Source of the DNA: a virus | Direction: 5' to 3' (one strand) | IMG/VR virus record: IMGVR_UViG_3300045988_033553 | Coordinates: 1-59,936 of that record | Length of the DNA stretch: 59,936 bases | Shown: in pieces, positions 1 to 59,936 of the stretch | Position numbering within the stretch: position 1 is the stretch's first letter | How the letters are laid out: every line of letters begins with the position of its first letter | Notes under the pieces: model-generated | What the model was told of the DNA's origin: nothing | What the model saw: the letters and a program-made list of their open reading frames with translations, nothing else | Databases searched by the model: none | Made by a program: the position numbers and the translations under genes

Positions 1-75
1 ACATTTTAATTTCTTCATTTTTCCTAAAAGGAACCCGATATATCGTTACCCCGGCCGGAGGTTCGGCTCCTTTCT
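1..75. repeat. Terminal direct repeat (copy 1), identical to 59862-59936; indicates a circular or terminally redundant complete genome
   Basis: Base-by-base comparison of both window ends: acattttaatttcttcattt...ggctcctttct occurs at both. Confidence 0.95.
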
Positions 76-203
76 GATATTCCGTGCACATATCTACAAT
101 AGCGCACTTTAAATTTAATTATGTTGTGTTTTACGCAACAAATTCATCGTTTTATTGCTTTTAAATCATCCAATCTAATGGAAAACCTCTTACTCCTTTC
201 GAT

Positions 204-491
204 TTACTTCAAAATTTCATCTAAGCAGGCATTCCAGCCCTCCAGGTGCAATGTTCTGTCAATACTCTCATAACCAGATTTCAACTCTGGTATCTTCTCC
301 GGCAACTCCCGGAGGGGACACCAATCATGCCGTTTCTCGGTGAATGTGCTTTGTGATAATTTCGAAGCACCATTGTTTAACACATTCATGAGCTGGCATT
401 TTTTAATTCCTTGAAATTCATACAGGAATTTACACATACTGCATGATCCCGGCATATCCATAATCAATACTGCTTTAGCCATACCTAACAC
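204..491 (-). CDS. hypothetical protein, 95 aa, Cys-containing
   Basis: Intact ORF co-oriented with the early operon; no family recognised. Confidence 0.5.
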   Translation of the reverse strand: MLGMAKAVLIMDMPGSCSMCKFLYEFQGIKKCQLMNVLNNGASKLSQSTFTEKRHDWCPLRELPEKIPELKSGYESIDRTLHLEGWNACLDEILK

Positions 492-634
492 CGCTCCTTT
501 TTTCTTCTACGCAATTCTGCTTTCAGCTGTGATGTGCTGTACTGCATCAATGGATTTTCTTTAATTTCATCCTCTTCCTGCTGACGTATCCGTGCTTCTT
601 CTTCCAAAAGTTCCTCATAGTTGTTAAACATACC

Positions 635-1243
635 TCACACCCCTTTCGGCTTTTCACACCGCTCAAATTCGATCACAAATACATAAGGGTTTACAGACCA
701 TCCGTACCGGTCAATGTCGGATTCCTTAATTGTTCTGTTCCAAATACTAATAAAAGCGGTTTTATTTCCTACGCAATCTGGTACAGGATGCAGGCAAGAG
801 CATCTCGCACCCTCTTTCCACGCTCCTTGTGGTGTGATTTCCTGTAACCGCTCCACCCTTACGTCTGTGACCCGGAGCCAGATGCGTGCGGCTTCTTTTG
901 GCATGTGGATGGATGGTTTCCATTTTGTAATATCTGCAATATCATTTCTTTGCCAATCTTCGTAGTAATAGTATCCTTTCGGTGTCTCTTTCCATGTTTC
1001 ACGAACATACAGGATATCGCCCGTACAGATAGGACAGGTTCTCTCCGCCGTACTTAACTGTTCCATATGCTCCTTATCAACAAAGTTATGTACTGCATAA
1101 GTCCGCCTGTCAGCATTGTAAAAATCCATATCCGGTACGGTATACTCATTTGCATCTTTGCATATCCGCCTTGTACAACTCTTTCTTCCGGCCAGAATTG
1201 CCCGAACCATCTCGGTATTGAATAAAATCGGTTTAATTGCCAT
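635..1243 (-). CDS. ASCH domain-like protein
   Basis: N-terminus MAIKPILFNTEMVRAILAGRKSCTRR matches the typical ASCH signature (ilF..emv.ail.G.Kt.TrR). Confidence 0.65.
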   Translation of the reverse strand: MAIKPILFNTEMVRAILAGRKSCTRRICKDANEYTVPDMDFYNADRRTYAVHNFVDKEHMEQLSTAERTCPICTGDILYVRETWKETPKGYYYYEDWQRNDIADITKWKPSIHMPKEAARIWLRVTDVRVERLQEITPQGAWKEGARCSCLHPVPDCVGNKTAFISIWNRTIKESDIDRYGWSVNPYVFVIEFERCEKPKGV

Positions 1244-1499
1244 CTACTCCACCGCCTTCCACAATCTCGATTGCGTGCTCATAACTTCTTGCTTTCTCTT
1301 TTCCCAAATTCCTGTTGTATGCATTCTCCCAAAACTTTCTCTCATTTTCCAACTGCTCCACAACCTTGTCTACATCATAAGCCGTCGGATATTCTTCTAG
1401 TAAATACAATACTGCATTTGTATTTACTAAAGTTCCATTGCTTAAAGTAACCGATTTTAAATCTTTCTTCAGCGCATCCGCATCAATCAGTCTCATTGT
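1233..1499 (-). CDS. hypothetical phage protein (MRLIDADAL-type N-terminus)
   Basis: ORF 1233-1592 trimmed to the internal Met giving MRLIDADALKKDL, a recurrent phage N-terminus; this start removes most of the overlap with the upstream ORF, leaving 17 nt (1483-1499). Confidence 0.5.
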   Translation of the reverse strand, partial: TMRLIDADALKKDLKSVTLSNGTLVNTNAVLYLLEEYPTAYDVDKVVEQLENERKFWENAYNRNLGKEKARSYEHAIEIVEGGGVDGN

Positions 1500-1734
1500 T
1501 TGCCCTCCTGTTCCAATCTGTAGTTGCTTTTGTTCGCTCGTCTTTTCCTGTTCTGATTCCACCGTCCTGATCCATATACATCTCACATTCATAGCTTTTT
1601 GGAAGTTCTGTTCCGCATTTCATACATTTGATTTTGAACATTACTCCAACATCCGAATGTGATGACTTATTTACAATGGTAAAGAACATTGCTTTTCCGC
1701 CGCAGAACGGGCATGGTTTAAGTTCTTTGTTCAT
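1483..1734 (-). CDS. Lar-family restriction-alleviation-like zinc-ribbon protein
   Basis: LKPCPFCGG...KCMKCG...DWNRR pattern typical of the Lar family. Confidence 0.6.
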   Translation of the reverse strand: MNKELKPCPFCGGKAMFFTIVNKSSHSDVGVMFKIKCMKCGTELPKSYECEMYMDQDGGIRTGKDERTKATTDWNRRANNETD

Positions 1735-2024
1735 TCTTCATTCCCCCAATCAATCATTTGACCGCAACTCGGGCAATATGTGGGACTAGCACTTTTAAAA
1801 CATCTTGGGCATGATGGGCAAATCATTGCATTTCCAATAATTCTCGGTCGCTTCGCCGTCTGCTTCTCCACAGCCGCCCGGCATTCTTCCGGTGTGCCGA
1901 TTGCACGGTACTGCTGTATTTCTTCCAGTGCCTTGATCGCTTCCTCAAAAGCTCTAAGTGTACTGCTTTTACTTTCCCAGCCCATTTCCTGCTTGATTAT
2001 TTTTATTGCCTTGCTCTCATTCAT
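1731..2024 (-). CDS. hypothetical protein with C-terminal zinc ribbon
   Basis: CPSCPRC...CPSCGQ motifs; translationally coupled to neighbours. Confidence 0.5.
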   Translation of the reverse strand: MNESKAIKIIKQEMGWESKSSTLRAFEEAIKALEEIQQYRAIGTPEECRAAVEKQTAKRPRIIGNAMICPSCPRCFKSASPTYCPSCGQMIDWGNEE

Positions 2025-2026
2025 GA

Positions 2027-2401
2027 CTACACCTCCAACAGTTCCGGATTGTCAACCTCGTTTCCAATGACATCTATATAATCCGGATTGAACTCTGCCA
2101 AGGAAACGCTTTCAGCAGTAAATATGGATACGGCTTCCCAACTCAATGAATCATCTGACCATTTGATAACGAAATCTTCATCTTCATACCGGAAGATATC
2201 ATTCTCATAGATTCCCTCATATCCGGTACACTGGCATAATGTATCAATCTGGATTTCAAATCTTTCGGCAACAACATATAAACCGCCATTACACAAAGAA
2301 CCTGTATATATGTAGCAGTGGTTGTCTATGAGCACATAACATCCTTCCACCCATTCGCCATTATCAATCCGCTTTCCACGGCATAAATATCTATTCTCCA
2401 T
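2027..2401 (-). CDS. YopX family protein
   Basis: MENRYLCRGKRIDNGEWVEGCYV is a typical YopX N-terminus; the start overlaps the upstream stop (TGATG). Confidence 0.65.
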   Translation of the reverse strand: MENRYLCRGKRIDNGEWVEGCYVLIDNHCYIYTGSLCNGGLYVVAERFEIQIDTLCQCTGYEGIYENDIFRYEDEDFVIKWSDDSLSWEAVSIFTAESVSLAEFNPDYIDVIGNEVDNPELLEV

Positions 2402-2652
2402 CACTCTTTCACTCCCTTCGGTGTTATCTTGATCCTCTTCACACAATCCGGGCAGAAATCAAACCCGTTCACTCTTGTGGTGCATTCCGTGCAGATTTTC
2501 TTATCACAGGTCATGGTATAACTTTTAAATCCGCTTCCCCGTGCATGTGTGACAACCATATTGACCGGCATATCGCACAGCAGAGTTGATTTTCTTTTTC
2601 CGCAGAATGGACACAGATCATCTTTCGGTATATGTTTAACTATGTCTCCCAT
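2401..2652 (-). CDS. hypothetical zinc-finger protein
   Basis: CPFCGK...CTEC...CPDC cysteine pairs; 83-aa ORF. Confidence 0.5.
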   Translation of the reverse strand: MGDIVKHIPKDDLCPFCGKRKSTLLCDMPVNMVVTHARGSGFKSYTMTCDKKICTECTTRVNGFDFCPDCVKRIKITPKGVKE

Positions 2653-3118
2653 CGCTTTCCCCCTCCATTTCTTTCAGCTTGGCTTCGGCTTCCTCTCTGG
2701 TAAGGAATATCCTTTCGCCAATGTCGCACGGTAAATAGCAACTTTCACACATATCAGCGTCATTTATAGCATCAATTCTCATAACAGTTATGTCTTTATG
2801 AATCTGCTTGATATATAACTGTATAACGCGCATCATAATAACTGGCTCTTTCGCTCCTTTATTTACCCGATACAAAGTATCTCCAACCTTGCACGGCAAT
2901 TTCAGAAGTAATCCCTGTTCTTCAGCATCCTCGTAGTCTTTGAGTTTCCGATATACGGCATCTATTTCCTCGCAATCCGGTTCACATGCCCTTTCCCACA
3001 GTTCATCATCAATCCACAATGGATTTCTCTCCGTTAGTCTCTCCATGCTATTCCTCACTTTCTGCCTTAAGCCATTTAAGCCATCCTTTTTTATTCCAAG
3101 TGCTTCCACCAAGAACAT
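2636..3118 (-). CDS. hypothetical protein, 160 aa
   Basis: Intact minus-strand ORF in the early operon; start uncertain. Confidence 0.45.
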   Translation of the reverse strand: MFLVEALGIKKDGLNGLRQKVRNSMERLTERNPLWIDDELWERACEPDCEEIDAVYRKLKDYEDAEEQGLLLKLPCKVGDTLYRVNKGAKEPVIMMRVIQLYIKQIHKDITVMRIDAINDADMCESCYLPCDIGERIFLTREEAEAKLKEMEGESDGRHS

Positions 3119-3392
3119 CTTTTGTCACAGTGTTGAACCATTCTGCCAGTTCCTCATCCGTCATGCTTCTGATCCGGTCTGCATTGGTCTGCGGCTGTTC
3201 AGTGAGTGGCGTTTCTTTAGGCTGTGCATTTTCTGCGCTTACTCTGTACGGCTCCGGCAGTGGCATCCATCCGCTTTCCTGCTCCAAAATCCTGTTGATT
3301 TCTTCCTCCGAAACCACTTTTGTTAGTGGAGAATATCCGCAGGCTTCTGTTGCTGCCTCAGATATCCGGTTTTTAATTTTGTTTATCAGCAT
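3048..3392 (-). CDS. hypothetical protein, 114 aa
   Basis: Intact minus-strand ORF; overlaps the start region of the next ORF, so one of the two starts is probably internal. Confidence 0.45.
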   Translation of the reverse strand: MLINKIKNRISEAATEACGYSPLTKVVSEEEINRILEQESGWMPLPEPYRVSAENAQPKETPLTEQPQTNADRIRSMTDEELAEWFNTVTKDVLGGSTWNKKGWLKWLKAESEE

Positions 3393-3612
3393 TCTTCTCC
3401 TTCCCGTACCGCAACTGATACGGTACTTCCTTAAAATCTCTCAATGCATCCGGGTTTGGATGCTTCGGTATTCTCGTCTGATGGTTTTCCATCTCTGCTA
3501 TGATTCTGCGTCTCTCTTTGCTTTCTCTGCGCAATTTATATCTCCGTCATTTTCCAAGATTGTTTACAAGCTGTTCTGACCTCGTATAAGCCTTATCCAA
3601 CAGTTCTAAATA

Positions 3613-3837
3613 TTAATCAAAAGAAATCTGTGCCTTTTCAGATAACTCCCTCGGATAACGCTCTAACAAAGCCTTAACACACTGCTTCATGTCTCCAAAA
3701 TATCCGATTGTCCGAACGCTTTCTTTTTCATTGCCGTCCTTATCCTGTCCGGTGTATCTCTGTCTCAGGGTGTGATTCAGAGAATCGATCTCTACAAAAT
3801 ATCCATCCTGCAGTTCCACAGTTAACTTGTCCATCAA
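3613..3837 (-). CDS. hypothetical protein, 74 aa
   Basis: Intact ORF, co-oriented. Confidence 0.5.
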   Translation of the reverse strand: MMDKLTVELQDGYFVEIDSLNHTLRQRYTGQDKDGNEKESVRTIGYFGDMKQCVKALLERYPRELSEKAQISFD

Positions 3838-3846
3838 CCATTTCTC

Positions 3847-4473
3847 CTATATTTCATACGTCTTTCCGATAAAACGCTTGTCAATGTACTTACATTCCCA
3901 TTCCAAAACACTTGCGATCCCCGTCATGGTTTCATATCCGGTAGCAAGGCAGTTAATCAAATATCTGATTCTCTCATAAACCTGTCTGATCTGATTTCCC
4001 GAAAATTTAAACTGCGTTTTAAGGCAGACACCAAGCATTGAAAAGTAATTAAATACCTGTGCCAGTAAAAACTTATTTGCCTGTATCATGCAGTTCGGTG
4101 CGATCTTTCTTTCTACCAGATAAAAGCTCTCACGATACGGAATCTTATTTGTTTCCTTTCGCACGTCAATCTTGCATTTATCTTTCAGATAAAAACCAAG
4201 TTCCTCGCCTGTCGTTCCATCCTTTGCATTTTCCACATATGCATCAATGGTCTGCTCAACCTTTATGATTCTTTTGTGTCCGAATCCGAACTTATCATGC
4301 AGTGCCTGATATGCCATCATACGGACGTTATAATAGGATTCCTCTATTAGATAATCCGCATTGCTTTGTGCCTTGGCGTGTCTCTGTATTCCGATCAGTT
4401 CACTCTTGGAATATCCAAGTGGCTGCATCCGCTTTTTCTTTCTTGTCAGTGTATTACTCATTTGCTCTTCCAT
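3847..4473 (-). CDS. hypothetical protein, 208 aa
   Basis: Intact ORF directly downstream of dnaB and a small ORF. Confidence 0.55.
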   Translation of the reverse strand: MEEQMSNTLTRKKKRMQPLGYSKSELIGIQRHAKAQSNADYLIEESYYNVRMMAYQALHDKFGFGHKRIIKVEQTIDAYVENAKDGTTGEELGFYLKDKCKIDVRKETNKIPYRESFYLVERKIAPNCMIQANKFLLAQVFNYFSMLGVCLKTQFKFSGNQIRQVYERIRYLINCLATGYETMTGIASVLEWECKYIDKRFIGKTYEI

Positions 4474-4697
4474 CTCCTCTCTACATCCTCAAAATGGCTA
4501 AATACAAGACTTTGAACATATTTTGATATATTTGTCCGTGCATATTTTTTAATTAGCATTTCCCCTTCTTCCATCATTCCTTGGAACCACTCATCTTCGT
4601 TATCAGCTTCATAAAACTGCTGCCGGAATTTATAATAGTCATTAAAAAACTGCCATTCTTCGGAACCTTTTTCAAATTTCTTACTTGCCATAATCAT
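4458..4697 (-). CDS. hypothetical protein, 79 aa
   Basis: Intact ORF, co-oriented. Confidence 0.5.
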   Translation of the reverse strand: MIMASKKFEKGSEEWQFFNDYYKFRQQFYEADNEDEWFQGMMEEGEMLIKKYARTNISKYVQSLVFSHFEDVERRWKSK

Positions 4698-4704
4698 TCA
4701 CCTT

Positions 4705-6012
4705 TTAATCAAATGGTGTGCCGCCACATACTTCTCGGAAACCGTCTTTCTGTCGCATCCGTGCTTGAATCTGTTCAATGGTTTCGGTTCGCTCCATAAA
4801 TTCCATACGATCACCTTCAAACTGAACAACTTCTCTAAACGGTGTACCCTGTCGATTCTTTTCAACTTTCAAGCCTTTAAATTTTCTGTCTTCATCCAAA
4901 TTCCACATAAGAATAATATTGGAAGCATCCTGCTCAATATCTCCGGATTCTCTTAATTCGGACATTGTAGGCTCTTTCGTTGCATTCATTTCCGATACTC
5001 GGTTAAGCTGTGACAATAGGATGATCGGAACGTGAAGCTCTCTCGCAAGTGCTTTGAATTGCTTCGAAACTTCCCCGACTTCGGATGCACGGTTATTGAA
5101 CTTCCGGTTACACCGTACCAATTGCAGATAGTCAACTACGATCACGTCATATCTTTGATGCCTGCATTGCGTTCTTATTTCCTCAATAACATTTGTCTGA
5201 TCGTCAATTGTGATCGGATATTTTTCAAGTTCATCATTTGCCTTGTCAAATGCTTCTTTCTCTCCACCAAGAAAAGCCTTTGCCCTGCGAACTCTTGTCA
5301 GACCAATCTTTGACATTCTTGAAACAAACCTTTCATAAATCTGACTGTTGTTCATCTCCATGTTGTAGTAACAAGTGTTATAGCCTTTTCTTGCCATATT
5401 CTCGATTATTTGTGCCACAATAGCAGACTTACCAACTCCCGGTCTCGCGGCAACAACTGTAATGTCTCCGCCTTCAAGACCGCCAAGGCAATCGTCAAGA
5501 TGGTAAAATCCTGTCTTTACCCTGTCCTCTCCAACATCATCATTGAAGTATTTATCTTTGTTCTCTGATACGATTTGCTTCATCAACTTAGATTTCTTCA
5601 ACTGATTAACTTGGATTTCTTCAAGCCTTGTAAGAACTTCCGCGATCGAATTATCAATATCACACGGTCTAAGGCTCACTCTCTGGAAAAGGCTTTTCGT
5701 TTCCCTTGCCCGCCAATCCTTAATGACTGCATCCGCATAGTTTTTCATTGCTGTCGATAACGGAGTTGCGGCAACACATTCCTTAAGCTCACCGGCAATC
5801 ATTTCCGGCTCCCATTTGTGGTTTTCAAGTGACTGAGACAGCGAAACGATATTGATGTTTTCACCCCGGTCATACATGGCAAGCATTTCAGCAAAAGCAT
5901 CTTGGCAAAATTCAGAGCTGAACATTTCCGGCTTCAATTTGTTGTAAACCTTAAACATGGAATCATTGTCGATCAGTACGCAACCGATCACTCCCTGTTC
6001 TGCTTCCGTCAA
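4705..6012 (-). CDS. dnaB: replicative DNA helicase DnaB
   Basis: 435 aa. Walker A AARPGVGKSA, the DYLQL motif and the SELRESGDIEQDAS arginine-finger region are characteristic of DnaB. Confidence 0.9.
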   Translation of the reverse strand: MTEAEQGVIGCVLIDNDSMFKVYNKLKPEMFSSEFCQDAFAEMLAMYDRGENINIVSLSQSLENHKWEPEMIAGELKECVAATPLSTAMKNYADAVIKDWRARETKSLFQRVSLRPCDIDNSIAEVLTRLEEIQVNQLKKSKLMKQIVSENKDKYFNDDVGEDRVKTGFYHLDDCLGGLEGGDITVVAARPGVGKSAIVAQIIENMARKGYNTCYYNMEMNNSQIYERFVSRMSKIGLTRVRRAKAFLGGEKEAFDKANDELEKYPITIDDQTNVIEEIRTQCRHQRYDVIVVDYLQLVRCNRKFNNRASEVGEVSKQFKALARELHVPIILLSQLNRVSEMNATKEPTMSELRESGDIEQDASNIILMWNLDEDRKFKGLKVEKNRQGTPFREVVQFEGDRMEFMERTETIEQIQARMRQKDGFREVCGGTPFD

Positions 6013-6824
6013 CTGTTCTCACCTCGCTTTCGTTTCTCAACTTGACGAATCCAGTAATCGCAATCCTCTTTCAGCCAGTCTCCGTATTTTGGTATGTAGC
6101 GATAATTCGTATCATCTGGATTCTTCTCTATATAGTCAGTAACATATGCCACTGTAGCCTCATATATCAGCTTTGCAACGGCTTTTCTGTTCGGTTCGAT
6201 AACTTCTAAAAGCTTGTCCATCCATGCTACCTTGGCAGACGTTAACGACGTTTTCTTTGGATATGCATTGATCGTGTATTCCCATCCCCATTCCGCGTCA
6301 AAGTCCAAATCAGATGCAGGCACGCTTTCTTTTGTATTTTCTTTCTCTATCTCTATATCTGTATCTATATCTTTCTCTATATCTATCTCTACATTGCAAT
6401 TTTGTTGCAAAATGTTGCACTCCGTTGCTCCACTGTTGCATTGCAACACTTTTTGTGCATTTTCCCTAGATTTACGACTTCTACGAGTGCTTGCCGTCTC
6501 GCTTCCTAGGTTATCTTGCACAAATGGCAACTTGTACTCAATGGAATCTGATGTTTCAAGCAATCCGCAGGAAAGAAGATACTGAATCGTTACTTGAACA
6601 TTGATTTCGTCCTCGTCAATATCAAGGGCAATCTCTTTGTAAAATTCATCTTCCAAGCCGGAATACTCTAAGTAGCCGCCCTTTTTCAACGACAACAACT
6701 GCATCTTAAGGTATATGATCGTATATGTATCGCCACCAGCCATCTTTCGGAGTTTTTTGATTCGTTTGCTATCAAAGAAATCATCCATCAGTTTAAGCCA
6801 GTAATACCGCTTATTCTCCGCCAT
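6009..6824 (-). CDS. phage replisome organizer (N-terminal replisome-organizer domain)
   Basis: MAENKRYYWLKLMDDFFDSKRIKKLRKMAGGDTYTIIYLKMQLLSLK matches the phage_rep_org_N pattern; start trimmed to Met26; coupled to dnaB. Confidence 0.75.
   Translation of the reverse strand: MAENKRYYWLKLMDDFFDSKRIKKLRKMAGGDTYTIIYLKMQLLSLKKGGYLEYSGLEDEFYKEIALDIDEDEINVQVTIQYLLSCGLLETSDSIEYKLPFVQDNLGSETASTRRSRKSRENAQKVLQCNSGATECNILQQNCNVEIDIEKDIDTDIEIEKENTKESVPASDLDFDAEWGWEYTINAYPKKTSLTSAKVAWMDKLLEVIEPNRKAVAKLIYEATVAYVTDYIEKNPDDTNYRYIPKYGDWLKEDCDYWIRQVEKRKRGENS
6394..6446. repeat. Iteron cluster: 6 TTGCA(A) motifs with 10-11 bp phasing, inside the replisome-organizer gene (candidate ori)
   Basis: TTGCA starts at 6394, 6405, 6415, (TTGCT at 6425), 6436 and 6441; preceded by tctatatct-type repeats at 6340-6390. 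Confidence 0.6.
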
Positions 6825-7455
6825 TTTCACTACCTCCAAGCAATTCAATAACCTTTGCCCCAGCATCTTCCGGGCGACAAAATACGAACTCAACGCCATA
6901 CTTAAGTTGCATTGTCAGCATAGCTTTTGCCAATACCTTGCCAGATGTCGGCTTTGTTTTCGGTAGCGGTACATTCAGCAATTTTCCAAGTGTGTGCATA
7001 TATGCAATATTGTTATACCGGTCCACTCGAGGATTATGCCATGTAAATACATCATTGACGGAATACACCTTGTCTGTATTTTCAATAAGCACATATAACT
7101 TAATTCCGTTGTTCTGCGCCAAAATACACTCGTCACGGAATCTCGGATGTGCTTTTCCACAGATATTCCCTACAATTTCCTGCATGTCCTTTTTCGTGTC
7201 AACGGAAACATCATATGTGCCAAGAAAATCCATCTTTTTAAGTTCCATTTTTCTAGCTGATTTTCTATGGATAACATCCGCTACCTTGTCTGTGGCAATT
7301 ATGTAATCTCCAACCGGCAATGGTGCACGCAAGACTTCCATATCGTGGCTTTTGAAATATCTATTCTTAAGGATATGTAAGCCCTCTTTCTGTCCTTTAT
7401 CCTCAATTATTAACACGTATTCTCCTTTCTGGCGGTCACTCTTAGCAACCGCCAA
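6811..7455 (-). CDS. ERCC4/Mus81-like (PD-(D/E)XK) nuclease, putative
   Basis: Order of motifs IIEDKGQK ... PVGDYII ... VSVDTKKDMQE ... LYVLIEN resembles the ERCC4 domain (D.RE / GDY / ERK / lliE). Confidence 0.45.
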   Translation of the reverse strand: MAVAKSDRQKGEYVLIIEDKGQKEGLHILKNRYFKSHDMEVLRAPLPVGDYIIATDKVADVIHRKSARKMELKKMDFLGTYDVSVDTKKDMQEIVGNICGKAHPRFRDECILAQNNGIKLYVLIENTDKVYSVNDVFTWHNPRVDRYNNIAYMHTLGKLLNVPLPKTKPTSGKVLAKAMLTMQLKYGVEFVFCRPEDAGAKVIELLGGSENGGE

Positions 7456-7566
7456 AGGTATCTCATGGCTTTCAATTTAGTTTTTCGTGATATATTAAAT
7501 TCCTTGCCAAAATTTCAGATACCGCATGAATTGGTTTCTTTTAGGCAAATGCCAAGGTGTTGCAAC

Positions 7567-7872
7567 CTATTTCAGTTTTTCAAGATGCGCAATGTTTTCC
7601 TGTGCACGGTCGAGATTTCTTTTTGCAGAATCCGCACGTCTCTTTTCTCTTGAAATGAACGCTTCAATCGCCGCATTCCTGCTTTCTTCCAAGAATACGA
7701 TTGTATTAGAATGTTCAATAAGATTGCCAATGCTCTCTTTATTAATTCTCATACCCTTATATATACAACCGGTTCCACGTTCTAAGGCGGTATATGTCTT
7801 AGAGCATTCCTTTGCTTCAAATGCTTTTTCTTCCAGCTTTTCACCGCAGAAAAAATAACTGTATAATTTCAT
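7567..7872 (-). CDS. hypothetical protein
   Basis: Start set at MKLYSYFF, preceded by AAAGGAGAAAAA. Confidence 0.5.
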   Translation of the reverse strand: MKLYSYFFCGEKLEEKAFEAKECSKTYTALERGTGCIYKGMRINKESIGNLIEHSNTIVFLEESRNAAIEAFISREKRRADSAKRNLDRAQENIAHLEKLK

Positions 7873-7883
7873 TTTTTCTCCTT

Positions 7884-8633
7884 TCAGAACGGGCAAAGGT
7901 TCATATCAACTTCCAAACCTTTTTCTGCAATATAAACATCTGCTCCGTATTTAATTGTTTCTTCCGTCTTTTGTTTGAAAAGTGCGGGATCTCCACTTTT
8001 ATCTGATAAGTGTATTAGAACGACATTTCTTAATGCCGGGTTATCGTTAGTAGAAATAAATTTAAGTGCCGTATCAAGGCTCATGTGACCTCGTAGGCGG
8101 TGTTCGTAGTTTGGCTCGTCACTGTCAACGAACTGCATATCATAGTTGGCTTCCACCATGATGTGATTAACACCATTAAATCTCCATCTGACGTATTCCG
8201 TGTCTGTTGCATACACAAGGCTTCCCATCTCTGGATGCGTAATGTAAAACCCAACGCACGGGCACTCTGAACCGTCTCCGTTGTTATGTAGCCATCTTCC
8301 AGATTTATCACGGTTTTCAAATGCCCTTATGTCAAAATTTCCTTTTCTAAAACGCATTTCAGAATATTTTATCGGCGGTCTGCATGGTTCAAAAACAGGA
8401 ATGCCAGCTTGCACATATTGTAAGCTATAAAGACTATGGTCAATATGGAAATGAGTAGTAATCACAGCCTTAATTTTCATCACATTGAAGTTCAATGATT
8501 TCTTCACTTCCATGAATGGTAATCCAGCTTCAATTATTAAGGCTTCTTCGTCATTCTCCAGGATGTAGCAGTTGCCGGACGAACCGGAACCTAAGACTTT
8601 AAGTTTCAATTTTGTGTCACCTCTCTTACCCAT
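7884..8633 (-). CDS. MBL-fold metallo-hydrolase (putative recombination-associated nuclease)
   Basis: HFHIDH (HxHxDH) motif; lies in the recombination module. Confidence 0.8.
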   Translation of the reverse strand: MGKRGDTKLKLKVLGSGSSGNCYILENDEEALIIEAGLPFMEVKKSLNFNVMKIKAVITTHFHIDHSLYSLQYVQAGIPVFEPCRPPIKYSEMRFRKGNFDIRAFENRDKSGRWLHNNGDGSECPCVGFYITHPEMGSLVYATDTEYVRWRFNGVNHIMVEANYDMQFVDSDEPNYEHRLRGHMSLDTALKFISTNDNPALRNVVLIHLSDKSGDPALFKQKTEETIKYGADVYIAEKGLEVDMNLCPF

Positions 8634-8741
8634 TTATTGTACTTTTGGCAATGCGGATTCAAACATCTGTCCTTTAATACAAATTTGCCATTCATAAAGT
8701 CGAAATATTGTATTCTTGTCCGGCAACCACACACATAACAA

Positions 8742-8909
8742 TCAATCATGGTTTCTCAACCTCTCTGCATCTTTTGAATCCATATATCCGAAAGAACCAC
8801 CACATTCGCATTTTGCTTTAGGGCCATATACGTTCCAGTTCTCATTAGACTGTTTTTTATCCTTTTTCTGTAATCTTCCGCATAACTTGCACGCTCTTAC
8901 AATGCTCAT
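8742..8909 (-). CDS. small Cys-rich hypothetical protein, 55 aa (below the ORF-track cutoff)
   Basis: Hand translation MSIVRACKLCGRLQKKDKKQSNENWNVYGPKAKCECGGSFGYMDSKDAERLRNHD fills the gap between two genes. Confidence 0.35.
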   Translation of the reverse strand: MSIVRACKLCGRLQKKDKKQSNENWNVYGPKAKCECGGSFGYMDSKDAERLRNHD

Positions 8910-9298
8910 CTAAAAAACTCCTCCCTTACATCAACAATCTGTCTCGTCTGTCCCAACAATGCCCGATTATGCTTTGCCCTCTGCTCGTTATCACAAATGA
9001 ACTGTTTGCATATTTCCGGTCGCACCGGATAGATTCTGCATTTCTCACAACTCTTATCTGTATCAAGAAAAGGGCATGTCATATCATATGGTCGCTTCAC
9101 AGTAGGAAGCAGGTGCCTACACTCTTTGATATGGTTCTTACGGATATATCTGTGAATTGCATCTACTTCCTTTCTGCTCATTGGCAAAAGGTTGGAACAG
9201 CAGTTACCGCATTGGCTACATTTTCCATCTTTGCAGAAATTGTAAATGTTATCTTTCATGCCTTTCTGCACGGATTCTAAGACTGATATAACTTCCAT
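8906..9298 (-). CDS. YkgJ-family cysteine-cluster protein
   Basis: CSQCGNCCSNLLPMSRKEVDAIHRYI plus a C-terminal CPFL...CxxC is typical of YkgJ/UPF0153. Confidence 0.7.
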   Translation of the reverse strand: MEVISVLESVQKGMKDNIYNFCKDGKCSQCGNCCSNLLPMSRKEVDAIHRYIRKNHIKECRHLLPTVKRPYDMTCPFLDTDKSCEKCRIYPVRPEICKQFICDNEQRAKHNRALLGQTRQIVDVREEFFR

Positions 9299-9301
9299 AG
9301 G

Positions 9302-9622
9302 CTACTCCAATTCTTCCTCTGCTGGGAACTGGAAGACACCTCCAATAACAGCTTTAGTCATTTTATCATTCGGAATATCATTGGCTTTTTCTTTGCCAAG
9401 CAACACCGTATTATGGCACGCATACGCATATTGCAGTTCTTCCATAGCTTTCCGCGCTTTTTCTTTCGCGGAATAGACCGCAAGTTTCACAAATAAAGAA
9501 TTTTTTTGATCACTTAGAAGTCCGTCAATGCAATACTCTATTTTGCTTACGTTGCCACTGAGAGTAATTATTAACCTTTCATAAGGTGCATCCAATGTGC
9601 CATCTTGTGATATAACTCTCAT
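9302..9622 (-). CDS. hypothetical protein, 106 aa
   Basis: Intact ORF, co-oriented. Confidence 0.5.
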   Translation of the reverse strand: MRVISQDGTLDAPYERLIITLSGNVSKIEYCIDGLLSDQKNSLFVKLAVYSAKEKARKAMEELQYAYACHNTVLLGKEKANDIPNDKMTKAVIGGVFQFPAEEELE

Positions 9623-9632
9623 ACGACCACCT

Positions 9633-10739
9633 CTAATCTTTCATGAAATCTGGCAAATTCTCGTCATCCTCTGCCGGTTCAACAACTTCCGCTTCGACTG
9701 CTGCACTCTCGACTTCCTTTGCTTCCGCATCTACAACAAAATCCTCTGAATTGGCATTTTCCGCAATTTCTTCCTGCGTCTGCTGATAAGTTTCATCCAT
9801 CTGCATAAGAGACTGTTTTGCAATAGCATTGAGGTCTTTTGGATGCTTTTTGATTGCATTATTACGCATCTTGCGGACAATCATGGATTCCGATGTATCA
9901 AGCCATGCAGCACTCATGTATGGTCTTGCAACTTCACAGGCAAGCATATCTTCAATAGTCTCACAGTCTAAAATTGCTTTCAGAACTTCATTTTTCTTTT
10001 CTGCGATAGCTTTCTTTTCTTCATCCGTAGCATCATATCTCGTTCTAGGTACAACCTTTCCACTCTTATCTTTTTTTGTTCCAAGTAAACCGAAAGTCTC
10101 ATTCATCAGATTATTACGAACATGGGCGAAAAGATTTCCTTTTACGCTTTCACGCTCTGCGATCATGTACTCGATTTTTCCATCATTCATTTCAACAGGA
10201 TAAACAACACGGATTACTTTCTGTGATAATCCTTTTTCTTCCCACTCCGGCGGTGTAACTTCAACACCTCTGTGCTTCGGATATGTAAATTCATCCCCTT
10301 CTTTCACAAGCCATACTGGATATACCTTTTTAACATCAACACCAAAGTTACGAAGAAGTGCATCGTTGCCGTCTCCCTCGATTCCCATTTCTACTTCCTT
10401 GTACCAGTTTCCATTTGCATCCTGTTTACTTCTCAACTGGAAATAGCACTCTCTTGGTACAGCATTGGCATTAAGCTGAAGACTTGATACCTGTCCAATA
10501 ACCTGTCTCAAATTAGAACCATTCAAGTTGCTCATAGCGGCTTTGTTAGATGTAACAAGGTTGTAAATTGCACTCATAGATGCCATAGCACACTGCTTGG
10601 AATAATCATCAAACACAAGTCCATGTTCCGCAAAGTCACGCTCCATAAGTCCTGTGTACTGGTTCGCATAATAAGAAAGCTGTGTATTCATTTCCTGTTT
10701 TCCCTGTGCCGCTACTTCCTGTTTCTTTGCTTCCGCCAT
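9633..10739 (-). CDS. RecT-like single-strand annealing protein, putative
   Basis: 368 aa, acidic C-terminal tail. The central region resembles the RecT pattern (ECYFQLR...EMGIEGDG...VWLVKEGDEFTY...VIRVVYPV). Sits in context with SSB, ATPase and nucleases. Confidence 0.5.
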   Translation of the reverse strand: MAEAKKQEVAAQGKQEMNTQLSYYANQYTGLMERDFAEHGLVFDDYSKQCAMASMSAIYNLVTSNKAAMSNLNGSNLRQVIGQVSSLQLNANAVPRECYFQLRSKQDANGNWYKEVEMGIEGDGNDALLRNFGVDVKKVYPVWLVKEGDEFTYPKHRGVEVTPPEWEEKGLSQKVIRVVYPVEMNDGKIEYMIAERESVKGNLFAHVRNNLMNETFGLLGTKKDKSGKVVPRTRYDATDEEKKAIAEKKNEVLKAILDCETIEDMLACEVARPYMSAAWLDTSESMIVRKMRNNAIKKHPKDLNAIAKQSLMQMDETYQQTQEEIAENANSEDFVVDAEAKEVESAAVEAEVVEPAEDDENLPDFMKD

Positions 10740-10741
10740 AA

Positions 10742-11131
10742 TTATTTTTCCTCGCTTTCTTCTAAATCTTCCAAATACGTTTCTTCGTCAAACCAATCTT
10801 CCGGCTCATGCTCTGCACAATAAGGAAAGACGGGTTCTCCGCCATAGCATCTAACATCCTTAGGACAATCAGATTTATATATGCAATAATTGCATATTGT
10901 TTCTTCATCCAAAGAATTTACATCTACCTTCTGTGGATTCTCATACTTCCTTACAACTGCCACCTTATCAGCACCGTAGGTATCCACCCACTTCATATCC
11001 ACGGTTTCATCCGTAACGGTCAGCTTTGCACCTTTGGCATTTACAACGGTATCTCCGGCTTTTACAGAATCCTCGGTGCGGTATGTGTAACTTCTTGTGC
11101 TGTTTGGAAATTTTGCTTTGATATAATTCAT
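10742..11131 (-). CDS. hypothetical protein, 129 aa
   Basis: Intact ORF; acidic C-terminus. Confidence 0.5.
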   Translation of the reverse strand: MNYIKAKFPNSTRSYTYRTEDSVKAGDTVVNAKGAKLTVTDETVDMKWVDTYGADKVAVVRKYENPQKVDVNSLDEETICNYCIYKSDCPKDVRCYGGEPVFPYCAEHEPEDWFDEETYLEDLEESEEK

Positions 11132-11385
11132 TCTGATACCTCACTTTCCGCTACTTTCTTTTCCTTTTCGAATTCTTCTTTACTGCAAATCAATAATCCA
11201 CCAATATAACTATCTGGCTTTGTGAGTAATCCTGTAACAATTTCATTTGGCATAGCGATCGCCACATTTCCCCATCCGTCCTTGCCACTATTAGCAGATA
11301 TGATATTGGATAATGGGGAAAACTTTAAGTCCTTGTTATCCTTCTGCGACATTCGCTCCATTATTCCTAATGCTCCAATGCTCAT
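11128..11385 (-). CDS. hypothetical protein, 85 aa
   Basis: Intact ORF; 4-nt overlap coupling. Confidence 0.5.
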   Translation of the reverse strand: MSIGALGIMERMSQKDNKDLKFSPLSNIISANSGKDGWGNVAIAMPNEIVTGLLTKPDSYIGGLLICSKEEFEKEKKVAESEVSE

Positions 11386-11561
11386 TTATACACGCCTTTC
11401 TTTCCTTTATTTATCGCGTCTTTTTCACAATACGGAAGAGAACAATGTCCGTATTCCGCAAAATCAAAGAATCCTCTCTTACTTGCACTCTTCCAACGCT
11501 TGCATGACATACACCGCGCATCCGGCTGTGTGACGTTGTTTCCAATTCCTATTCTCGACAT
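11382..11561 (-). CDS. small Cys-rich hypothetical protein, 59 aa
   Basis: ORF 11382-11741 trimmed to MSRIGIGNN to remove the overlap with 11578-12057. Confidence 0.35.
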   Translation of the reverse strand: MSRIGIGNNVTQPDARCMSCKRWKSASKRGFFDFAEYGHCSLPYCEKDAINKGKKGVYK

Positions 11562-11577
11562 TCGGTGTCCTCGCTTT

Positions 11578-12057
11578 CTACAATGTATCCTGATAGAAAA
11601 TTTTTTTATCTTTTGCGAATATAATTGGATGACCATAATAGCCGTTATGTGCATTGTAGACTGCGAATTGTAATGTACCTTTATCTGTTTCAAAGTCGAC
11701 AAACTGAATACCGCCGCATTCTTCGTAATAGCCTGATTCATCTACCTTTTTCTTATTAAGAGCCTTATCTGTAAGATTTACTGCTCTTAATTCTGAACCT
11801 ATAAACTCCTGTTCATCATCATTTAAGTAGAAATATCCCCAGCTTTCACAACAACATTGTCCATTGTCAATCAGCAAAAGAAATTCATGCTTATCCGTTT
11901 TGACTTTGTACCCATCATAAGACGCACCGCCCATTAAACCGCTCATTATCTGAATGATGCCAAGCCTAGACCCATTGCTACCATTTAACGAACCGGTATT
12001 TCCTAAAGATACATTCGTTATTTCTTCGATGCTTAAAATTTTCCCTAACGTTTCCAT
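11578..12057 (-). CDS. hypothetical protein (CCCESWGY / YNAHNGYYGH motifs)
   Basis: 159-aa ORF immediately downstream of the ATPase. Confidence 0.5.
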   Translation of the reverse strand: METLGKILSIEEITNVSLGNTGSLNGSNGSRLGIIQIMSGLMGGASYDGYKVKTDKHEFLLLIDNGQCCCESWGYFYLNDDEQEFIGSELRAVNLTDKALNKKKVDESGYYEECGGIQFVDFETDKGTLQFAVYNAHNGYYGHPIIFAKDKKIFYQDTL

Positions 12058-12058
12058 C

Positions 12059-14095
12059 CTACACGCCCTCCACTTTCAACTGCTTGTCCTCTGAAACACT
12101 CAAAAGAATTAACTGTGCATCCATATCCGGCACATTGAACTCATTCAGCGATTCTGCATTGTCTACGAAAATCGGACAACTAACACCGTACATTTCACTA
12201 AGGGAACGTATAATATCCAGTCCGGCTACGATTCGGTGACCGCTGTTTAATGTCGAATACGGCACGCCATTTACAGTACACTCACAGCAATCTTTCATGC
12301 CGCCATTTAACTGCATTTCAAAGAGTTTGAAATTTACGGTCTTGAAATGACTGTTGATGGATTCAGAAACCTTATCCAGTTTGAAACGAATGAACTCTTC
12401 CAAGAGGTAAAGCATCTGCTCCTGGTCGGCAACTTTCTGCCCGATTTCTTTCTGCTCGTCACGAAGCGTTTCGATACGATCATCAATCGCAACATTGTTA
12501 GCCGCCTGCGCAATAACCTTGTTCACCTCGTCAAGCTGGCTCTGCATATCAGCTTTCTTGGCTTTTAAATCAGTAACAACCTTGTCTGCGCCCTCGGATT
12601 CCAACTTGGCAATATCAGCAAGAATCTTGTCATGTTCTGCTTTCAGCTTCACATATTCTTCATTCTGCGAATAATCAGCTTCTTCTGGGATCTCGGATAA
12701 CAGTTTGCAAAGTTCCTCTTTATTTGTAAGAGTCCCCTGTTCCTGTTTCTTTAAGGAATCTATTTCCATTTGCAGATCAGCATTTTTCTTTGTCAGTTCC
12801 TCGATAAGATTTTTCTTTGCAAACCCATCTGCCTTGATTTCTTCCAAGTTGGATTCTTTCTGGGTAATAAAGTCACTTTTTGAATCATTTAGTTTCCGCT
12901 TTGCATCTGCCTTGGCTTTTGTCTTTCTTTCTTCAAAATCAGCCTTTAACTGCTCAATCTTATCAGCCGGTAACTTCTGACCGCATAAGGAACAAACCGT
13001 TGTAGATTCATCGAATATCCACTTAGATTCATCAAAGAGATACGGGGTTTCATCAAATGCCTTGGCTTTCTCGGAATTATACTGTTCGCCCAGTTTCTTC
13101 CGCTCTGCATCCGCATCAGTGATAGCTTTTTCGTTATCAGAAATCTGTTTCTCTTTCAAAGAAATCGTAACCGCAAAATGTTCTAACTCATTTTTACAAT
13201 CACGCAATTCAGCATCCATGATGCTTCTTTTGTTTGATAACTCGCGATTCATCGTCTGTTCCATGCCGGACATGTCAAACTGTAACTGCATTTCCTTACT
13301 TCTTAAATCGCCCAACGCGCTACCGGCATTCTCCATTTTCTTGCCACATTCAGCGATTCTTCTTACCAGATCTACCTTTGCAAGCTCCTGTTCTGCCACA
13401 TCCACATCAATCTTGGATTTTTCTGCTTCATCAATACGCACCGGAATTTCAGCCTGTTTCTTCTTCCACCCGGATAACGCTTTGGAAAACTTAGCACGGA
13501 TATCATCTGTGGACGGTGCTTTCTCCAACTCGCCGAGTAATGGGGCATACTTAGCATCTGTCTGCGCCAGTTCAACATCCGATACATCCGTTGCGAGGCG
13601 CATCAGAATATCGCGCTGATCTTTCCATTTCAAAGAAGAGAAATACTGCGGATTGGTCAGCATCTTAAACATATCCTCGCTCTGCGCAAGACCGGAAACA
13701 TAAGCTTTGAAATCAGCTTCACTCTTTGGATAACCGTCAATTTCAAATGAATTGACATTTCCCTGCAAAGTCACGGTATCGGTGCCACGCTTCTTTACCC
13801 AGTTCTGCTTCTGAATCTTTGAAAGTTCCATTTCCTTGCCATCTACATCCAGAACCGCTACAACCTTAATCTCCACGTTATCAATGCGCTTTCCGTCCTT
13901 ATCCAGTGGTCGAACATTGAACTTTTCCTCTCCGGCACTGTTCTTATTAAACAGAAGCCATGTAAACGCATCAAAGATAGTTGTCTTTCCTGCGGCGTTC
14001 TGTCCTTTAATACTTGTCTTATTAGAGAAATTCACATCAAGGCTCTTAATTCCCTTGAAATTCTCCATATGTAACGATCTAATTTTCAGTTTCAT
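12059..14095 (-). CDS. Rad50/SbcC-like AAA ATPase with long coiled coil and CxxC hook
   Basis: Start at MKLKIRSLHMENFKGIKSLD; Walker A GQNAAGKTT; ~400 aa of coiled coil; central CSLCGQKL; C-terminal D-loop region IFVDNAESL. Confidence 0.75.
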   Translation of the reverse strand: MKLKIRSLHMENFKGIKSLDVNFSNKTSIKGQNAAGKTTIFDAFTWLLFNKNSAGEEKFNVRPLDKDGKRIDNVEIKVVAVLDVDGKEMELSKIQKQNWVKKRGTDTVTLQGNVNSFEIDGYPKSEADFKAYVSGLAQSEDMFKMLTNPQYFSSLKWKDQRDILMRLATDVSDVELAQTDAKYAPLLGELEKAPSTDDIRAKFSKALSGWKKKQAEIPVRIDEAEKSKIDVDVAEQELAKVDLVRRIAECGKKMENAGSALGDLRSKEMQLQFDMSGMEQTMNRELSNKRSIMDAELRDCKNELEHFAVTISLKEKQISDNEKAITDADAERKKLGEQYNSEKAKAFDETPYLFDESKWIFDESTTVCSLCGQKLPADKIEQLKADFEERKTKAKADAKRKLNDSKSDFITQKESNLEEIKADGFAKKNLIEELTKKNADLQMEIDSLKKQEQGTLTNKEELCKLLSEIPEEADYSQNEEYVKLKAEHDKILADIAKLESEGADKVVTDLKAKKADMQSQLDEVNKVIAQAANNVAIDDRIETLRDEQKEIGQKVADQEQMLYLLEEFIRFKLDKVSESINSHFKTVNFKLFEMQLNGGMKDCCECTVNGVPYSTLNSGHRIVAGLDIIRSLSEMYGVSCPIFVDNAESLNEFNVPDMDAQLILLSVSEDKQLKVEGV

Positions 14096-14336
14096 TTTCT
14101 TTCTCCTTCCACTCTTTATATTTTTTAAGTGCCTCTTCAAAACACGCTTCATCGGCAACATATCCAAGAACAGTCTCAATCAACTCTGCATTGAGAGTCG
14201 TTCCCTTGCTTCCAAACAACTCAATGTCTTTTTTGTGTTCATTTGTGATAATCACGCATGCTGTATGAACTTTCGTCCTGCATGCAACCAGATCTGCATA
14301 TTCCTCAACGGAAATTGTAACGGTATTTTCTGCCAT
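14079..14336 (-). CDS. hypothetical protein, 85 aa
   Basis: Intact ORF between ssb and the ATPase. Confidence 0.5.
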   Translation of the reverse strand: MAENTVTISVEEYADLVACRTKVHTACVIITNEHKKDIELFGSKGTTLNAELIETVLGYVADEACFEEALKKYKEWKEKENETEN

Positions 14337-14337
14337 C

Positions 14338-14961
14338 TTAATTTTCCTCCTCTAATACATTAATTTTGCTTACAGACACCTCATATGCTGTTCTCTGCTC
14401 TTCCGTCCCGTCTTCGTACATCTTTACATACCCACGGCTCTGAATGCGTCCGGTAAGTTTCAAATGCGTTCCAACCGGAAGTCCAGATGTATACACCGCA
14501 TTTCTGCCCCAGACAATGCATGGGATATAATCTGATTTGCCATAGGAACGATTGACTGCGATTAATAAATCTGCAATTTCTCTTCCAAGCGGAGTTTTCC
14601 TGTAAATCGGTTCTTTGCATACATATCCGTCAAGCTGGATTTTGTTCAAATCTGTATGCTCTCCCGGATTTACTTTTTCGATTTCACGGACGAATACATC
14701 TAGTAACAGACAATTTCTCTTTTCCTCGTGTTTGTTATAAGAACGATACACACCGGAAACATTAACGGCAGTGCCCGTGTATTTATCGTTCAGATTAATT
14801 AATCTCTCTGAAATAATTAATGGGATAATATCAGCCGTCCCACTTAATCTATCCACTTTGAGGTGCATATTATAAAATCCCTCTCCAAACACCTCATGGT
14901 TAAATTCCGGCTCTGTGATAATCGTTCCTGTAAGTTTCACTTTATTGTTTTCTGCTCTCAT
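14338..14961 (-). CDS. ssb: single-stranded DNA-binding protein, apparently two OB folds in one chain
   Basis: Two similar halves (KVKLTGTIITEPEF... and KIQLDGYVCKEPIYR...LKLTGRIQSR) with SSB-like OB strings. Confidence 0.6.
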   Translation of the reverse strand: MRAENNKVKLTGTIITEPEFNHEVFGEGFYNMHLKVDRLSGTADIIPLIISERLINLNDKYTGTAVNVSGVYRSYNKHEEKRNCLLLDVFVREIEKVNPGEHTDLNKIQLDGYVCKEPIYRKTPLGREIADLLIAVNRSYGKSDYIPCIVWGRNAVYTSGLPVGTHLKLTGRIQSRGYVKMYEDGTEEQRTAYEVSVSKINVLEEEN

Positions 14962-15010
14962 ATTTGAATTTCTCCTTTTCTTGTGCTAAAATAGGCGCAA
15001 ATAGCTTATG

Positions 15011-15346
15011 CTATTGCTTTGATTGGGAATCATTCAGCTTTGGTCGGTTCGGATGATTCCTTTTCTTTTTCATAACTTCTTTATAACAAGGAAGTTTCTC
15101 TTTATCTTCGTTGCTGTCGCAGATATAAATAATTCCATCGTCTGTTTCTTCATCTTTAAAAACATGATCCTCGACTATTTCTTCTGCTTCTGTCCATCCT
15201 CCTTCGATTTTTGTTCCAAGATAAATCAACAACAAGCCGCTCAACACTGGAATTGCAATGATTGGATTCTCCGCAGCGTCCACACTGATTCCAAGAAAAA
15301 AGAGTAATGCACCGGCTAATTCAATTACCTTTGCTAACTTCTTCAT
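15011..15346 (-). CDS. membrane protein, hypothetical
   Basis: Start at MKKLAKVIELAG; two hydrophobic helices, then an acidic/basic tail. Confidence 0.5.
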   Translation of the reverse strand: MKKLAKVIELAGALLFFLGISVDAAENPIIAIPVLSGLLLIYLGTKIEGGWTEAEEIVEDHVFKDEETDDGIIYICDSNEDKEKLPCYKEVMKKKRNHPNRPKLNDSQSKQ

Positions 15347-15353
15347 AGACACA

Positions 15354-15734
15354 TCACTCCTGCCACTTATAGGAACCGTTGACAATCTCCTCACCATACA
15401 AGGAAACAAAATCTGTTATTAATGCGATAAACTCTGAATTTGTCGGTTTTCCTTTTTCCACTGAAACCGTATAGCCAAAAATTTTGTTGATCGCATTTGT
15501 ATTGCCATTTGTCCAAGTAACTTCTATCGCGTGCCGGATTGATCTTTCTACTCTCCAGACTGTATCGCTGTTTTCTTCTGCAATTTCAGTGTAAAGTCCT
15601 TTAATAATGTGGATAAGTTTGCTTCTATTTTCAAGACATTTCTCAACCGCACTTATTATGTAACCGTAACCCTTAAGGCTATGTTTTACGCCGATCTGAT
15701 CTAATGTCTTTCTTAAGTTCATTTGTCTATCCAT
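15354..15734 (-). CDS. Spo0A C-terminal (0A-box DNA-binding) domain protein lacking a receiver domain
   Basis: [11 protein letters not shown]..., [18 protein letters not shown] and [21 protein letters not shown] align with the Spo0A effector-domain hallmark strings; only 126 aa. Confidence 0.85.
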   Translation of the reverse strand: [126 protein letters not shown]

Positions 15735-15746
15735 GAATACCTCCTG

Positions 15747-16565
15747 TTAATCCTTTCCAACTCCGTATCTGATTGCCATTTCCTTCACAATAGCTGTATA
15801 TCCCTCGATCAACTTCTTATCCTCTGCAATAATATCCACATAGGATAATTTGTCTCTGGTTGATTTACAGATACCCTCGTCTGCCATTCTCCTGCGCTTG
15901 TTAGTCAGCCGCTGCTTCAGATTTACACCCATTCGCTTTGACAACAGTTCGTAGCTTTCGGCTCTTACTTGGCTGTATGCCTGTCCGCCACCAAGTTCCA
16001 TGCTGATTTTTCTTAAAATATTTCCAGTATCATCACGCCATGATGTTGTATCAAGTGCAACCACTTCTCGGATGCTCTCAACTCTCTGTTCCACATGGTT
16101 CAGTTGTTCTGCCTGCCGTTTCTGTTCTAACTGCTGTTCTGCTACAGAATTGAAAATCTTCTGGAACATCTGCAACTCCGGTGATAACTGATTGAGGTCA
16201 ATTACCTTTTGTTTCACACGTTCTTCCAAGGTTGTGAAATAATCTCGTGCTTCTTCTGCTTTCACTCCATTTCCTTTCATAGAAAGTTTCTTTGCAAAAT
16301 GAGCTGTGAGTTTGTAATCATCACGCTTTACAATACCGCCCGTAGGCGTCTCGACATTAATGTCGAACCGCCAAAAATCCTCATTTTCAACGGCAAATTC
16401 ATTATCAACAATGTTTGATTTCGCCCATCTTGAAAACTGTCCCTGTGTCAATTCCAAGAACGCATACAGCTTTCTTGCGGTGGTCATTCCGTTTTCATCA
16501 ACACCAAGCGCAATCTCAATCGGTGTCTGCATTTTTGCTTGTTTTAACTCTTCCGTTTCCTCCAA
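15747..16565 (-). CDS. phage antirepressor (AntA/AntB N-terminal domain, ORF6C-like C-terminus)
   Basis: TARKLYAFLELTQGQFSRWAKSNIVDNEFAVENEDFW ... LTAHFAKKLSM fits the AntA/AntB pattern. Confidence 0.65.
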   Translation of the reverse strand: MEETEELKQAKMQTPIEIALGVDENGMTTARKLYAFLELTQGQFSRWAKSNIVDNEFAVENEDFWRFDINVETPTGGIVKRDDYKLTAHFAKKLSMKGNGVKAEEARDYFTTLEERVKQKVIDLNQLSPELQMFQKIFNSVAEQQLEQKRQAEQLNHVEQRVESIREVVALDTTSWRDDTGNILRKISMELGGGQAYSQVRAESYELLSKRMGVNLKQRLTNKRRRMADEGICKSTRDKLSYVDIIAEDKKLIEGYTAIVKEMAIRYGVGKD

Positions 16566-16615
16566 CTCCTTTCCGTGTTATAATTCCCTTATCATCAAAT
16601 AAGGGAGGTGCTACA

Positions 16616-16789
16616 ATGATTGAAAAGACAATTCATGACTTAGCTGTCACATATGCCAGTTCAAAACTTTCAGAATATCAAATTGACAAACGTGAAGCTC
16701 CACTTTGCGGAAATACAGAAATGTCATCCGAAGAAGTTCTGTATTTAAAAGCGGCATACGATTTTGCTGTCAAAAATCTTTCGGAGTAG
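16616..16789 (+). CDS. small hypothetical protein, 57 aa, antisense-oriented inside the early region
   Basis: ATG preceded by AAGGGAGGTG (7-nt spacing); extended -10 TGtTATAAT at 16576-16584; no minus-strand ORF covers this segment. Confidence 0.45.
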   Translation: MIEKTIHDLAVTYASSKLSEYQIDKREAPLCGNTEMSSEEVLYLKAAYDFAVKNLSE

Positions 16790-16934
16790 GTTCGTACCTT
16801 TCTCCAATCATTGCATGAGAAACAGCTTCTTTTATCACATCATGCTGTTTCTCCTCTGAAACAGACTGCTCAATGCGTTTTAGCGTACCGTCAATACTTT
16901 TTAAAATATTGAGCATTTCTTTTAAAATTCTCAC
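16770..16934 (-). CDS. small hypothetical protein, 54 aa (GTG start)
   Basis: Hand translation VRILKEMLNILKSIDGTLKRIEQSVSEEKQHDVIKEAVSHAMIGERYEPTPKDF, preceded by GGAAAGGAGAAA; tail-to-tail 20-nt overlap with 16616-16789. Confidence 0.3.
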   Translation of the reverse strand: MRILKEMLNILKSIDGTLKRIEQSVSEEKQHDVIKEAVSHAMIGERYEPTPKDF

Positions 16935-16970
16935 TGCATTTCTCCTTTCCAGCAGCTTTTTAAGTTACCT

Positions 16971-17156
16971 CTACTCCAATAAATACTCAATCGTAACCCC
17001 GAAGTAATCTGCAATCTTTTTCAGCTTGTCTGCCTTTGGCTTGCTCTTTCCAGATTTCCAATCTGAAAATACTGTAGGCGCAAGACCAATATCTTTTGCA
17101 ACTCTGTATGTAGAAATTCCTCTTGCCTTTACAAGCTGTTCAAACTTCTGATACAT
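16971..17156 (-). CDS. XRE-family HTH regulator, Cro-like (first gene of the leftward early operon)
   Basis: 61 aa. GISTYRVAKDIGLAPTVFSDWKSGKSKPKADKLKKIADYFGVTIEYLL is a classic HTH_XRE. Confidence 0.8.
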   Translation of the reverse strand: MYQKFEQLVKARGISTYRVAKDIGLAPTVFSDWKSGKSKPKADKLKKIADYFGVTIEYLLE

Positions 17157-17173
17157 TTAAACACTCCTTTCCC

Positions 17174-17202
17174 TTGAAATTAGTTAGAATATTCTATATA
17201 AT
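17174..17202 (+). promoter_or_regulatory. sigma-A-type promoter TTGAAA-17-TATAAT with a 12-bp palindrome TAGAATATTCTA in the spacer
   Basis: Hexamers at 17174-17179 and 17197-17202; palindrome at 17185-17196. Confidence 0.5.
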
Positions 17203-17237
17203 TTTCTTGTAACATTTTGTGAATGGAGGTGATAATC

Positions 17238-17426
17238 ATGAATTCTTACCGCACCATAACTGGCTATTGCCAGACACAAAAGATAACCTACTCCGTTGTT
17301 CTTAATTGCATAGATGCCGGAGATGGAAGTTACTTAAAGGGTACTGTTCAATGTAACTATGTAAAATACGGTGGTTCGTGTGAACAATGCTCCTTGCGGA
17401 ATAATTATCCAGAAAATTTCCGCTAA
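17238..17426 (+). CDS. hypothetical Cys-containing protein, 62 aa
   Basis: ATG preceded by GGAGGTGATAATC; followed by a terminator. Confidence 0.5.
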   Translation: MNSYRTITGYCQTQKITYSVVLNCIDAGDGSYLKGTVQCNYVKYGGSCEQCSLRNNYPENFR

Positions 17427-17431
17427 TTCTG

Positions 17432-17466
17432 TAAGAGCCGAGCAATCGGCTCTTACAGTTTTTAAA
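17432..17466 (+). terminator. rho-independent terminator
   Basis: Stem AAGAGCCG/CGGCTCTT (17433-17440 / 17447-17454), then a T-run. Confidence 0.6.
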
Positions 17467-17584
17467 ATATTCTAACTTTTTATTGCAAATAGTTAGGAAA
17501 TCCGTTATAATATGTTTCGGTCAAGAAAAAATAAACGGTTCCCTTTTTTAATTATGAAATTGCAACCGTTTTGTCAAAAACTAT

Positions 17585-17661
17585 TTATGATTTCATAACT
17601 ATGGTTATATAGTATACTTCCATAGTCTATTTGTCAAGCATTTTTATTTATGATTTCATAA
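17585..17661. promoter_or_regulatory. Two identical operator palindromes TTATGAttTCATAA upstream of the 121-aa XRE gene
   Basis: Copies at 17585-17598 and 17648-17661, embedded in a 20-bp direct repeat tatttatgatttcataacta; imperfect third copy at 17552-17565. Confidence 0.6.
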
Positions 17662-17682
17662 CTATTTTTATTTGGAGGGAAT

Positions 17683-18048
17683 ATGTACGAAATATTTTTG
17701 AAATTGCTTGAAGAAAAAGGCGTATCTGCATACAAAGTTGGAAAAGCAACTGGGATAGCCGGTTCTACTTTTACTGATTGGAAAACTGGTAGAAGTACTC
17801 CAAAACAAGACAAATTACAGAAGATAGCTGATTACTTTGGAGTAACACTTGATTATCTTATGACTGGAAAAGAACAAAATTCTTCTTATTCTGATGATAT
17901 GGCTGATTTGTTAGTCGAAGTGGCTAGAAGTGATGACTACGATAGAATCAAAAGATTATTAACGTATTTTTCTTCTTTGAGCAATAAAGATAAAGATTCT
18001 GTAGAAAATATAATAAAATCTCTTTCCGAAAAAAGTGATAAAAAATAA
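17683..18048 (+). CDS. XRE-family repressor, CI-like
   Basis: N-terminal HTH GVSAYKVGKATGIAGSTFTDWKTGRSTPKQDKLQKIADYFGVTLDYLM is paralogous to the 61-aa regulator, with an extra C-terminal domain; transcribed away from the early genes. Confidence 0.75.
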   Translation: MYEIFLKLLEEKGVSAYKVGKATGIAGSTFTDWKTGRSTPKQDKLQKIADYFGVTLDYLMTGKEQNSSYSDDMADLLVEVARSDDYDRIKRLLTYFSSLSNKDKDSVENIIKSLSEKSDKK

Positions 18049-18070
18049 GAGCGGTCAATCCCGCTCTTTT
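18047..18070. terminator. bidirectional hairpin terminator between convergent genes
   Basis: AAGAGCGG / CCGCTCTT stem with a 6-nt loop, A-run upstream and T-run downstream. Confidence 0.55.
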
Positions 18071-18195
18071 TCCATGCCAGAAATAAATCTGTAATAAAAC
18101 TTTAGTTTGTTTAAATCCATTTTATCTAACAAGTTTAAAATCATTTCTCTGTATTCTTCTTCTAAGTTTTCATTCTCAACCTCATTTTCCCCCAT
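18055..18195 (-). CDS. small acidic hypothetical protein, 46 aa (moron-like)
   Basis: Hand translation MGENEVENENLEEEYREMILNLLDKMDLNKLKFYYRFISGMEKERD; RBS GGAGGAAATCAAT; has its own promoter. Confidence 0.4.
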   Translation of the reverse strand: MGENEVENENLEEEYREMILNLLDKMDLNKLKFYYRFISGMEKERD

Positions 18196-18240
18196 ATTGA
18201 TTTCCTCCAATCATTCCGCACTTCCGATAGCGATAAACAA

Positions 18241-18269
18241 ATTATAGAACTTATGTTCGATACCGTCAA
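18241..18269 (-). promoter_or_regulatory. near-consensus promoter TTGACG-17-TATAAT (minus strand)
   Basis: Plus-strand attata at 18241-18246 and cgtcaa at 18264-18269; upstream palindrome ACAAACtcGTTTGT at 18296-18309. Confidence 0.55.
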
Positions 18270-18584
18270 CCCCATTTGACAAATTGCTACAAATTACAAA
18301 CTCGTTTGTAGTTGAGGGACAAGAAAACGCCTTATCCCGCCCCTCTGCCAGAACTTGAAGTGCCCTTATCGGACAATTTTATTTTACAAATTTTCCCGCA
18401 AACATTCAATTTCTTTCGGTCGCAAGTTTCGACAGGTAAATTTCTTATTGTCACATAATGTCGATTGATTAGTTTAAATTTTGTTAAAAAATTAATTACT
18501 GGTTGAAAATTATGCATCTGCCAGTTATCTGTGATGAATTTTAAGTGCATAATTTTCCTTTCTGCCCGTAGGCCTGTTATTCAA

Positions 18585-18625
18585 AAGAGCCGGCTACACA
18601 ACACATGGTCATGTAATCGGCTCTT
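18585..18625 (+). terminator. hairpin reusing the same 8-bp stem as the 17433 terminator, with a 25-nt loop and T-rich tail
   Basis: AAGAGCCG at 18585-18592 pairs with CGGCTCTT at 18618-18625. Confidence 0.35.
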
Positions 18626-18666
18626 GGGCTCTTTATTTTATTCTAATTCTACTTTCATTTACATTT

Positions 18667-19005
18667 GTGCCAAGTTTCCTGTTTTCGTTAAACGACGGTT
18701 TAAAGAAATGTGGTATCTATGAACAGATTGCAGGATGGCATTCAGCTTCAGTTAATACGAGCGCTACATTAACCGTTCAGGATATCACAAAATATAGATA
18801 CCTTGTAATTACCGGAAGATATGGCGACGTTGTAAGAGCGACGCATTTTGTAGTGACCTCACAGGTAATTTATGATATGAAAAAATATCAACTCTGGTGG
18901 GGTTCAAAATCTATTGGAACTGTCCAGTTTAATTCAGCTACATCAATTACATTTACACAAGAAGAAATATCATATGCGCCGATGTATGTTTATGGTATTT
19001 ATTAA
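18667..19005 (+). CDS. hypothetical beta-rich protein; no ATG start or RBS (possible remnant)
   Basis: 112-codon open frame from GTG, convergent with the tail-fibre gene. Confidence 0.3.
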   Translation: MPSFLFSLNDGLKKCGIYEQIAGWHSASVNTSATLTVQDITKYRYLVITGRYGDVVRATHFVVTSQVIYDMKKYQLWWGSKSIGTVQFNSATSITFTQEEISYAPMYVYGIY

Positions 19006-19015
19006 GCTGTACTCA

Positions 19016-20968
19016 TTATGATTTACTAATAACTTCCCATGCTGTCCAACCGCCACCACCTGTTGCATTAATAGAACGTCTTGTTCGTATTAAACCATCA
19101 GTTCCGAAATGTACCTGAAAATACCAGTCACTGCCAGTAAACCCATTTGCAGATGTTCCGACAACAAGCACTACTCCATATCCGGGTGCACCTACAGTAT
19201 CTGGTGTTGTTTGATATACACCAGTCCAAGCAGCCCAGTTTGCATCATCGATGTATCCTCGAAGTTTTAAAAACTCATATGTATTTATATCAGATTTCTT
19301 TAAATATGTGGTTGAAATGCTATTACCATCGTGATCTGCATCAGCCCGACCAACACGTACAGCAGGATAGGTGTCGTCAAGTTCATTATGTGCGATCAGA
19401 TTAATTACTTTGTCGCCAGTATCGAATAATGGCGTAAGAGACCCCATAAGTCCAGACCAGTCACCTTTTGTGATTTTTATATACGACTTATTTGCTAAAC
19501 CGTCGTTTAGTGAACTTATCGCCCCTGTACAAGTACCATTTCCGATCTTGGAAATATCCGTCGTTCCAAGCATCTTATAAAGATACCGCACATTTTTGAA
19601 CATCTGTGACACCTTCGCAAAAATTGAAGAGTGTTTTTCGCCGCTTGACAATTTTGATACGCTTGTCCATGCTGACGCTGATCCGTCTGCCACATCACTA
19701 CTCGTAAAAGTTGCTGTATTCTCGGCTGTATCTCCACCGGTTGCCACTGCACCGACGTTTTCTGCTGTGAGTTCTACATTACCCCTGCGGAAAGAATCTT
19801 CATTTACACCTTTAATTCCGGTAACCGGCGTTCCGGCCAATACATCCCACTTATCATCTGATGTTTTGTAGATGTTTGCTCCGGCGGGAATAACGTTACC
19901 GGCTCCCTCCTTGAAATCATCCGTAGTGGTAAATTCATCTGAAATATTGTACATCCATCCTGCATTAACATCTGAAAGTGCCGGTAAATCTGAAAAAGCT
20001 ACCGTTCCATGTGGCTGTAATCCACCTTTAAGGCCTTCGGACACGTCTTTTGACTGTTCGTAATAGTACTTGGCATTGTCGGAATCCTCGCCCTCTCTGC
20101 TCCCGGTACCACCCACAGCATAACTCTGTGCTTTAGTTGCGCTATCTGCTGCAGATTCGGCTTTACTGATGATCTCTGTTGCTTTCTGCGTTGCAATATT
20201 GGCTTTATCTGTGGCGGTACTGGCTGACTGACTGGCAGATGCCGCTTCACTTGTGGCTGTGGCTGCAGACTGACTGGCGGATGTCTCACTGGATTTTGCG
20301 TTAGTCTCGGATGTTGCTGCCGCCGTGGCTGACTTCGCCGCCGCTGTCTCTGACGCTTTGGCATTGGTTTCGGATGTTTTTGCCGCTGTTTCACTGGCTT
20401 TTGCGGCATCCTCACTTGCTTTGGCGTTGGCTTCGGACTTTGCCGCTGCCTGCTGGCTGGACTCCGCTTTTGCCACTTCCACTTTGATTTTCGCTAGATA
20501 GTTAGGCTCTAAATGCTTTTCCTCAATGCTTCCCTCTTTGACAATAGCTGATACCTTTCCGTCTTTGTCAATGTAAAAAGCCACGGTATCCGAATCAAGG
20601 AACTCATACTGTGTAATCAGTGCCGACAGATCTATGTACTGCTTCGTACCATCGATCAGATTCAAAATAATCTGCTGTGTAGTCGGATTGTAATCGAAGT
20701 TGATCGCGATCTTCTCCATCTGCGTGTCGATTGTAATCTTGGATCCGTTCTTTTTCGTGACTGTGATAATTCCCGTCGACTCCTCGAATGTCACGTCTGC
20801 AACAAGAGTTGCCACCTCTGCTTTTGTGGCTTTCATGGTATCAAGAGTGATTACACGATCATCAATAACACCAATGGCTGCGTCCATTTTGTTAAGATTG
20901 CTTTCATTAAGCGGTGTTTCATCACTCGGATAATTCTCCCAATTAATAGCACTATGCGCTTTGTTCAT
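19016..20968 (-). CDS. tail fibre / receptor-binding protein
   Basis: Start at MNKAHSAINWENYPSDETPLNESNLNKMD (typical tail-fibre N-terminus), a long A/S/T/K-rich repeat stalk and a globular C-terminus. Confidence 0.7.
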   Translation of the reverse strand: MNKAHSAINWENYPSDETPLNESNLNKMDAAIGVIDDRVITLDTMKATKAEVATLVADVTFEESTGIITVTKKNGSKITIDTQMEKIAINFDYNPTTQQIILNLIDGTKQYIDLSALITQYEFLDSDTVAFYIDKDGKVSAIVKEGSIEEKHLEPNYLAKIKVEVAKAESSQQAAAKSEANAKASEDAAKASETAAKTSETNAKASETAAAKSATAAATSETNAKSSETSASQSAATATSEAASASQSASTATDKANIATQKATEIISKAESAADSATKAQSYAVGGTGSREGEDSDNAKYYYEQSKDVSEGLKGGLQPHGTVAFSDLPALSDVNAGWMYNISDEFTTTDDFKEGAGNVIPAGANIYKTSDDKWDVLAGTPVTGIKGVNEDSFRRGNVELTAENVGAVATGGDTAENTATFTSSDVADGSASAWTSVSKLSSGEKHSSIFAKVSQMFKNVRYLYKMLGTTDISKIGNGTCTGAISSLNDGLANKSYIKITKGDWSGLMGSLTPLFDTGDKVINLIAHNELDDTYPAVRVGRADADHDGNSISTTYLKKSDINTYEFLKLRGYIDDANWAAWTGVYQTTPDTVGAPGYGVVLVVGTSANGFTGSDWYFQVHFGTDGLIRTRRSINATGGGGWTAWEVISKS

Positions 20969-21161
20969 GGTCCTCACTCTCCCTTTCCTTTGCAAATTTC
21001 ATCTGTTCCCGTTCTACTGTAACCTGTCGGTTTGCTTCTTCCTTGATCTGATATAGAATATCCTTAAACACCAGGTACTTAGCTTCGATTGGGACATCCT
21101 CACACAAATTTACATAATTTATAATGTCGTTTTCAAATTCACGAATTTTTGCATTTATCAT
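20952..21161 (-). CDS. hypothetical protein, 69 aa
   Basis: Intact ORF between the tail protein and the fibre. Confidence 0.5.
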   Translation of the reverse strand: MINAKIREFENDIINYVNLCEDVPIEAKYLVFKDILYQIKEEANRQVTVEREQMKFAKERESEDHEQSA

Positions 21162-23653
21162 AGAATACCTACCGTTTCTTTCAATTCTTTTATTTCTTCA
21201 TATTGCAACTGCACAGTGGCTATCAGATCAGCTATTAATTCTGATTTATCTAGCGCATAATACGTGTTACCATCCTGGTCAGGATTCTCGGAGCAAACTG
21301 CCCAATCTTCATCTCCAACAGATTCCAAAACCTCTTGCGCTATTAACCCATGCCGATAATGCCCAAGAGAATCATAATTGTAAATAAACCTGCACGGGCG
21401 TAAGGATAATATAAATGCAGAACTCTTTTCCCTGTCCAATGACTCTATACCATGCTTAAGCCGGCGGTCGGAATAAGATTCCCAACCATAAGAAGATATC
21501 CCTTTCCCAGTTGATAGCATTTGTGCAATAGTATTAGTTGAAGTATCCTGCACCGTAATGTTTGAATATTGGAATGTTGCCAACCTGGTATCTGCTGCCG
21601 CACTCATACCATCATTTCCCATTTTTACAAGCGTCCCAGGACGTTTTAACTGGATAATATTGTCAACAGATTCCGTTGTTTCAATATGAATCGTCCCGCC
21701 GGTAATCTTTGTGTCTCCATCCAGTTTTAATTTTTTTGCACTGATCTTTATAGATTCGGCTGTCTGATTAATGGATGATATAACATTATCTTTCTGCACT
21801 TTCGTGCTGATTTCTTTTGAAGTCTGCTTAAAAGCACTTGTTATGTTATTTGCTATCAATTTGGCATTAGCATGATACTTCCACATATATGTTGAAGAGC
21901 TGGAACTTGTTTTCTCACATCTCCAAATCGTTCCGTTGTCTAAATTCAGATAACATTTATTCTCGATATAACTACTCGGTTCATACCCCTTTCCCTGATC
22001 TCCATGTCCAAAATAAATAATATCAAATTTACTTTCATCCCAATCCCATGTATTGAGTGAAGAGCTCACTTCCGAACGTATCTGTGTTGCAGTTATTTCT
22101 ATTTTACTGGATAACTTACCCTCTGTTTCACTTGCCCTGCTAACCTCTGCTGTAATATCGTCTGCATTGATTTTAATAGCCGCCGCAAGTTTAACTTCCT
22201 GCCCTTGTGCCCTGCTAACCTCTGCTGTAATATTGTCTGCATTTTGTATAATTCGTGATGATAAACCATCCGTTGTATTTTTAACTTCTGTACGAATTTC
22301 GCTTGCGGTCTGCGTGATCTGTGACTGCAATTCCTTTTCGACATCTGTTATCGTGCTCTGTGTTTTCTCAATGGTCCGCTCCAGCACATTGCTCCTACCT
22401 TTGAGTTTCAAAATACTTTTCTGTATTCCATTCGCTCCATTTGTCCGGTACTCTTCCCCGTCTGCTTCCAGGTCATCACGCAAAGCCTGTATGCCTTTTA
22501 AAGTCCTTTTGAAGATATAGGACTCGATCAGTTCATATCTGGTCGGCAGTCGCACTGCATCCCCGACCTCAAGGCACGGGTTTCCTTTGCAGTCTGCCGC
22601 AAATGGGCGATAAATAATGCCCCTAATCTTTGAGAGCGTATTATTTGCTATTCCAGTCAATTCATCGGTACCTTTTCCATAAACTAAAAAGTTATCCTCG
22701 ATCACATAAGCATTGTCTCCAGTACCCACGATCACACCGATATCATTCTTCTGTTCCCGAATTTGTAATTTATTAATGGTTCTGACAAGATAATCTTCAT
22801 ATTTTGCAGAAACATAAAAACCTTTTCCAATCTGTGTACTTTTTGGATCTCTTGGATACAAATTATCCGCCGGATAAAGATCATTCCTTGGATATAATCC
22901 CTGTATCTCCTGTTCCAGATAAATATAATGAAACTTCCCGTCACGCCCCATGTGCCCCATGCAGGCATTAATTTCACAAATGCAGGACAACACTTCCTTG
23001 CCGCTCATAGATTCGCCTATGGTGCTCGATTCCTCTGTATCAGAACTTGTCTCACTGGATGGCGTGACCGAAACTGTTTTTTCAATAGACATGTTGTCAT
23101 TGATAAGATCAATGTCAGCCTGCTCAATCCCGAAGTGCTTAAAAAAGCTGTCCCGGAATTGCTTCATTGTGACCGGATCATAAACTGTAACAGTCGTAGT
23201 TTTTCCATCTTTATCTTTCTGCTGCTCTTTATGGGCTGGAAAGACAGTGTTATACCATGCTGCCACATCTGCATTTAAAATGTCATAAAGAGCATCATAT
23301 GCGACAACATCACGGCACGTCCTGTCTGCCGTGGGCGTATCAGAATCAACCTTATATCGTCCGAACTGGAACGGGATATCTACATGTCCACCAAGAGACA
23401 TCCTTACCGTCATCCATCTGCCCTTCATTGGCAAAAATGTATTTGACACCGTGAATTTAATCATGGCAGCTTCACATGATCCAAATGTCAATTCCTGTTC
23501 CGAACACAAACTTTCGGTCAATTCGAATTTTTCTTGGTGTAGCTCTGTATTTGTTATATTTATTTTTCCGTCATCAGATACGATGGATAACTGCTTATCG
23601 ACCGTATCTTTTTTGAACAAGTCGCCATATTTATAATTAACCACCGTACACAC
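21158..23653 (-). CDS. tail-associated (Tal-like) structural protein with a C-terminal peptidase S74 intramolecular-chaperone domain
   Basis: 831 aa. C-terminus SDRRLKHGIESL...HGLIAQEV...YALDKSELIADLIATVQ matches S74. Confidence 0.75.
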   Translation of the reverse strand: MCTVVNYKYGDLFKKDTVDKQLSIVSDDGKINITNTELHQEKFELTESLCSEQELTFGSCEAAMIKFTVSNTFLPMKGRWMTVRMSLGGHVDIPFQFGRYKVDSDTPTADRTCRDVVAYDALYDILNADVAAWYNTVFPAHKEQQKDKDGKTTTVTVYDPVTMKQFRDSFFKHFGIEQADIDLINDNMSIEKTVSVTPSSETSSDTEESSTIGESMSGKEVLSCICEINACMGHMGRDGKFHYIYLEQEIQGLYPRNDLYPADNLYPRDPKSTQIGKGFYVSAKYEDYLVRTINKLQIREQKNDIGVIVGTGDNAYVIEDNFLVYGKGTDELTGIANNTLSKIRGIIYRPFAADCKGNPCLEVGDAVRLPTRYELIESYIFKRTLKGIQALRDDLEADGEEYRTNGANGIQKSILKLKGRSNVLERTIEKTQSTITDVEKELQSQITQTASEIRTEVKNTTDGLSSRIIQNADNITAEVSRAQGQEVKLAAAIKINADDITAEVSRASETEGKLSSKIEITATQIRSEVSSSLNTWDWDESKFDIIYFGHGDQGKGYEPSSYIENKCYLNLDNGTIWRCEKTSSSSSTYMWKYHANAKLIANNITSAFKQTSKEISTKVQKDNVISSINQTAESIKISAKKLKLDGDTKITGGTIHIETTESVDNIIQLKRPGTLVKMGNDGMSAAADTRLATFQYSNITVQDTSTNTIAQMLSTGKGISSYGWESYSDRRLKHGIESLDREKSSAFILSLRPCRFIYNYDSLGHYRHGLIAQEVLESVGDEDWAVCSENPDQDGNTYYALDKSELIADLIATVQLQYEEIKELKETVGIL
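22134..22243. repeat. 35-bp direct repeat (1 mismatch) 75 bp apart, in frame inside the tail protein gene
   Basis: gccctgctaacctctgctgtaatat(c/t)gtctgcatt at 22134-22168 and 22209-22243; encodes NADxITAEVSRA repeats. Confidence 0.8.
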
Positions 23654-24053
23654 CCCCTATGAAAGCAAGCCGAACTGAATTGTAACGAATTATCCCATCA
23701 TATGTTCCGTATATTGTAGGCTGAAAATCTGCCATATAGCCGTACTGCGTCACATAATCGTCATATTCCGGGATATACGCTGTGATATAGCATGCTCTTC
23801 CTGCCACATTTGTGAACTGGCTTCTGATATTATTTAAAACCTCATTGAAAGTCTTATTTGTCAGCATTGCCCGTGTCTCAAACTCCACTTTTAATGCCTT
23901 TAGCTCCACGGCATTTCTATGCAGATATCCGTTGGCATCTGTATAATCGTCCAAATCCTGCATGTTGACATATGGACTGTATGTTTCTGCTTTCATAAAC
24001 GACATCGGCACTATGTAATTGCCAATCTTTAACAGCCATCCGCTGTACGCCAT
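23637..24053 (-). CDS. distal-tail-protein-position gene (small Dit-like), hypothetical
   Basis: 138 aa, immediately upstream of the Tal-like gene; call by synteny only. Confidence 0.4.
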   Translation of the reverse strand: MAYSGWLLKIGNYIVPMSFMKAETYSPYVNMQDLDDYTDANGYLHRNAVELKALKVEFETRAMLTNKTFNEVLNNIRSQFTNVAGRACYITAYIPEYDDYVTQYGYMADFQPTIYGTYDGIIRYNSVRLAFIGGVYGG

Positions 24054-24067
24054 ACGATCACCTCCGC

Positions 24068-24238
24068 TTACTTTTCGTTTCTGAATCTATTGATATGGAT
24101 GCCGTTATCATCACTTAAAAATAAGATTTCCGTTTTTCCGTCCGGCAGAATATCCGCCACGACGCAATTATTCGGATTTCCTATTGGTGTGCGACTTTCC
24201 GGGCACTTGCTCCAGTCTATTGGTTTATATTTTTTCAT
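24068..24238 (-). CDS. small hypothetical protein, 56 aa
   Basis: Hand translation MKKYKPIDWSKCPESRTPIGNPNNCVVADILPDGKTEILFLSDDNGIHINRFRNEK; RBS AGGAGAATAGCC. Confidence 0.45.
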   Translation of the reverse strand: MKKYKPIDWSKCPESRTPIGNPNNCVVADILPDGKTEILFLSDDNGIHINRFRNEK

Positions 24239-24302
24239 GGCTATTCTCCTGAAAATAGGTATAAAAATAGCACCTACCGTGTATAATAGGTGCTAAATAA
24301 AT

Positions 24303-24328
24303 CAAAAAAGAAGCGCATCTCTGCGCTC
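24303..24328 (-). terminator. rho-independent terminator after the DUF4352 gene
   Basis: Minus-strand AGCGCA-GAGA-TGCGCT followed by TCTTTTTTG. Confidence 0.6.
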
Positions 24329-24338
24329 CTAATTTCTA

Positions 24339-24944
24339 TCACTGTATTTTTATTACTTCTTTTTCATCAGTCCAAATGTTTGTTTCGTACTCCAATTCTA
24401 TTGATTGTACTGATACAGGAACAGAATAATATGTATTAAAAGAAACCTTTCTGTCAGAAGATAGATTTACATTAAAGAAATCCTTGTCATCCAATGTATA
24501 TACTTGATCGCATAATTCATCATCAGCATAACAATGAAAAGCATCTACTCCAACATATTTATCCGAGCCACCTGTATTTTGGAATGTAAACGAAACCATA
24601 ACATATTTCATTCCGCTTTGCGGAGTGTTTAGACCGTATTCATCGTCATAACCTTTAAAATCTGTATCTATTTCATTGACAACAACATTGAGATCATTTG
24701 TTTCGAAAGAATATCCAGCAGTTACCGGTTTGATATTCGATTTTATTTCAGAATTTTGTTCCTCTTCCGTTACAATTTTCTCTGTGTTTTCGTCTACAAT
24801 TTTGTTTACCTGTTCATCTTTATTTTCCGAATCATTTCCCGCATATATTACCGCTGAAATGACAGCAATAATAAAAATATAAATGACCCATTTTCTGTTT
24901 TTGTTATTGTAATTTGGTTCTTTTAAAAATATCCCCATGTACAT
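24339..24944 (-). CDS. DUF4352-like membrane-anchored protein (moron between the TMP and baseplate genes)
   Basis: N-terminal TM helix WVIYIFIIAVISAVIYA; GMKYVMVSFTFQNTGGSDKYVGVDAFHCYADDE fits the DUF4352 pattern. Confidence 0.6.
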   Translation of the reverse strand: MYMGIFLKEPNYNNKNRKWVIYIFIIAVISAVIYAGNDSENKDEQVNKIVDENTEKIVTEEEQNSEIKSNIKPVTAGYSFETNDLNVVVNEIDTDFKGYDDEYGLNTPQSGMKYVMVSFTFQNTGGSDKYVGVDAFHCYADDELCDQVYTLDDKDFFNVNLSSDRKVSFNTYYSVPVSVQSIELEYETNIWTDEKEVIKIQ

Positions 24945-24998
24945 TCCCCCCTACCATCTGTGATAGGTTAATCCTACCACAAGTGGCGGTATTTGTCA

Positions 24999-27900
24999 TT
25001 AAAATATTGGAACTGGATTTCTCTGTGTTCTTCTTGCTTCACTCTTCCATTGCTTAACTGTACTGTCATATATTACCTTGCCGTCTAATTCAACTTTAAT
25101 TCCGCTGTTTTCACTTGTATTCTGTGCGATTTGTGACAGATATGGTGTCAATGCTTCTGATACTGCGCTTTTTACTCCTGCTTTAATTCCTTCTACGATT
25201 TGGCTGTTATTCGCAACCGCTGTATTTCCATTGCTAAACTGCCCGACCATTTCTCCGTGATTTGCAAAAAATAAACCATCTTCCGGGAAGCCTCCGGTTG
25301 CAAATGTTGGTATTTTCCCGAGGTTAATATTGCCAGCTTGAATTATTTCTTTTCCACCAATATTTACAGAATCCCATGAAAAAGACAGTTTTGAATTAAG
25401 CCACGTTGCAAAATTATTCCATACCTGCTTAATTCCTGCAACAGCATTATCAAATGCCTGCTTCAATCCGTCAGAAATGCCACTGAATGTCCAGTTGTCT
25501 TTCGTAAAATACGGTGCGACATGATTTGTCCACCAAGAACCAATTCCAGATGTACTCCACCAGTTACTAAATTCGTCCCATTTTTCAGAAAGACCTTTTT
25601 TCATTCCGTCTCCCTGTTCATCCCATTTTTCTTTTGTAAACCAAGGTTTTACATGATTTTCCCACCAATTATATATTCCTGTCTTTTGCCACCAATCGGA
25701 AAACTCATCCCATTTAGCAGATAATCCCTCTTTTATTCCATTTCCTACTTCCATCCACTTTTCTTTTGTGAACCACGGGAAAATATTCTCCTGAATGTAA
25801 GTTAAAGCTTCATCCCACTTTTCTTTGATTTTTTCTTTTATACTATCAATTTCTGCTTTCACTGACAGTTTCTTTTCTCCCCAGTAGTTCTTCACATCTT
25901 CCCACCAAGAAGAAATATCATTTTCCGTCGTTGTCAATTTGTTATGAACTGGAAGTTCTACATTCAATCCCCACCATTCTTTGACATTGTCTTTGAACTC
26001 GGAAATCTTCTCTTGTAAATTTGGAAGAACAACATCTGCTCGTAAATCTACATCATCTAATCCGTTTATATTCTTCCATTCATCTATCCACGCCTTTAGA
26101 TCAAAGCTGTCAGGTACATTTAATTTATTAGGCATATTATCATTGAACTCATTTAATGCTTTTTGGAAATCATCTAATGATTTGTAATCTTCCTTTTTAG
26201 GCAGATTTTTGACAAATTCATCAACATTCATTCCATTTCCAATGCCTAATTTGTCCATCACAGTATCATGGCTCAAAACTCCACCGCCATATGTATTAAT
26301 CCATTCAAACGGATTAAGAAGTTGTTTAAAACTTTCCTGAAGATATTGCAGAAAACCGCCTTTTTCATACGCTTTTTTTAAATTATTAACATCTTTTTTT
26401 ATGCTATCTTTTCCAACCGTAAAAGATAACGTTGCCACTACTACAGCAAGTGAAATAGGAATTGCATAAGAGAGCAATGATTTTGCCGCCGTTGAACCAA
26501 AAGCGGCTGTGAATTTCGCTCCTATTAATTTCCCAATAGTCTCCTTGAGAAGTTTCCCTGTTAACAGTTTGCCTGCAAGTTTCAGGGCAAATGCTCCAAG
26601 AAGAATTTCAACTGTCTCAATATCAATGTTTGAAAGAAAATCTTTTACGCCTTTCCAAACATCAGACCACTTGATATTTTCTATCATGGTCTTAATTGTC
26701 TTGTAAACTCCCTGTACCCAAGTATTTATATCTTCTGCAAGTGCTTTAAAATCAAATGTTTTGAAGAATTTATTTATTCCCTCTGCCAGTGATTTTCCAA
26801 GGTTTGACCAGTCAAATGTCTGACCAAAGGAAAGGGTTGCATAAATCGCCGTATTCAGTGCCCCGGCAATCGTTTTACCAACATTTCCAAACAATCTCGG
26901 ATTGATAAGACCATTGAGGAAATCTGCCAAGCCTTTGCCGAAATTTCTTGCCTTGGAATAAATCTTATCCCAGTTGATAGACTCCATAGCTTTTGATAAG
27001 GCATCACTGATGTATTTTCCAAGTTGTTTCAGATTTTTAATATCACTTTCGTAATTTTTGAAAATAGTATCTGTCTTGACGAGTTTACCGCCACTGGCAC
27101 CGCCTGATGCGCCACCGCCGCCGGAACCGTCCGAACCTTTTTTCCCAGAACCATCATTTGTTGTAATCAGTTTCAATTCGTCAAACTGACGGATGCCCTT
27201 ATTCATCTTGTCAATGTTCTTTGCCGCCTGTCCGGTATTGTCAGCAACATCGCCTGCGCTCTCTGCCGCATCTGAAAAACTATCTGCAAGACCTGCACCG
27301 GAATCCTCATATTTCCATCCGAAGATTGCGCCTAAAGCGTTTGTAACCTTTGTGACAAAGCTGATAACAACCAGTAAAACAGAATTGAGTGCTTTTACGA
27401 ATGGTTTGAAAGCATTGATTAATGCTCCACCAATAACACTGCCAAGCTGTTCAAACGACTGTTTTAAAATTCTGATCTGGTTCGCCCACGAATCAGCAGT
27501 ACGCGCAAAGTCTCCCTGTGCTGTCTGCGTATTGGCAAGGACGTACTGATACCGGAGCATTGTCTTTTCAGCCTGTGACATAGACGCAATATCAGAATCT
27601 AATCCCTGTTTCATCGCCCACTCTTTAAGGGTTGCCTGTGTAAGATCAAGACCGTAATCTCTTAATGGACGTGTCTGTCCGGTAAATATTGCAGCTAAAT
27701 CCTGCGACACAACATCCTGATCTACGTCATACAAAGAAGCCATATCAGCAGTTAATTTTGTTAAATTCAAAGACACATCAGCCATGGAATCAGACAGACC
27801 AATATAGCCATCTGTCTGTTTGTTCAAAAACTCATTGGCTTTCTTTATCAAACTGCTGTCAATTCCCATGGCTGTTCCCATTGCTTGGAATCGGCTTGCC

Positions 27901-28874
27901 GTCTGTTTCAATGTCAGTTCTGACATACCGAACTGACGTATAGAGTCCTGTGCAAACTCATTGACTTTTTTTGACATGTCACCAAAAGTAACATCAACAA
28001 CGTTCTGAACCTCTGTTAATGCCGATGATATGTCGATTGCATTTTTTATTCCTCTGATCGCTCCGTACAGACCAAGATAAATCCCCATAGAGGACAAAAT
28101 CTGTCTTGTGAATGACTTGAGTCCGATCAATGCTTTCCCTGTGGATGTCTTAAATCCAAGGAAAGAACCGGAAAGACTACTGATGCTGGTATTTAATCCG
28201 GAAATTGCGCCGCCAGACCTGTTGGAAAGATTGCCAAGTGCCTGCGTCATCTGAATGATATTCGAAGATACATTTGGTGCTTTTGAAAGCGTCTCAAACA
28301 GGTATTTGAGATTGTCAGCAAGCAAAGGAATATTTGTTACCGCGCGACCGCTTGCAACGCTTCCAAGCCTTGATATGGACGTTACAAGATTGCTCATATT
28401 GGTCATATCAAAATTCAATGCACCTATCTTGTTCATCTGGCGTACAAAGTTTTGTAACTGCGCAGATAAAGCCGGCAGATTCTTTGTCGCCTGTGTAGAT
28501 GCCTTGCCACCGATTTTTGACAACGCAGACACCATGCTTATGAGTCCGCTTGTATCAACAGCCTTAACACTTGCTATTCCAGATGCAAGATCTCTCACAG
28601 CAGAAGATATTCCGTGGATAGAATTTGCATCAACACCAGAAAATTTATTGAGTGCCCGCACCATTGATGTGATTTCCGAAGATTTACCACCTTTGAATCC
28701 GGTAGCCGCATCGGAAATGCTTCTGATTCCGCTTGCAATATTTGAAAGTTTTGCAGTGTCAAACGATATGCTTTCCCGGAGCCTATTCATGCTGTTTACA
28801 AGGCTTTCTATGGAATTACTTGCTTTTGCAGAGTCAGCTTTGATTTTTATTTGTAATTCATCAATGTCTGCCAT
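24999..28874 (-). CDS. tape measure protein
   Basis: 1291 aa with coiled-coil and TM-like segments, a G-rich linker and tandem W-rich repeats (KWDEFSxWW...PWFTKEKW); positioned after the chaperones. Confidence 0.9.
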   Translation of the reverse strand: MADIDELQIKIKADSAKASNSIESLVNSMNRLRESISFDTAKLSNIASGIRSISDAATGFKGGKSSEITSMVRALNKFSGVDANSIHGISSAVRDLASGIASVKAVDTSGLISMVSALSKIGGKASTQATKNLPALSAQLQNFVRQMNKIGALNFDMTNMSNLVTSISRLGSVASGRAVTNIPLLADNLKYLFETLSKAPNVSSNIIQMTQALGNLSNRSGGAISGLNTSISSLSGSFLGFKTSTGKALIGLKSFTRQILSSMGIYLGLYGAIRGIKNAIDISSALTEVQNVVDVTFGDMSKKVNEFAQDSIRQFGMSELTLKQTASRFQAMGTAMGIDSSLIKKANEFLNKQTDGYIGLSDSMADVSLNLTKLTADMASLYDVDQDVVSQDLAAIFTGQTRPLRDYGLDLTQATLKEWAMKQGLDSDIASMSQAEKTMLRYQYVLANTQTAQGDFARTADSWANQIRILKQSFEQLGSVIGGALINAFKPFVKALNSVLLVVISFVTKVTNALGAIFGWKYEDSGAGLADSFSDAAESAGDVADNTGQAAKNIDKMNKGIRQFDELKLITTNDGSGKKGSDGSGGGGASGGASGGKLVKTDTIFKNYESDIKNLKQLGKYISDALSKAMESINWDKIYSKARNFGKGLADFLNGLINPRLFGNVGKTIAGALNTAIYATLSFGQTFDWSNLGKSLAEGINKFFKTFDFKALAEDINTWVQGVYKTIKTMIENIKWSDVWKGVKDFLSNIDIETVEILLGAFALKLAGKLLTGKLLKETIGKLIGAKFTAAFGSTAAKSLLSYAIPISLAVVVATLSFTVGKDSIKKDVNNLKKAYEKGGFLQYLQESFKQLLNPFEWINTYGGGVLSHDTVMDKLGIGNGMNVDEFVKNLPKKEDYKSLDDFQKALNEFNDNMPNKLNVPDSFDLKAWIDEWKNINGLDDVDLRADVVLPNLQEKISEFKDNVKEWWGLNVELPVHNKLTTTENDISSWWEDVKNYWGEKKLSVKAEIDSIKEKIKEKWDEALTYIQENIFPWFTKEKWMEVGNGIKEGLSAKWDEFSDWWQKTGIYNWWENHVKPWFTKEKWDEQGDGMKKGLSEKWDEFSNWWSTSGIGSWWTNHVAPYFTKDNWTFSGISDGLKQAFDNAVAGIKQVWNNFATWLNSKLSFSWDSVNIGGKEIIQAGNINLGKIPTFATGGFPEDGLFFANHGEMVGQFSNGNTAVANNSQIVEGIKAGVKSAVSEALTPYLSQIAQNTSENSGIKVELDGKVIYDSTVKQWKSEARRTQRNPVPIF

Positions 28875-28938
28875 ATATGCACCAACTTTCTATGCAAAAT
28901 AAAAAGACGGTAAGCTGTGACACCTTACCGTCCTTGAT

Positions 28939-29691
28939 CTACTCTTTTAATTTTTCTCTTGTAACCGGTCCGCATTTCTTATCTACTGTAATTCCGACTT
29001 TTTTCTGGAATGTTCCAATACCGGTCGCCGTATCATTTCCAAGAATACCGTCCACATTACTGTTTCCCTTTTTATCTTTTTCATCCAGACATCCGTGATA
29101 AATAAGCTCCGTCTGAAGCCATCTCACATCATCCCCTCTCATGCAAGGAAATTTTTTCTTTAAAATCCTTGCAGGTTCCGGGTATGGGTTTAAATGATCT
29201 TTTACATTTTTTCTAGGGTTTCCGCTTGTCACAATCGCTGTATGACCTTTTGTTTTTGTGACAATAACATCTCCGTTGTAAAGAACCATTCCTGCCGCAT
29301 AACCTCCAATGTCATCAAACATGCCACTAGAAAGAAGTACAGATTTTTCATTTGCTGTGGTGAAATTTCCAACATCTTTTCCAGTTGCATGAATAATGCA
29401 TGCACGTACCGTTGTGCCGCAATCTGCTTCTGTTTTTACTTTTGAATTAATACCATATTTGACAATTCCAAGCCGGTGTCCCTGACAGTAGCCAATATTA
29501 TCATTATTGCACGCTGTAATCATTGATTCTGCCAGTTTATCCGCCATATCTTTTGTTTTTGGCCTTAACACATACCATCCTTTTTTATGAACATAAAAGT
29601 TTTGCATACTTACTTCTGTTCCGGTCTGATCTCCCGGTCTCCCACCGGTCAATTTCCCATTTTCATCATGTCTTGCAGATCCAATTCTCAT
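28939..29691 (-). CDS. NlpC/P60-like peptidase with a C-terminal PG_binding_1 domain (lysin)
   Basis: MRIGSARHDENGKLTGGRPGDQTGTEV N-terminus; putative catalytic DCGTTVRAC and GHTAIV; C-terminus GDDVRWLQTEL...VDGILGNDTATGIGTFQKKVG. Confidence 0.65.
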   Translation of the reverse strand: MRIGSARHDENGKLTGGRPGDQTGTEVSMQNFYVHKKGWYVLRPKTKDMADKLAESMITACNNDNIGYCQGHRLGIVKYGINSKVKTEADCGTTVRACIIHATGKDVGNFTTANEKSVLLSSGMFDDIGGYAAGMVLYNGDVIVTKTKGHTAIVTSGNPRKNVKDHLNPYPEPARILKKKFPCMRGDDVRWLQTELIYHGCLDEKDKKGNSNVDGILGNDTATGIGTFQKKVGITVDKKCGPVTREKLKE

Positions 29692-29693
29692 AT

Positions 29694-30029
29694 TTATACC
29701 TCCAAGTTCTTTTCTGGTTTTGGGTGGCTCAACTCATAGTTTGACTGCATGACTTTAAGTTTTGCCACAAATAGCTCTCTCTGTTTCTTTATTTCTTCTT
29801 CCGTCATTTCTGAATCATCTTTCCCTTGTTGCTCATTGATTGGTTTTTTAATATACTTTGATTTTGCTTTTCGTCCGGCAAGGCAATGTTCTACTGCCAC
29901 CGATACCGCTGACAATCCATATGTTCCAAACCACATCCACATCTCATTGTCTCTTTGCTTTTTATCTAAGTTATAAGCATCCGCATAAGGCTGCAAATCA
30001 GCCGGGCAGGACGTGTCTATGTCACGCAC
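29694..30029 (-). CDS. tail assembly chaperone -1 frameshift extension (gpT-like)
   Basis: This frame is open upstream past 30180 and overlaps the end of 30116-30514 in the -1 frame; candidate slip at G-AAA-AAG just before the chaperone stop. Confidence 0.5.
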   Translation of the reverse strand: MRDIDTSCPADLQPYADAYNLDKKQRDNEMWMWFGTYGLSAVSVAVEHCLAGRKAKSKYIKKPINEQQGKDDSEMTEEEIKKQRELFVAKLKVMQSNYELSHPKPEKNLEV

Positions 30030-30115
30030 GGTAAATCCATACCCTTTTGTAACTAAAAGCCAGAATGGGCGGATTTCCGCACAATATGTTCCCCATGTAA
30101 GTTCTCTCTGTTCTT

Positions 30116-30514
30116 CTACTTTTTCCTCGGAGTTTTCTTCTCCGCTTCTTTCTGATCTGCTTTGAGCAGTTTTGATAAAAAACCGTTTTCAAGCAGCTCC
30201 GCTAAAAGTGCATTGTAAAGTACCTGAACATCTGCATCTTCTCCGTCAAAGTAGTCATCCAGCATGGCATATACTTTTCCAAGCTGCTGTTCCTTTTCTC
30301 CGTCATTTTCCGGGTTGTATCCAAGTTCCTCTTTGTGAAACTTCTGCGCTCCAACAAGTATTAACTCTGGAAGAAATAAAAGGATTTCGTCAACCGCTTC
30401 AATATCTTCCATCTGGTCTAATTTTGCTACTTTCTTGATAATTCCGCTTTTCACGGTTGCTTCATATCCAAACTTAATCTGTAATTCTTTCTCGCCAAAT
30501 TTTAATTTTGTCAT
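30116..30514 (-). CDS. tail assembly chaperone (gpG-like)
   Basis: Start at MTKLKFGEKEL; lies between the major tail protein and the TMP; acidic. Confidence 0.55.
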   Translation of the reverse strand: MTKLKFGEKELQIKFGYEATVKSGIIKKVAKLDQMEDIEAVDEILLFLPELILVGAQKFHKEELGYNPENDGEKEQQLGKVYAMLDDYFDGEDADVQVLYNALLAELLENGFLSKLLKADQKEAEKKTPRKK

Positions 30515-30546
30515 TTTCTTTCCCTTTCTCCCTCTCATATAGGGAA

Positions 30547-30568
30547 AGGGCAGTCCTAAGACTGCCCT
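30547..30568 (-). terminator. 9-bp GC-rich hairpin after the major tail gene (attenuator-like, weak T-run)
   Basis: AGGGCAGTC/GACTGCCCT perfect stem with a 4-nt loop. Confidence 0.4.
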
Positions 30569-30651
30569 ATTCTTTTAAATTGTTTCTTCAAGCTCTGGCT
30601 CGGTTGTCTGGTTATCGTCAGCCGATTCAACCGAACTATTCGACTGACGTG

Positions 30652-31128
30652 TTATTCCCCCGGTGTAAAAGCTACAGCGGTGTCCATGCCCTTGTATTCC
30701 TCAATGGTAAGGTTCATTTCAACCGTCAAAAGCTCATTCTGACCAATTTCCGGCTGTGGGATCTGCTCCGGTGGCTGTGCGACAACAAAAAACGCATCGG
30801 TAAATCCAGGAATAATAGTTTCAAACCACATTCTTTTCCCGCCGGAAAGCGCCTTGTACGCTGCGATAAGTGTTTCCCACTCTTCCTTTGTGGCATCCGT
30901 AAGGTTTACCGTGATAGGGAAAGAGCCACCGGTATCTGCGCGCCCCTTTACATATCTGGTAATAGCATCTTCTAATGCAGATGCGTCAATCTGTTCCGGC
31001 TCAATGTTGATACCGCCGATTGCGTTAATTCTTGTAAGCTGTTTAAACGATGTAGGCTTTGTTCCGGCTGTGGTTTCTGTTCCATAGCCAAACGTAATGC
31101 CTAACGTAGATAATCCTGCTTCTGCCAT
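30652..31128 (-). CDS. major tail protein
   Basis: Start at MAEAGLSTLGITFGYGTET; position upstream of the chaperones; flanked by hairpins. Confidence 0.6.
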   Translation of the reverse strand: MAEAGLSTLGITFGYGTETTAGTKPTSFKQLTRINAIGGINIEPEQIDASALEDAITRYVKGRADTGGSFPITVNLTDATKEEWETLIAAYKALSGGKRMWFETIIPGFTDAFFVVAQPPEQIPQPEIGQNELLTVEMNLTIEEYKGMDTAVAFTPGE

Positions 31129-31191
31129 TTTTACCTCTCTTTCTACCGCCAAATAATGCGGTTATCGGGCGCATCTTTTTGCACCCGGTGC

Positions 31192-31216
31192 ATAAAAAAT
31201 AGAGCCTTTCGGCTCT
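31192..31216 (-). terminator. rho-independent terminator
   Basis: Minus-strand AGAGCC-GAAA-GGCTCT followed by ATTTTTTAT. Confidence 0.55.
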
Positions 31217-31217
31217 T

Positions 31218-31649
31218 TTACATCAATCTGTCGTTGGCTCCGATTATCCGCCGGAACCTTGCAACGCTTCTAAATTTTTTCTCACTGTCATTTTTAAACT
31301 CCGGCATTGCTGTGATTTGAAATCGCATCTGTTTAAAGGCATCAGCTAAAATAGCCATAATCCCTTTTGCATCGCTCTGCTTTGTGTTTGTAATGACGTC
31401 AACCTGTATTGTTTCCTGCACCGCATTTACGGATGTGCCCTCTAAATCTGCCCCACGTTCAAGCCCCGGCATCTCGTGAATGTAAATGGTCGGGAAAACA
31501 GGGCCTTTATCAAGGTTCTTTTCAACCGTTGTAAATGCAGTGTCAAAATTCATGCTTTTGTATTTTTTCTTGAGTTTTGGTTTGGCTATCGTTACAACAT
31601 TGGAGAAAATGTTTGTTTCAAGATCAAATACCCACTGGTTGTCTGCCAT
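31218..31649 (-). CDS. hypothetical structural protein (tail-terminator position)
   Basis: 143 aa; synteny only. Confidence 0.4.
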   Translation of the reverse strand: MADNQWVFDLETNIFSNVVTIAKPKLKKKYKSMNFDTAFTTVEKNLDKGPVFPTIYIHEMPGLERGADLEGTSVNAVQETIQVDVITNTKQSDAKGIMAILADAFKQMRFQITAMPEFKNDSEKKFRSVARFRRIIGANDRLM

Positions 31650-31942
31650 TATTTAACCACCTCATATGTTTTCTTGAAAATATCCGGCTTGCATGGATAT
31701 AATTCTCCACTTACACCGCGGATAATATAATCTCCAACAGTAACATGATGGTTTCCTTCAAGCGTCTTAATGTAAAGTTCGCATGGCGGCGCGTCTTCTG
31801 AAATCGGATTCTGGTAAAACAAAACGCCTTTTTCAAATGCTTCTGACGCCCATTTCGGCACGTACCAATTACCGTTTTTATCCTTTAAATCTCCGTCATA
31901 CTGAAATGCTTCAATTACTACCGGTTTTTTCCTGTACTTCAT
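31649..31942 (-). CDS. hypothetical phage protein (MKYRKKPVVIEAFQ-type)
   Basis: Recurrent phage small-protein N-terminus; GDYIIRG...YPCKPDIFKKTYE. Confidence 0.5.
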   Translation of the reverse strand: MKYRKKPVVIEAFQYDGDLKDKNGNWYVPKWASEAFEKGVLFYQNPISEDAPPCELYIKTLEGNHHVTVGDYIIRGVSGELYPCKPDIFKKTYEVVK

Positions 31943-32469
31943 TATCCAAACACCTCCTTCGCTGTCTGTGTAACAATCTGGCGCAATTCATTTGCGGTCA
32001 GATACATAAATGGTCGGCTTGGCATTCCCTCTGTAAACCACCAATCGCCATTGTCGTCCTGATAAAACCATCCATATCTTCCATCTGAAATCTGATGAAT
32101 AGTTTTTCCACTTGCGTACTGCCACGAGACACCTTTCGGCAGTTTCCCAGGATAAGGACTTTGCTGTCCCACAATTCCGGTTCCAAACTCAACAAATGCG
32201 GCATGGTCTGTACCGGCTATTACCGCCCATATACCGCCGCCCTTAGTGCTTCCTTCATATTCCGCATGAACACTTGAAATCAGTTCCGATGTAAATATTG
32301 CGTCAAGGTCAGCAATTTGCACTCTGGCAATCTCTACGCCCTTTTCCGCGAGTTTTTCTGCCAATAGCTGACATTTATATGTCAATCTGTTTTGATAGGA
32401 TCTAAGATCTCGTATGGCGTTTTGAACAGACTTTTCAGACAGGCTCATTGTGATTACTTTTTTTCCCAT
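31942..32469 (-). CDS. HK97 gp10-like head-tail joining protein
   Basis: N-terminus LSEKSVQNAIRDLRSYQNRL and overall size and position resemble the gp10 family. Confidence 0.5.
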   Translation of the reverse strand: MGKKVITMSLSEKSVQNAIRDLRSYQNRLTYKCQLLAEKLAEKGVEIARVQIADLDAIFTSELISSVHAEYEGSTKGGGIWAVIAGTDHAAFVEFGTGIVGQQSPYPGKLPKGVSWQYASGKTIHQISDGRYGWFYQDDNGDWWFTEGMPSRPFMYLTANELRQIVTQTAKEVFG

Positions 32470-32476
32470 TCAGCAC

Positions 32477-32947
32477 CTACTTCACATTTTTTTGCAATAA
32501 AAACAAATCAACCGTCAATCCTTCGTCTGCGACACCTTTTACGATGTAATCAGCCGAATTTTCATCAACGATTGTATTCTCTTCATCTTTGTACCTTACA
32601 TCTGACCGTTTCCATACCAAAGAGCCGACGCTCAATGGAAGCTTTCCTTTGTCTTCTACGATCTGAACAAAATTTGTAGAGTTATCTACACCAAATTCTT
32701 TTATAAGTGCTTCGCTCAACTTATTGCTGATCGAAGAATAAAAAACCACAGGCTTTTCATAACCTGTGGTATACTCTCCGGTTGTCTTCGGTATCTTGTT
32801 CCCGTCATCATCAAGGTAATAAATTACATTTCCATCAGAGTCGGTATATGACGAATATTCAATGTTTCCATCATCGTCCGTCACATACACAGGAACCTTG
32901 CCGCTCTGTAGCGAATAATTCATTTTTTGCTTGTTAATTTCAAGCAT
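32477..32947 (-). CDS. hypothetical structural protein, 156 aa
   Basis: Intact ORF in the head-tail module. Confidence 0.45.
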   Translation of the reverse strand: MLEINKQKMNYSLQSGKVPVYVTDDDGNIEYSSYTDSDGNVIYYLDDDGNKIPKTTGEYTTGYEKPVVFYSSISNKLSEALIKEFGVDNSTNFVQIVEDKGKLPLSVGSLVWKRSDVRYKDEENTIVDENSADYIVKGVADEGLTVDLFLLQKNVK

Positions 32948-32948
32948 T

Positions 32949-33278
32949 TCACTTCACATCCTTGCCGAACCGTTTCCACAGTTCAGAAAGCTTTTCCCAG
33001 CCATACATCGCAACAAACGCAACAATAAATCCTGCAATAATAGCCGCCAAAATCATATACCATAAAATTGATGTCTGAATGTACTGCATATACGCCACAA
33101 ATGCGGCTACAGTAATACCAATGGAAAGTACAAACACAAGAATGTCTGTCGGTAATTTAGAAAATACGCTTACTCCTTTGATTACCTGCGTTACCACAGA
33201 TACAACAAACGCCAGTGCGCCAATAATTGCCAAAATAATAGTCATGTTTGCAATTACATTTTGTAAAATATCCATCAT
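32949..33278 (-). CDS. holin-like protein (3 TM helices, charged C-terminus)
   Basis: 109 aa; three hydrophobic segments and a tail EKLSELWKRFGKDVK. Confidence 0.5.
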   Translation of the reverse strand: MMDILQNVIANMTIILAIIGALAFVVSVVTQVIKGVSVFSKLPTDILVFVLSIGITVAAFVAYMQYIQTSILWYMILAAIIAGFIVAFVAMYGWEKLSELWKRFGKDVK

Positions 33279-33592
33279 TAATCCTCCTTGTCATCATTAA
33301 GACGTGTTTCTATTGTATCAAGTCTGTGATGCGCAGATTTCACGCTTTCCTCAACCTTTATAATTCTGTTGTCGTGAGAATTTATTTCTTTTCTCATCTC
33401 CGAAACTTCATTCTTGATCTCGGTTGTGTTGTTTGAAATGGCATCCAACTTCATGTTAATGCGTGTGTTCTCCCGCACGCGCTCTTCAAGATCCGTGTTG
33501 TCTGTCCTTTTGTTGCTCTTCAAGCCCATAAAGACGGAAAAACCAAGCGACAGCACGCTTATAATGATTGCTGTTGATATCTCAATCGTCAA
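33278..33592 (-). CDS. N-terminal TM plus coiled-coil protein (BhlA/UviB- or XhlA-like architecture)
   Basis: MTIEISTAIIISVLSLGFSVFMGL, then a heptad-rich region; ATGA-coupled to the holin-like gene. Confidence 0.4.
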   Translation of the reverse strand: MTIEISTAIIISVLSLGFSVFMGLKSNKRTDNTDLEERVRENTRINMKLDAISNNTTEIKNEVSEMRKEINSHDNRIIKVEESVKSAHHRLDTIETRLNDDKED

Positions 33593-33719
33593 ATCATATA
33601 CCGCCTTTCATTTTTTATGGCACACCGCCCACCACCGCTCAATGTGTGCCGCCTGCTACGTTTTGCCAACATCGGCAAAACGTAACGCACAATCTTCTAA
33701 ACTCCTCGAAATCGAGGGG

Positions 33720-34100
33720 TTATAATGCTTTTACAAACGGAAATACTCCCACAAACAAGCTTTCCCTGTCTTTCCAGCTACGGCTTACGCCGTTTTCTGA
33801 ATAACTTGCCATATAGGCTTCTCCTGCCTGTGAATGGTCGTACACGGCTAAATTGACGATTACATCTTCAAACTGTTTCAAGTCTTCTGATATTTTTTCA
33901 TCCGTGTAGCTTTCCGGGTAATTCCGCTTGCTTACCACTTCATTTCTTGCCTGCTTGATAAGCTGTTCGATGTAAGGGTTATCTTCTTTCTTGTCGAACA
34001 CAACAACATCAGAAGTAATACCATCTTCATCCGTAACGGTTTCAATATGAAATTGTTTCAGCCTGATTTTTACCTGCTCTAATATTGTATATTCATCCAT
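33720..34100 (-). CDS. gp6-like head-tail connector (adaptor)
   Basis: 126 aa. MDEYTILEQVKIRLKQFHIET...DDLIKQ-type pattern and position after the capsid gene. Confidence 0.5.
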   Translation of the reverse strand: MDEYTILEQVKIRLKQFHIETVTDEDGITSDVVVFDKKEDNPYIEQLIKQARNEVVSKRNYPESYTDEKISEDLKQFEDVIVNLAVYDHSQAGEAYMASYSENGVSRSWKDRESLFVGVFPFVKAL

Positions 34101-34110
34101 TCTTCCCCAC

Positions 34111-34359
34111 CTACAATCCGAACTGCTCGATCAAAATGCGTTTCAGTTCCGCTCCACTGATTTCTTCTGCACCATCGATCCCATGTTCAGCGGCAAGTGC
34201 CTGTAAATCAGCAGTGCTCATTCTGTTAATCTCTGTCTTGGTGTACTCGCCAGAAGATTTCTCTCCCGGAACAATGCCCGGGATTTCATCTCCTGCTTTA
34301 TACCATCTTCCATTGCGCTTTACTGTATATTCAGCAATCATACCGCACCTCCTACGCAA
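34111..34359 (-). CDS. hypothetical protein with Rho_N/SAP-like C-terminus
   Basis: STADLQALAAEHGIDGAEEISGAELKRILIEQ. Confidence 0.45.
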   Translation of the reverse strand: MRRRCGMIAEYTVKRNGRWYKAGDEIPGIVPGEKSSGEYTKTEINRMSTADLQALAAEHGIDGAEEISGAELKRILIEQFGL

Positions 34360-35446
34360 CTTTCATGACAACAACGCTGTCCATGCCCTCAAAAGTAGGC
34401 AATCCGATCATTGACACAATGCAATGCGTGTTGATCGGATGATTTGTTGCGTATGTATATACCGAAATACCGGTTTCTACAATAGAAAGGTTTCCGTCTG
34501 TTAAACTTCCGCTTCTCTCTTCCGGTGTCTTTCCAAAGACATAATCTCCAAGGTACACGCCGGATGCCTGCGCTGAAATAACTCCTGTAGGAATAAAATA
34601 TTTGGTGGCACCGTCTGCCGGGTCGATGTAAAGTTTGTCGTAAACTTCAATCTCGATGCCGTATCCTCTAAGATACTCTGTAACCTGCCCCTGCTGTAAA
34701 CGAATACCTCCATTGTAAGCAGTAATTCCAAGCACCTGTTTCTTTGTGTCTTCTGCCTTAAGAACCATTTCCCATGTTTCTGTATTCATGCTAAAACGCG
34801 CAAGGGAATATCCGGTTTTCTTTGCAAACTCACGTTTAATCTCGATAAGGTCATCAAGTGGCGTTGCTGTTTCGGATGCAGACCATTTATCAGTATCGCT
34901 TCCGGAGATATCCTTGTAATGATCTCTCTTGTGCGCCACTCCATTGTCCGAAGTATAATCAACATAGTAGCTCTTTCCGCCAATTGTTACCTGTACTCTT
35001 GGGATGCCATCAGATGGTGCTAATAACTGCCAAATCTGGCGTTCCGGCACTACTCTTGCCCCATCAATAAGCATCATCGGTTTTTTGCTGATTTCTCTAA
35101 GCACCTGGTTTGCTATGTTGGAATTTTCTGCCGACTGGTAATTTGCATACTCCTGCTCTTCACGCTCTGTTACCATGTAAGATTCACGGTAGAAAGGCAT
35201 CTCGTTCTGAATGTCCGAAAATCCACCAACGTCTCTTAACTCTGCCTGCGCATCAAAATTGGATGCCTTTAAGGATACTGGAAGACCGTTTTTCCCTTTG
35301 ATAAATCTAAGCTCAAGGCTGTCCTGTTTTCTGGTTCCAAATTTCTGTCTACCTAAGTAAGGCGCAGAACCAAGCGTTTTTTCATAATTATTCCACATAA
35401 CCCCAAGACTTCTTGCGGTAAATGCTTCTGCTAATGGTAATGCCAT
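34352..35446 (-). CDS. major capsid protein (E-like family)
   Basis: 364 aa. N-terminus MALPLAEAFTARSLGVMWNNYEKTL...LELRFIKGKNGLPVSLKASNFDA fits Phage_cap_E; follows the scaffold and decoration genes. Confidence 0.85.
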   Translation of the reverse strand: MALPLAEAFTARSLGVMWNNYEKTLGSAPYLGRQKFGTRKQDSLELRFIKGKNGLPVSLKASNFDAQAELRDVGGFSDIQNEMPFYRESYMVTEREEQEYANYQSAENSNIANQVLREISKKPMMLIDGARVVPERQIWQLLAPSDGIPRVQVTIGGKSYYVDYTSDNGVAHKRDHYKDISGSDTDKWSASETATPLDDLIEIKREFAKKTGYSLARFSMNTETWEMVLKAEDTKKQVLGITAYNGGIRLQQGQVTEYLRGYGIEIEVYDKLYIDPADGATKYFIPTGVISAQASGVYLGDYVFGKTPEERSGSLTDGNLSIVETGISVYTYATNHPINTHCIVSMIGLPTFEGMDSVVVMKVA

Positions 35447-35465
35447 TCTCTAATACCTCCATTTC

Positions 35466-35795
35466 TTAATCAAAAAAAGTGACACGCGGTGTTGCTGCTT
35501 TTGCAGTTGCTTCCACGGTCACTCCGTTCGCTGTTACCTTTGCGCTGTCAATAGAACCCTGATATACATAAGTTCCAGGCGCATCTCCCATTGTTACGTC
35601 AACATCTTCCAGAAGATACCCTTTGCAAGATTCGTCATTGCTTGGGAACGGTGTCCCTGCCTTTGCAATCTTCTTTCCGTTTGCATCGGCACTTGTTACC
35701 ATTGTCTGCGGAACGATGCACGCCGCACCCTCATAAGGAAAGAATTTTAAAATTCCTTTACTCTGTGTAAAGTCTCTTTCAATTGGTTTTCCCAT
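35466..35795 (-). CDS. head decoration-position protein, hypothetical
   Basis: 109 aa between the scaffold and MCP genes. Confidence 0.4.
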   Translation of the reverse strand: MGKPIERDFTQSKGILKFFPYEGAACIVPQTMVTSADANGKKIAKAGTPFPSNDESCKGYLLEDVDVTMGDAPGTYVYQGSIDSAKVTANGVTVEATAKAATPRVTFFD

Positions 35796-35805
35796 AATTT
35801 ACCTC

Positions 35806-36354
35806 CTATAAAACATAATGGTCTTTGGCTTCTGCATTTTTTGCCGGTTCGCCAAAGCTGATACTTTCGGCATTTTCAACATCTGCCGTTTTTTTATTTT
35901 CTCCACCTGCAGTACCGCCACCAGGATTAGTAGTATTATTTGCAATCTCCTGTTCCTTTGCCTGCGCTGCTGCTGTTTCCTTTTCGGATGTAATCTTTCC
36001 AAGAGCGTCATAATCAAGGCTTCCATCATCTTTGATGACCGTTTTTGCCTGCTCTGCATTGATTTTTAACTTTTCCATCAATGCTTCTCGCTGGTCTCTG
36101 ATGGCGTTTTTCTTCTGCATATCTGCAATCTGCTGATTTGCTGTCTCTAACTCCTTGTTTGCTTTTTCAAGTTCCGTGAGGTTTCCTGCTTCCATTTCAT
36201 CCAGCTTTTTCTGCAACTCATCTGCGCTGTCTGCCTTTGCCTTAAGCTCTGCTGCTTTTGCCTGTTCTCTCTGTACGGCACTGCCGTAATCAGCAATGAT
36301 TTTCTCAACATTTTCCTCACTGATACCCATTGCAATTAACTCTTCTCTTTTCAT
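35806..36354 (-). CDS. capsid scaffolding protein
   Basis: 182 aa, highly charged coiled coil (EQAKAAELKAKADSADELQKKLDEMEAGN), located after the portal gene. Confidence 0.65.
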   Translation of the reverse strand: MKREELIAMGISEENVEKIIADYGSAVQREQAKAAELKAKADSADELQKKLDEMEAGNLTELEKANKELETANQQIADMQKKNAIRDQREALMEKLKINAEQAKTVIKDDGSLDYDALGKITSEKETAAAQAKEQEIANNTTNPGGGTAGGENKKTADVENAESISFGEPAKNAEAKDHYVL

Positions 36355-36446
36355 TGATTACCTCCGATATGTCTTTACGAATTTTTGCGGTGCAACGACA
36401 CCGAATGACACTGTTGTTTTTTACGCTCACAACTTTGCGAATTTTT

Positions 36447-36483
36447 ATAAAATAAAAACAGCCGCCGATTACTCGGTAGCTGT
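36447..36483 (-). terminator. hairpin plus T-run overlapping the portal stop codon
   Basis: Minus-strand ACAGCTACCGAGTAATCGGCGGCTGT followed by TTTTATTTT. Confidence 0.5.
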
Positions 36484-37905
36484 CTTATTTTGCTGTTTAT
36501 TTAATTGATTTACAATTTCCTGTGCTTTTTGTTCCTGCTCTTCTGCATCATCAATGGTTTTCCATAAAGCATCCATGTATGGCTTAGACTGCAAAAATGT
36601 TTTTTCCGAATCGCCCCAGAGTCCCACCGTTTTAATGGCAATAAGAGGATGTATGCCGCACTCTAAAAGCTGATATAGTGTTTGCGACTTTGTATACATA
36701 TTGTCTTGCGGGCTATGATTGATTTGCACATCAAAATCCCTCATTGACAATTTCAAATCATTGTCCTTAACGCGTATTACATTTAAGACAACTTTTGCAA
36801 GTCTCTTCTCTGCCGATTTCACAATTGGGTCTTTTAATTTTGCTCTTGTCTTTGAAAAATCCCATCCAGCCCTTAATGATACTGCTCCTTGTGTATCTCC
36901 TCCAGAGTTTTGGGACTCTCTGTTTGGTATTGCTAATATTGCCAAGGCATTGTCCCACAAATCATCTTTTGCCACCTGACACTGGCTCTGATTTAGTTCC
37001 TGCGTCATAATCTCAACATCGGCTTTGTTATCCTTGTTATTGGACTTTACCGTCAAAGCATGGCTCATTTTCATCTCTTCAAACGTTTTTTGGTCGATTT
37101 CACAGTTCACAAACTTAACCCAGTACTGAACAAACTGCTCAATTCCATCCATTCTGTTTGACTGCATATTGTTTATGGCATCCAAAATACCTATGACAAG
37201 CTCAATATCAGAAATTCTCTCATGATTATTTGGAAACTCAACAATAGGTATACTTCCAAATGCATGCAATTTCCATTCAGAAACTACTCCGTTTTGAAGT
37301 TTACATGAATAGTTGTCCGTATAGCACAGTTTGTACCATCTTCCATCTTCGTCTTTAAGCTCCTGCACCGCAACCACCGGTTCTTCCGTGCTCCGATTAT
37401 AAATAACACACGTATTCATTGGAGTAGGCGCAACAATTTGAAATGGTATTTCTCCATTTGCAAATCTTACCGCCTTAAAAGATGTTCCGGTTGCTGACTG
37501 CCACTCTCCTGCTTTAATGTCTTTTTCCTGTTTATTCGCATCCACAAGATAGTCATTCAGCGCATCCACTGCCCGATTAATTTCATCATCATCTTTTCGA
37601 CTGATAAACTGTATTGGCTCACCGTATGTCTGACCTACTTTGAACTGAACAATCTCATACGCATGATTTTCTACTATTTTGTTTGTAATATCAGCATTTT
37701 GTACCTTTAATCGGTATAAAATCGGCTGATCTCCTTTGTAATACCGCCATAGGTATTCTATGATGGTTTTGTTGTAATAATAATTACCGATGCAGTCTCC
37801 CACCACCTTGACAATATTGTCTGCTGTGATGGTTTCAACATCAGTATATAAAATTTTTCGCCCATAACAGCCCTTAACAAGATCTTGGAGAGATTTATTA
37901 TTCAT
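36469..37905 (-). CDS. portal protein (SPP1 gp6-like)
   Basis: 478 aa, located after terL and small ORFs; typical portal size; acidic, Q-rich C-terminus. Confidence 0.85.
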   Translation of the reverse strand: MNNKSLQDLVKGCYGRKILYTDVETITADNIVKVVGDCIGNYYYNKTIIEYLWRYYKGDQPILYRLKVQNADITNKIVENHAYEIVQFKVGQTYGEPIQFISRKDDDEINRAVDALNDYLVDANKQEKDIKAGEWQSATGTSFKAVRFANGEIPFQIVAPTPMNTCVIYNRSTEEPVVAVQELKDEDGRWYKLCYTDNYSCKLQNGVVSEWKLHAFGSIPIVEFPNNHERISDIELVIGILDAINNMQSNRMDGIEQFVQYWVKFVNCEIDQKTFEEMKMSHALTVKSNNKDNKADVEIMTQELNQSQCQVAKDDLWDNALAILAIPNRESQNSGGDTQGAVSLRAGWDFSKTRAKLKDPIVKSAEKRLAKVVLNVIRVKDNDLKLSMRDFDVQINHSPQDNMYTKSQTLYQLLECGIHPLIAIKTVGLWGDSEKTFLQSKPYMDALWKTIDDAEEQEQKAQEIVNQLNKQQNKTATE

Positions 37906-37914
37906 AATTGGCTC

Positions 37915-38112
37915 CTAAATAAACGTCATCCCACTGGATGTTGACCGAATTGGAAGAGATTTTAATTCTGTTTTTCCATTCTTCGGATAAAAAACAACTT
38001 TCTTGCGGCATTTCCTACATTCCACAGAAATGTTCATTGTTGAACGCCCATCGTGCGTGGCAACTTTTCTTCCACACCGAGGGCAATATATTGTTTTTGG
38101 TGTATATACCAT
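37915..38112 (-). CDS. Com-like zinc-ribbon protein
   Basis: Start at MVYTPK; CPRCGRK...ECRKCRKK double CxxC. Confidence 0.45.
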   Translation of the reverse strand: MVYTPKTIYCPRCGRKVATHDGRSTMNISVECRKCRKKVVFYPKNGKTELKSLPIRSTSSGMTFI

Positions 38113-38257
38113 AAAGTCCTCTTTTCTTTGCAAAAGAAAAAGCACCGGAGATTTCTCTACGATGCTCGTTCAATGGGGGGATGGTAAAGTGTTCAACTAT
38201 TTGTTGACTTCTTCGATTATAACTATATCAGAAAAAAACCGGACATATCGGACAACT

Positions 38258-38692
38258 TTACTCTTTCATAAATCTATCGAACGCTTTTCTAACGCTGTCT
38301 TCTGTGTTATTGCCTCCTATTTGGTCGGCAACCTTATTCCAAGATTGATTTTCTAAAAATCTAAGGTTAATTATTCTTCTAATTCTGCTATCTTTTATAT
38401 TTGCAATAAACTCTTCTACTTCATTTGTTTTTTCAAGAAGTTCGTTTTCCAAAATTTCGAGGGTGGTTTTTCTGGAATATAACAAGGTTTTTTTGTGCCT
38501 ATATTCTGGCAATGGTATTCCTTCTATTTTAAAATGTTGGTTTCCACCATTTCCGCCAGAAACGCTATCAATAACCGTTCCTTCCTGCTCAATTTTTTCT
38601 ATGTATTTTTCAAGCTTTTCAATTTTATTCCTTACTTCTTTTACTTCTTCTCTTAAATCTAAGTATTGATTTAAAATATCTTTGTTTACCAT
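38258..38692 (-). CDS. coiled-coil protein with a sigma-70 region-4-like HTH C-terminus
   Basis: C-terminus RIRRIINLRFLENQSWNKVADQIGG..EDSVRKAFDRF. Confidence 0.45.
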   Translation of the reverse strand: MVNKDILNQYLDLREEVKEVRNKIEKLEKYIEKIEQEGTVIDSVSGGNGGNQHFKIEGIPLPEYRHKKTLLYSRKTTLEILENELLEKTNEVEEFIANIKDSRIRRIINLRFLENQSWNKVADQIGGNNTEDSVRKAFDRFMKE

Positions 38693-38693
38693 A

Positions 38694-40475
38694 TCAATAC
38701 CTCCTAAACGGATTTACTGCTGCTTCTACTTTTGCTACATTCCTTCCATTTGTCACTCTAAGCGCAAAGTTTGAAAATACATCTGGCACATCATCCAACT
38801 GCTTTTTACCGGATACTGAATATCTCTTAAGAAGAGACATCATTACTCCGTATGGCTCATTCGGCTTATATGATGATGGGTCTTTAAATATAACGTGCTG
38901 CAATATCCAGTTTGAGCACTGAAAAATCCTTGCTTCCTTATTTGTCTCCGTCGGTGTATCTGTGATATTGCATATCCATCCTTTGGCTTCCACTCGCTTG
39001 TTTACTTCCATTGCGACACGGTCCCCTCCGGCATTTCTCTCAAATTCACATTCCTGAACTTTGTTGTTTGTCAAAACATTTGCTGCATTTTCATACTGAA
39101 CCTCATAATCTGCCGTGTTATCGCAAGCACAATCCACGCAGTAGTAATCTTCTCCGTATTTTTGCAATACAGGCAGAACAAAATAGTCTGTTCCCTTTCC
39201 CTTTGTATCGCACTGACCGGTTACAATCTCCGGCTCTCCATGCGGCAAATTAAGATACCGACGTATTTTATCTTCCGGAAACAGCAATCCCTCACGCTCA
39301 ATCGGTTCCTGTTTGTAAAGGCATCTATATGATATGTCGTCCATCAATAATTGCTGATCTTCGAAAAATTCTTTTGTAAACCCAGAAAACTCATAGTCAA
39401 AGTTACTTTCTCCTGTTTTAGAATCCACATCTGGTACCGCAATAACCTTTACCCTTGGATTTCCCTCGTACATATTCTGGATACGCCCTATGACGTCGTG
39501 TACGCTCCATCTGGTCGCAATATGTATTTCCTTGCAGTTCTTACCATCCGTGTCCTGTATCTTTCTCTGACGAGCATCTACAGCGTATTTATCCCACAAT
39601 TTATCAAGAGTAATAGGATTCATTGCTTCTTCAATGCCGCCGATCATATCGTCAACCAGTAAAAACTTAGAAGCCCTTACTTTACCTGCATTCTTACTAC
39701 CAACAGACGTACATTGTACGGATGGAAACGATTTGTACTTCCCGACATTAAACTGCTCCATCTTTGCATTTGTGCTCGTCACGGAAAGATCCGGAAAAAT
39801 TTCATTCCATGTATATTCTTCCGTATTTGTAACGATATCGTACACACCGTCATAGTACATTCTGGTAATATCTCCGCTATGCGAATAAAAAAGACTGAAA
39901 TCTCTAGGGAACCATCCGGCAACAAGTGCGTGAAACATTTTTTCAACCGTTGTTTTACCAGCACCTGGGACAAGTGATACGCACAGGATGTCATATCTAT
40001 CATCAATCATGCCTTGTAAAGCCTGTGTAAGCCCTATTTTGAGAAATTGCTTTCTTCTTGGCATATAAAACCGTTCTTTAGGATCTCTTTTCTTTTCCAA
40101 ATACTGGAAAGCACTATCCACAACTTTGTTTTGCGCTTCCAAAAGCAAAATTCCGTAATATTTGTCCAGAATTTCATAAGATACCTTGTTTTGGAATGAA
40201 TATTTCTCTAAATCCCATGGTGTGCCACCTGTAGATTGAAAGATAAACTGTTCCGTCAGTTCTTTCGCTCTGGCAGAAACTTTTAATCCATACTCAAAAT
40301 CTTTTTCTGTCAGAATGGCTACCCTTGCCGCTTCTGCCATGGCATCCATAACCTGTTCATCAACGCCATGCACCTGTATGTAATTTTCATATCCATTTAC
40401 TGTGGAAATTAGGCTTGAACTTGCCAAAAGAAAAGCACCTCCGCAAAAAAGCAGAAGTGCCTTGACCTCTGCCAA
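38694..40475 (-). CDS. terL: terminase large subunit
   Basis: Walker A VSLVPGAGKTTVEK, Walker B LLVDDMIGG, and a C-terminal RNaseH-like nuclease region; the N-terminal ~45 aa look hydrophobic, so the true start may be internal. Confidence 0.85.
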   Translation of the reverse strand: MAEVKALLLFCGGAFLLASSSLISTVNGYENYIQVHGVDEQVMDAMAEAARVAILTEKDFEYGLKVSARAKELTEQFIFQSTGGTPWDLEKYSFQNKVSYEILDKYYGILLLEAQNKVVDSAFQYLEKKRDPKERFYMPRRKQFLKIGLTQALQGMIDDRYDILCVSLVPGAGKTTVEKMFHALVAGWFPRDFSLFYSHSGDITRMYYDGVYDIVTNTEEYTWNEIFPDLSVTSTNAKMEQFNVGKYKSFPSVQCTSVGSKNAGKVRASKFLLVDDMIGGIEEAMNPITLDKLWDKYAVDARQRKIQDTDGKNCKEIHIATRWSVHDVIGRIQNMYEGNPRVKVIAVPDVDSKTGESNFDYEFSGFTKEFFEDQQLLMDDISYRCLYKQEPIEREGLLFPEDKIRRYLNLPHGEPEIVTGQCDTKGKGTDYFVLPVLQKYGEDYYCVDCACDNTADYEVQYENAANVLTNNKVQECEFERNAGGDRVAMEVNKRVEAKGWICNITDTPTETNKEARIFQCSNWILQHVIFKDPSSYKPNEPYGVMMSLLKRYSVSGKKQLDDVPDVFSNFALRVTNGRNVAKVEAAVNPFRRY

Positions 40476-40523
40476 TAATTTTTGTTGGTTAGCGACTAAC
40501 TCTGTTTGTTAGCCGGTAATTTT

Positions 40524-40874
40524 TTATTCCAATTTTGTTATGTTGTATTTTTCTGTTTTATCATCATATATTTTTGTTTCTAAAATTGCCGTGACGGATT
40601 CTCCAATTTTATTTGAATATTTATTATATGTGTCACTCCCGAATATAGCATATTCTTTACCATTATATTCAACAGTAATCTTGTAAACTGCCGGATGTGT
40701 AATTATTGTTGTTGTTTTACCATTAAAAATCGGTGTTATATATGCTGCTCTGTGGTATTCATCCACTACCTTAACAGTAACACTTGAATATTGTGTATCA
40801 ACACACTTTTTACAGCCAATCAAAAATAATAAAAACAATGTACATAAAATAAAGCATATTATTTTCTTTTTCAT
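40524..40874 (-). CDS. lipoprotein (lipobox LFLIGC), hypothetical
   Basis: Start at MKKKIICFILCTLFLLFLIGCKK: signal peptide plus lipobox Cys. Confidence 0.6.
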   Translation of the reverse strand: MKKKIICFILCTLFLLFLIGCKKCVDTQYSSVTVKVVDEYHRAAYITPIFNGKTTTIITHPAVYKITVEYNGKEYAIFGSDTYNKYSNKIGESVTAILETKIYDDKTEKYNITKLE

Positions 40875-40900
40875 AATGATTCCTTTTTCTGATATACAGC

Positions 40901-41140
40901 TTAAATATTTGCTGAGCAATGTTCTACCTCAAATTCATTATTTTCGACGTTATAAATTTGAACTCCATTCTTGTCCGTCTTGTATCTATCAAACACACAT
41001 ACAGTATTTATGCCATTTCCAACACAGTCTGCATGAAAGTCTATGTTGTATACCTTTTTCTGCCATTTTCCGTTAGCATAAATCTTTGTGTAACCGCCTT
41101 TTCTTGTTTTAATGATTATTTTACTTCTTGTTTTCTTCAT
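40901..41140 (-). CDS. hypothetical protein, 79 aa
   Basis: Intact ORF. Confidence 0.45.
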   Translation of the reverse strand: MKKTRSKIIIKTRKGGYTKIYANGKWQKKVYNIDFHADCVGNGINTVCVFDRYKTDKNGVQIYNVENNEFEVEHCSANI

Positions 41141-41144
41141 TTAT

Positions 41145-41447
41145 TCACAACACCTTTCTTGAAACTTCGGCACATTCTTTTCTTTTATCGTCATTGGTGC
41201 ATTCTCTGTCTGTGTTATATCGGCAAAAGGTCAGGTTGCATTTTTTATTATTAGGTTCGATAGGCTCTTGTTTATAAAAACATTCATAAAGTTTTTGCCT
41301 GTCTGCCTCGTTATTTGCCACAATAACAAGTTCATCTTCTAAATTGGAACAATCTATAGGCTCGCCGTTTCTACCGCCTATTTCGCGCGATTGTGCTTCT
41401 CTAAGTGCTTCACGCTCTATTGATTTAATTACTTCTGCCATGCTCAT
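41145..41447 (-). CDS. hypothetical protein, 100 aa
   Basis: Intact ORF. Confidence 0.5.
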   Translation of the reverse strand: MSMAEVIKSIEREALREAQSREIGGRNGEPIDCSNLEDELVIVANNEADRQKLYECFYKQEPIEPNNKKCNLTFCRYNTDRECTNDDKRKECAEVSRKVL

Positions 41448-41467
41448 TCTTCAATACTCCTATCAAA

Positions 41468-41773
41468 TCATGCATTTGAATCAGTAGTTTTTAAATATTC
41501 AACGAACTGTGCCCAAGCCTGTTCGCATGTTAAATTGCCAACAGGATTTTGAACATAGTATTCTTGGAAATATTCCCAGGCCTTTTCTTTTTCATCTTCG
41601 GAATATGAATCCCATTTAGAAACTCCAGATTTCTTTTTGAAAAATTCGCACTCATGTTCACTGTCAGCAAATCCAGCACCAGGAATCCATTTTCCCGGAT
41701 GGTTGCACATTTCAGCCATCCCTACAACTTCGTTTCTATCAAATCCAAGGTAAGCACAATCATAACACGTCAT
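41468..41773 (-). CDS. hypothetical protein, 101 aa
   Basis: Intact ORF. Confidence 0.5.
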   Translation of the reverse strand: MTCYDCAYLGFDRNEVVGMAEMCNHPGKWIPGAGFADSEHECEFFKKKSGVSKWDSYSEDEKEKAWEYFQEYYVQNPVGNLTCEQAWAQFVEYLKTTDSNA

Positions 41774-41985
41774 TCTTCCACCAACTTTCTACCACACATC
41801 GGGCAAAATTCAATTTCCATTGCTATCGCTACGTTCATTCCATTGCTACAACATTTAGCATACTGTGGACATTTATCGATATGGCATTGAATAACATTTA
41901 TATAGCCCAATTTTTTGATTTTAAATTCTCCATATGCAGTTTTATATGATTCTTTCCCATTGCAAAAATCACACATTTCAATCAC
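41770..41985 (-). CDS. hypothetical zinc-ribbon protein, 71 aa
   Basis: CDFCNG...CPMCGRK. Confidence 0.5.
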   Translation of the reverse strand: MIEMCDFCNGKESYKTAYGEFKIKKLGYINVIQCHIDKCPQYAKCCSNGMNVAIAMEIEFCPMCGRKLVEE

Positions 41986-42191
41986 TTCCTAATAAACCTA
42001 GGTTCACAATCTTCCAAAGTTGTTACTTCTATCATTTCCGGTTCATGTCTGCAAATCCTTCCGTTTAAATCAATATATGGTTCCAGTTCTATCTTCGTAC
42101 GAAAACCATATGGAGTTTTGCAATAAGGGCACGCTTTTTTGTCACTTTCAATTGGTGCGCCACAATTTACACAGTTTAAAATCATGCTCAT
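41982..42191 (-). CDS. hypothetical zinc-ribbon protein, 69 aa
   Basis: CVNCGAP...CPYCKTP. Confidence 0.5.
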   Translation of the reverse strand: MSMILNCVNCGAPIESDKKACPYCKTPYGFRTKIELEPYIDLNGRICRHEPEMIEVTTLEDCEPRFIRK

Positions 42192-42230
42192 ACCTCCAAT
42201 TAAAGAACATTACTAAGCGGATATACAAAA

Positions 42231-42344
42231 TTGATGTGGCATGGATTTGCACCATGCATGATTAGTGCACTTCTCGTCATCTAGGTTGCCGGTTTCAACG
42301 AATTATCTTACGGCAATAGCGTTTACCTATTCCGCCACACATCA
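42231..42344 (-). ncRNA. tRNA-Leu-like element with an expanded anticodon arm (114 nt)
   Basis: Acceptor TGATGTG/CACATCA plus A; Leu-type D arm TGGCGGAATAGGTAAACGC; T arm GCATGG-TGCAAAT-CCATGC. The anticodon position is a 6-bp stem TTGCCG/CGGCAA with a 19-nt loop starting UAAGA. Confidence 0.55.
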
Positions 42345-42367
42345 ACGCCAGATTTTTTTCTAGCAAA

Positions 42368-42449
42368 CGCCGTACACAGGATTTGAACCTGCAAGCCTTT
42401 TACAGCCAACGGTTTTCAAGACCGCTCCCTCACCACCCGGACATACGGC
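42368..42449 (-). tRNA. tRNA-Ser (anticodon UGA)
   Basis: Hand fold: acceptor GCCGTAT/GTACGGC, anticodon arm GCGGT-CTTGAAA-ACCGT, long variable arm, T arm GCAGG-TTCAAAT-CCTGT. Confidence 0.75.
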
Positions 42450-42453
42450 ATAG

Positions 42454-42539
42454 CGCAGTGTGCAGGATTCGAACCTACAAAGCGAATAAACGCCCGACCG
42501 GCTAGCAACCGGCTCCAATTCCAATTATGGGAACACTGC
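42454..42539 (-). tRNA. tRNA-Ser (anticodon GCU)
   Basis: Acceptor GCAGTGT/ACACTGC, anticodon arm GCCGG-TTGCTAG-CCGGT, long variable arm, T loop TTCGAAT. Confidence 0.75.
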
Positions 42540-42629
42540 ATCTTGATGGTGCGATTTCTTAAACAACCCATCCATTACAACTGTCTACCACGCACCTGCC
42601 AAACAGTATTTTTAGGGAGTTGAGTGAAA

Positions 42630-42719
42630 TAGGGAAGAGAGGAATCGAACCTCTATTGTTTACCACTTGGAAACTGATTTACAGTCAGCCGCAACACCGC
42701 CAATCGTTGCCGCTTCCCC
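42630..42719 (-). tRNA. tRNA-Tyr (anticodon GUA)
   Basis: Acceptor GGGGAAG/CTTCCCT, D arm GCAA...TTGC, anticodon arm GCTGA-CTGTAAA-TCAGT, long variable arm, T arm AGAGG-TTCGATT-CCTCT. Confidence 0.75.
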
Positions 42720-42796
42720 AAAATGCGCGGACACCTCACTCCATATCTCTGTACGCGACCGCGCTACGCATACAGTATCAGATCAGCTTGGCACCA

Positions 42797-42883
42797 TCGG
42801 AACGGAAGGATTCGAACCTTCAATCCGGCTCTCGTTGTTGTTTTCCGTGTACACGCCACTTTTACCAATTAAGCTACGTTCCG
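42797..42883 (-). ncRNA. tRNA-Pro-like element A without a recognisable anticodon arm
   Basis: Acceptor CGGAACG/CGTTCCG plus A73; TA-GCTT-AATTGGTAA-AAGT D arm; T arm GAAGG-TTCGAAT-CCTTC. The 35 nt between them (GGCGTGTACACGGAAAACAACAACGAGAGCCGGATT) give no 5-bp/7-nt arm. Confidence 0.5.
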
Positions 42884-43003
42884 AAACCGCCATCAGACGG
42901 TTAGCAATAATGTTTATCGTGCCATGCGTTGCACTAGGCATACAAAATGCCGATTACATCCAAACCATAGAGCGCATGCAAGCAAACAGCATAATTTGAC
43001 CGC

Positions 43004-43146
43004 TTAGACAGGCAAGGATTCGAACCTTGCATTATCGGCTTCAGAAAAGGTGTGGTTGCTGACTACGGATGATCGCCCGTCTGCCACTTGGCAACACTCT
43101 TACCGATAGGTTTCTTTACCTGCAATACCCATTCTGCCACTGCCTA
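43004..43146 (-). ncRNA. 143-nt tRNA-shaped element B with a large internal insertion
   Basis: Acceptor TAGGCAG/CTGTCTA (one G-U); D arm GCAG-AATGGGTA-TTGC; T arm GCAAGG-TTCGAAT-CCTTGC; internal 64-nt domain closed by TATCGG/CCGATA. Confidence 0.5.
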
Positions 43147-43411
43147 ACTATATGGGGGAATTATATTTTTGACAGCTCAGGCACCGTGGGATAGATGCCC
43201 GAACTATCAAGTCTGACTGCTATATGGATTGCTTGTCAGCAAATTACGGAACGATCATCATTCATCACCATATAGTCTTACGCCTAATGCCGCGCTCCGC
43301 GGCAAATACCACCGGACGGTCTCGCACCGCCCTTAACAGAATCGTCCTAGTGGCGAAAGGAGAAATACGAACTTTTCGTATTCCGAGATAAGCTTTAAAC
43401 CTATCTCTCAA
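43147..43411 (-). ncRNA. ~265-nt structured, ORF-free spacer (candidate ncRNA domain)
   Basis: Hairpins at 43385-43407, 43364-43382, 43289-43303 and 43229-43242; 8-bp long-range pair CTATATGG/CCATATAG (43220-43227 / 43268-43275). Confidence 0.35.
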
Positions 43412-43500
43412 TCGGAACGGCAGGACTTGAACCTGCGGCTATCAATTCATTAGAGCATGGAAGAATGAAAAGATTGCTCTTTCCTCTGAGCTACGTTCCG
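43412..43500 (-). ncRNA. tRNA-Pro-like element C with an 11-position anticodon helix and a 12-nt loop
   Basis: Same acceptor CGGAACG/CGTTCCG plus A73 as element A; D arm GCTC-AGAGGAAA-GAGC; T arm GCAGG-TTCAAGT-CCTGC; middle ATC-TT-TTCATT [CTTCCATGCTCT] AATGAA-TT-GAT. Confidence 0.5.
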
Positions 43501-43629
43501 TCACAGCGCGCATAGCGCGCCGCTTATGATAGTATTTTTGATCTTTTTATTTTGCCGACGTCCACTAACACCGAATAATTGCTTGCGCCGAGTTTTTTCT
43601 TGCAAAAACCGAATGCCAGTGGACTTAAG

Positions 43630-43794
43630 CTATACTGGATGCTCCGACTTCTCAGACTGGTGCTCAGCGTCACTATCCAGATCGAGCAAATCTCCGGTGC
43701 TGTCCGGTCCTTTTGATTTTGTTATATGTATTCTTTCCTCTGCACAAATGATAGGCAGCTGAAAGCAAATACCAAATATTGGACTATAAGACAT
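43630..43794 (-). CDS. small hypothetical protein, 54 aa
   Basis: Hand translation MSYSPIFGICFQLPIICAEERIHITKSKGPDSTGDLLDLDSDAEHQSEKSEHPV; RBS TGGAGGTAACAGA. Confidence 0.35.
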   Translation of the reverse strand: MSYSPIFGICFQLPIICAEERIHITKSKGPDSTGDLLDLDSDAEHQSEKSEHPV

Positions 43795-43798
43795 TCTG

Positions 43799-43954
43799 TT
43801 ACCTCCACATCAGAAACATGTTCAGCAACAGCAACATCACAAGTACACATAATGCAATTGATGTTTCTTTGTCTTTGGATTCTCTGCCAGATACAAATAG
43901 TATCAGCATAAAAATAACATCCAGCGTCGATATAATCGTTTTAATAATTACCAT
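43799..43954 (-). CDS. small hydrophobic protein, 51 aa
   Basis: ORF 43799-44014 trimmed to MVIIKTIIS..., preceded by GAGAGGAAAACAACC; two hydrophobic helices. Confidence 0.4.
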   Translation of the reverse strand: MVIIKTIISTLDVIFMLILFVSGRESKDKETSIALCVLVMLLLLNMFLMWR

Positions 43955-43974
43955 GGTTGTTTTCCTCTCACAAG

Positions 43975-44046
43975 TTTCTTTAGCAGGATTCGAACCTGCG
44001 AATACTGGAATCAAAATCCAGTGCCTTACCGCTTGGCGATAGCGCT
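43975..44046 (-). pseudogene. tRNA-Gln(UUG)-like with a non-complementary acceptor stem
   Basis: TC-GCCAAGCGGTAAGGC-A-CTGGA-TTTTGAT-TCCAG-ATTC-GCAGG-TTCGAAT-CCTGC is canonical Gln, but 5' AGCGCTA versus 3' TAAAGAA pair at only 3 of 7 positions. Confidence 0.5.
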
Positions 44047-44055
44047 ATATTAACA

Positions 44056-44385
44056 CTACTTTTCCGGCATGTAATAGACCATGTTATCAAATACAGTTAT
44101 TCCCATACAAGGATCATTCATCTCAACGCATCTGATCGATATGTTTTTAGATACTGCAAACATTTCGGCCACCTGTTGTTTATCCATGTTTGTGCTAATA
44201 ACTTGAAAAGCCGAAAATGCCTTGTGCATATCAGAGAATACTTCTTTTTCTCTACCTAAATTTGCATACGTCCCAATGGTAAACGTTTTTCCATCAACCA
44301 TAGCAGTTATCATTCCATGATTTGCTGTGAATACCGCTCGGTCAAAATCAAGCGAAACGTCTTTGCTTTGTGATACTACTCTCAT
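44056..44385 (-). CDS. hypothetical protein, 109 aa
   Basis: Intact ORF. Confidence 0.5.
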   Translation of the reverse strand: MRVVSQSKDVSLDFDRAVFTANHGMITAMVDGKTFTIGTYANLGREKEVFSDMHKAFSAFQVISTNMDKQQVAEMFAVSKNISIRCVEMNDPCMGITVFDNMVYYMPEK

Positions 44386-44502
44386 ACTTTTCCATCCAAT
44401 CTCTTTTTGTTTTTGAGGATATTTAAAGGACTTAGTAGTGCTGATTTTCTCAACCTATCAAACCCCCTCCCCATCCATGCCGAATCATGCTTTGAACATT
44501 GA

Positions 44503-44637
44503 TAAATTGTTTGAATTGTTCGTTAAATTCCATTCGTATTTTACAACTATTCGCAAAACCCTTGTTTTGTGTAATGTATCAACGATTTAATGCGCCTTAA
44601 GACCATTAAACACTGGGCTTTAAATTGTTTGAATTGT
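44503..44637. repeat. Two perfect 17-bp direct repeats TAAATTGTTTGAATTGT, 118 bp apart, just downstream of terS
   Basis: Copies at 44503-44519 and 44621-44637. Confidence 0.9.
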
Positions 44638-44659
44638 CTATTGCGTTTTCTCGCTGTTT

Positions 44660-45271
44660 TCAATCAGAATTGTCGGAGTTGTTCGGCAATCCTATACAAT
44701 TATTATCCCCAAGATGTGGCAGTTCTTCGGCTGTCAACGCTCTTGCTCTGGACCCCTGATCTCTAACGCCCGGCATATTGAAACCGCAATACTTGTTGAG
44801 TGACGGCATGTAGTTCATGGGGTTCCCTTTGCCGGAAACTTGTAAACCTACCAAACTTTCCTCACGCATTTCGTCAAGTTTTTTGCAGATGTCGGAACCT
44901 GATGAGCCTAGCTGCACGCCATTGACCCATCCATTTAATGTATCTCTATGTATTCCGGCAAAGAATGTAAACCCAACAATATTCACTACTTTCTCGTAGT
45001 CATTGCACAGGTCTATATATATATCTAATACCTCGTTAACCTTATCTGTATCATAGGCATTATTTATATTATTATCATCCTTTAAGTACTTTGGATTAAC
45101 TTTAAATACATTCTCATAGATATATTTACAACAGTTATACCATCTGTTCTGTGACACTTTACACATATCCTCTACATGTCTCTCTTCCATCCAGAGATTT
45201 ATATACATGTCAATGTCATCTTTAAAAACATCAACTGTATTATTTACTTCCTGCATTTTAACTGCTGACAT
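44660..45271 (-). CDS. terS: terminase small subunit, putative
   Basis: 203 aa. FFAGIHRDTLNGWVNG (HTH-like) ... GKGNPMNYMPSLNKYCGFNMPG resembles the Terminase_2-type C-terminal pattern. Confidence 0.55.
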   Translation of the reverse strand: MSAVKMQEVNNTVDVFKDDIDMYINLWMEERHVEDMCKVSQNRWYNCCKYIYENVFKVNPKYLKDDNNINNAYDTDKVNEVLDIYIDLCNDYEKVVNIVGFTFFAGIHRDTLNGWVNGVQLGSSGSDICKKLDEMREESLVGLQVSGKGNPMNYMPSLNKYCGFNMPGVRDQGSRARALTAEELPHLGDNNCIGLPNNSDNSD

Positions 45272-45445
45272 GTTATATATCTCCTCTCTCCAGTACTGGA
45301 ATACTTAAAATAAAAAATGCAACTGATACAATCAGATCATGATGATCTCGACTGTACCGGCTGCATGAAGTCCGTTTCTTTCGGGACCTCGACGGCTGCC
45401 GCCGCCCGTTGCCCGAATGCGTTTTTAATTTAATAAAACAATATC

Positions 45446-45682
45446 ATTCTATCATTTTCTTGTCAAGGTATATTTTAAAATTAAATTTTAAGCCTGTATA
45501 TTATATATATTATTTATATAAATATACTGCCTTATTTATAATATATATTTTTAATATTACAAGAGAGAATATAATCTTTCTCTAACTCTAGTGTCTATAT
45601 CTACGTTGCAAAAATGTTGCAATTTGTTGCAAGAGTGTTGCAACGCAACAAAACTAATACTATTCTATCATTTTACCTTGTC
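45446..45682. promoter_or_regulatory. ori-like region: >80% AT tract, then 4 phased TTGCA(A) iterons, bracketed by a ~20-bp direct repeat
   Basis: TTGCA starts at 45606, 45617, 45627 and 45638 (11/10/11 bp). ATTCTATCATTTT..CTTGTC at 45446-45464 and 45662-45682. tctatatctacgttgca mirrors 6381-6399. Confidence 0.55.
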
Positions 45683-45773
45683 CGTAATAAAATTATCATT
45701 CTTGAAATTTTGTAAAATTCTTACAAAGATTTTCTACGTTTTACACAAAAAAAGACGGCTATATTTCAAGCCG

Positions 45774-46283
45774 TCAAAATTTTTTAACCAACGCCACCAG
45801 ATATTCCTTTTTCAAGAAAAACCTGTTTATTTTATCCGGTGCATCGTGATTTTCTTTTATGAAATTTTCAGCGGCTTTTCTTACCGCTGCCGCATCCGCC
45901 TTATTAATATAAAGCCCTAAATGATGATTTTTACCGGAAAATTTAATCTGTGCACACCATTTGTCACTCTTTTTATAATAATAAACGCCCTTTATACCGG
46001 ATGAATTGTTTTTATTATCCGGGGCGTTGTATGAATTTAAGCAACTACCTTTTTCGTGTACAAGTTTATCCCTTGCGATGCTGATCGACTCCGCGGCGCG
46101 TTCACGCTTGAGACAACCGCATGACTGCACATAACCGCCAGTTAAACGTGACGTGATATAAAAACATTCATTGCCACAAGAACAGGCGCACCGCCATAAT
46201 GTGCGCCCGTTCTTGTCCTTACCGGCTTTTTCAACAACCTTAAGACGCCCTGTTTCAAACCCTTTCAAATCAACCTTTTTCAT
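45774..46283 (-). CDS. AP2-domain DNA-binding protein with an N-terminal Cys cluster
   Basis: GIKGVYYYKKSDKWCAQIKFSGKNHHLGLYINKADAAAVRKAAE is a typical AP2/integrase DNA-binding domain. Confidence 0.7.
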   Translation of the reverse strand: MKKVDLKGFETGRLKVVEKAGKDKNGRTLWRCACSCGNECFYITSRLTGGYVQSCGCLKRERAAESISIARDKLVHEKGSCLNSYNAPDNKNNSSGIKGVYYYKKSDKWCAQIKFSGKNHHLGLYINKADAAAVRKAAENFIKENHDAPDKINRFFLKKEYLVALVKKF

Positions 46284-46286
46284 TTT

Positions 46287-46631
46287 TTATCTCTCATTTT
46301 CAAGACGTGCCGCAATGTATTCCAGCACTTCTTTCTTTATATCCGCCCACTCTTTACCGTCGATATAAATATACTTATCGCAGCTCTCCCCGGAACCCGT
46401 CGGGGAATGATCTGAAATTCTCAGATCGAAGCTGTCAAGATAATCGCCGTTTTCGTTCTGTATCTCGACGTTGATATAATTACTCATGCCGTAACATCTG
46501 GATGATTCATGATAACATGAGACGTTTTTAAACTTTCTTTCAATCTGTCCCGGCAATGCCTCACATCTTTTTTCAAGGTATGATCTACATGTCTGGTATC
46601 TGTTTTTTAACGTATCAGTGTCAAATCTCAT
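46287..46631 (-). CDS. hypothetical protein, 114 aa
   Basis: Intact ORF. Confidence 0.5.
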   Translation of the reverse strand: MRFDTDTLKNRYQTCRSYLEKRCEALPGQIERKFKNVSCYHESSRCYGMSNYINVEIQNENGDYLDSFDLRISDHSPTGSGESCDKYIYIDGKEWADIKKEVLEYIAARLENER

Positions 46632-46690
46632 ATCCGTTCCCTCCTGTGTACTGGTTCATTGCCTTTCGACAAGATTATAATACACCGTCT

Positions 46691-47098
46691 ATAATGTAAT
46701 GTCAATATATTTTTACATTATTTTTAAAGTATTTATTTTTCTGCATTTTCCACATATTTTATAATGTTTCCAGGCTGCACATCCAGTAGAGCACAGATTT
46801 TTTCTAATGCAATTATTCCGACCATCTCGCCGCGCCTTAATGACTGAATCGCGTTTTCTCCAAGCAGCTTTTCTTTTCTTAGACGCGTTGTATTATAACC
46901 GCTTTCCTTTAATGTCTCTAGCACATCTATTTTATAAGTAAGCACAGTTTAACACCTCTCTTTCATATAAAACAGTATACATTATTTTAAAATTGCTTTC
47001 AAGTATGTTTACATTATAAATAATGCACAAAAATCATTCTTTGTTTATACATTATTTTTGGTGTATTTGTGTATTGCAATTACACCGTTTATAATGTA
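46691..47098. promoter_or_regulatory. Array of six copies of the 8-mer TACATTAT / ATAATGTA flanking the 70-aa HTH gene
   Basis: ATAATGTA at 46691 and 47091; TACATTAT at 46714, 46978, 47010 and 47048. A 17-bp repeat ACACCGT(C/T)TATAATGTA occurs at 46683 and 47082. Confidence 0.6.
46733..46945 (-). CDS. XRE/Cro-type HTH DNA-binding protein, 70 aa
   Basis: NTTRLRKEKLLGENAIQSLRRGEMVGIIALEKICALLDVQPGNIIKY is HTH-like. Confidence 0.6.
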   Translation of the reverse strand: MLTYKIDVLETLKESGYNTTRLRKEKLLGENAIQSLRRGEMVGIIALEKICALLDVQPGNIIKYVENAEK

Positions 47099-47148
47099 TT
47101 ATAATCTCAACAGGAAAGCAAAAAACACAAAAACAGGAGGGAACGATC

Positions 47149-47301
47149 ATGAAAGTTAAAATTAAAATTGAGGGAAAGATAAATGATACTTACACTTTTC
47201 AGCAACCAGAAGAGGGAAATATCCTTGACGAGCTGAAGGCGATCATCGAAGAAATGAAAGCCGGAAGAATTGATAAAGTAGAAATTGAGAGGGAGGTGTA
47301 A
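47149..47301 (+). CDS. small acidic hypothetical protein, 50 aa
   Basis: Hand translation MKVKIKIEGKINDTYTFQQPEEGNILDELKAIIEEMKAGRIDKVEIEREV; RBS AGGAGGG. Confidence 0.45.
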   Translation: MKVKIKIEGKINDTYTFQQPEEGNILDELKAIIEEMKAGRIDKVEIEREV

Positions 47302-47303
47302 AC

Positions 47304-47504
47304 ATGAGAGGAACAGGATTATTTATTAATTGGGAATCAGGAAATAAAAACAGTAATGCGATTCAGGAATTTGAAAAAAACGGCATCAACTGGGAATATA
47401 ACCACTTTGGAACACTTACAGCCGACTTTTACGGTATCGGGATTTTTGAAAAGGTCGATTTTGAACATATCCAAGGCGATGTGTTTGAAATCTGCATAGC
47501 ATAG
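47304..47504 (+). CDS. hypothetical protein, 66 aa
   Basis: ATG 2 nt after the previous stop; GGGAGGTG RBS. Confidence 0.5.
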   Translation: MRGTGLFINWESGNKNSNAIQEFEKNGINWEYNHFGTLTADFYGIGIFEKVDFEHIQGDVFEICIA

Positions 47505-47582
47505 CCGAAACGCTCCGATCTGGAGCGTCAGCCGCGGGATGGTCGCCGTGGCTCTGATGATGGCAGACCAGAAAGGGAAAAT

Positions 47583-47900
47583 ATGAGAACATACGAGCAG
47601 GATTTGAAAGAGCTTAATATTTCAGCAGAAGAATTTGATAACATAATTTCACACATTTACGATAAAACAGCCGATGAAATGGCGGTACTTGCTAAGGCGA
47701 TTAAAAGCGGCGCGGCTGTTCTCCCGACTGTAAAAAGAGCATTTGAGCGCGTTCTTGCAATTAGACAGGCAGAAAGACAGGAAGCATATAACATTTATTA
47801 TAACGATTTAAATACTATGTGTCATAGCTGTAAAAAATGCGGTATAAGTTGTAACGGTACAATTTGTAAAGCTTGGACTGGTTGCGCAATGAAAAATTAA
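47583..47900 (+). CDS. hypothetical protein, 105 aa, with a C-terminal Cys cluster
   Basis: RBS AAAGGGAAAAT; CHSCKKCGISCNGTICKAWTGC. Confidence 0.5.
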   Translation: MRTYEQDLKELNISAEEFDNIISHIYDKTADEMAVLAKAIKSGAAVLPTVKRAFERVLAIRQAERQEAYNIYYNDLNTMCHSCKKCGISCNGTICKAWTGCAMKN

Positions 47901-47989
47901 GTCGAAACGGCGGAAGCTGCCGCCGTCTGCAGGAACTGCCCCACCTGCACCGATGAGACAGGGCACACAATGAAAGGATGGTTGATCGT

Positions 47990-48160
47990 ATGAATAAATT
48001 AGAAGAAGCTGAGAAAGCATTTTTGAAAGTTAGGAATTATTTTTTAGAAACTCGAGAAGATTTCGCGCTGGCGAAGGCATATAGCAAGCCATGGAAGTGG
48101 TACAGAGAACACACAACAGACGAAGCTGTCGAGATTTTAAGAGCGGAAGCAAACGCATAG
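47990..48160 (+). CDS. hypothetical protein, 56 aa
   Basis: Start at MNKLEEAEK, preceded by GAAAGGATGG. Confidence 0.45.
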   Translation: MNKLEEAEKAFLKVRNYFLETREDFALAKAYSKPWKWYREHTTDEAVEILRAEANA

Positions 48161-48202
48161 GCAAGCGGCGGCGTTTACCGGGGTTCGATTCCCCGGCTTG
48201 CC
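48160..48202 (+). ncRNA. tRNA acceptor/T-arm minihelix-like element
   Basis: GGCAAGC-12 nt-CGGGG-TTCGATT-CCCCG-GCTTGCC: a 7-bp acceptor-like stem stacked on a canonical 5-7-5 T arm, with no D or anticodon arms. Confidence 0.45.
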
Positions 48203-48246
48203 TTTATCCGGATAGCCGGAAAATTTTAGAATACGGAGGATTCAAA

Positions 48247-48435
48247 ATGATTTATCAGAACGGAGCACAGACAGTTTTTCAAATCACATGCATGGGAAGT
48301 GTTTACAGTGTTAAAGATGGATTTTTTAGAAATGACGGCAACGGAACGGACTTTGAAACGTTTAACGATGCATGGGAAGTTTTCAAAACGCTTCAAGAAT
48401 GGGAACAAAGCGCCGCAGAAATAGAGGAATTTTAA
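48247..48435 (+). CDS. hypothetical protein, 62 aa
   Basis: Start at MIYQNGAQ, preceded by ACGGAGGATTCAAA. Confidence 0.5.
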   Translation: MIYQNGAQTVFQITCMGSVYSVKDGFFRNDGNGTDFETFNDAWEVFKTLQEWEQSAAEIEEF

Positions 48436-48457
48436 GCCGGAATCATCCCGGCTTTTT
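48435..48457 (+). terminator. rho-independent terminator of the plus-strand small-ORF operon
   Basis: AGCCGG-aatcatc-CCGGCT followed by TTTTT. Confidence 0.6.
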
Positions 48458-48480
48458 CCAGTGCCCGGATATATTGCAGC

Positions 48481-48509
48481 TTGACAAGGTGCGCGCTCAG
48501 TCATATAAT
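48481..48509 (+). promoter_or_regulatory. perfect consensus promoter TTGACA-17 bp-TATAAT
   Basis: Hexamers at 48481-48486 and 48504-48509, with an exact 17-bp spacer. Confidence 0.7.
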
Positions 48510-48515
48510 GACGTT

Positions 48516-48757
48516 TAAGCAGACGCGTATAAGCCATTTTAAGGCTTGTGCAAGGAAATGCAGTACTTTTATATATACACAGCACGAAACGCCTGTAAAT
48601 CGCTTTTACGACGTCGCGAACCTGTAAATGCTGCGTTTATCTTGTCCGGGCACGCTCCACCAGCAGACATCCGGGGCGCGTCTGGAGACATCACCGGCAG
48701 ACCGCCAGGGTGTGAAAATTCTGATTTCTGATTTCAAATTCGAGCCGTTTTCCAAGA
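48516..48757 (+). ncRNA. candidate phage ncRNA (GC-rich, structured, no credible ORF)
   Basis: Lies downstream of the consensus promoter. 8-bp long-range pair CAGACGCG (48520-48527) / CGCGTCTG (48677-48684), nested GAAACGC/GCGTTT helix, CCTGTAAAT x2. The only ORF lacks a usable RBS. Confidence 0.4.
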
Positions 48758-48793
48758 AGAAAAAAATTCAAAAGTTGAAAATGAGATTCCAAC
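48758..48793 (-). terminator. rho-independent terminator of the DUF4417 operon
   Basis: Minus-strand GTTGGAA-TCTCAT-TTTCAAC followed by TTTTGAATTTTTTT. Confidence 0.55.
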
Positions 48794-48854
48794 TGTGAAA
48801 AGACAATATGCACAGTAAATTATTATGCGTCATTTCGCAACTTGTGAAATTTGA

Positions 48855-49601
48855 CTAATTCGCTCTCTTCTCTTTCTCTGGCTCTCGGTCTGTTTCTGTT
48901 TTTTCTGTGATTTTGTTGTTCTTGTTCCCATTCGAAAATTCCTCATTTACTTTCTGGTTGCGTGATTTGTAATTTACAATCTTTACATCTGTGTTCAATT
49001 CATCCGGTATCTTCCCGACGATCAACACTGTATGCGGTTGTAGCCTGTCTGTCATTACTTTGAATCCCTCGCAAAACTCAATCCGAGCTGCCTTTGCCCG
49101 AACTCTTCCATTTGTGCATACAGCGATCACACCGCCTTTACTGTACCCGGCAAAGCAAAGATCATAATTGTCTTTGTCCGGGATGCCTACGGACGGTATA
49201 ACACGGATCCCGTTCAGCAGCATATAATGTGCAAGCGCATGGTTCCGGTACACGTTATATAGATTCAAAGCAAACGGCATACCACAATCGCCTGTAGCAA
49301 TACTAAAATCCGGCATACAGACCGAGTGGAAACACTTCAAGTGCTCCAGGTATTTATCCGGGTTATTCCACAGTCTTTGAAACTTTGAATCGTCAATATA
49401 AAAGTTTACATTTAATTTCTTATGCCCTTTTATCTTTTGTGAAAAGCTCTCTCCAAAATCTATGGAGTCCTCCGGCAAATAATCCAAGCTGCATGCCGGG
49501 ACAATCGGGATCTGATATTTTTCATCAAGCTCCGCTCCATAGATCATATATTCTTTCATAACATCAAAAGATGTATGACATCCATTGTACAATACTATCA
49601 C
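48855..49601 (-). CDS. DUF4417 domain protein
   Basis: FYIDDSKFQRLWNNPDKYLEHLKCFHSVCMPDFS...YNVYRNHALAHYMLLNGIRVIPSV matches my recollection of the DUF4417 pattern. Confidence 0.6.
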   Translation of the reverse strand: MIVLYNGCHTSFDVMKEYMIYGAELDEKYQIPIVPACSLDYLPEDSIDFGESFSQKIKGHKKLNVNFYIDDSKFQRLWNNPDKYLEHLKCFHSVCMPDFSIATGDCGMPFALNLYNVYRNHALAHYMLLNGIRVIPSVGIPDKDNYDLCFAGYSKGGVIAVCTNGRVRAKAARIEFCEGFKVMTDRLQPHTVLIVGKIPDELNTDVKIVNYKSRNQKVNEEFSNGNKNNKITEKTETDREPEKEKRAN

Positions 49602-49616
49602 CCCAAAAACATTTTA

Positions 49617-49766
49617 CTATTTTTCTCCTTGACAAACAACTTCTTTTGTGAAAAGCAAAGAACGTGCGGCGTAATCACTTCTGCTTAGTTCATTTATCAG
49701 CTTTTCCCTTGTCATTTCCGGGTTTGTTCTGTGAATATACCGCAGCAATTCATCTATTTTGTCCAC
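49617..49766 (-). CDS. small hypothetical protein, 49 aa (GTG start overlapping the upstream stop)
   Basis: Hand translation VDKIDELLRYIHRTNPEMTREKLINELSRSDYAARSLLFTKEVVCQGEK; RBS GGAGGG. Confidence 0.35.
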   Translation of the reverse strand: MDKIDELLRYIHRTNPEMTREKLINELSRSDYAARSLLFTKEVVCQGEK

Positions 49767-50086
49767 TATGCTGCCCTCCAATCAATGTTTGCCATCAAAT
49801 CATCCAGCAAATAAATTAAATCTGCCCCATACAGGCTTATCCAGTCCGCAAGATACTCTTCCTGCTCAATTGGCATATGAATGTTATAGGAAAAACAAAA
49901 ACAATGGCAAAGCTCATGAGCCAGTATTTTGCGCAAATAGCCATTTTTCGGTTTATCTGAAACATATATAGCCCTGTCGTTCCAATCGGTCACAGCAAGG
50001 CTGGTAGAGCCATCAGAGCGCATCAGCTTTCCGCTTGCACTGTGAACAAATTCTATTTTCCATTCAATACCATTTATTAAAAACAT
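49766..50086 (-). CDS. HExxH zinc-metalloprotease-like protein (ImmA/IrrE- or SprT-like)
   Basis: 106 aa; LAHELCHCF motif after a beta-rich N-terminus. Confidence 0.5.
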   Translation of the reverse strand: MFLINGIEWKIEFVHSASGKLMRSDGSTSLAVTDWNDRAIYVSDKPKNGYLRKILAHELCHCFCFSYNIHMPIEQEEYLADWISLYGADLIYLLDDLMANIDWRAA

Positions 50087-50159
50087 ATTTTACCTCCAAA
50101 AAAGAAACCACCAGCCAAATATCAGCTAGTGGTTTCTAAATTCATGCTTATTTTACCTT

Positions 50160-50822
50160 TTATTCTTCAATAAGTAGGTAATTGATGTATCTTGTCGCCG
50201 TATCGTTGAGGTCTCTATTAAAATCAAGCAGATCAAGAGCGTATTCCGGTGGATATCCATAACTGGCGTAATATGCCTTTTCGATTGCGCGTAAGTTGTG
50301 CAGATCCGATAATTCCACGAGAATCTTGTGATATAAAAATTTTCGAGTCCAACCAAACCGTTCTAGGATTATACTTAACTTCCAGTTGTTCTTTGAAAAC
50401 CATGTTTCCGTTTCATGTTTCCATCGAATCTCCCAGTGCTCAAACGGGTCTTTCTCCGTAATTGCAGGGTGCGGTTTTTTCAGCGCTTGTTCCATGTCGT
50501 GGAATCGTTTCACATATCGAGCAGTAAAGACAATTCCCTTTTCCCCGTTAAATTTGTTTGCGAGGAACTCACATCCCATGCGGGTTACTTTGTAGCATGG
50601 CATCTCCTTATTTTGTTCAGATAAGTATGTAGACGGTATAAAATAGTCGGTAACAACAATTTTGTTGTCTCCTAAAATTTGTATAATTCCTTTGATTTTT
50701 TTCGTTCCGTCCAGCTTTCTTAAAATCTGCCAGTGAGGCATTTCCATCATGTCCGCAATGTCGATAGTTGTCAGTGTCAGTTCTTCTTTATTTTCTGAAA
50801 TCTGAATATCGTTCATCAGCAA
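50160..50822 (-). CDS. Rha-family phage regulatory protein
   Basis: LTTIDIADMMEMPHWQILRKL...YKVTRMGCEFLANKFNGEKGIVFTARYVKRFHDME fits the Rha pattern. Confidence 0.65.
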   Translation of the reverse strand: MLMNDIQISENKEELTLTTIDIADMMEMPHWQILRKLDGTKKIKGIIQILGDNKIVVTDYFIPSTYLSEQNKEMPCYKVTRMGCEFLANKFNGEKGIVFTARYVKRFHDMEQALKKPHPAITEKDPFEHWEIRWKHETETWFSKNNWKLSIILERFGWTRKFLYHKILVELSDLHNLRAIEKAYYASYGYPPEYALDLLDFNRDLNDTATRYINYLLIEE

Positions 50823-50833
50823 ATCTCCCTCTC

Positions 50834-51076
50834 TTATACTTTCGGAACATAAGTTCCGTCCATAATGCCAATAGCAAGTTTCATGCCCTCTACGGCATAG
50901 AAGCGGTTATTGTCAGTAGTACAGTCAATAAGAAGTTCAAGCAATTCATCATAAACGCTTTCGCTCACAATTCCCTTAAGTCTCTCCATGAGCGGCTCAA
51001 AAAATTCGCGCCATTTCCCACCCTGTTCCTCATCTGCAATTTGACTTGCGTATACTATTTCTAAAAATTTGTTCAT
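50834..51076 (-). CDS. hypothetical protein, 80 aa
   Basis: Intact ORF. Confidence 0.5.
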   Translation of the reverse strand: MNKFLEIVYASQIADEEQGGKWREFFEPLMERLKGIVSESVYDELLELLIDCTTDNNRFYAVEGMKLAIGIMDGTYVPKV

Positions 51077-51199
51077 TATCTTTCACTGCCTTTCTTTTCA
51101 AAAAATGTTTGATTCCTCCGAAAGAAAGTGATATGATTGATTTATCAATTCATTTCGGATTGGTGTCAGAGTAGTCAGTTACCGCCAAGTAATGCTTGA

Positions 51200-51373
51200 C
51201 TACTCTTTTTCTTTTTCCAAAAGAAGATGAATTCCTCGTCTTATAGCTTCGCCTTTAGTAAGATTGTATTTTTTACAATACAATCTCAATTTTAATTCAG
51301 TTTCTTTATCAAGACGAATGCTGAACCTGTTTGACTTTGGGTTATCAACTTTTGGACGACCTGCTGGTGACAT
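51200..51373 (-). CDS. ribbon-helix-helix (CopG-like) protein, 57 aa
   Basis: Hand translation MSPAGRPKVDNPKSNRFSIRLDKETELKLRLYCKKYNLTKGEAIRRGIHLLLEKEKE is a typical RHH. Confidence 0.6.
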   Translation of the reverse strand: MSPAGRPKVDNPKSNRFSIRLDKETELKLRLYCKKYNLTKGEAIRRGIHLLLEKEKE

Positions 51374-51390
51374 TGAATCACTTCCTTTCT

Positions 51391-51431
51391 TGTCACACCT
51401 TTATTATATTTATGTCACACCAAAAAGTCAA
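51391..51431 (-). promoter_or_regulatory. promoter TTGACT-17-TATAAT with two GGTGTGACA direct repeats bracketing the -10
   Basis: Plus-strand attata at 51403-51408 and agtcaa at 51426-51431; tgtcacacc at 51391-51399 and 51413-51421. Confidence 0.6.
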
Positions 51432-51529
51432 TATCTTTTTTCAAAAAATTTCCCTCAAAAATCAACACCCATATTTTGGGAGCAGTACATTCAAATCCAC
51501 AAATCACTAGCTGATATTCAGTTGTCAAT

Positions 51530-51560
51530 GTTCAAACAAACAGGGGCATTCCTGCCCCTG
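51530..51560 (-). terminator. rho-independent terminator after the cargo island
   Basis: Minus-strand AGGGGCA-GGAA-TGCCCCT followed by GTTTGTTTG. Confidence 0.55.
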
Positions 51561-51563
51561 CCA

Positions 51564-52211
51564 TTACATTTTGGAAACAAGCGTTGACAGCTTGCTTTTT
51601 GTCATTGTGCGCTCTTCCGGCGTCATATCGGAGATAAGTTCCGCCATATCCTCCGAAAGCTCTTTCATGTACTTTTCAAGGTCACGCATTTTTGCATCCT
51701 TGTCTTCTGGCGTATTTCCTCTATGGAGTTCTTTGCTTTCCATGTAGGATTTACGGCTCATTCCGCTTTTACCCTCTCTGCGGTCACGCATACCGCCATC
51801 TGCCGCAATTGTAGGCTCTGTGTAATACATTCGCCCATGTGGTCGATCAATGTCGCGGTCGTGTTCCATTTCCCGGTACATTTCTGGTGTCATGTGCCAG
51901 TACGGAGGTTCTTCATATCCTCTCCGCGTTCCTCTTCCCTTTGGAGCAAATCTGCCGTTTGCATAGCGGTAGTTATCATAAAATCTTCTGCCGTCATCGA
52001 ATCGATCAAACATTTCCATTGTTTCATCTGCACTGGATTCTTCCATTGCTTTCATCAATGTACGATAATACATTGCTTCTGCAAGGTCTTTCATCATATC
52101 TGTAACCTGTCCCATTTCGCATGGGTCTATATTTTCAATTCCTTTGTCAATTTCGCATTTAGCACATTCAGACAGTTTTTCAATCATGTCGTGCATTCTC
52201 ATAATATCCAT
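51564..52211 (-). CDS. hypothetical M/R/E/D/Y-rich protein, 215 aa
   Basis: Start at MDIMRMHDMIEKL, preceded by AAGGAGGGCGGTTTT; low-complexity charged composition. Confidence 0.55.
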   Translation of the reverse strand: MDIMRMHDMIEKLSECAKCEIDKGIENIDPCEMGQVTDMMKDLAEAMYYRTLMKAMEESSADETMEMFDRFDDGRRFYDNYRYANGRFAPKGRGTRRGYEEPPYWHMTPEMYREMEHDRDIDRPHGRMYYTEPTIAADGGMRDRREGKSGMSRKSYMESKELHRGNTPEDKDAKMRDLEKYMKELSEDMAELISDMTPEERTMTKSKLSTLVSKM

Positions 52212-52224
52212 AAAACCGCCCTCC

Positions 52225-52647
52225 TTACGCTTCCCGGACTGCAATTAAATTGCTGTTCTGAACTTCGATTGCCTGCGTAGACGTATTCTGTACCGCTACC
52301 GTAACACAGCAACCGCGAGGAACGTCCACATATGCCTGCGCCGAAACGTTAAAGAAGTTTTCAACTGCCGCCGGTGTAACAATCATTCGAGTTGACTGCA
52401 ACGGTTCTCCGTCAATTGCAATAGCCAGTGAAATAGCTTCAACTGTGCCACCTGTAGGAATTTGAATGTTTCCAGAATAAGATACCAAAAATCTTGCCCG
52501 GCACTGATTTGTAAGTCCTCTCAATTTGACAATGCCGCTTCCCTGTCTATGAAGAATGCATTTTGTTGCGCATACCGGAGTTTCTGTAAATGCAACATCT
52601 TCTCCCTGCGCGACAGTTTGAATTGCAATCCCTGTAAATTCTGCCAT
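52225..52647 (-). CDS. hypothetical beta-sandwich protein, possibly C1q/TNF-like (BclA C-terminal-domain-like)
   Basis: 140 aa. Alternating beta pattern FLVSYSGNIQIP...ISLAIAIDGEPL...VTVAVQNTS resembles BclA_C-type jelly rolls (from memory). Confidence 0.5.
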   Translation of the reverse strand: MAEFTGIAIQTVAQGEDVAFTETPVCATKCILHRQGSGIVKLRGLTNQCRARFLVSYSGNIQIPTGGTVEAISLAIAIDGEPLQSTRMIVTPAAVENFFNVSAQAYVDVPRGCCVTVAVQNTSTQAIEVQNSNLIAVREA

Positions 52648-52663
52648 AATTATTTACCTCTCT

Positions 52664-52698
52664 TTCAAAAAATAAGGGCAAACATTATAGTCTGCCCT
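52664..52698 (-). terminator. rho-independent terminator
   Basis: Minus-strand AAGGGCA-12 nt-TGCCCTT followed by ATTTTTTG. Confidence 0.55.
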
Positions 52699-52777
52699 TG
52701 TGTTTATAAGCAATACTGCACAGCAGACATAATCGAGTTAAACTCAATTAAGATACTCAATTATTCAATTTTGTGTA

Positions 52778-52811
52778 GCAGCTACTTTTAGCAGCTACTT
52801 TTAGCAGCTAC
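52778..52811. repeat. 13-bp tandem repeat x2.6 spanning the stop codon of 52801-53592
   Basis: gcagctactttta at 52778-52790 and 52791-52803, then gcagctac at 52804-52811. Confidence 0.9.
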
Positions 52812-53592
52812 ATCCTGTGTTACATCCACAACCATACGCATAAGCGTTAGGATTTGGCACAACATATGCCGGGATTGCAGCCGGATTTACAGCGTTGATA
52901 ATCTGCTGTGTCTGCGCTGACATTGCTGTTGTAAGCAATGCAGACTGTTTGTCCTGAGAAGCTGCTCTTCTTAAGTCGCTATTTTCTGCCTGTAAGGAAG
53001 AAATCTTTTCCTGGCACAGGTAATCAAGGATTGCCCTTGTTCCTGCCTGCTGGCTCTCGATGATATCTCTTGTGTTGCTGTTCATGGTGTTTTGCAGTGC
53101 ACAGGTGTTCTGCGCCATATTGTAGTTCACACCCTGGATAGCTTCTCTGGTCTCACAGCAGCAATTAGCAAGCTGTGCCTGCAATGCGTTTGTGTTCTGC
53201 ATGGATGCCACCGTATCAGCGTTAATAGCCTGCTGGATGCCAAATCCGGTCTGCATGACATTCGTGTTAATGCCGTTAAATCCGGTCAACATTGAGTTGT
53301 TTACAGCATAGAAACCATCACAGAGACCATTTGTGATACCATCTAACTTTCCGATGATAGCCTGCGTGTCAAATCCACGCTGAATTGCGGAATCGGTGTA
53401 TGCAGATGCTGTCGCTCCTATACCTCCGTTTCCTCCCCAGCCATTGCCGCCAAAGCCGCCCCAGCCAAAGATCATTGCGAAGATAATGATAGCCCACCAG
53501 CCATCGCCGCCCCACATGCCATCATTGTTTCTTCCGTTTCCTGTCACTGCTGCAATATCAGCAAGACTAGGAGATGCGTTTCCATTAAACAT
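52801..53592 (-). CDS. G/W-rich TM segment plus Q/N-rich, Cys-rich-tail protein, 263 aa, unknown function
   Basis: Start at MFNGNASPS, preceded by GGAGGTAAACAAA; GMWGGDGWWAIIIFAMIFGWGGFGGNGWGGNGG; CCCE motif; C-terminus YGCGCNTGCSC. Confidence 0.6.
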   Translation of the reverse strand: MFNGNASPSLADIAAVTGNGRNNDGMWGGDGWWAIIIFAMIFGWGGFGGNGWGGNGGIGATASAYTDSAIQRGFDTQAIIGKLDGITNGLCDGFYAVNNSMLTGFNGINTNVMQTGFGIQQAINADTVASMQNTNALQAQLANCCCETREAIQGVNYNMAQNTCALQNTMNSNTRDIIESQQAGTRAILDYLCQEKISSLQAENSDLRRAASQDKQSALLTTAMSAQTQQIINAVNPAAIPAYVVPNPNAYAYGCGCNTGCSC

Positions 53593-53661
53593 TTTGTTTA
53601 CCTCCATCTGATTTATTTACAAATGGGATAACCGGTTATTGTGCGCGCAACCCAAAATGTA

Positions 53662-53862
53662 CTAATGATTAAACATACTCATAACCTTTTGTTTTGCTTC
53701 ATCTACTGTAATTCCTCTTTCTTTGCAGAGATTCTCTGCCATTGTCTTAAGTCCACCTGTATCTCCGCTTTGATACATTTGCATGGCATTTTTTGCCATA
53801 GGATTGTTTTGAACCTGCGGAGAATTCATCATCTGATTTAACAATAATTGTGCCGGATTCAT
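53662..53862 (-). CDS. hypothetical Q/N/M-rich protein, 66 aa
   Basis: Intact ORF coupled (ATGA) to the upstream gene. Confidence 0.5.
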   Translation of the reverse strand: MNPAQLLLNQMMNSPQVQNNPMAKNAMQMYQSGDTGGLKTMAENLCKERGITVDEAKQKVMSMFNH

Positions 53863-54386
53863 TCTGGATCACTCTCCTTTTTTACCTGTGAAGTTTTTCT
53901 TTGACTGCTTGGAATTTTATCTAATCGGTTTTCTATCTGTTCAATCTTCCCAAAAAGTTCATCAAACTTCTGCATAAATGCACCTGTGCACTCGTCTGAT
54001 AGGTCAAATTTCAATTTTTCAGTATCATGCGATAAATTGCTAACAGTATCATGCGAAACTGGCTTAAAAACGATTGTGCGAATTGTGCCATCTGCGTTCC
54101 AACTTTTAGCGTATATTTCTGTCATATCCTGTTTTGGGAAAAATGCAACGCTGCCATCCATTGGCACATCATTGGCAGTGATGTTTTCTACCGCCGGAAC
54201 TACTTTTCCATTTATGCCAAAAGTTTGAACCGGGATCTGCTGCTGAATTTGCTGCGGTGCCTGCATATAATTTTGTGTATTATCAATGCGTGGCTGATTC
54301 ATATACGAATTGTATGCGTACTGCTGCCCGTATTGCTGCATCTGCTGATTATAAATCGGATTCTGGTATGCTCCGCTCATATTCAT
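53859..54386 (-). CDS. hypothetical protein with a Q/N/Y-rich N-terminal low-complexity domain, 175 aa
   Basis: MNMSGAYQNPIYNQQMQQYGQQYAYNSYMNQPRIDNTQNYMQAPQQIQQQIPVQ, then a folded-looking domain and a coiled coil. Confidence 0.55.
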   Translation of the reverse strand: MNMSGAYQNPIYNQQMQQYGQQYAYNSYMNQPRIDNTQNYMQAPQQIQQQIPVQTFGINGKVVPAVENITANDVPMDGSVAFFPKQDMTEIYAKSWNADGTIRTIVFKPVSHDTVSNLSHDTEKLKFDLSDECTGAFMQKFDELFGKIEQIENRLDKIPSSQRKTSQVKKESDPE

Positions 54387-54513
54387 CCTGTTTGACCTCC
54401 TCTAAAACATCTTCTATTGCGTGTATGATAGACGACTGCGTTGATAAGTCCAAGGACTGTAACTCTTTTCTGGCAAAAATTTTTTCAAGAACTTCATCTG
54501 AAAACACCACCAT
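54349..54513 (-). CDS. small hypothetical protein (~52-54 aa; ATG/GTG start ambiguous)
   Basis: GGGAGGGATGGTGGTG start region; overlaps the start of 53859-54386 out of frame. Confidence 0.3.
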   Translation of the reverse strand: MVVFSDEVLEKIFARKELQSLDLSTQSSIIHAIEDVLEEVKQDEYERSIPESDL

Positions 54514-54631
54514 CCCTCCCTTTGATTATATTTTTGCATAAAAAAAGGCGGCAAAACCGTCACGATTCCGACAGTTTGCCGTCAAAAAATACAACAAAAA
54601 AAGAACGCATTAAGCGTCCATACATCCGTTC

Positions 54632-54840
54632 GTGTTACCTTTAGTGTTACCTTTGATTTTGACCTTTAGAAAAGACACCATTCAAAAACTCCTTTCTTTC
54701 AGTAAAATCAAGGCTTCACAAGGTTTTCTTAAATAAAAATAAAGTAGCGGAAGGGAGATTCGAACTCGGTATCAATTCTCTCAAACCCGCATAAATACTG
54801 AATTTCTTTATCTCCAAAGGTGTTACCTCGTGTTACCTTT
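54632..54840. mobile_element. attP region: tRNA 3'-end core flanked by four GTGTTACCT(TT) arm-type repeats
   Basis: Repeats at 54632-54642, 54644-54654, 54820-54828 and 54830-54840. The core 54744-54767 reads on the minus strand GAGTTCGAATCTCCCTTCCGCTAC (T loop, T stem 3' strand, acceptor 3' strand). Confidence 0.6.
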
Positions 54841-56042
54841 TACATTGATAATGCTTTTGCAATATATTCCTGCATTTCACTCTCTGTCTTGTTATTAAAA
54901 TAGTAATGATCGAGAGTTGTTCTGATATCTGTATGCCCCATTTGTGTTTTTATTACCGATTCTGGAACATTTCCATCTATCAACTTTGTTGCATATGTCT
55001 TTCTTGCCTTGTGAATTGAACGTTCACCAATTCCTATTCTATCACATATCACATATAGCCGCCTTGTAAATGCCTGACCTTTTATTCGTTTACCGTTTTT
55101 CATAAAAATATATTGCCCAAATGGATTGAGCATTTTTATTTTTCTCATAAGTTCTTTGGTATCTGCGGTAATTATAACATCTCTAAACCCGGCATCACTT
55201 TTAGGAAAATTTTGAACATCAAATACATATTTGCCATTATCATCTCTATATCTTATTTCTGTCTTTGATATATGTATCTTATTTTCTCCGACATCAGACC
55301 ATGAGAGGGTAGATATTTCCCCAACTCTCAATCCTGTTTTAAATGCCAAAATAATGCCAAGTTCTATCAATGTAGGCTCATCTTCCATTACAAATCGTTC
55401 AATTAAAAGTTCCTCATCCTTAGAAAATACCAATTCGCAGTCTGACTTATGGTTCTTTTTAAATGACTTTTCCGAAATTTCCAAATCACCCATAAAACTG
55501 GTTATGCTCAGGCTGGTATAATGTTTTTTCTTTGCATATTTGAAAATTCCGTTAATCAATATCCGCATATCAGAATAAGCTTTTTGCGTAAGTTCCAGTT
55601 TTGAAATAGCTGTTTTTATGAATGATTCCAATATTTCTTCATCAATGTACCGGATTTTTCTATTTGCAATCGGCAAATACTTATTTTCAAAAAATCTTTT
55701 AAAATTTGTCTCGTACTTGTCCTTTGTCTGTCTTGTTATTTCACCATATTCAAGTTTTTCAGAAATCCAATTAGAATATACTTGAATAACTGTAGGTTCA
55801 TCCTCCTTAGCTTTATAGAACTTTACTATTTCATCTTCAATTGCTTTTTCAGATGTTCTCTTTACAAGTCTCTTTCCTCTCTTATTATCTTCATCTGGCA
55901 AATATGTGTAAAACTTTCCATCTTTTCCTTGCCAAATGCTGTAAGTGTGTTTTTCAATAAATTTTTTCCTTTCGTTCATTTCAATTTTTTTCTGAATGGT
56001 GTCTATGTTGATAATACCATTTTCGATGGCAATATTCAACAA
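54840..56042 (-). CDS. int: tyrosine recombinase / phage integrase
   Basis: 400 aa. GLRVGEI (Arg I), HKARKTYAT (His-x-x-Arg), GHTDIRTTLDHYY (His/Tyr nucleophile region). Confidence 0.9.
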   Translation of the reverse strand: MLNIAIENGIINIDTIQKKIEMNERKKFIEKHTYSIWQGKDGKFYTYLPDEDNKRGKRLVKRTSEKAIEDEIVKFYKAKEDEPTVIQVYSNWISEKLEYGEITRQTKDKYETNFKRFFENKYLPIANRKIRYIDEEILESFIKTAISKLELTQKAYSDMRILINGIFKYAKKKHYTSLSITSFMGDLEISEKSFKKNHKSDCELVFSKDEELLIERFVMEDEPTLIELGIILAFKTGLRVGEISTLSWSDVGENKIHISKTEIRYRDDNGKYVFDVQNFPKSDAGFRDVIITADTKELMRKIKMLNPFGQYIFMKNGKRIKGQAFTRRLYVICDRIGIGERSIHKARKTYATKLIDGNVPESVIKTQMGHTDIRTTLDHYYFNNKTESEMQEYIAKALSM

Positions 56043-56046
56043 CTCA

Positions 56047-56274
56047 CTATTTGAAAGATTTCCCGTTTAACTCACCTTCTAACTTTTTTACTTTCTGTTT
56101 AATATCAAAAATTCTTCTTTCCACTGTTCTTGTTGATACGCATAGTCTCATGGCTATTTCTTTTGAAATAAGTCCACGGGCAAGAAGATAAAATATTTCT
56201 TCTTCCTGCTCCGTGAAATTGGCGTTTTCAATAATTGTTTCAAGCTCTGGCTTAGTCAGTTTTGAAAACTTCAT
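56047..56274 (-). CDS. LuxR/sigma-70 region-4-type HTH protein, 75 aa
   Basis: FTEQEEEIFYLLARGLISKEIAMRLCVSTRTVERRIFDIKQK. Confidence 0.65.
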   Translation of the reverse strand: MKFSKLTKPELETIIENANFTEQEEEIFYLLARGLISKEIAMRLCVSTRTVERRIFDIKQKVKKLEGELNGKSFK

Positions 56275-56295
56275 AAGCCACTATCCTCCAATATT

Positions 56296-56607
56296 TTATT
56301 CTTCTCTCTGCCAGATCTTCGGTGTACCGTCCATCATTGCCACATATTTTCCGTAGCTCATGCCGGCTTCTCTTGCTTTTCCTAAAACATTATCTAATGT
56401 ACTGTTTCTACATGTTTTTACGCTTCTTTTTTCCCTATCTTTTCTTCTGCGGTATTCATTTCTGCAATCCTTTCCACAGGTAAGTGTTCTGACGCAGATA
56501 GTTTCAAAGAGCTTCCCACAGATGATGCATTTTTTGGTGTACACTTTATTATTGAGCATTTTGTTTTCCTCTCTTTCTAACATTTGCTGTGTCACTGCAT
56601 CCGGCAA
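56296..56607 (-). CDS. hypothetical zinc-finger protein
   Basis: CIICGKLF...CGKDCRNEYRRRK. Confidence 0.5.
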   Translation of the reverse strand: MPDAVTQQMLEREENKMLNNKVYTKKCIICGKLFETICVRTLTCGKDCRNEYRRRKDREKRSVKTCRNSTLDNVLGKAREAGMSYGKYVAMMDGTPKIWQREE

Positions 56608-56657
56608 TCAGGAGTGTTGCGGTTATGATGGCTGTTATAAGTTTCTTTCGCACTGCA

Positions 56658-56915
56658 TTAGTCCTCCGTATTTTCCTCATATTCCTCTTTGCTGATGGTC
56701 CTGATGCATTCCTCACTCACGCCTAAACTTTTCGCCATGTTTGCAATGGCTCTTTTCACATAGTCGTATGCACTTTCTTTAAAAATCCTTGGCTTTTCTT
56801 CTGTGACTGTAAAACCTATATTCCGCTCTGCATATCCAACGGAACCCTCTCCGCCAAACATTTCTGAATCCTTAATTTCAAAGTATAATGATATTCTGAT
56901 TTTCATTTCATTCAT
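56658..56915 (-). CDS. hypothetical protein, 85 aa
   Basis: Intact ORF. Confidence 0.5.
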   Translation of the reverse strand: MNEMKIRISLYFEIKDSEMFGGEGSVGYAERNIGFTVTEEKPRIFKESAYDYVKRAIANMAKSLGVSEECIRTISKEEYEENTED

Positions 56916-56948
56916 TGTTTTTCCTCTCTTTCTCGGCTAAAGGTCAGT

Positions 56949-57197
56949 TTATCTCGAAATTATCTTTACTAATTTGTTGTATTCCTCCATTTTGTCTTTG
57001 CGTACCAAACCGATTTCTTCGCTTTCTGAATATACAACCTCGTATTTTCCTACAACTAAATCGCACACATCCAGTTCCGTCATTACATCAAGTTCCTCGG
57101 ATGTTGCCATTTTATCGTTCAATGCTAATTTGCGCAGTGCTCTACTCATTCCAAGATAATTTAATTTATCCTCTAACTCTCTACCTGTCATATTCAT
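56949..57197 (-). CDS. hypothetical protein, 82 aa
   Basis: Intact ORF. Confidence 0.5.
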   Translation of the reverse strand: MNMTGRELEDKLNYLGMSRALRKLALNDKMATSEELDVMTELDVCDLVVGKYEVVYSESEEIGLVRKDKMEEYNKLVKIISR

Positions 57198-57279
57198 TTC
57201 CTTTCCGTATCATCTCCCACCCACCGCATATACTACTGCGGAAGGTGGTATGATGATCGCTTGGTTTTGTTATCTGATT

Positions 57280-57636
57280 CTAAAATAAACTCATCTGGTT
57301 CTCGTCGTACTGATAAATACGTCCAGTCATGATTCTCCCTAACTGACACAATCTCTCCATCCGCGGTTTCTTCTTAAGATTTGCCATATAATTATTATCC
57401 ACTTCCGGCGGTAGGGATAAATAATATTCCTCCGGTAATGGCAACTGATTTTCTGTGCAGACCTCATGGATCTTTGACTGATAATAAATGATATGATTCC
57501 GTGTCAGATTCATATTGCATCCATCGGACCAGAACGGATCATTACACCCATTCTGATTGATAACTTTCCAGTGTTCTATTTCTCTGCGGATGCACTGGCA
57601 GTACTCTTTCACTTTATCTTCTGCTGTCTGTATCAT
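57280..57636 (-). CDS. hypothetical protein, 118 aa
   Basis: Intact ORF. Confidence 0.5.
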   Translation of the reverse strand: MIQTAEDKVKEYCQCIRREIEHWKVINQNGCNDPFWSDGCNMNLTRNHIIYYQSKIHEVCTENQLPLPEEYYLSLPPEVDNNYMANLKKKPRMERLCQLGRIMTGRIYQYDENQMSLF

Positions 57637-57680
57637 GGCAACACCTCCGAAAAATTAAGTTTCATCTGTTAAAGTTCGAT

Positions 57681-58151
57681 TTAACGAACTATTTCATAGA
57701 TAATGTCATCGTGATAATTTCCAAATTTATCTCTGATAGAATCTTTTAAGATATATTTCTTTCCGTTGTGTTTTTTGATAAAATTGTCATATCCTCTGCA
57801 AGCAGGATTGCCACCAACAGCTCTCCATTCAACCCTATGTAATGTACTTACAAGTTCTTCCAGTTTTTCAAATACATCCTTAGGCACTTGCAAATTTCCT
57901 CGTTCAAATGAAAACAACCCGAAGTTGTATGCTTTAGATACGTACCAATCTATTACATATCCTAAATAGCCAATGAGCTTTTGATTTTTGTCTACTATCG
58001 CATACTGGAATTGCCACTCTTCAGGACAATTCGCAATTTCAGGTATCCAGTTCCCGTTATTACCTGTTTCATAAAACATATCTGTTGTATAAAAGTACTT
58101 TTGAAATTCTTTAACTATCTGCTCTTTATATAAAATTGCAGGTACTAACAT
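57681..58151 (-). CDS. GNAT-like acetyltransferase fold, putative
   Basis: HRVEWRAVGGNPACRGYDNFIKKHNG resembles the GNAT motif A/B region; weak. Confidence 0.4.
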   Translation of the reverse strand: MLVPAILYKEQIVKEFQKYFYTTDMFYETGNNGNWIPEIANCPEEWQFQYAIVDKNQKLIGYLGYVIDWYVSKAYNFGLFSFERGNLQVPKDVFEKLEELVSTLHRVEWRAVGGNPACRGYDNFIKKHNGKKYILKDSIRDKFGNYHDDIIYEIVR

Positions 58152-58203
58152 TCAATCACTTCCTCTCCCAAATTCTAATTTAACTTCTTTAACTCACCGT
58201 TAA

Positions 58204-59034
58204 TCATGACAGCACCTCCGCAAAATTAAGTTTCATCTGCGGATCCGGCTCATAGTTCATCCACACCGTTTCTGTGCGTGCCTTTCCATGCTCCGCACAG
58301 CTTGAAAACTGTTTTTTCTTCCATCCGTTCAGATAGTCGTTATACATTTCTGATTCATAACCAGAAATCATAATCTTTGCTTTACTCTGCAGTAACGCTT
58401 TTAATAATTCCTCGTGATCTGCATCTGTCATCTCATGTTTATACTGTTTCCCGGTTCTGGTACTTAAAACATATGGTGGGTCAATATACATAAAAACATT
58501 GCTGTAATTAAATCTCTCAATCACTTCCACCGCCGGGCGGTTCTCGATCTGTACCATGCGCAACCGTTCCGCTATGTCAATGATCCATTCCGGCAGACGG
58601 TACCAGTTCCATAATGCATAAGCTCTTTCTCTGCCCTGTACATCATTTTTCCATCCTACCTTGCTGCCATTGGTACGGAACCCGTGCCCTTGCCAGCACT
58701 GAACCAGAAATCGCAATGCTTTATAGTACGGTTCATCCGGCATCATCAGCTCCCATACATCCAGTTTATATGTATCTTCATATTTTTCACGGCTGAATGG
58801 TGTAGTCATTACCATTCTGGACAGACGTTCCGCATCTTCCTGTATGCACCGGAAGAGATTCACAACATCATGATCCAGATCATTGATCGTTTCGATATCA
58901 GATACCGGCTTATTAAATAACACGGCCCCGCTGCCGAAGAACGGCTCTACATAGCTGTGATGTTCCGGTATCAGTTCCACCAATCGGGGAGCAATATTCC
59001 ACTTACTTCCCGGATATTTCAATACTGTTCTCAT
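58204..59034 (-). CDS. dam: Dam-family DNA adenine (N6) methyltransferase
   Basis: KYPGSKWNIAPRLVELIP, EPFFGSGAV (motif I), YIDPPY (motif IV). Confidence 0.85.
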   Translation of the reverse strand: MRTVLKYPGSKWNIAPRLVELIPEHHSYVEPFFGSGAVLFNKPVSDIETINDLDHDVVNLFRCIQEDAERLSRMVMTTPFSREKYEDTYKLDVWELMMPDEPYYKALRFLVQCWQGHGFRTNGSKVGWKNDVQGRERAYALWNWYRLPEWIIDIAERLRMVQIENRPAVEVIERFNYSNVFMYIDPPYVLSTRTGKQYKHEMTDADHEELLKALLQSKAKIMISGYESEMYNDYLNGWKKKQFSSCAEHGKARTETVWMNYEPDPQMKLNFAEVLS

Positions 59035-59879
59035 GGCATCACCCCTGGAATATCCTCGAAACTAATCTGATTATCTGTTTCGAACACAAGCATTTTCTCT
59101 TTTGCTCCTGTATAAAAATTGCGGTCAATCTCAAATCCATATGCATTTCTTCCAAGTTCCGCCGCCGCTCTTAATGTGCTACCGCTTCCACAACATGGAT
59201 CAATTACCACATCACCGGGATCTGTAAATATCTCTATTAGCTTTTTTAAGACAGATACTGGCTTCTGTGCCGGGTGGATTTTGGGAATATCTTTGCCATC
59301 TTTCTCCCAAGTAAACCAGTTAAAGATCATATGTCCAGTGCCTCGGATAGTCTTTCCGTTTTCATCGAATTTTGCTCCATTTCTAAACTTTGGCAACTTG
59401 TCCCTATATAAGATCAATGCATACTCCGTCGCTCCGACCACTCTCATATTTGCCTTAAGCACCTGTGGGCTGTAATTTTTTACAAATACAAGTGGTATGT
59501 AATTGTTGAAACCATGCTTCTTTGCCGCTGTGATCAGAGTCTGCATTTGTTCAAAGGCACAAAATACAATCATGCACGGTGCGTCAGAACTTCTTCCGCG
59601 ACTTCCTGCTTTCTTCGGCTCTTTCTTGAGCATTTTCGAACAGAAGTGAAAATATTCATAGAGATTAAAGTTAAAATCTGAATTAAATGCCGCTCTTCCT
59701 GCAAGCTTACTTTCTCCGTTTTTATTATCTCCGCCGTTGTACCACATCGGATTACTGCCATAAAAGTTTTTTCCTACGTTGTACGGAACATCTGCGATAA
59801 TTAATTGCGCACTCGGTATTCCGTATTTTTTATAATTCTGCATTGAATCTCTGTAAATTTCACATTTTAATTTCTTCAT
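59031..59879 (-). CDS. beta-class N6A/N4C DNA methyltransferase
   Basis: IADVPYN (motif IV) near the N-terminus and DPCCGSGSTLRAAAELGRNAYGFEID (motif I) near the C-terminus. Confidence 0.85.
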   Translation of the reverse strand: MKKLKCEIYRDSMQNYKKYGIPSAQLIIADVPYNVGKNFYGSNPMWYNGGDNKNGESKLAGRAAFNSDFNFNLYEYFHFCSKMLKKEPKKAGSRGRSSDAPCMIVFCAFEQMQTLITAAKKHGFNNYIPLVFVKNYSPQVLKANMRVVGATEYALILYRDKLPKFRNGAKFDENGKTIRGTGHMIFNWFTWEKDGKDIPKIHPAQKPVSVLKKLIEIFTDPGDVVIDPCCGSGSTLRAAAELGRNAYGFEIDRNFYTGAKEKMLVFETDNQISFEDIPGVMP

Positions 59880-59936
59880 TTTTCCTAAAAGGAACCCGAT
59901 ATATCGTTACCCCGGCCGGAGGTTCGGCTCCTTTCT
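59862..59936. repeat. Terminal direct repeat (copy 2), identical to 1-75
   Basis: Exact match to the window start; contains the MTase start codon (59877-59879). Confidence 0.95.

What the first reader, a model, noticed from the sequence alone, without database searches (positions are those of the whole stretch)
48481..48793. Orphan perfect promoter (TTGACA-17-TATAAT) firing into ~240 nt of GC-rich, self-complementary, non-coding sequence
- The best promoter match I noticed in the window has no credible gene behind it.
- The only ORF there (48546-48731) has no usable RBS and an odd composition.
- The predicted 5' end (about 48516) is immediately followed by CAGACGCG (48520-48527).
- That octamer pairs perfectly with CGCGTCTG (48677-48684) ~150 nt downstream.
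- Inside this span lie a GAAACGC...GCGTTT helix, a GTAAA-TCGCT-TTTAC hairpin, two CCTGTAAAT repeats 29 nt apart (48592, 48621) and a GACGTC palindrome.
- The GC content is well above the genome average.
- The transcript runs convergently into the terminator and 3' end of the DUF4417 operon.
- It is therefore a candidate phage sRNA: an antisense or interference regulator of that operon, a protein-sponge RNA, or a template RNA.
Basis: seen in the sequence. Interest (0 to 1): 0.7.

Follow-up and report, generated by a model that had tools for sequence, protein, structure and literature searches.

The report
Orphan promoter drives non-coding phage RNA
A very common temperate human-gut phage carries a short gene with a textbook promoter that makes no protein and most likely yields a fast-evolving RNA whose end overlaps, on the opposite strand, the end of a neighbouring regulatory operon; no such RNA is catalogued, its transcript has not been observed and its function is unproven.

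Summary
The promoter is real. TTGACA-17-TATAAT at 48481-48509 is the only 12/12 match in the 59.9-kb genome (0.05 expected). Its hexamers are kept in 66 distinct alleles from related phages, although those alleles carry 20 different spacers and the downstream sequence diverges.

No ORF is conserved behind it. Frames and lengths differ between alleles, indels are not multiples of three, and substitutions are mostly non-synonymous. Nothing in Rfam matches.

Overall folding is unremarkable (z = -1.4).

Three things are conserved:
- The architecture: terminator of a ribozyme-punctuated small-ORF island, then a strong promoter, then 300-420 nt of non-coding sequence convergent on the DUF4417 operon.
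- A GC-rich array of CCGG hairpins (48640-48712) with invariant stems and variable loops.
- An AU-rich tail that holds the minus-strand terminator of the DUF4417 operon, so the two transcripts should overlap at their 3' ends.

Best reading: an oop/RatA-like cis-antisense RNA of a lysogen. The mechanism is inferred, not shown. It is not an att site, origin, DGR template or retron.

The parts
48436..48456 (+). GC hairpin (GCCGG-AATCATC-CCGGC) followed by TTTTT. It is the terminator of the upstream plus-strand small-ORF island and lies 25 nt before the -35 hexamer.
   Evidence: Read directly from the sequence. It is conserved in all T1 (T1: the window's own allele family) alleles. The equivalent hairpin in L084 was flagged by the terminator scan.
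48481..48509 (+). Sigma-70/sigma-A consensus promoter: TTGACA, 17-nt spacer, TATAAT.
   Evidence: 12/12 match. It is the only such match in the window, with 0.05 expected. Among 66 distinct alleles, the -35 is TTGACA in 65 and the -10 is TATAAT in 60 and TATATT in 6, with 20 different spacers.
48516..48639 (+). Predicted 5' domain of the RNA. The start near 48516 is inferred from the -10 position. It contains a variable leader (48517-48527), the AAGCC/GGCTT hairpin, the two CCTGTAAAT repeats and the GTAAA/TTTAC hairpin.
   Evidence: A candidate leader helix, 48519-48526 with 48633-48640, is paired in 87% of cells, but shuffled controls reach 85%.
48640..48712 (+). GC-rich hairpin array (GC 0.685), a mosaic and length-variable module. 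Hairpin h2 spans 48670-48686 (UCCGG-N7-CUGGA, loop 48675-48681). Hairpin h3 spans 48694-48708 (CCGGC-N5-GCCGG, loop 48699-48703). The unit CATC(A)CCGG recurs about every 22 nt.
   Evidence: The plus strand folds better than the minus strand (-23.3 kcal/mol, z = -2.9, against -17.3, z = -0.6).
48713..48855 (+). AU-rich tail of the predicted RNA (GC 0.30). It has three TGTGAAAW motifs (48711, 48794, 48843) and phased A-tracts. Its diversity among close relatives is as low as that of the coding backbone. No plus-strand terminator is present in this genome.
48760..48799 (-). Probable intrinsic terminator of the convergent Rha-DUF4417 operon: a hairpin at 48767-48799 with G-U pairs, then U7 at 48760-48766. 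It lies inside the tail of the plus-strand unit.
   Evidence: The minus strand folds to -11.5 kcal/mol (z = -2.8), the plus strand to -6.2 (z = -0.8). In L121 a different stem (CCAGA/TCTGG) followed by T7 sits inside the RNA tail about 20 nt upstream of AAAATGAG, as the window's hairpin does; that site is flagged by the scan.
48855..49601 (-). DUF4417 gene, the last gene of the convergent operon. The operon comprises Rha-like 50160-50822, a 106-aa ORF at 49766-50086, and DUF4417.
   Evidence: Pfam PF14386, E = 6e-41. PHROG 8680, and PHROG 940 'nuclease'.

Best explanation
The locus is an independent, non-coding transcription unit of a temperate siphovirus-like gut phage, a 'moron'-type RNA gene.

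A consensus sigma-A promoter sits immediately after the terminator of a ribozyme-punctuated small-ORF island. It should fire constitutively from about 48516 and make an RNA of at least 250-340 nt.

The predicted RNA has three parts:
- a loosely structured 5' domain;
- a GC-rich array of short CCGG hairpins;
- an AU-rich tail.

The tail runs across the terminator and 3' untranslated end of the convergent Rha-DUF4417 operon. The two transcripts therefore overlap 3' end to 3' end by roughly 100 nt or more.

The likely action is cis-antisense. Duplex formation, followed by RNase III-type cleavage and/or polymerase collision, would keep this anti-repressor-type operon down, for example in the lysogen. 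Lambda oop RNA does this to cII mRNA, and RatA/SR4-type RNAs do it to their convergent partners in Bacillus prophages.

Shown here: the promoter and its conservation, the absence of coding, the architecture and the terminator positions.

Inferred: that the RNA is made, where it ends, the duplex, and its effect.
For: **Promoter**
- It is unique and perfect in this genome.
- It is invariant across 66 alleles with 20 different spacers.
- It is also present in diverged phages whose DUF4417 is only about 70% identical: TTGACA-17-TATATT in L081, L084 and L121, TATAGT in L141, and TATAAT (12/12) in L156.

**No coding**
- ORFs change frame and length between alleles, from 43 to 102 aa, and are absent in the L006 type.
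- 1-nt indels and a poly-A length polymorphism occur.
- Ten of 12 codon differences between the window and L001 are non-synonymous (my reading).
- Pfam and PHROGs give no hit.

**Discrete unit in relatives**
- A strong hairpin plus U-run closes the unit next to the DUF4417 trailing ORF (L121 1653-1626; L156 2325-2301).

**Overlap**
- A DUF4417-strand terminator lies inside the RNA tail in the window and in L121 (1721-1736 plus T7).
- No plus-strand terminator lies between 48510 and 49100.

**Strand asymmetry**
- The hairpin array folds better on the plus strand.
- Position 3 of the h2 stem is G-U or A-U on the plus strand.

**Context**
- The operon partner encodes a Rha/anti-repressor-like protein.
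Against: - No transcript data exist.
- The window has no recognisable terminator for the RNA, so its 3' end is unknown.
- In relatives the RNA's own terminator stops it at the end of the last ORF. Only the operon's 3' UTR would then be covered, a weak handle for regulation.
- A pure cis-antisense role does not explain why CCGG stems and CATC flanks of the non-overlapping 5' hairpin array are kept while their loops vary.
- The RNA body is not alignable between phage types (nhmmer E > 0.01; identity no better than shuffled). Any sequence-specific function must therefore be type-specific or absent.
- The minus-strand terminator in the window has only two G-C pairs and was not flagged by the scan.
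Confidence: 0.4

Rival explanations
1. The RNA acts in trans, as a regulator, decoy or sponge. Its variable hairpin loops and 5' leader would be specificity determinants, pairing by loop-loop ('kissing') contacts with RNAs of the host or of competing phages, or binding a protein. Allele diversity would then reflect diversifying selection, for example RNA-based exclusion, immunity or anti-defence.
For: - Stems of h2 and h3 are almost invariant (95% of cells paired). The 7-nt h2 loop has 8 different sequences in 13 alleles, and only one of its 7 columns is invariant.
- Diversity in 48550-48700 is 0.2-0.35, against about 0.04 in the adjacent gene.
- Hairpin-unit copy number varies from 2 to 5.
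- The locus sits in an accessory region beside highly mosaic immunity-type segments.
Against: - No complementary site longer than 13 nt exists elsewhere in the phage genome, and the number of short matches is near the shuffle expectation.
- RNA allele type is not linked to any variant within +/-4 kb or to the neighbouring mosaic regulatory segments.
- No both-sided compensatory change was seen.
- Loop variability can equally be old, neutral divergence reshuffled by recombination.
- Host sequences could not be searched.
Confidence: 0.2
2. The function does not depend on the RNA sequence. A very strong promoter at the junction of two convergent operons would act by transcription itself, through polymerase collision or occlusion, or through supercoiling. 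It would insulate the small-ORF island and the lytic switch from read-through of the Rha-DUF4417 operon. The RNA would be a by-product.
For: - Position, promoter strength and unit length are conserved across phage types, while the transcribed sequence is not.
- The unit occurs only where DUF4417 meets a convergent island. It is absent in L090, L166 and L167, where the downstream genes are co-directional.
Against: - Terminators already flank the unit on both sides in relatives, which makes an extra insulator redundant.
- Within the window's own allele family (T1), the stems, the CATCCGG units and the GC richness of the array are maintained. This argues for constraint on the product or on the DNA.
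Confidence: 0.15
3. It is a DNA element rather than an RNA gene. The direct CATC(A)CCGG repeats spaced about 22 bp apart (two helical turns), followed by an A-tract-rich, easily melted stretch and activated by a promoter, would form a protein-binding array. Candidates are an iteron-like secondary origin, a partition or regulatory site, or a recombination hot spot.
For: - The repeats have a regular spacing of about 22 nt and a variable copy number.
- Three TGTGAAAW motifs cluster within 140 nt, although the genome-wide count is as expected.
- The tail has GC 0.30.
- In one relative (L111) the island is inverted, with the junction exactly at h3 (48690).
Against: - Better origin candidates exist: TGTTGCA iterons inside the replisome-organiser gene at 6409-6448, with a second copy at 45611-45650 (family D9; gene identity).
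- attP lies next to the integrase. Host genes begin 225 nt downstream of int in six prophage contigs.
- The array folds better on the plus strand, with G-U pairs, which a DNA site would not require.
- The motif is not conserved in the other phage types.
Confidence: 0.1
4. It encodes a small protein (the 57-61-aa ORF at 48546/48558-48731, or another frame).
For: An ORF of 43-102 aa with a similar N-terminal stretch of about 30 aa is open in most alleles of the main type.
Against: - The C-terminus changes frame between alleles, and the ORF is absent in the L006/L054/L055 type.
- Differences are spread over all three codon positions and are mostly non-synonymous.
- The Shine-Dalgarno-like AAGGA is only 1-2 nt from the ATG.
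- No family hit was found.
Confidence: 0.03

Closest known systems
Lambda oop RNA (short antisense RNA convergent on cII; from my own knowledge of the system)
   Same: - It is a short non-coding RNA of a temperate phage with its own strong promoter.
- It is transcribed convergently and is complementary to the 3' end of the mRNA of a lysis-lysogeny regulator.
- The expected outcome is duplex-dependent decay of that mRNA.
   Different: - oop is 77 nt and ends at a defined terminator. This RNA is predicted to be at least 250-340 nt, with a long non-overlapping, hairpin-rich 5' domain.
- There is no sequence similarity, and the host is a Firmicute.
- The overlap and its effect are not demonstrated here.
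Prophage-borne 3'-overlapping antitoxin RNAs of type I toxin-antitoxin systems in Bacillus (RatA/txpA, SR4/bsrG; from my own knowledge)
   Same: - The convergent transcripts have interdigitated terminators and overlap by about 100 nt at their 3' ends.
- The antisense RNA is about 200 nt or longer and has a strong promoter.
- The locus lies in a prophage accessory region of a Gram-positive host.
   Different: - No small hydrophobic toxin ORF lies opposite. The last ORF of the operon is DUF4417, and in relatives a 39-42-aa highly basic peptide follows it (my translation).
- Toxicity is unknown.
P22 sar and P1/P7 c4 RNAs (antisense control of anti-repressor operons; from my own knowledge)
   Same: - An RNA regulator is associated with an anti-repressor (Ant/Rha-type) operon of a temperate phage.
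- Alleles differ between related phages.
   Different: - sar and c4 act at the ribosome-binding region of ant or icd. This unit lies at the 3' end of the operon.
- No link was found between the RNA allele and the allele of the regulatory region.
Ribozyme-associated phage loci (hammerhead, twister, pistol clusters; Weinberg et al. 2015 as cited in PMC4604425)
   Same: - The unit abuts a small-ORF array punctuated by Hammerhead_II in the window.
- Relatives carry hammerhead, twister-P1 and Pistol in the same kind of array.
   Different: - The unit has its own promoter and matches no ribozyme model at E <= 10.
- It contains CGAAAC...GUC but no CUGAUGA core.

Membership tests
Any Rfam 15 family | Covariance-model match at or near the gathering score | tested here: not met
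   The gathering-threshold scan of the whole window gave no hit in 48460-48860. The permissive scan of 47800-49000 gave only Proteo-phage-1 at 17 bits (cut-off 42, E = 3.3). The homologous regions of six related loci gave no hit.
Sigma-70/sigma-A promoter | -35 TTGACA and -10 TATAAT separated by 17 +/- 1 nt, conserved in relatives | tested here: met
   Activity itself could not be tested here.
Cis-antisense RNA with 3' overlap (oop / RatA type) | Convergent promoters whose transcripts overlap at their 3' ends | tested here: inconclusive
   Terminator positions predict overlap in the window and in L121. The 3' end of the window RNA is not defined, because no plus-strand terminator was found. 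No RNA data are available.
Type I toxin-antitoxin | Small (under 60 aa) hydrophobic toxin ORF on the opposite strand | tested here: not met
   Minus-strand ORFs in the region are not conserved in frame. The trailing ORF in relatives is highly basic, not hydrophobic.
Hammerhead ribozyme | Conserved core CUGAUGA ... GAAA with three helices | tested here: not met
   CGAAAC-stem-GUC is present at 48585-48614, but no CUGAUGA follows. No model hit was found there, although true hammerheads 1 kb upstream were detected.
DGR template repeat | A near-identical variable-repeat copy in a target gene, plus a reverse transcriptase | tested here: not met
   No second copy of any part of 48510-48860 was found. 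No RT domain appeared among the 36 ORFs scanned.
Retron msr-msd | Conserved flanking inverted repeats (a1/a2) and an adjacent reverse transcriptase | tested here: not met
   The CAGACGCG/CGCGTCTG pair is not conserved (63% paired; the partner is missing in 11 of 38 alleles). There is no RT gene downstream; the next gene is DUF4417 on the other strand.
Phage attachment site (attP) | Junction with host DNA in integrated prophages | tested here: not met
   In six prophage-bearing contigs, host genes start 225 nt downstream of the integrase gene. That is about 6 kb from this locus.
Protein-coding gene | Reading frame and length conserved, with synonymous-site bias | tested here: not met

The most novel reading that the evidence does not exclude
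The locus could be a new class of phage non-coding RNA tied to ribozyme-punctuated cassette islands. Its tandem CCGG hairpins would present variable 7-nt loops as recognition modules. They would work like the loops that set incompatibility in antisense-controlled plasmids, but here they would set which related phages or host RNAs are excluded or silenced. That would make it an RNA-encoded specificity system under diversifying selection in one of the commonest human-gut prophages.
Probability: 0.12. Interest if true: 0.8.

Novelty: new member of a known kind. Interest (0 to 1): 0.5.

Why it matters
This prophage is very widespread. Its exact integrase sequence is indexed in 4,975 blocks of the assembly collection, and at least 150 near-identical IMG/VR contigs carry the neighbouring gene.

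Regulatory RNAs of gut Firmicute phages are almost unknown. This locus offers several handles:
- a cleanly delimited, promoter-defined candidate;
- a natural allelic series of 66 alleles, with hairpin copy number from 2 to 5 and swapped loops;
- a testable partner, the Rha-DUF4417 operon.

It also marks the outer boundary of a ribozyme-separated small-ORF array whose biology has been an open question since hammerhead, twister and pistol clusters were described.

If the RNA only insulates convergent operons, it is ordinary. If the variable loops carry specificity, it would be a new way for temperate phages to discriminate among relatives.

Tried and rejected
- **Known RNA family.** Rfam gave nothing.
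It is not conserved. I then tried a leader:48633-48640 helix. It is 87% paired, but allele-shuffled controls reach 85%, so covariation gives no support.
- **Unbiased search for covarying column pairs.** It was swamped by linkage among three divergent alleles and was uninformative.
- **Degenerate hammerhead.** The CUGAUGA core is missing.
- **DGR template or retron.** There is no repeat copy and no RT.
- **attP.** The true site is beside the integrase.
- **Replication origin.** Better iterons lie at 6409-6448 and 45611-45650.
- **Trans target inside the phage genome.** The longest exact complement is 13 nt, and match counts are near shuffle levels.
- **Immunity-type co-variation.** RNA allele type shows no association with SNPs within +/-4 kb (maximum mutual information 0.3 bit) or with alleles of the mosaic RHH/Rha-N and HTH regions.
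- **Known defence system nearby.** PADLOC found none.
- **Host identification.** Two scans of species-representative genomes found nothing relevant.
- **Homology of the RNA body across phage types.** It is not significant. My earlier impression that the tail is strongly conserved across types did not survive the shuffle control: identity is 0.61-0.73 against 0.60 for shuffled sequence.
- **Similarity to cultured phages.** Only the hammerhead matched.

Full report
**Setting**

The window is a complete phage genome of 59,861 bp; a 75-bp direct repeat at the ends reflects circular assembly. The phage is temperate and siphovirus-like:
- an SPP1-type portal, an E-type major capsid protein and a terminase;
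- a DnaD-like loader and a DnaB helicase;
- a tyrosine integrase at 54840-56042.

Almost every gene lies on the minus strand. The exception is a 1.3-kb plus-strand island (47149-48435) of five tiny ORFs with no family match. The finding lies between that island and the 3' end of a minus-strand operon. The operon encodes a Rha/anti-repressor-like protein (50160-50822), a 106-aa protein, and DUF4417 (48855-49601).

**Checking the observation**

- TTGACA-17-TATAAT at 48481-48509 is the only 12/12 promoter match in the genome, with 0.05 expected.
- GC is 0.518 for 48516-48712 and 0.685 for 48640-48712, against 0.399 for the genome. The latter is in the top 0.01% of same-size windows.
- The claim of unusual self-complementarity does not hold for the whole span. 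The MFE z-score is -1.4 on the plus strand and -0.3 on the minus strand.

**Comparative evidence in close relatives**

The DUF4417 protein retrieved 80 near-identical IMG/VR loci, and a metagenome scan retrieved 56 more. The region is present in almost all of them, but it is a diversity hot spot:
- pairwise diversity is 0.2-0.35 in 48550-48700;
- it is about 0.04 in the DUF4417 gene;
- it is 0.01-0.07 in 48700-48875.

Among 66 distinct alleles the -35 hexamer is TTGACA in 65. The -10 is TATAAT in 60 and TATATT in 6. The spacing is 17 nt in 62 and 18 nt in 4, and there are 20 different spacer sequences. Conservation of exactly the two hexamers amid variable sequence is the strongest evidence that the promoter is used.

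**Not a protein gene**

- ORFs in the region range from 43 to 102 aa, end in three different frames, and are missing in the L006/L054/L055 allele type.
- Alleles differ by 1-nt indels and by the length of a poly-A run.
- In the frame of the 61-aa ORF, 10 of 12 codon differences between the window and L001 are non-synonymous, and they fall on all three codon positions (read).
- The only Shine-Dalgarno-like sequence abuts the ATG.

**Structure**

Rfam has no match. RNAalifold gives a weak consensus of -15.4 kcal/mol, of which covariation contributes -1.4.

| Element | Cells paired | Comment |
|---|---|---|
| GTAAA/TTTAC hairpin | 97% | Never varies on both sides |
| Alternative helix 48519-48526 with 48633-48640 | 87% | Allele-shuffled controls reach 85% |

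The 5' domain therefore has at most loosely conserved pairing.

The GC-rich segment is more orderly. It is built from units CATC(A)CCGG-N7-C(C/U)GG that recur about every 22 nt. Copy number runs from 2 to 5 among alleles, and deletions and insertions have their end points at the CATCCGG repeats. Two units are present in the window:
- h2 at 48670-48686;
- h3 at 48694-48708.

Their stems are nearly invariant (95% of cells paired). The h2 loop has eight different sequences in 13 alleles, and only one of its seven columns is invariant. No both-sided compensatory change was seen, so the stems are not proven by covariation. Two observations favour an RNA read from the plus strand:
- The third pair of h2 is G-U or A-U on the plus strand, which would be a mismatch on the other strand.
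- The segment folds to -23.3 kcal/mol (z = -2.9) on the plus strand, against -17.3 (z = -0.6) on the minus strand.

**Diverged relatives**

DUF4417 homologues of 57-77% identity were placed on contigs. Wherever DUF4417 faces a convergent small-ORF island, the same architecture recurs. The order is: island terminator, a near-consensus promoter pointing at DUF4417, 300-420 nt without a conserved ORF, and then a strong hairpin plus U-run at the stop codon of the last ORF.

| Locus | Promoter | Match |
|---|---|---|
| L081, L084, L121 | TTGACA-17-TATATT | 11/12 (L084, L121; scan) |
| L141 | TTGACA-17-TATAGT | 11/12 (read by eye) |
| L156 | TTGACA-17-TATAAT | 12/12 |

Where the genes downstream of DUF4417 are co-directional (L090, L166, L167), the unit is absent.

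The transcribed sequence is not significantly similar between types (nhmmer E of 0.01 or worse in a 7.7-kb target). Global identity equals that of shuffled sequence for the centre and barely exceeds it for the tail. Predicted stability also varies: z = -4.3 and -3.6 for L121 and L141, but +0.6 and -0.9 for L084 and L081.

What is conserved, then, is a discrete promoter-to-terminator non-coding unit at this junction, not a particular fold.

**Overlap with the convergent operon**

In the window, the minus strand of 48767-48799 forms a hairpin with G-U pairs, followed by U7 at 48760-48766. It folds to -11.5 kcal/mol (z = -2.8), while the plus strand of the same stretch folds to -6.2 (z = -0.8).

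In L121 a different stem (CCAGA/TCTGG) followed by T7 occupies the corresponding stretch of the tail, about 20 nt upstream of AAAATGAG as in the window. The scan flags it as a terminator on the DUF4417 strand at 1721-1736, inside the RNA unit, which runs from about 1937 to 1618.

The DUF4417 operon therefore appears to terminate inside the tail of the plus-strand unit. The plus-strand unit ends at or beyond the operon's last stop codon. The window has no plus-strand terminator at all between 48510 and 49100. The two transcripts should overlap 3' to 3' by about 100-125 nt or more.

**Mechanism proposed**

The most economical reading is a constitutively expressed cis-antisense RNA. It would pair with the 3' end of the Rha-DUF4417 mRNA, and its transcription would collide with that operon. 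The effect would be to hold an anti-repressor-type operon down. This works like lambda oop on cII and like RatA/SR4-type RNAs in Bacillus prophages (comparisons from my own knowledge).

The GC-rich hairpin array would stabilise the RNA or carry an additional function.

Shown: the promoter, the lack of coding, the architecture and the terminator placement.

Inferred: expression, the 3' end, the duplex and its consequence.

I put 0.4 on this mechanism and about 0.8 on the weaker statement that this is a genuine non-coding transcription unit.

**Alternatives**

- **Trans-acting specificity RNA.** It would explain conserved stems with variable loops. However, I found no target in the phage genome and no linkage of RNA alleles to other variable loci.
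- **Sequence-independent insulator.** It fits the lack of sequence conservation across types, but not the constraint seen within the window's type.
- **DNA-level protein-binding array.** It is suggested by the 22-bp periodicity and the local cluster of TGTGAAAW motifs. Against it, the origin-like iterons lie elsewhere, attP is next to the integrase, and the strand asymmetry argues otherwise.
- **DGR, retron, ribozyme and small-protein readings.** Each failed a defining test (see the membership table).

**Novelty and verdict**

The locus is not in Rfam or in cultured-phage records. It fits a known kind, the phage-encoded antisense or small RNA 'moron', and I file it as a new member of that kind. 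Interest is moderate at 0.5:
- the phage is extremely common;
- the unit is sharply defined and offers a rich allelic series;
- it borders a ribozyme-separated cassette array of unexplained biology;
- its function is inferred, and an ordinary insulating or antisense role is the most likely outcome.

Noticed in passing
window 47149-48435 (+); L081:6654-7028, L084:6945-6996 and 7644-7708, L087:7092-7157: The plus-strand island is an array of tiny ORFs (50, 66, 105, 60 and 62 aa) separated by RNA-processing elements. These are Hammerhead_II at 47503-47572 (62 bits), a weaker Hammerhead_II at 47900-47967 (30 bits, below the cut-off) and a tRNA-like minihelix at 48160-48202 (7-bp acceptor stem plus a GGTTCGATTCC T-arm). 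In 80 relatives the ORF cassettes are swapped while these elements persist. Diverged relatives carry hammerhead, twister-P1 (52 bits, below the cut-off) and Pistol in the same kind of array.
   Followed up: partly
window 42367-44041 (-): A tRNA cluster. ARAGORN calls Ser(tga), Ser(gct), Tyr(gta) and Arg(acg). Rfam additionally finds tRNA-like hits at 43412-43500, with a 28-nt insert in the anticodon region, and at 43981-44041, which ARAGORN does not call.
   Followed up: no
window 6409-6448 and 45611-45650: Two 40-nt stretches share TGTTGCA-type iterons at 78% identity. One lies inside the replisome-organiser (DnaD-like) gene and the other about 20 kb away round the circular genome (39 kb in window coordinates). 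The arrangement recalls the paired origins of SPP1 (family D9).
   Followed up: no
L111 (viral-metagenome contig, 7.1 kb); junction at window 48690: In this relative the small-ORF island (window 47097-47994) is inverted relative to the DUF4417 block. The junction falls exactly at the h3 CCGG hairpin and within a truncated HTH gene. This is either a real rearrangement at a short homology or an assembly chimera.
   Followed up: partly
window about 54600-54840; L149-L154: In six large contigs the exact integrase gene is followed 225 nt downstream by bacterial genes: an MBL-fold protein, IspF, a GGDEF response regulator and CysS. attP is therefore beside int. The integrase sequence is indexed in 4,975 blocks of the collection, so this is a very common gut prophage. 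The host species was not identified.
   Followed up: partly
window 50600-51450 and 45800-47050: The segment with the Rha N-terminus, an 80-aa ORF and the RHH repressor-like gene is found in none of 80 close relatives at the DNA level. The HNH/114-aa/HTH-switch segment is shared by only 10-14 of them. These are mosaic, immunity-type regions flanking a conserved backbone.
   Followed up: partly
window 46682-46698 and 47082-47098: ACACCGTYTATAATGTA occurs twice, 400 nt apart. Each copy is embedded in a promoter-like site on the plus strand, on either side of the Cro/C1-type HTH gene. These may be duplicated operator-promoter modules of the genetic switch.
   Followed up: no
L100 and L110 (contig SCPN01000195.1, 735 kb): One bacterial contig carries two copies of the DUF4417 locus 59.5 kb apart, about one phage length. 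This suggests tandem or double lysogeny.
   Followed up: no
window 48855-48940 (-); L081:5673-5798, L084:5673-5792, L156:2172-2300: In diverged relatives DUF4417 is followed by a separate 39-42-aa, very basic ORF (for example MGTSTQRYVRKKKLTEEQRRKREENLRKLMAMAEKRKTD). In the window the corresponding stretch is fused to DUF4417 as a charged C-terminal extension.
   Followed up: no

What the first reader, a model, noticed from the sequence alone, without database searches (positions are those of the whole stretch)
51564..54386. Five-gene cargo island of low-complexity proteins next to attP: possible spore-surface or novel assembly system
The island lies between attP/int and the RHH operon, and is terminator-delimited (52664-52698, 51530-51560). 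It contains:
- A 175-aa protein whose first ~55 residues are almost only Q/N/Y/M (prion-like).
- A 66-aa Q/N/M-rich protein.
- A 263-aa protein with a G/W-rich hydrophobic segment (GGDGWWAIIIFAMIFGWGGFGGNGWGGNGG), long Q/N-rich repeats, a CCCE motif and a Cys-rich end (YGCGCNTGCSC).
- A 140-aa all-beta protein reminiscent of C1q/TNF-like BclA C-terminal domains.
- A 215-aa M/R/E/D/Y-rich protein.

None resembles phage structural, lysis or replication proteins. The composition (Gly/Cys/Tyr/Gln-rich, a small hydrophobic G-rich segment) recalls spore coat, exosporium and YjcZ-type sporulation proteins of Firmicutes. The same phage carries a Spo0A domain. The cluster could be lysogenic-conversion genes that remodel the spore or cell surface, or an uncharacterised self-assembling or exclusion system.
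Basis: inference. Interest (0 to 1): 0.7.

Follow-up and report, generated by a model that had tools for sequence, protein, structure and literature searches.

The report
Widespread uncharacterised phage gene cassette
The five odd-looking genes are real and form a strictly ordered cassette of unknown function carried by thousands of gut and rumen phages; one protein does have the fold of spore-surface proteins, but the cassette's distribution argues against a spore-specific role.

Summary
Five minus-strand ORFs (A 175 aa, B 66, C 263/268, D 140, E 215/226) have the stated composition, motifs and flanking terminators, and lie just past a tRNA-type attP.

It is not a one-off island. In 83 phage and prophage loci of Clostridia the order A-B-C-D-E is essentially invariant. 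It is usually preceded by a small GerE/sigma-r4 regulator (R) and often by a small Cys/His protein (P), and often followed by F or an HExxH protein (Z). C and D each have more than 7,900 clusters at 90% identity, all unnamed.

D modelled at pLDDT 92.

The spore interpretation is poorly supported:
- The cassette occurs in Ceridwen, a phage seen only to grow lytically on Butyrivibrio.
- C has clear homologues in crAss-like phages, a Bacteroides phage and viruses assigned to Methanomassiliicoccales.
- No sigma-E/K-like promoters were found.
- The commonest neighbours are holin and endolysin genes.

Most likely it is an autonomous module built around membrane protein C and linked to late or lysis genes. 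Its function is unknown and apparently undescribed.

The parts
56047..56274 (-). R: 75-aa GerE/LuxR (sigma-70 region-4-like) HTH protein. In the window it is separated from the cassette by the integrase gene and attP.
   Evidence: Pfam GerE, E 9e-8, above the curated cut-off. An R-like gene lies within 2.5 kb upstream of A on the same strand in 59 of 76 loci.
54744..54767 (-). tRNA 3'-end-like sequence (GAGTTCGAATCTCCCTTCCGCTAC) just after the integrase stop codon: the probable attP core. It is context, not part of the cassette.
   Evidence: Sequence read. In related phages the free/integrated junction lies in the tRNA-Met T-loop.
54549..54619 (-). Two terminator-like hairpins with T-runs (54603-54619 and 54549-54581) that insulate the cassette from upstream transcription.
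   Evidence: -8.4 and -17.7 kcal/mol, z -4.5 and -3.5.
54525..54554 (-). Promoter-like site. T-run, then TATGCAAAAATATAAT, directly before the ribosome-binding site of the first gene.
   Evidence: 10 of 12 matches. The same arrangement, hairpin + T-run + TRTGn-nAnAAT, recurs between R and the cassette in 11 of 58 loci, against about 1 expected.
54349..54513 (-). s: 54-aa ORF that overlaps the start of A. It is conserved in the window's lineage only.
   Evidence: 8 loci; called as a gene in relatives.
53859..54386 (-). A: 175 aa. Q/N/Y/M-rich disordered N-terminus, a small beta-rich domain (family consensus WVQGExGAKxY..V.L.DSE..IY.KS.D..G) and a C-terminal coiled coil.
   Evidence: phrog_21718, unknown function. 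Found in 76 of 84 sources. Alignment A7. No Pfam or PDB match.
53662..53862 (-). B: 66-aa Q/N/M-rich protein.
   Evidence: B-type ORFs fill the gap between A and C in about 78 loci. The Ceridwen version is phrog_22984.
52801..53607 (-). C: 263/268 aa. Short acidic N-tail, one Gly/Trp-flanked hydrophobic segment, a helical Q/N-rich region with a nearly invariant CCC(E) motif, a CP.PAY motif in most homologues, and a Cys-Gly-rich C-terminus. It is the anchor protein of the cassette.
   Evidence: phrog_16490, E 8e-56. At least 7,995 clusters at 90% identity. 1,945 representatives at 50% identity. Alignment A4. Homologues in Crassvirales, a Bacteroides phage and archaeal viruses.
52674..52699 (-). 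Strong intrinsic-terminator hairpin between C and D. Other loci carry gene insertions at this same junction.
   Evidence: Insertions seen in L008-L012 and L084-L089.
52225..52647 (-). D: 140-aa stand-alone TNF/C1q-like jelly-roll protein with an invariant GCC motif.
   Evidence: phrog_20016, E 1e-68. AlphaFold pLDDT 92.4. Foldseek PDB top hits 9h38 F-BclA CTD (E 4e-8, TM 0.75), 8d02 BxpB, 7r1m ExsFA and 1wck BclA.
51564..52244 (-). E: 215/226 aa. N-terminal helical part, a central R/G/Y/S/D-rich disordered region (family motif RRDSMGRYS) and a C-terminal helix.
   Evidence: Found in 81 sources. Alignment A8. The Dulem virus 35 version is phrog_28802. No Pfam or PDB match.
51533..51560 (-). Terminator hairpin that closes the cassette.
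   Evidence: -18.2 kcal/mol, z -3.6.
49766..50086 (-). Z: 106-aa HExxH (SprT/M78-like) protein. It follows E directly in close relatives. In the window it is displaced by an inserted RHH + 80-aa + Rha block (50160-51373). Whether it belongs to the cassette is uncertain.
   Evidence: loci L093, L094.

Best explanation
The region is one copy of a self-contained, horizontally mobile phage gene cassette, R-(P or s)-A-B-C-D-E-(F or Z), that is very common in phages of gut and rumen Clostridia.

Its core is protein C, a single-pass membrane protein with a large helical, cysteine-rich soluble part. The other products have no signal peptide or membrane segment, so they are made in the cytoplasm. These are A (disordered Q/Y-rich tail + small beta domain + coiled coil), B (small helical), D (TNF/C1q-like, presumably trimeric jelly roll) and E (helices flanking an Arg/Tyr/Ser/Gly-rich disordered region).

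I infer that they assemble with C into a multivalent complex at the cell membrane, most simply on its cytoplasmic face, possibly cross-linked through cysteines.

**Shown:** the conserved gene order, the membership of the cassette, its own regulator gene, promoter-like site and terminators, the fold of D, and the very wide spread of C.

**Inferred:** the physical assembly, the membrane topology and the timing. Because the cassette most often sits directly after holin-endolysin genes, and C lies among late, stop-codon-recoded genes in a crAss-like phage, I think it most likely acts late in the lytic cycle, in connection with lysis, egress or what is released at lysis. I do not think it acts as a spore-surface conversion factor. 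The biochemical function remains unknown.
For: **Conserved order.** The order A-(B)-C-D-E holds in 83 loci down to 41% identity of D. The extended architectures PABCDEF (23 loci), PABCDE (19) and sABCDEZ (4) recur.

**Regulator and promoter.** An R gene lies upstream in 59 of 76 loci. A hairpin + T-run + TRTG extended -10 motif occurs in 11 of 58 loci, against about 1 expected.

**The cassette moves as a unit.**
- After lysis genes in Ceridwen.
- Between minor capsid and scaffold/major capsid genes in Dulem virus 35.
- Among early genes in C. perfringens phages.
- Next to attP in the window lineage.

**Neighbours.**
- Of 122 ORFs directly upstream of the cassette, 13 match holin families. Cell-wall-binding or wall-hydrolase domains account for about 35 family matches; one ORF can match several families, so the number of endolysin ORFs is smaller.
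- Downstream neighbours are mostly integrases or host genes.
- Suoliviridae crAss-like phages have the order holin - LysB-like - DUF7841 - C.
- In cr52_1, C and the gene two places downstream carry in-frame TAG codons, as the surrounding lysis and structural genes do.

**Cytoplasmic partners.** A, B, D and E have no hydrophobic segment across their families.

**Fold of D.** pLDDT 92; TNF/C1q-like, with the best matches to proteins that self-assemble in the mother-cell cytoplasm.

**Conserved cysteines.** They occur in both C and D.

**Spread of the C family.** 1,945 representatives at 50% identity, all about 230-300 aa, with no fusions among the best 150.
Against: - There are no expression, localisation or interaction data.
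- The structure prediction for C failed (pLDDT 36).
- The charge bias that would fix the topology of C is weak.
- A position after the lysis genes is also the classical position of morons in temperate Gram-positive phages. It therefore need not mean a lysis-related role.
- In the window lineage the cassette is far from the lysis genes.
- The partners of C in Bacteroidota phages show no detectable homology to A, D or E. Only C is proven to be shared across phyla.
- The strict promoter motif is present in only 19% of loci.
Confidence: 0.4

Rival explanations
1. Lysogenic-conversion genes that remodel the spore coat or exosporium of the lysogen. The products would be made in the mother cell and assemble on the forespore, like BclA, ExsFA and ExsY.
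For: - The best structural matches of D are exosporium proteins.
- The composition recalls spore-coat proteins: Cys-, Tyr-, Gly- and Gln-rich, with no signal peptides.
- In the window lineage the cassette sits at the prophage end with its own promoter-like site and terminators.
- The phage encodes a Spo0A_C protein.
- Many host lineages are Clostridia.
Against: - The cassette is in Ceridwen, which has no integrase, was only seen growing lytically, and infects Butyrivibrio fibrisolvens. That host is a non-spore-former to my knowledge.
- C homologues occur in Crassvirales, a Bacteroides phage and archaeal viruses.
- No sigma-E or sigma-K motif occurs in 58 upstream regions.
- Sequence identity of D to exosporium proteins is about 11%, and TNF-like folds are also common in phage receptor-binding proteins.
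- There is no BclA_C Pfam hit and no collagen repeat.
Confidence: 0.08
2. A superinfection-exclusion or anti-phage system expressed from the prophage. Membrane protein C and its partners would block DNA entry or trigger abortive infection.
For: - The cassette lies at the att-proximal prophage end, or between the lysis genes and the integrase. Exclusion and defence genes of Gram-positive temperate phages often lie near the integrase and lysogeny genes (my knowledge).
- It has a sigma-A-type promoter-like site and terminators typical of morons.
- It is built around a membrane protein.
Against: - No protein matches any PADLOC model.
- The cassette is present in apparently virulent phages: Ceridwen and Crassvirales.
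- It sits inside late operons.
- Five low-complexity proteins with no recognised enzymatic or nucleotide-binding domain would be unusual for a defence system.
Confidence: 0.17
3. Virion-associated accessory proteins: a fibre or decoration (coiled-coil C with D as a trimeric knob), or ejected proteins that insert into the host membrane.
For: - C homologues in Crassvirales are annotated 'outer capsid protein/viral fiber' or 'spike protein' and lie among structural genes.
- In Dulem virus 35 the cassette lies between the minor capsid gene and the scaffold/major capsid genes.
- TNF-like knobs occur in phage fibres (8ke9 and 9eul).
- The products have no signal peptides.
Against: - The cassette's position varies greatly, and is often outside the structural module, among early genes or next to att.
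- It has its own regulator gene, promoter-like site and terminators.
- A strongly hydrophobic segment is unusual for a fibre protein.
- The crAss annotations are automatic labels, not experimental findings.
Confidence: 0.15

Closest known systems
Exosporium proteins of the Bacillus cereus group: BclA C-terminal domain, F-BclA C-terminal domain, and BxpB/ExsFA
   Same: D has the same TNF/C1q-like jelly-roll fold (Foldseek E 4e-8 to 6e-6, TM about 0.67-0.76). Like ExsFA/BxpB it is a small stand-alone protein with no signal peptide. It is accompanied by cysteine-rich partners, as ExsFA is by ExsY (my knowledge).
   Different: - Sequence identity is about 11%.
- There is no Pfam BclA_C match and no collagen-like stalk.
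- It is encoded by phages, including phages of hosts that do not sporulate.
- Its partner C carries a membrane segment, which the exosporium proteins lack.
Phage morons / lysogenic-conversion cassettes
   Same: It is an autonomous unit with its own promoter-like site and terminators. It is inserted at different places in otherwise unrelated phages, most often between the lysis genes and att/int.
   Different: It is far larger and more strictly ordered than typical morons: five to eight genes plus a dedicated regulator. It is also found in apparently virulent phages and inside late operons.
Single-pass lysis proteins with a large soluble domain: the T4 holin T type, and i-spanins such as Rz
   Same: C has one N-proximal membrane segment, a long helical soluble part and conserved cysteines. 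It often lies next to holin, endolysin or LysB-like genes.
   Different: - There is no sequence or profile match to any holin or spanin family.
- It occurs in Gram-positive hosts and in archaeal viruses, where spanins have no role.
- The loci already encode canonical holins.
- No lipoprotein partner is present.
Sigma-factor-controlled toxin and bacteriocin loci of clostridia (TcdR / UviA type)
   Same: A small sigma-like regulator gene lies immediately upstream of cargo genes that lack signal peptides, next to holin-type genes.
   Different: In Clostridia phages R is only a region-4/GerE-type HTH of 65-90 aa. No toxin or bacteriocin domain was found. The resemblance comes from my memory of those loci and was not tested.

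Membership tests
BclA_C / C1q-TNF-like domain (protein D) | Compact jelly-roll beta-sandwich of the TNF/C1q type | tested here: met
   AlphaFold model, pLDDT 92.4. Foldseek PDB top hits are 9h38, 8d02, 7r1m and 1wck, followed by EDA, 4-1BBL and C1q.
BclA_C / C1q-TNF-like domain (protein D) | Sequence membership in the Pfam/NCBIfam family | tested here: not met
   No Pfam or NCBIfam family at E <= 1. No PDB sequence or profile hit.
BclA-like exosporium glycoproteins | Collagen-like GXX repeat stalk and an N-terminal exosporium-targeting motif | tested here: not met
   D is 140 aa and consists of the globular domain only.
Spore coat / exosporium genes | Expression from mother-cell sigma-E/sigma-K promoters and presence in spore fractions | tested here: inconclusive
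   No sigma-K- or sigma-E-like motif in 58 upstream regions, where only about 0.6 and 0.2 are expected by chance. Expression and localisation cannot be tested with these tools.
YjcZ-type sporulation proteins (protein C) | Very small Gly-rich membrane protein that matches the family model | tested here: not met
   C is 263-268 aa and has no NCBIfam or Pfam match. Only the composition of one segment is similar.
Moron / lysogenic-conversion cassette | Own promoter and terminator; variable insertion site in otherwise unrelated phages | tested here: met
   Predicted promoter-like site and four hairpin terminators. At least four different genomic contexts.
Moron / lysogenic-conversion cassette | Expressed from the repressed prophage and changes the host phenotype | not testable with these tools
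   No expression data are available.
Known anti-phage defence systems | Match to a PADLOC model | tested here: not met
   No hit for any of the five proteins at E <= 1.
Holins / spanins | Match to a holin or spanin family; for spanins, a Gram-negative host and a lipoprotein partner | tested here: not met
   No Pfam or PHROG lysis family matches C. The hosts are mostly Gram-positive.

The most novel reading that the evidence does not exclude
Protein C and its cassette are a previously unrecognised, near-universal late function of gut phages. They would form a membrane-anchored, cysteine-cross-linkable assembly that completes or controls disruption of the cytoplasmic membrane and virion release, or builds a protective structure released at lysis. 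Phages of Gram-positive bacteria, Bacteroidota (crAss-like phages) and methanogenic archaea would all use it.
Probability: 0.15. Interest if true: 0.9.

Novelty: categorically new. Interest (0 to 1): 0.72.

Why it matters
The cassette's protein families are among the commoner 'unknown function' families in gut and rumen viromes. C and D each exceed 7,900 clusters at 90% identity, and C has about 1,900 clusters at 50% identity. Yet no component has a name, a Pfam family or a solved relative by sequence.

A gene set with invariant order and its own regulator implies a real, selectable function that current phage biology has no category for. So does an anchor protein shared with crAss-like phages and archaeal viruses.

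Cultured systems exist, which makes the question directly testable: Ceridwen on B. fibrisolvens DSM 3071, C. perfringens phages CPD1 and XP41-N3, C3_41T2LP on B. uniformis, and the Lachnospira intestinalis CLA-AA-H89B prophage.

The work also corrects a tempting over-reading. An exosporium-like fold does not make this a spore gene.

Tried and rejected
**Family and structure searches**
- Pfam, NCBIfam and PADLOC gave nothing for the five proteins. PHROGs gave only unknown-function families.
- PDB sequence and profile searches for A, C, D and E gave nothing.
- Structure prediction of C with the only admissible alignment (82-100% identity) failed, pLDDT 36. No fold search was made on it.

**Comparisons with the crAss/Bacteroides genes**
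- Profile-profile comparison of the genes next to C with the Firmicutes A, D and E families found no similarity. I therefore do not claim that the whole cassette is shared across phyla.

**P as a core component**
- P homologues also stand alone in Bacillus Tsamsa-like phages and in Geobacillus phage GBK2. P may be only a frequent neighbour.

**Literature**
- Searches on prophage + exosporium + Lachnospiraceae, phage-encoded sporulation genes, YjcZ, DUF7841, crAss fibre annotation and C. perfringens virion proteomics found no description of the cassette.

**Other checks**
- Topology of C from the charge bias: only a weak lean towards N-out/C-in.
- Sporulation promoter motifs: none found.
- A look-up of the 268-aa form of C found no record.
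Full report
**1. What is in the window**

The compositional claims hold:
- The first 55 residues of A are 64% Q/N/Y/M, against 17% background.
- B is 36% Q/N/M, against 13% background.
- E is 49% M/R/E/D/Y, against 26% background.
- C has the Gly/Trp-flanked hydrophobic stretch, CCC at residues 149-151 and a Cys-Gly-rich C-terminus.

Two more hairpins with T-runs (54603-54619 and 54549-54581) lie upstream. They are followed by a promoter-like TATGCAAAAATATAAT and a conserved 54-aa ORF, s (54349-54513), which overlaps the start of A.

A tRNA 3'-end-like sequence follows the integrase stop codon. In related phages the integrated form has host genes, then tRNA-Val and tRNA-Met, then directly s-A-B-C. 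The free form has the integrase in that place, and the two forms become identical inside the tRNA-Met T-loop. So the cassette does lie next to attP, and in the prophage it sits at the extreme end.

**2. It is a conserved cassette, not a private island**

No protein matches Pfam, NCBIfam or PADLOC. A, C and D match PHROG families of unknown function: phrog_21718, phrog_16490 and phrog_20016. All are unnamed or labelled as hypothetical Caudoviricetes proteins.

A scan of one genome per species found D in 137 genomes. Most are Lachnospiraceae, Oscillospiraceae and other Clostridia. The few contigs labelled as other phyla are probably binning errors.

Iterative searches over the ORFs of 83 fetched loci show the order A-(B)-C-D-E in essentially all of them, down to 41% identity of D. 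Extending the search defined further members:
- P, a protein of about 126 aa with conserved Cys and His, lies in front of A (61 loci).
- F, about 108 aa, lies after E (31 loci).
- In the window's lineage, s and an HExxH protein Z take these places.
- R, a GerE/sigma-region-4 HTH of 65-90 aa, lies within 2.5 kb upstream in 59 of 76 loci.

In the window, R is 56047-56274 (Pfam GerE). Unusually, the integrase gene and attP separate it from the cassette. In close relatives E is followed directly by Z. The window has an RHH + 80-aa + Rha block inserted there.

Between R and the first cassette gene many loci show a hairpin, a T-run and a TRTG extended -10-like motif. The strict pattern occurs in 11 of 58 loci, against about 1 expected. 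No sigma-K- or sigma-E-like motif occurs in any of them.

**3. Where the cassette sits**

It moves as a unit:
- After the endolysin in Butyrivibrio phage Ceridwen.
- Between the minor capsid gene and the scaffold/major capsid genes in Dulem virus 35.
- Among early genes in C. perfringens phages XP41-N3 and CPD1.
- Next to attP in the window lineage.

Its neighbours are as follows:
- Of 122 ORFs immediately upstream of R or the cassette, 13 match holin families. Cell-wall-binding or wall-hydrolase domains account for about 35 family matches. One ORF can match several families, so the number of endolysin ORFs is smaller.
- Downstream are mostly integrases (7 tyrosine-type; 2 with a Resolvase domain, i.e. 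serine-type), host genes or early recombination genes.

The junctions between C and D, and between D and E, tolerate gene insertions: an AntA-domain gene, 1.0-1.4 kb blocks, and a 264-aa gene in Ceridwen.

**4. Structure**

With a 137-sequence alignment, D folds confidently (pLDDT 92.4, pTM 0.85, all beta).

Foldseek against the PDB gives these best hits:
- 9h38, the F-BclA C-terminal domain (E 4e-8, TM 0.75).
- BxpB (8d02), ExsFA/ExsF (7r1m, 7r5i, 9h3d) and the BclA C-terminal domain (1wck, 2z5w).
- Then EDA, 4-1BBL and C1q.
- Phage fibre and spike knobs (8ke9, 9eul) also appear.

Sequence identity to these is about 11%.

Against predicted viral structures, many small stand-alone phage proteins of the same fold appear, some labelled 'BclA protein'. 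Membership of the BclA_C sequence family is not met.

C could only be modelled with a shallow alignment, and the prediction failed (pLDDT 36). A, B, D and E have no hydrophobic segment in any family member, so they are cytoplasmic products. The flanks of the C membrane segment are nearly uncharged. The N-tail is acidic and an Arg often follows the segment, which gives a weak lean towards N-out/C-in.

**5. Distribution beyond Clostridia**

A protein search with the C. perfringens version of C found, besides six C. perfringens phages, many crAss-like phages.

cr116_1 gp022 is a full-length homologue with all the family hallmarks: the Gly/Trp hydrophobic segment, QCCC, LAASQQAQTA, PSPAYVV and a Cys-rich C-terminus. 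A profile of the Firmicutes C family scores as follows:
- cr116_1: E 1e-35.
- Bacteroides uniformis phage C3_41T2LP: E 7e-40.
- A virus assigned to Methanomassiliicoccales: E 1e-17.

More Crassvirales and a second archaeal virus appear.

In those genomes C is followed by a beta-rich Cys protein, a beta + coiled-coil protein and a short R/D/Y-rich protein. It is accompanied by DUF7841 and HExxH/PolyVal peptidase genes. These partners show no detectable homology to A, D or E, so only C is demonstrably shared.

In Suoliviridae the order is holin - LysB-like - DUF7841 - C. In cr52_1, C (2) and the gene two places downstream (7) contain in-frame TAG codons, like the neighbouring lysis and structural genes. 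To my knowledge such recoding is thought to mark late genes.

An exhaustive search gives 1,945 representatives of C at 50% identity. The best 150 are 230-300 aa and none is fused to another domain.

**6. Interpretation**

The spore-surface idea rests on the fold of D, the composition of the proteins and the phage's Spo0A_C gene (15354-15734). Several findings weigh against it as the general function:
- Ceridwen carries the full cassette but has no integrase and was only seen growing lytically (PMC7372960). Its host does not sporulate, to my knowledge.
- C occurs in phages of Bacteroidota and in archaeal viruses.
- Every homologue seen is in a phage or prophage context.
- Upstream motifs are of the sigma-A type.

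What the data support is an autonomous, regulator-equipped module. Its products most plausibly assemble at the membrane around C. This resembles the cytoplasmic self-assembly of exosporium proteins in mechanism, but that does not make it a member of that system. The recurrent linkage to holin/endolysin genes and late operons makes a late role (lysis, egress or material released at lysis) my preferred reading, at confidence 0.4 for the general statement.

The rivals remain open: superinfection exclusion or defence (0.17), virion accessory (0.15) and spore conversion (0.08).

I found no description of this cassette in the searchable literature.

**7. Verdict**

The cassette appears to be an undescribed and very widespread phage system with experimentally tractable representatives.

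Noticed in passing
window 15354-15734 (-): A stand-alone 126-aa Spo0A C-terminal (DNA-binding) domain protein, with the WRVERSIRHAIEVTW recognition-helix motif. It is a phage-borne copy of the output domain of the sporulation master regulator.
   Followed up: yes
window 54840-56274 (-): The cassette's usual regulator gene R (GerE family, 56047-56274) is separated from the cassette by the integrase gene and attP. In the prophage, R and the cassette would therefore lie at opposite ends, and they are adjacent only in the circular form.
   Followed up: partly
window 50160-51373 (-): A block of an RHH gene (with a near-consensus TTGACT-17-TATAAT promoter at 51403-51431), an 80-aa ORF and a Rha anti-repressor gene lies between E and the HExxH gene Z. 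Close relatives (L093, L094) lack this block.
   Followed up: partly
window 52777-52802 (-): A perfect tandem direct repeat, AAAAGTAGCTGCT x2, starts at the last two bases of the C stop codon (TAA, 52801-52803).
   Followed up: no
window 52674-52699 (-): The loop of the C-D terminator hairpin is TATAAT, preceded at 18 nt by TTGCTT. A promoter for D-E may be embedded in the terminator.
   Followed up: no
window 42367-42884 (-): A cluster of four phage-borne tRNA genes: Ser-tga, Ser-gct, Tyr-gta and Arg-acg.
   Followed up: no
L002 6469-6846; L096 7703-8080 (C. perfringens phages XP41-N3 and CPD1): In this lineage the D position is occupied by an unrelated 125-aa protein with a Cys-rich N-terminus (MTCNRRCNCCNRR...). 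This recalls the N-terminal connectors of endospore-appendage subunits. It has no Pfam match.
   Followed up: partly
L091 (Bacillus phage Tsamsa gp15) and L090 (Geobacillus phage GBK2 gp35): Homologues of the cassette-associated protein P (phrog_3754, annotated 'putative peptidase' in some records) occur alone among early genes of large Bacillus siphoviruses, without A-E.
   Followed up: partly
L099 (crAss-like phage cr52_1) 1460-9826: In-frame TAG codons occur in most genes of this late region, including the C homologue (2) and the gene two places downstream (7). This indicates TAG reassignment.
   Followed up: partly
L084-L089 about 11160-12360; L008-L012 between C and D; L001 7166-7960: Gene insertions occur at the C-D and D-E junctions: an AntA-domain gene, blocks of 1.0-1.4 kb, and a 264-aa gene in Ceridwen. 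The cassette tolerates invasion at fixed junctions.
   Followed up: partly
L100 3845-4450; L098 7357-7758: In crAss-like and Bacteroides phages the C homologue is accompanied by a DUF7841 protein (annotated 'RNA polymerase sigma factor/ubiquitin-like') and by HExxH/PolyVal metallopeptidase genes.
   Followed up: partly
window 48855-49601 (-), and L084-L089 downstream of the cassette: A DUF4417 gene follows the cassette in the window and its relatives. In the related loci L084-L089, ArdA (anti-restriction) and MazG genes lie further downstream. These look like an early, anti-defence-type gene set.
   Followed up: no
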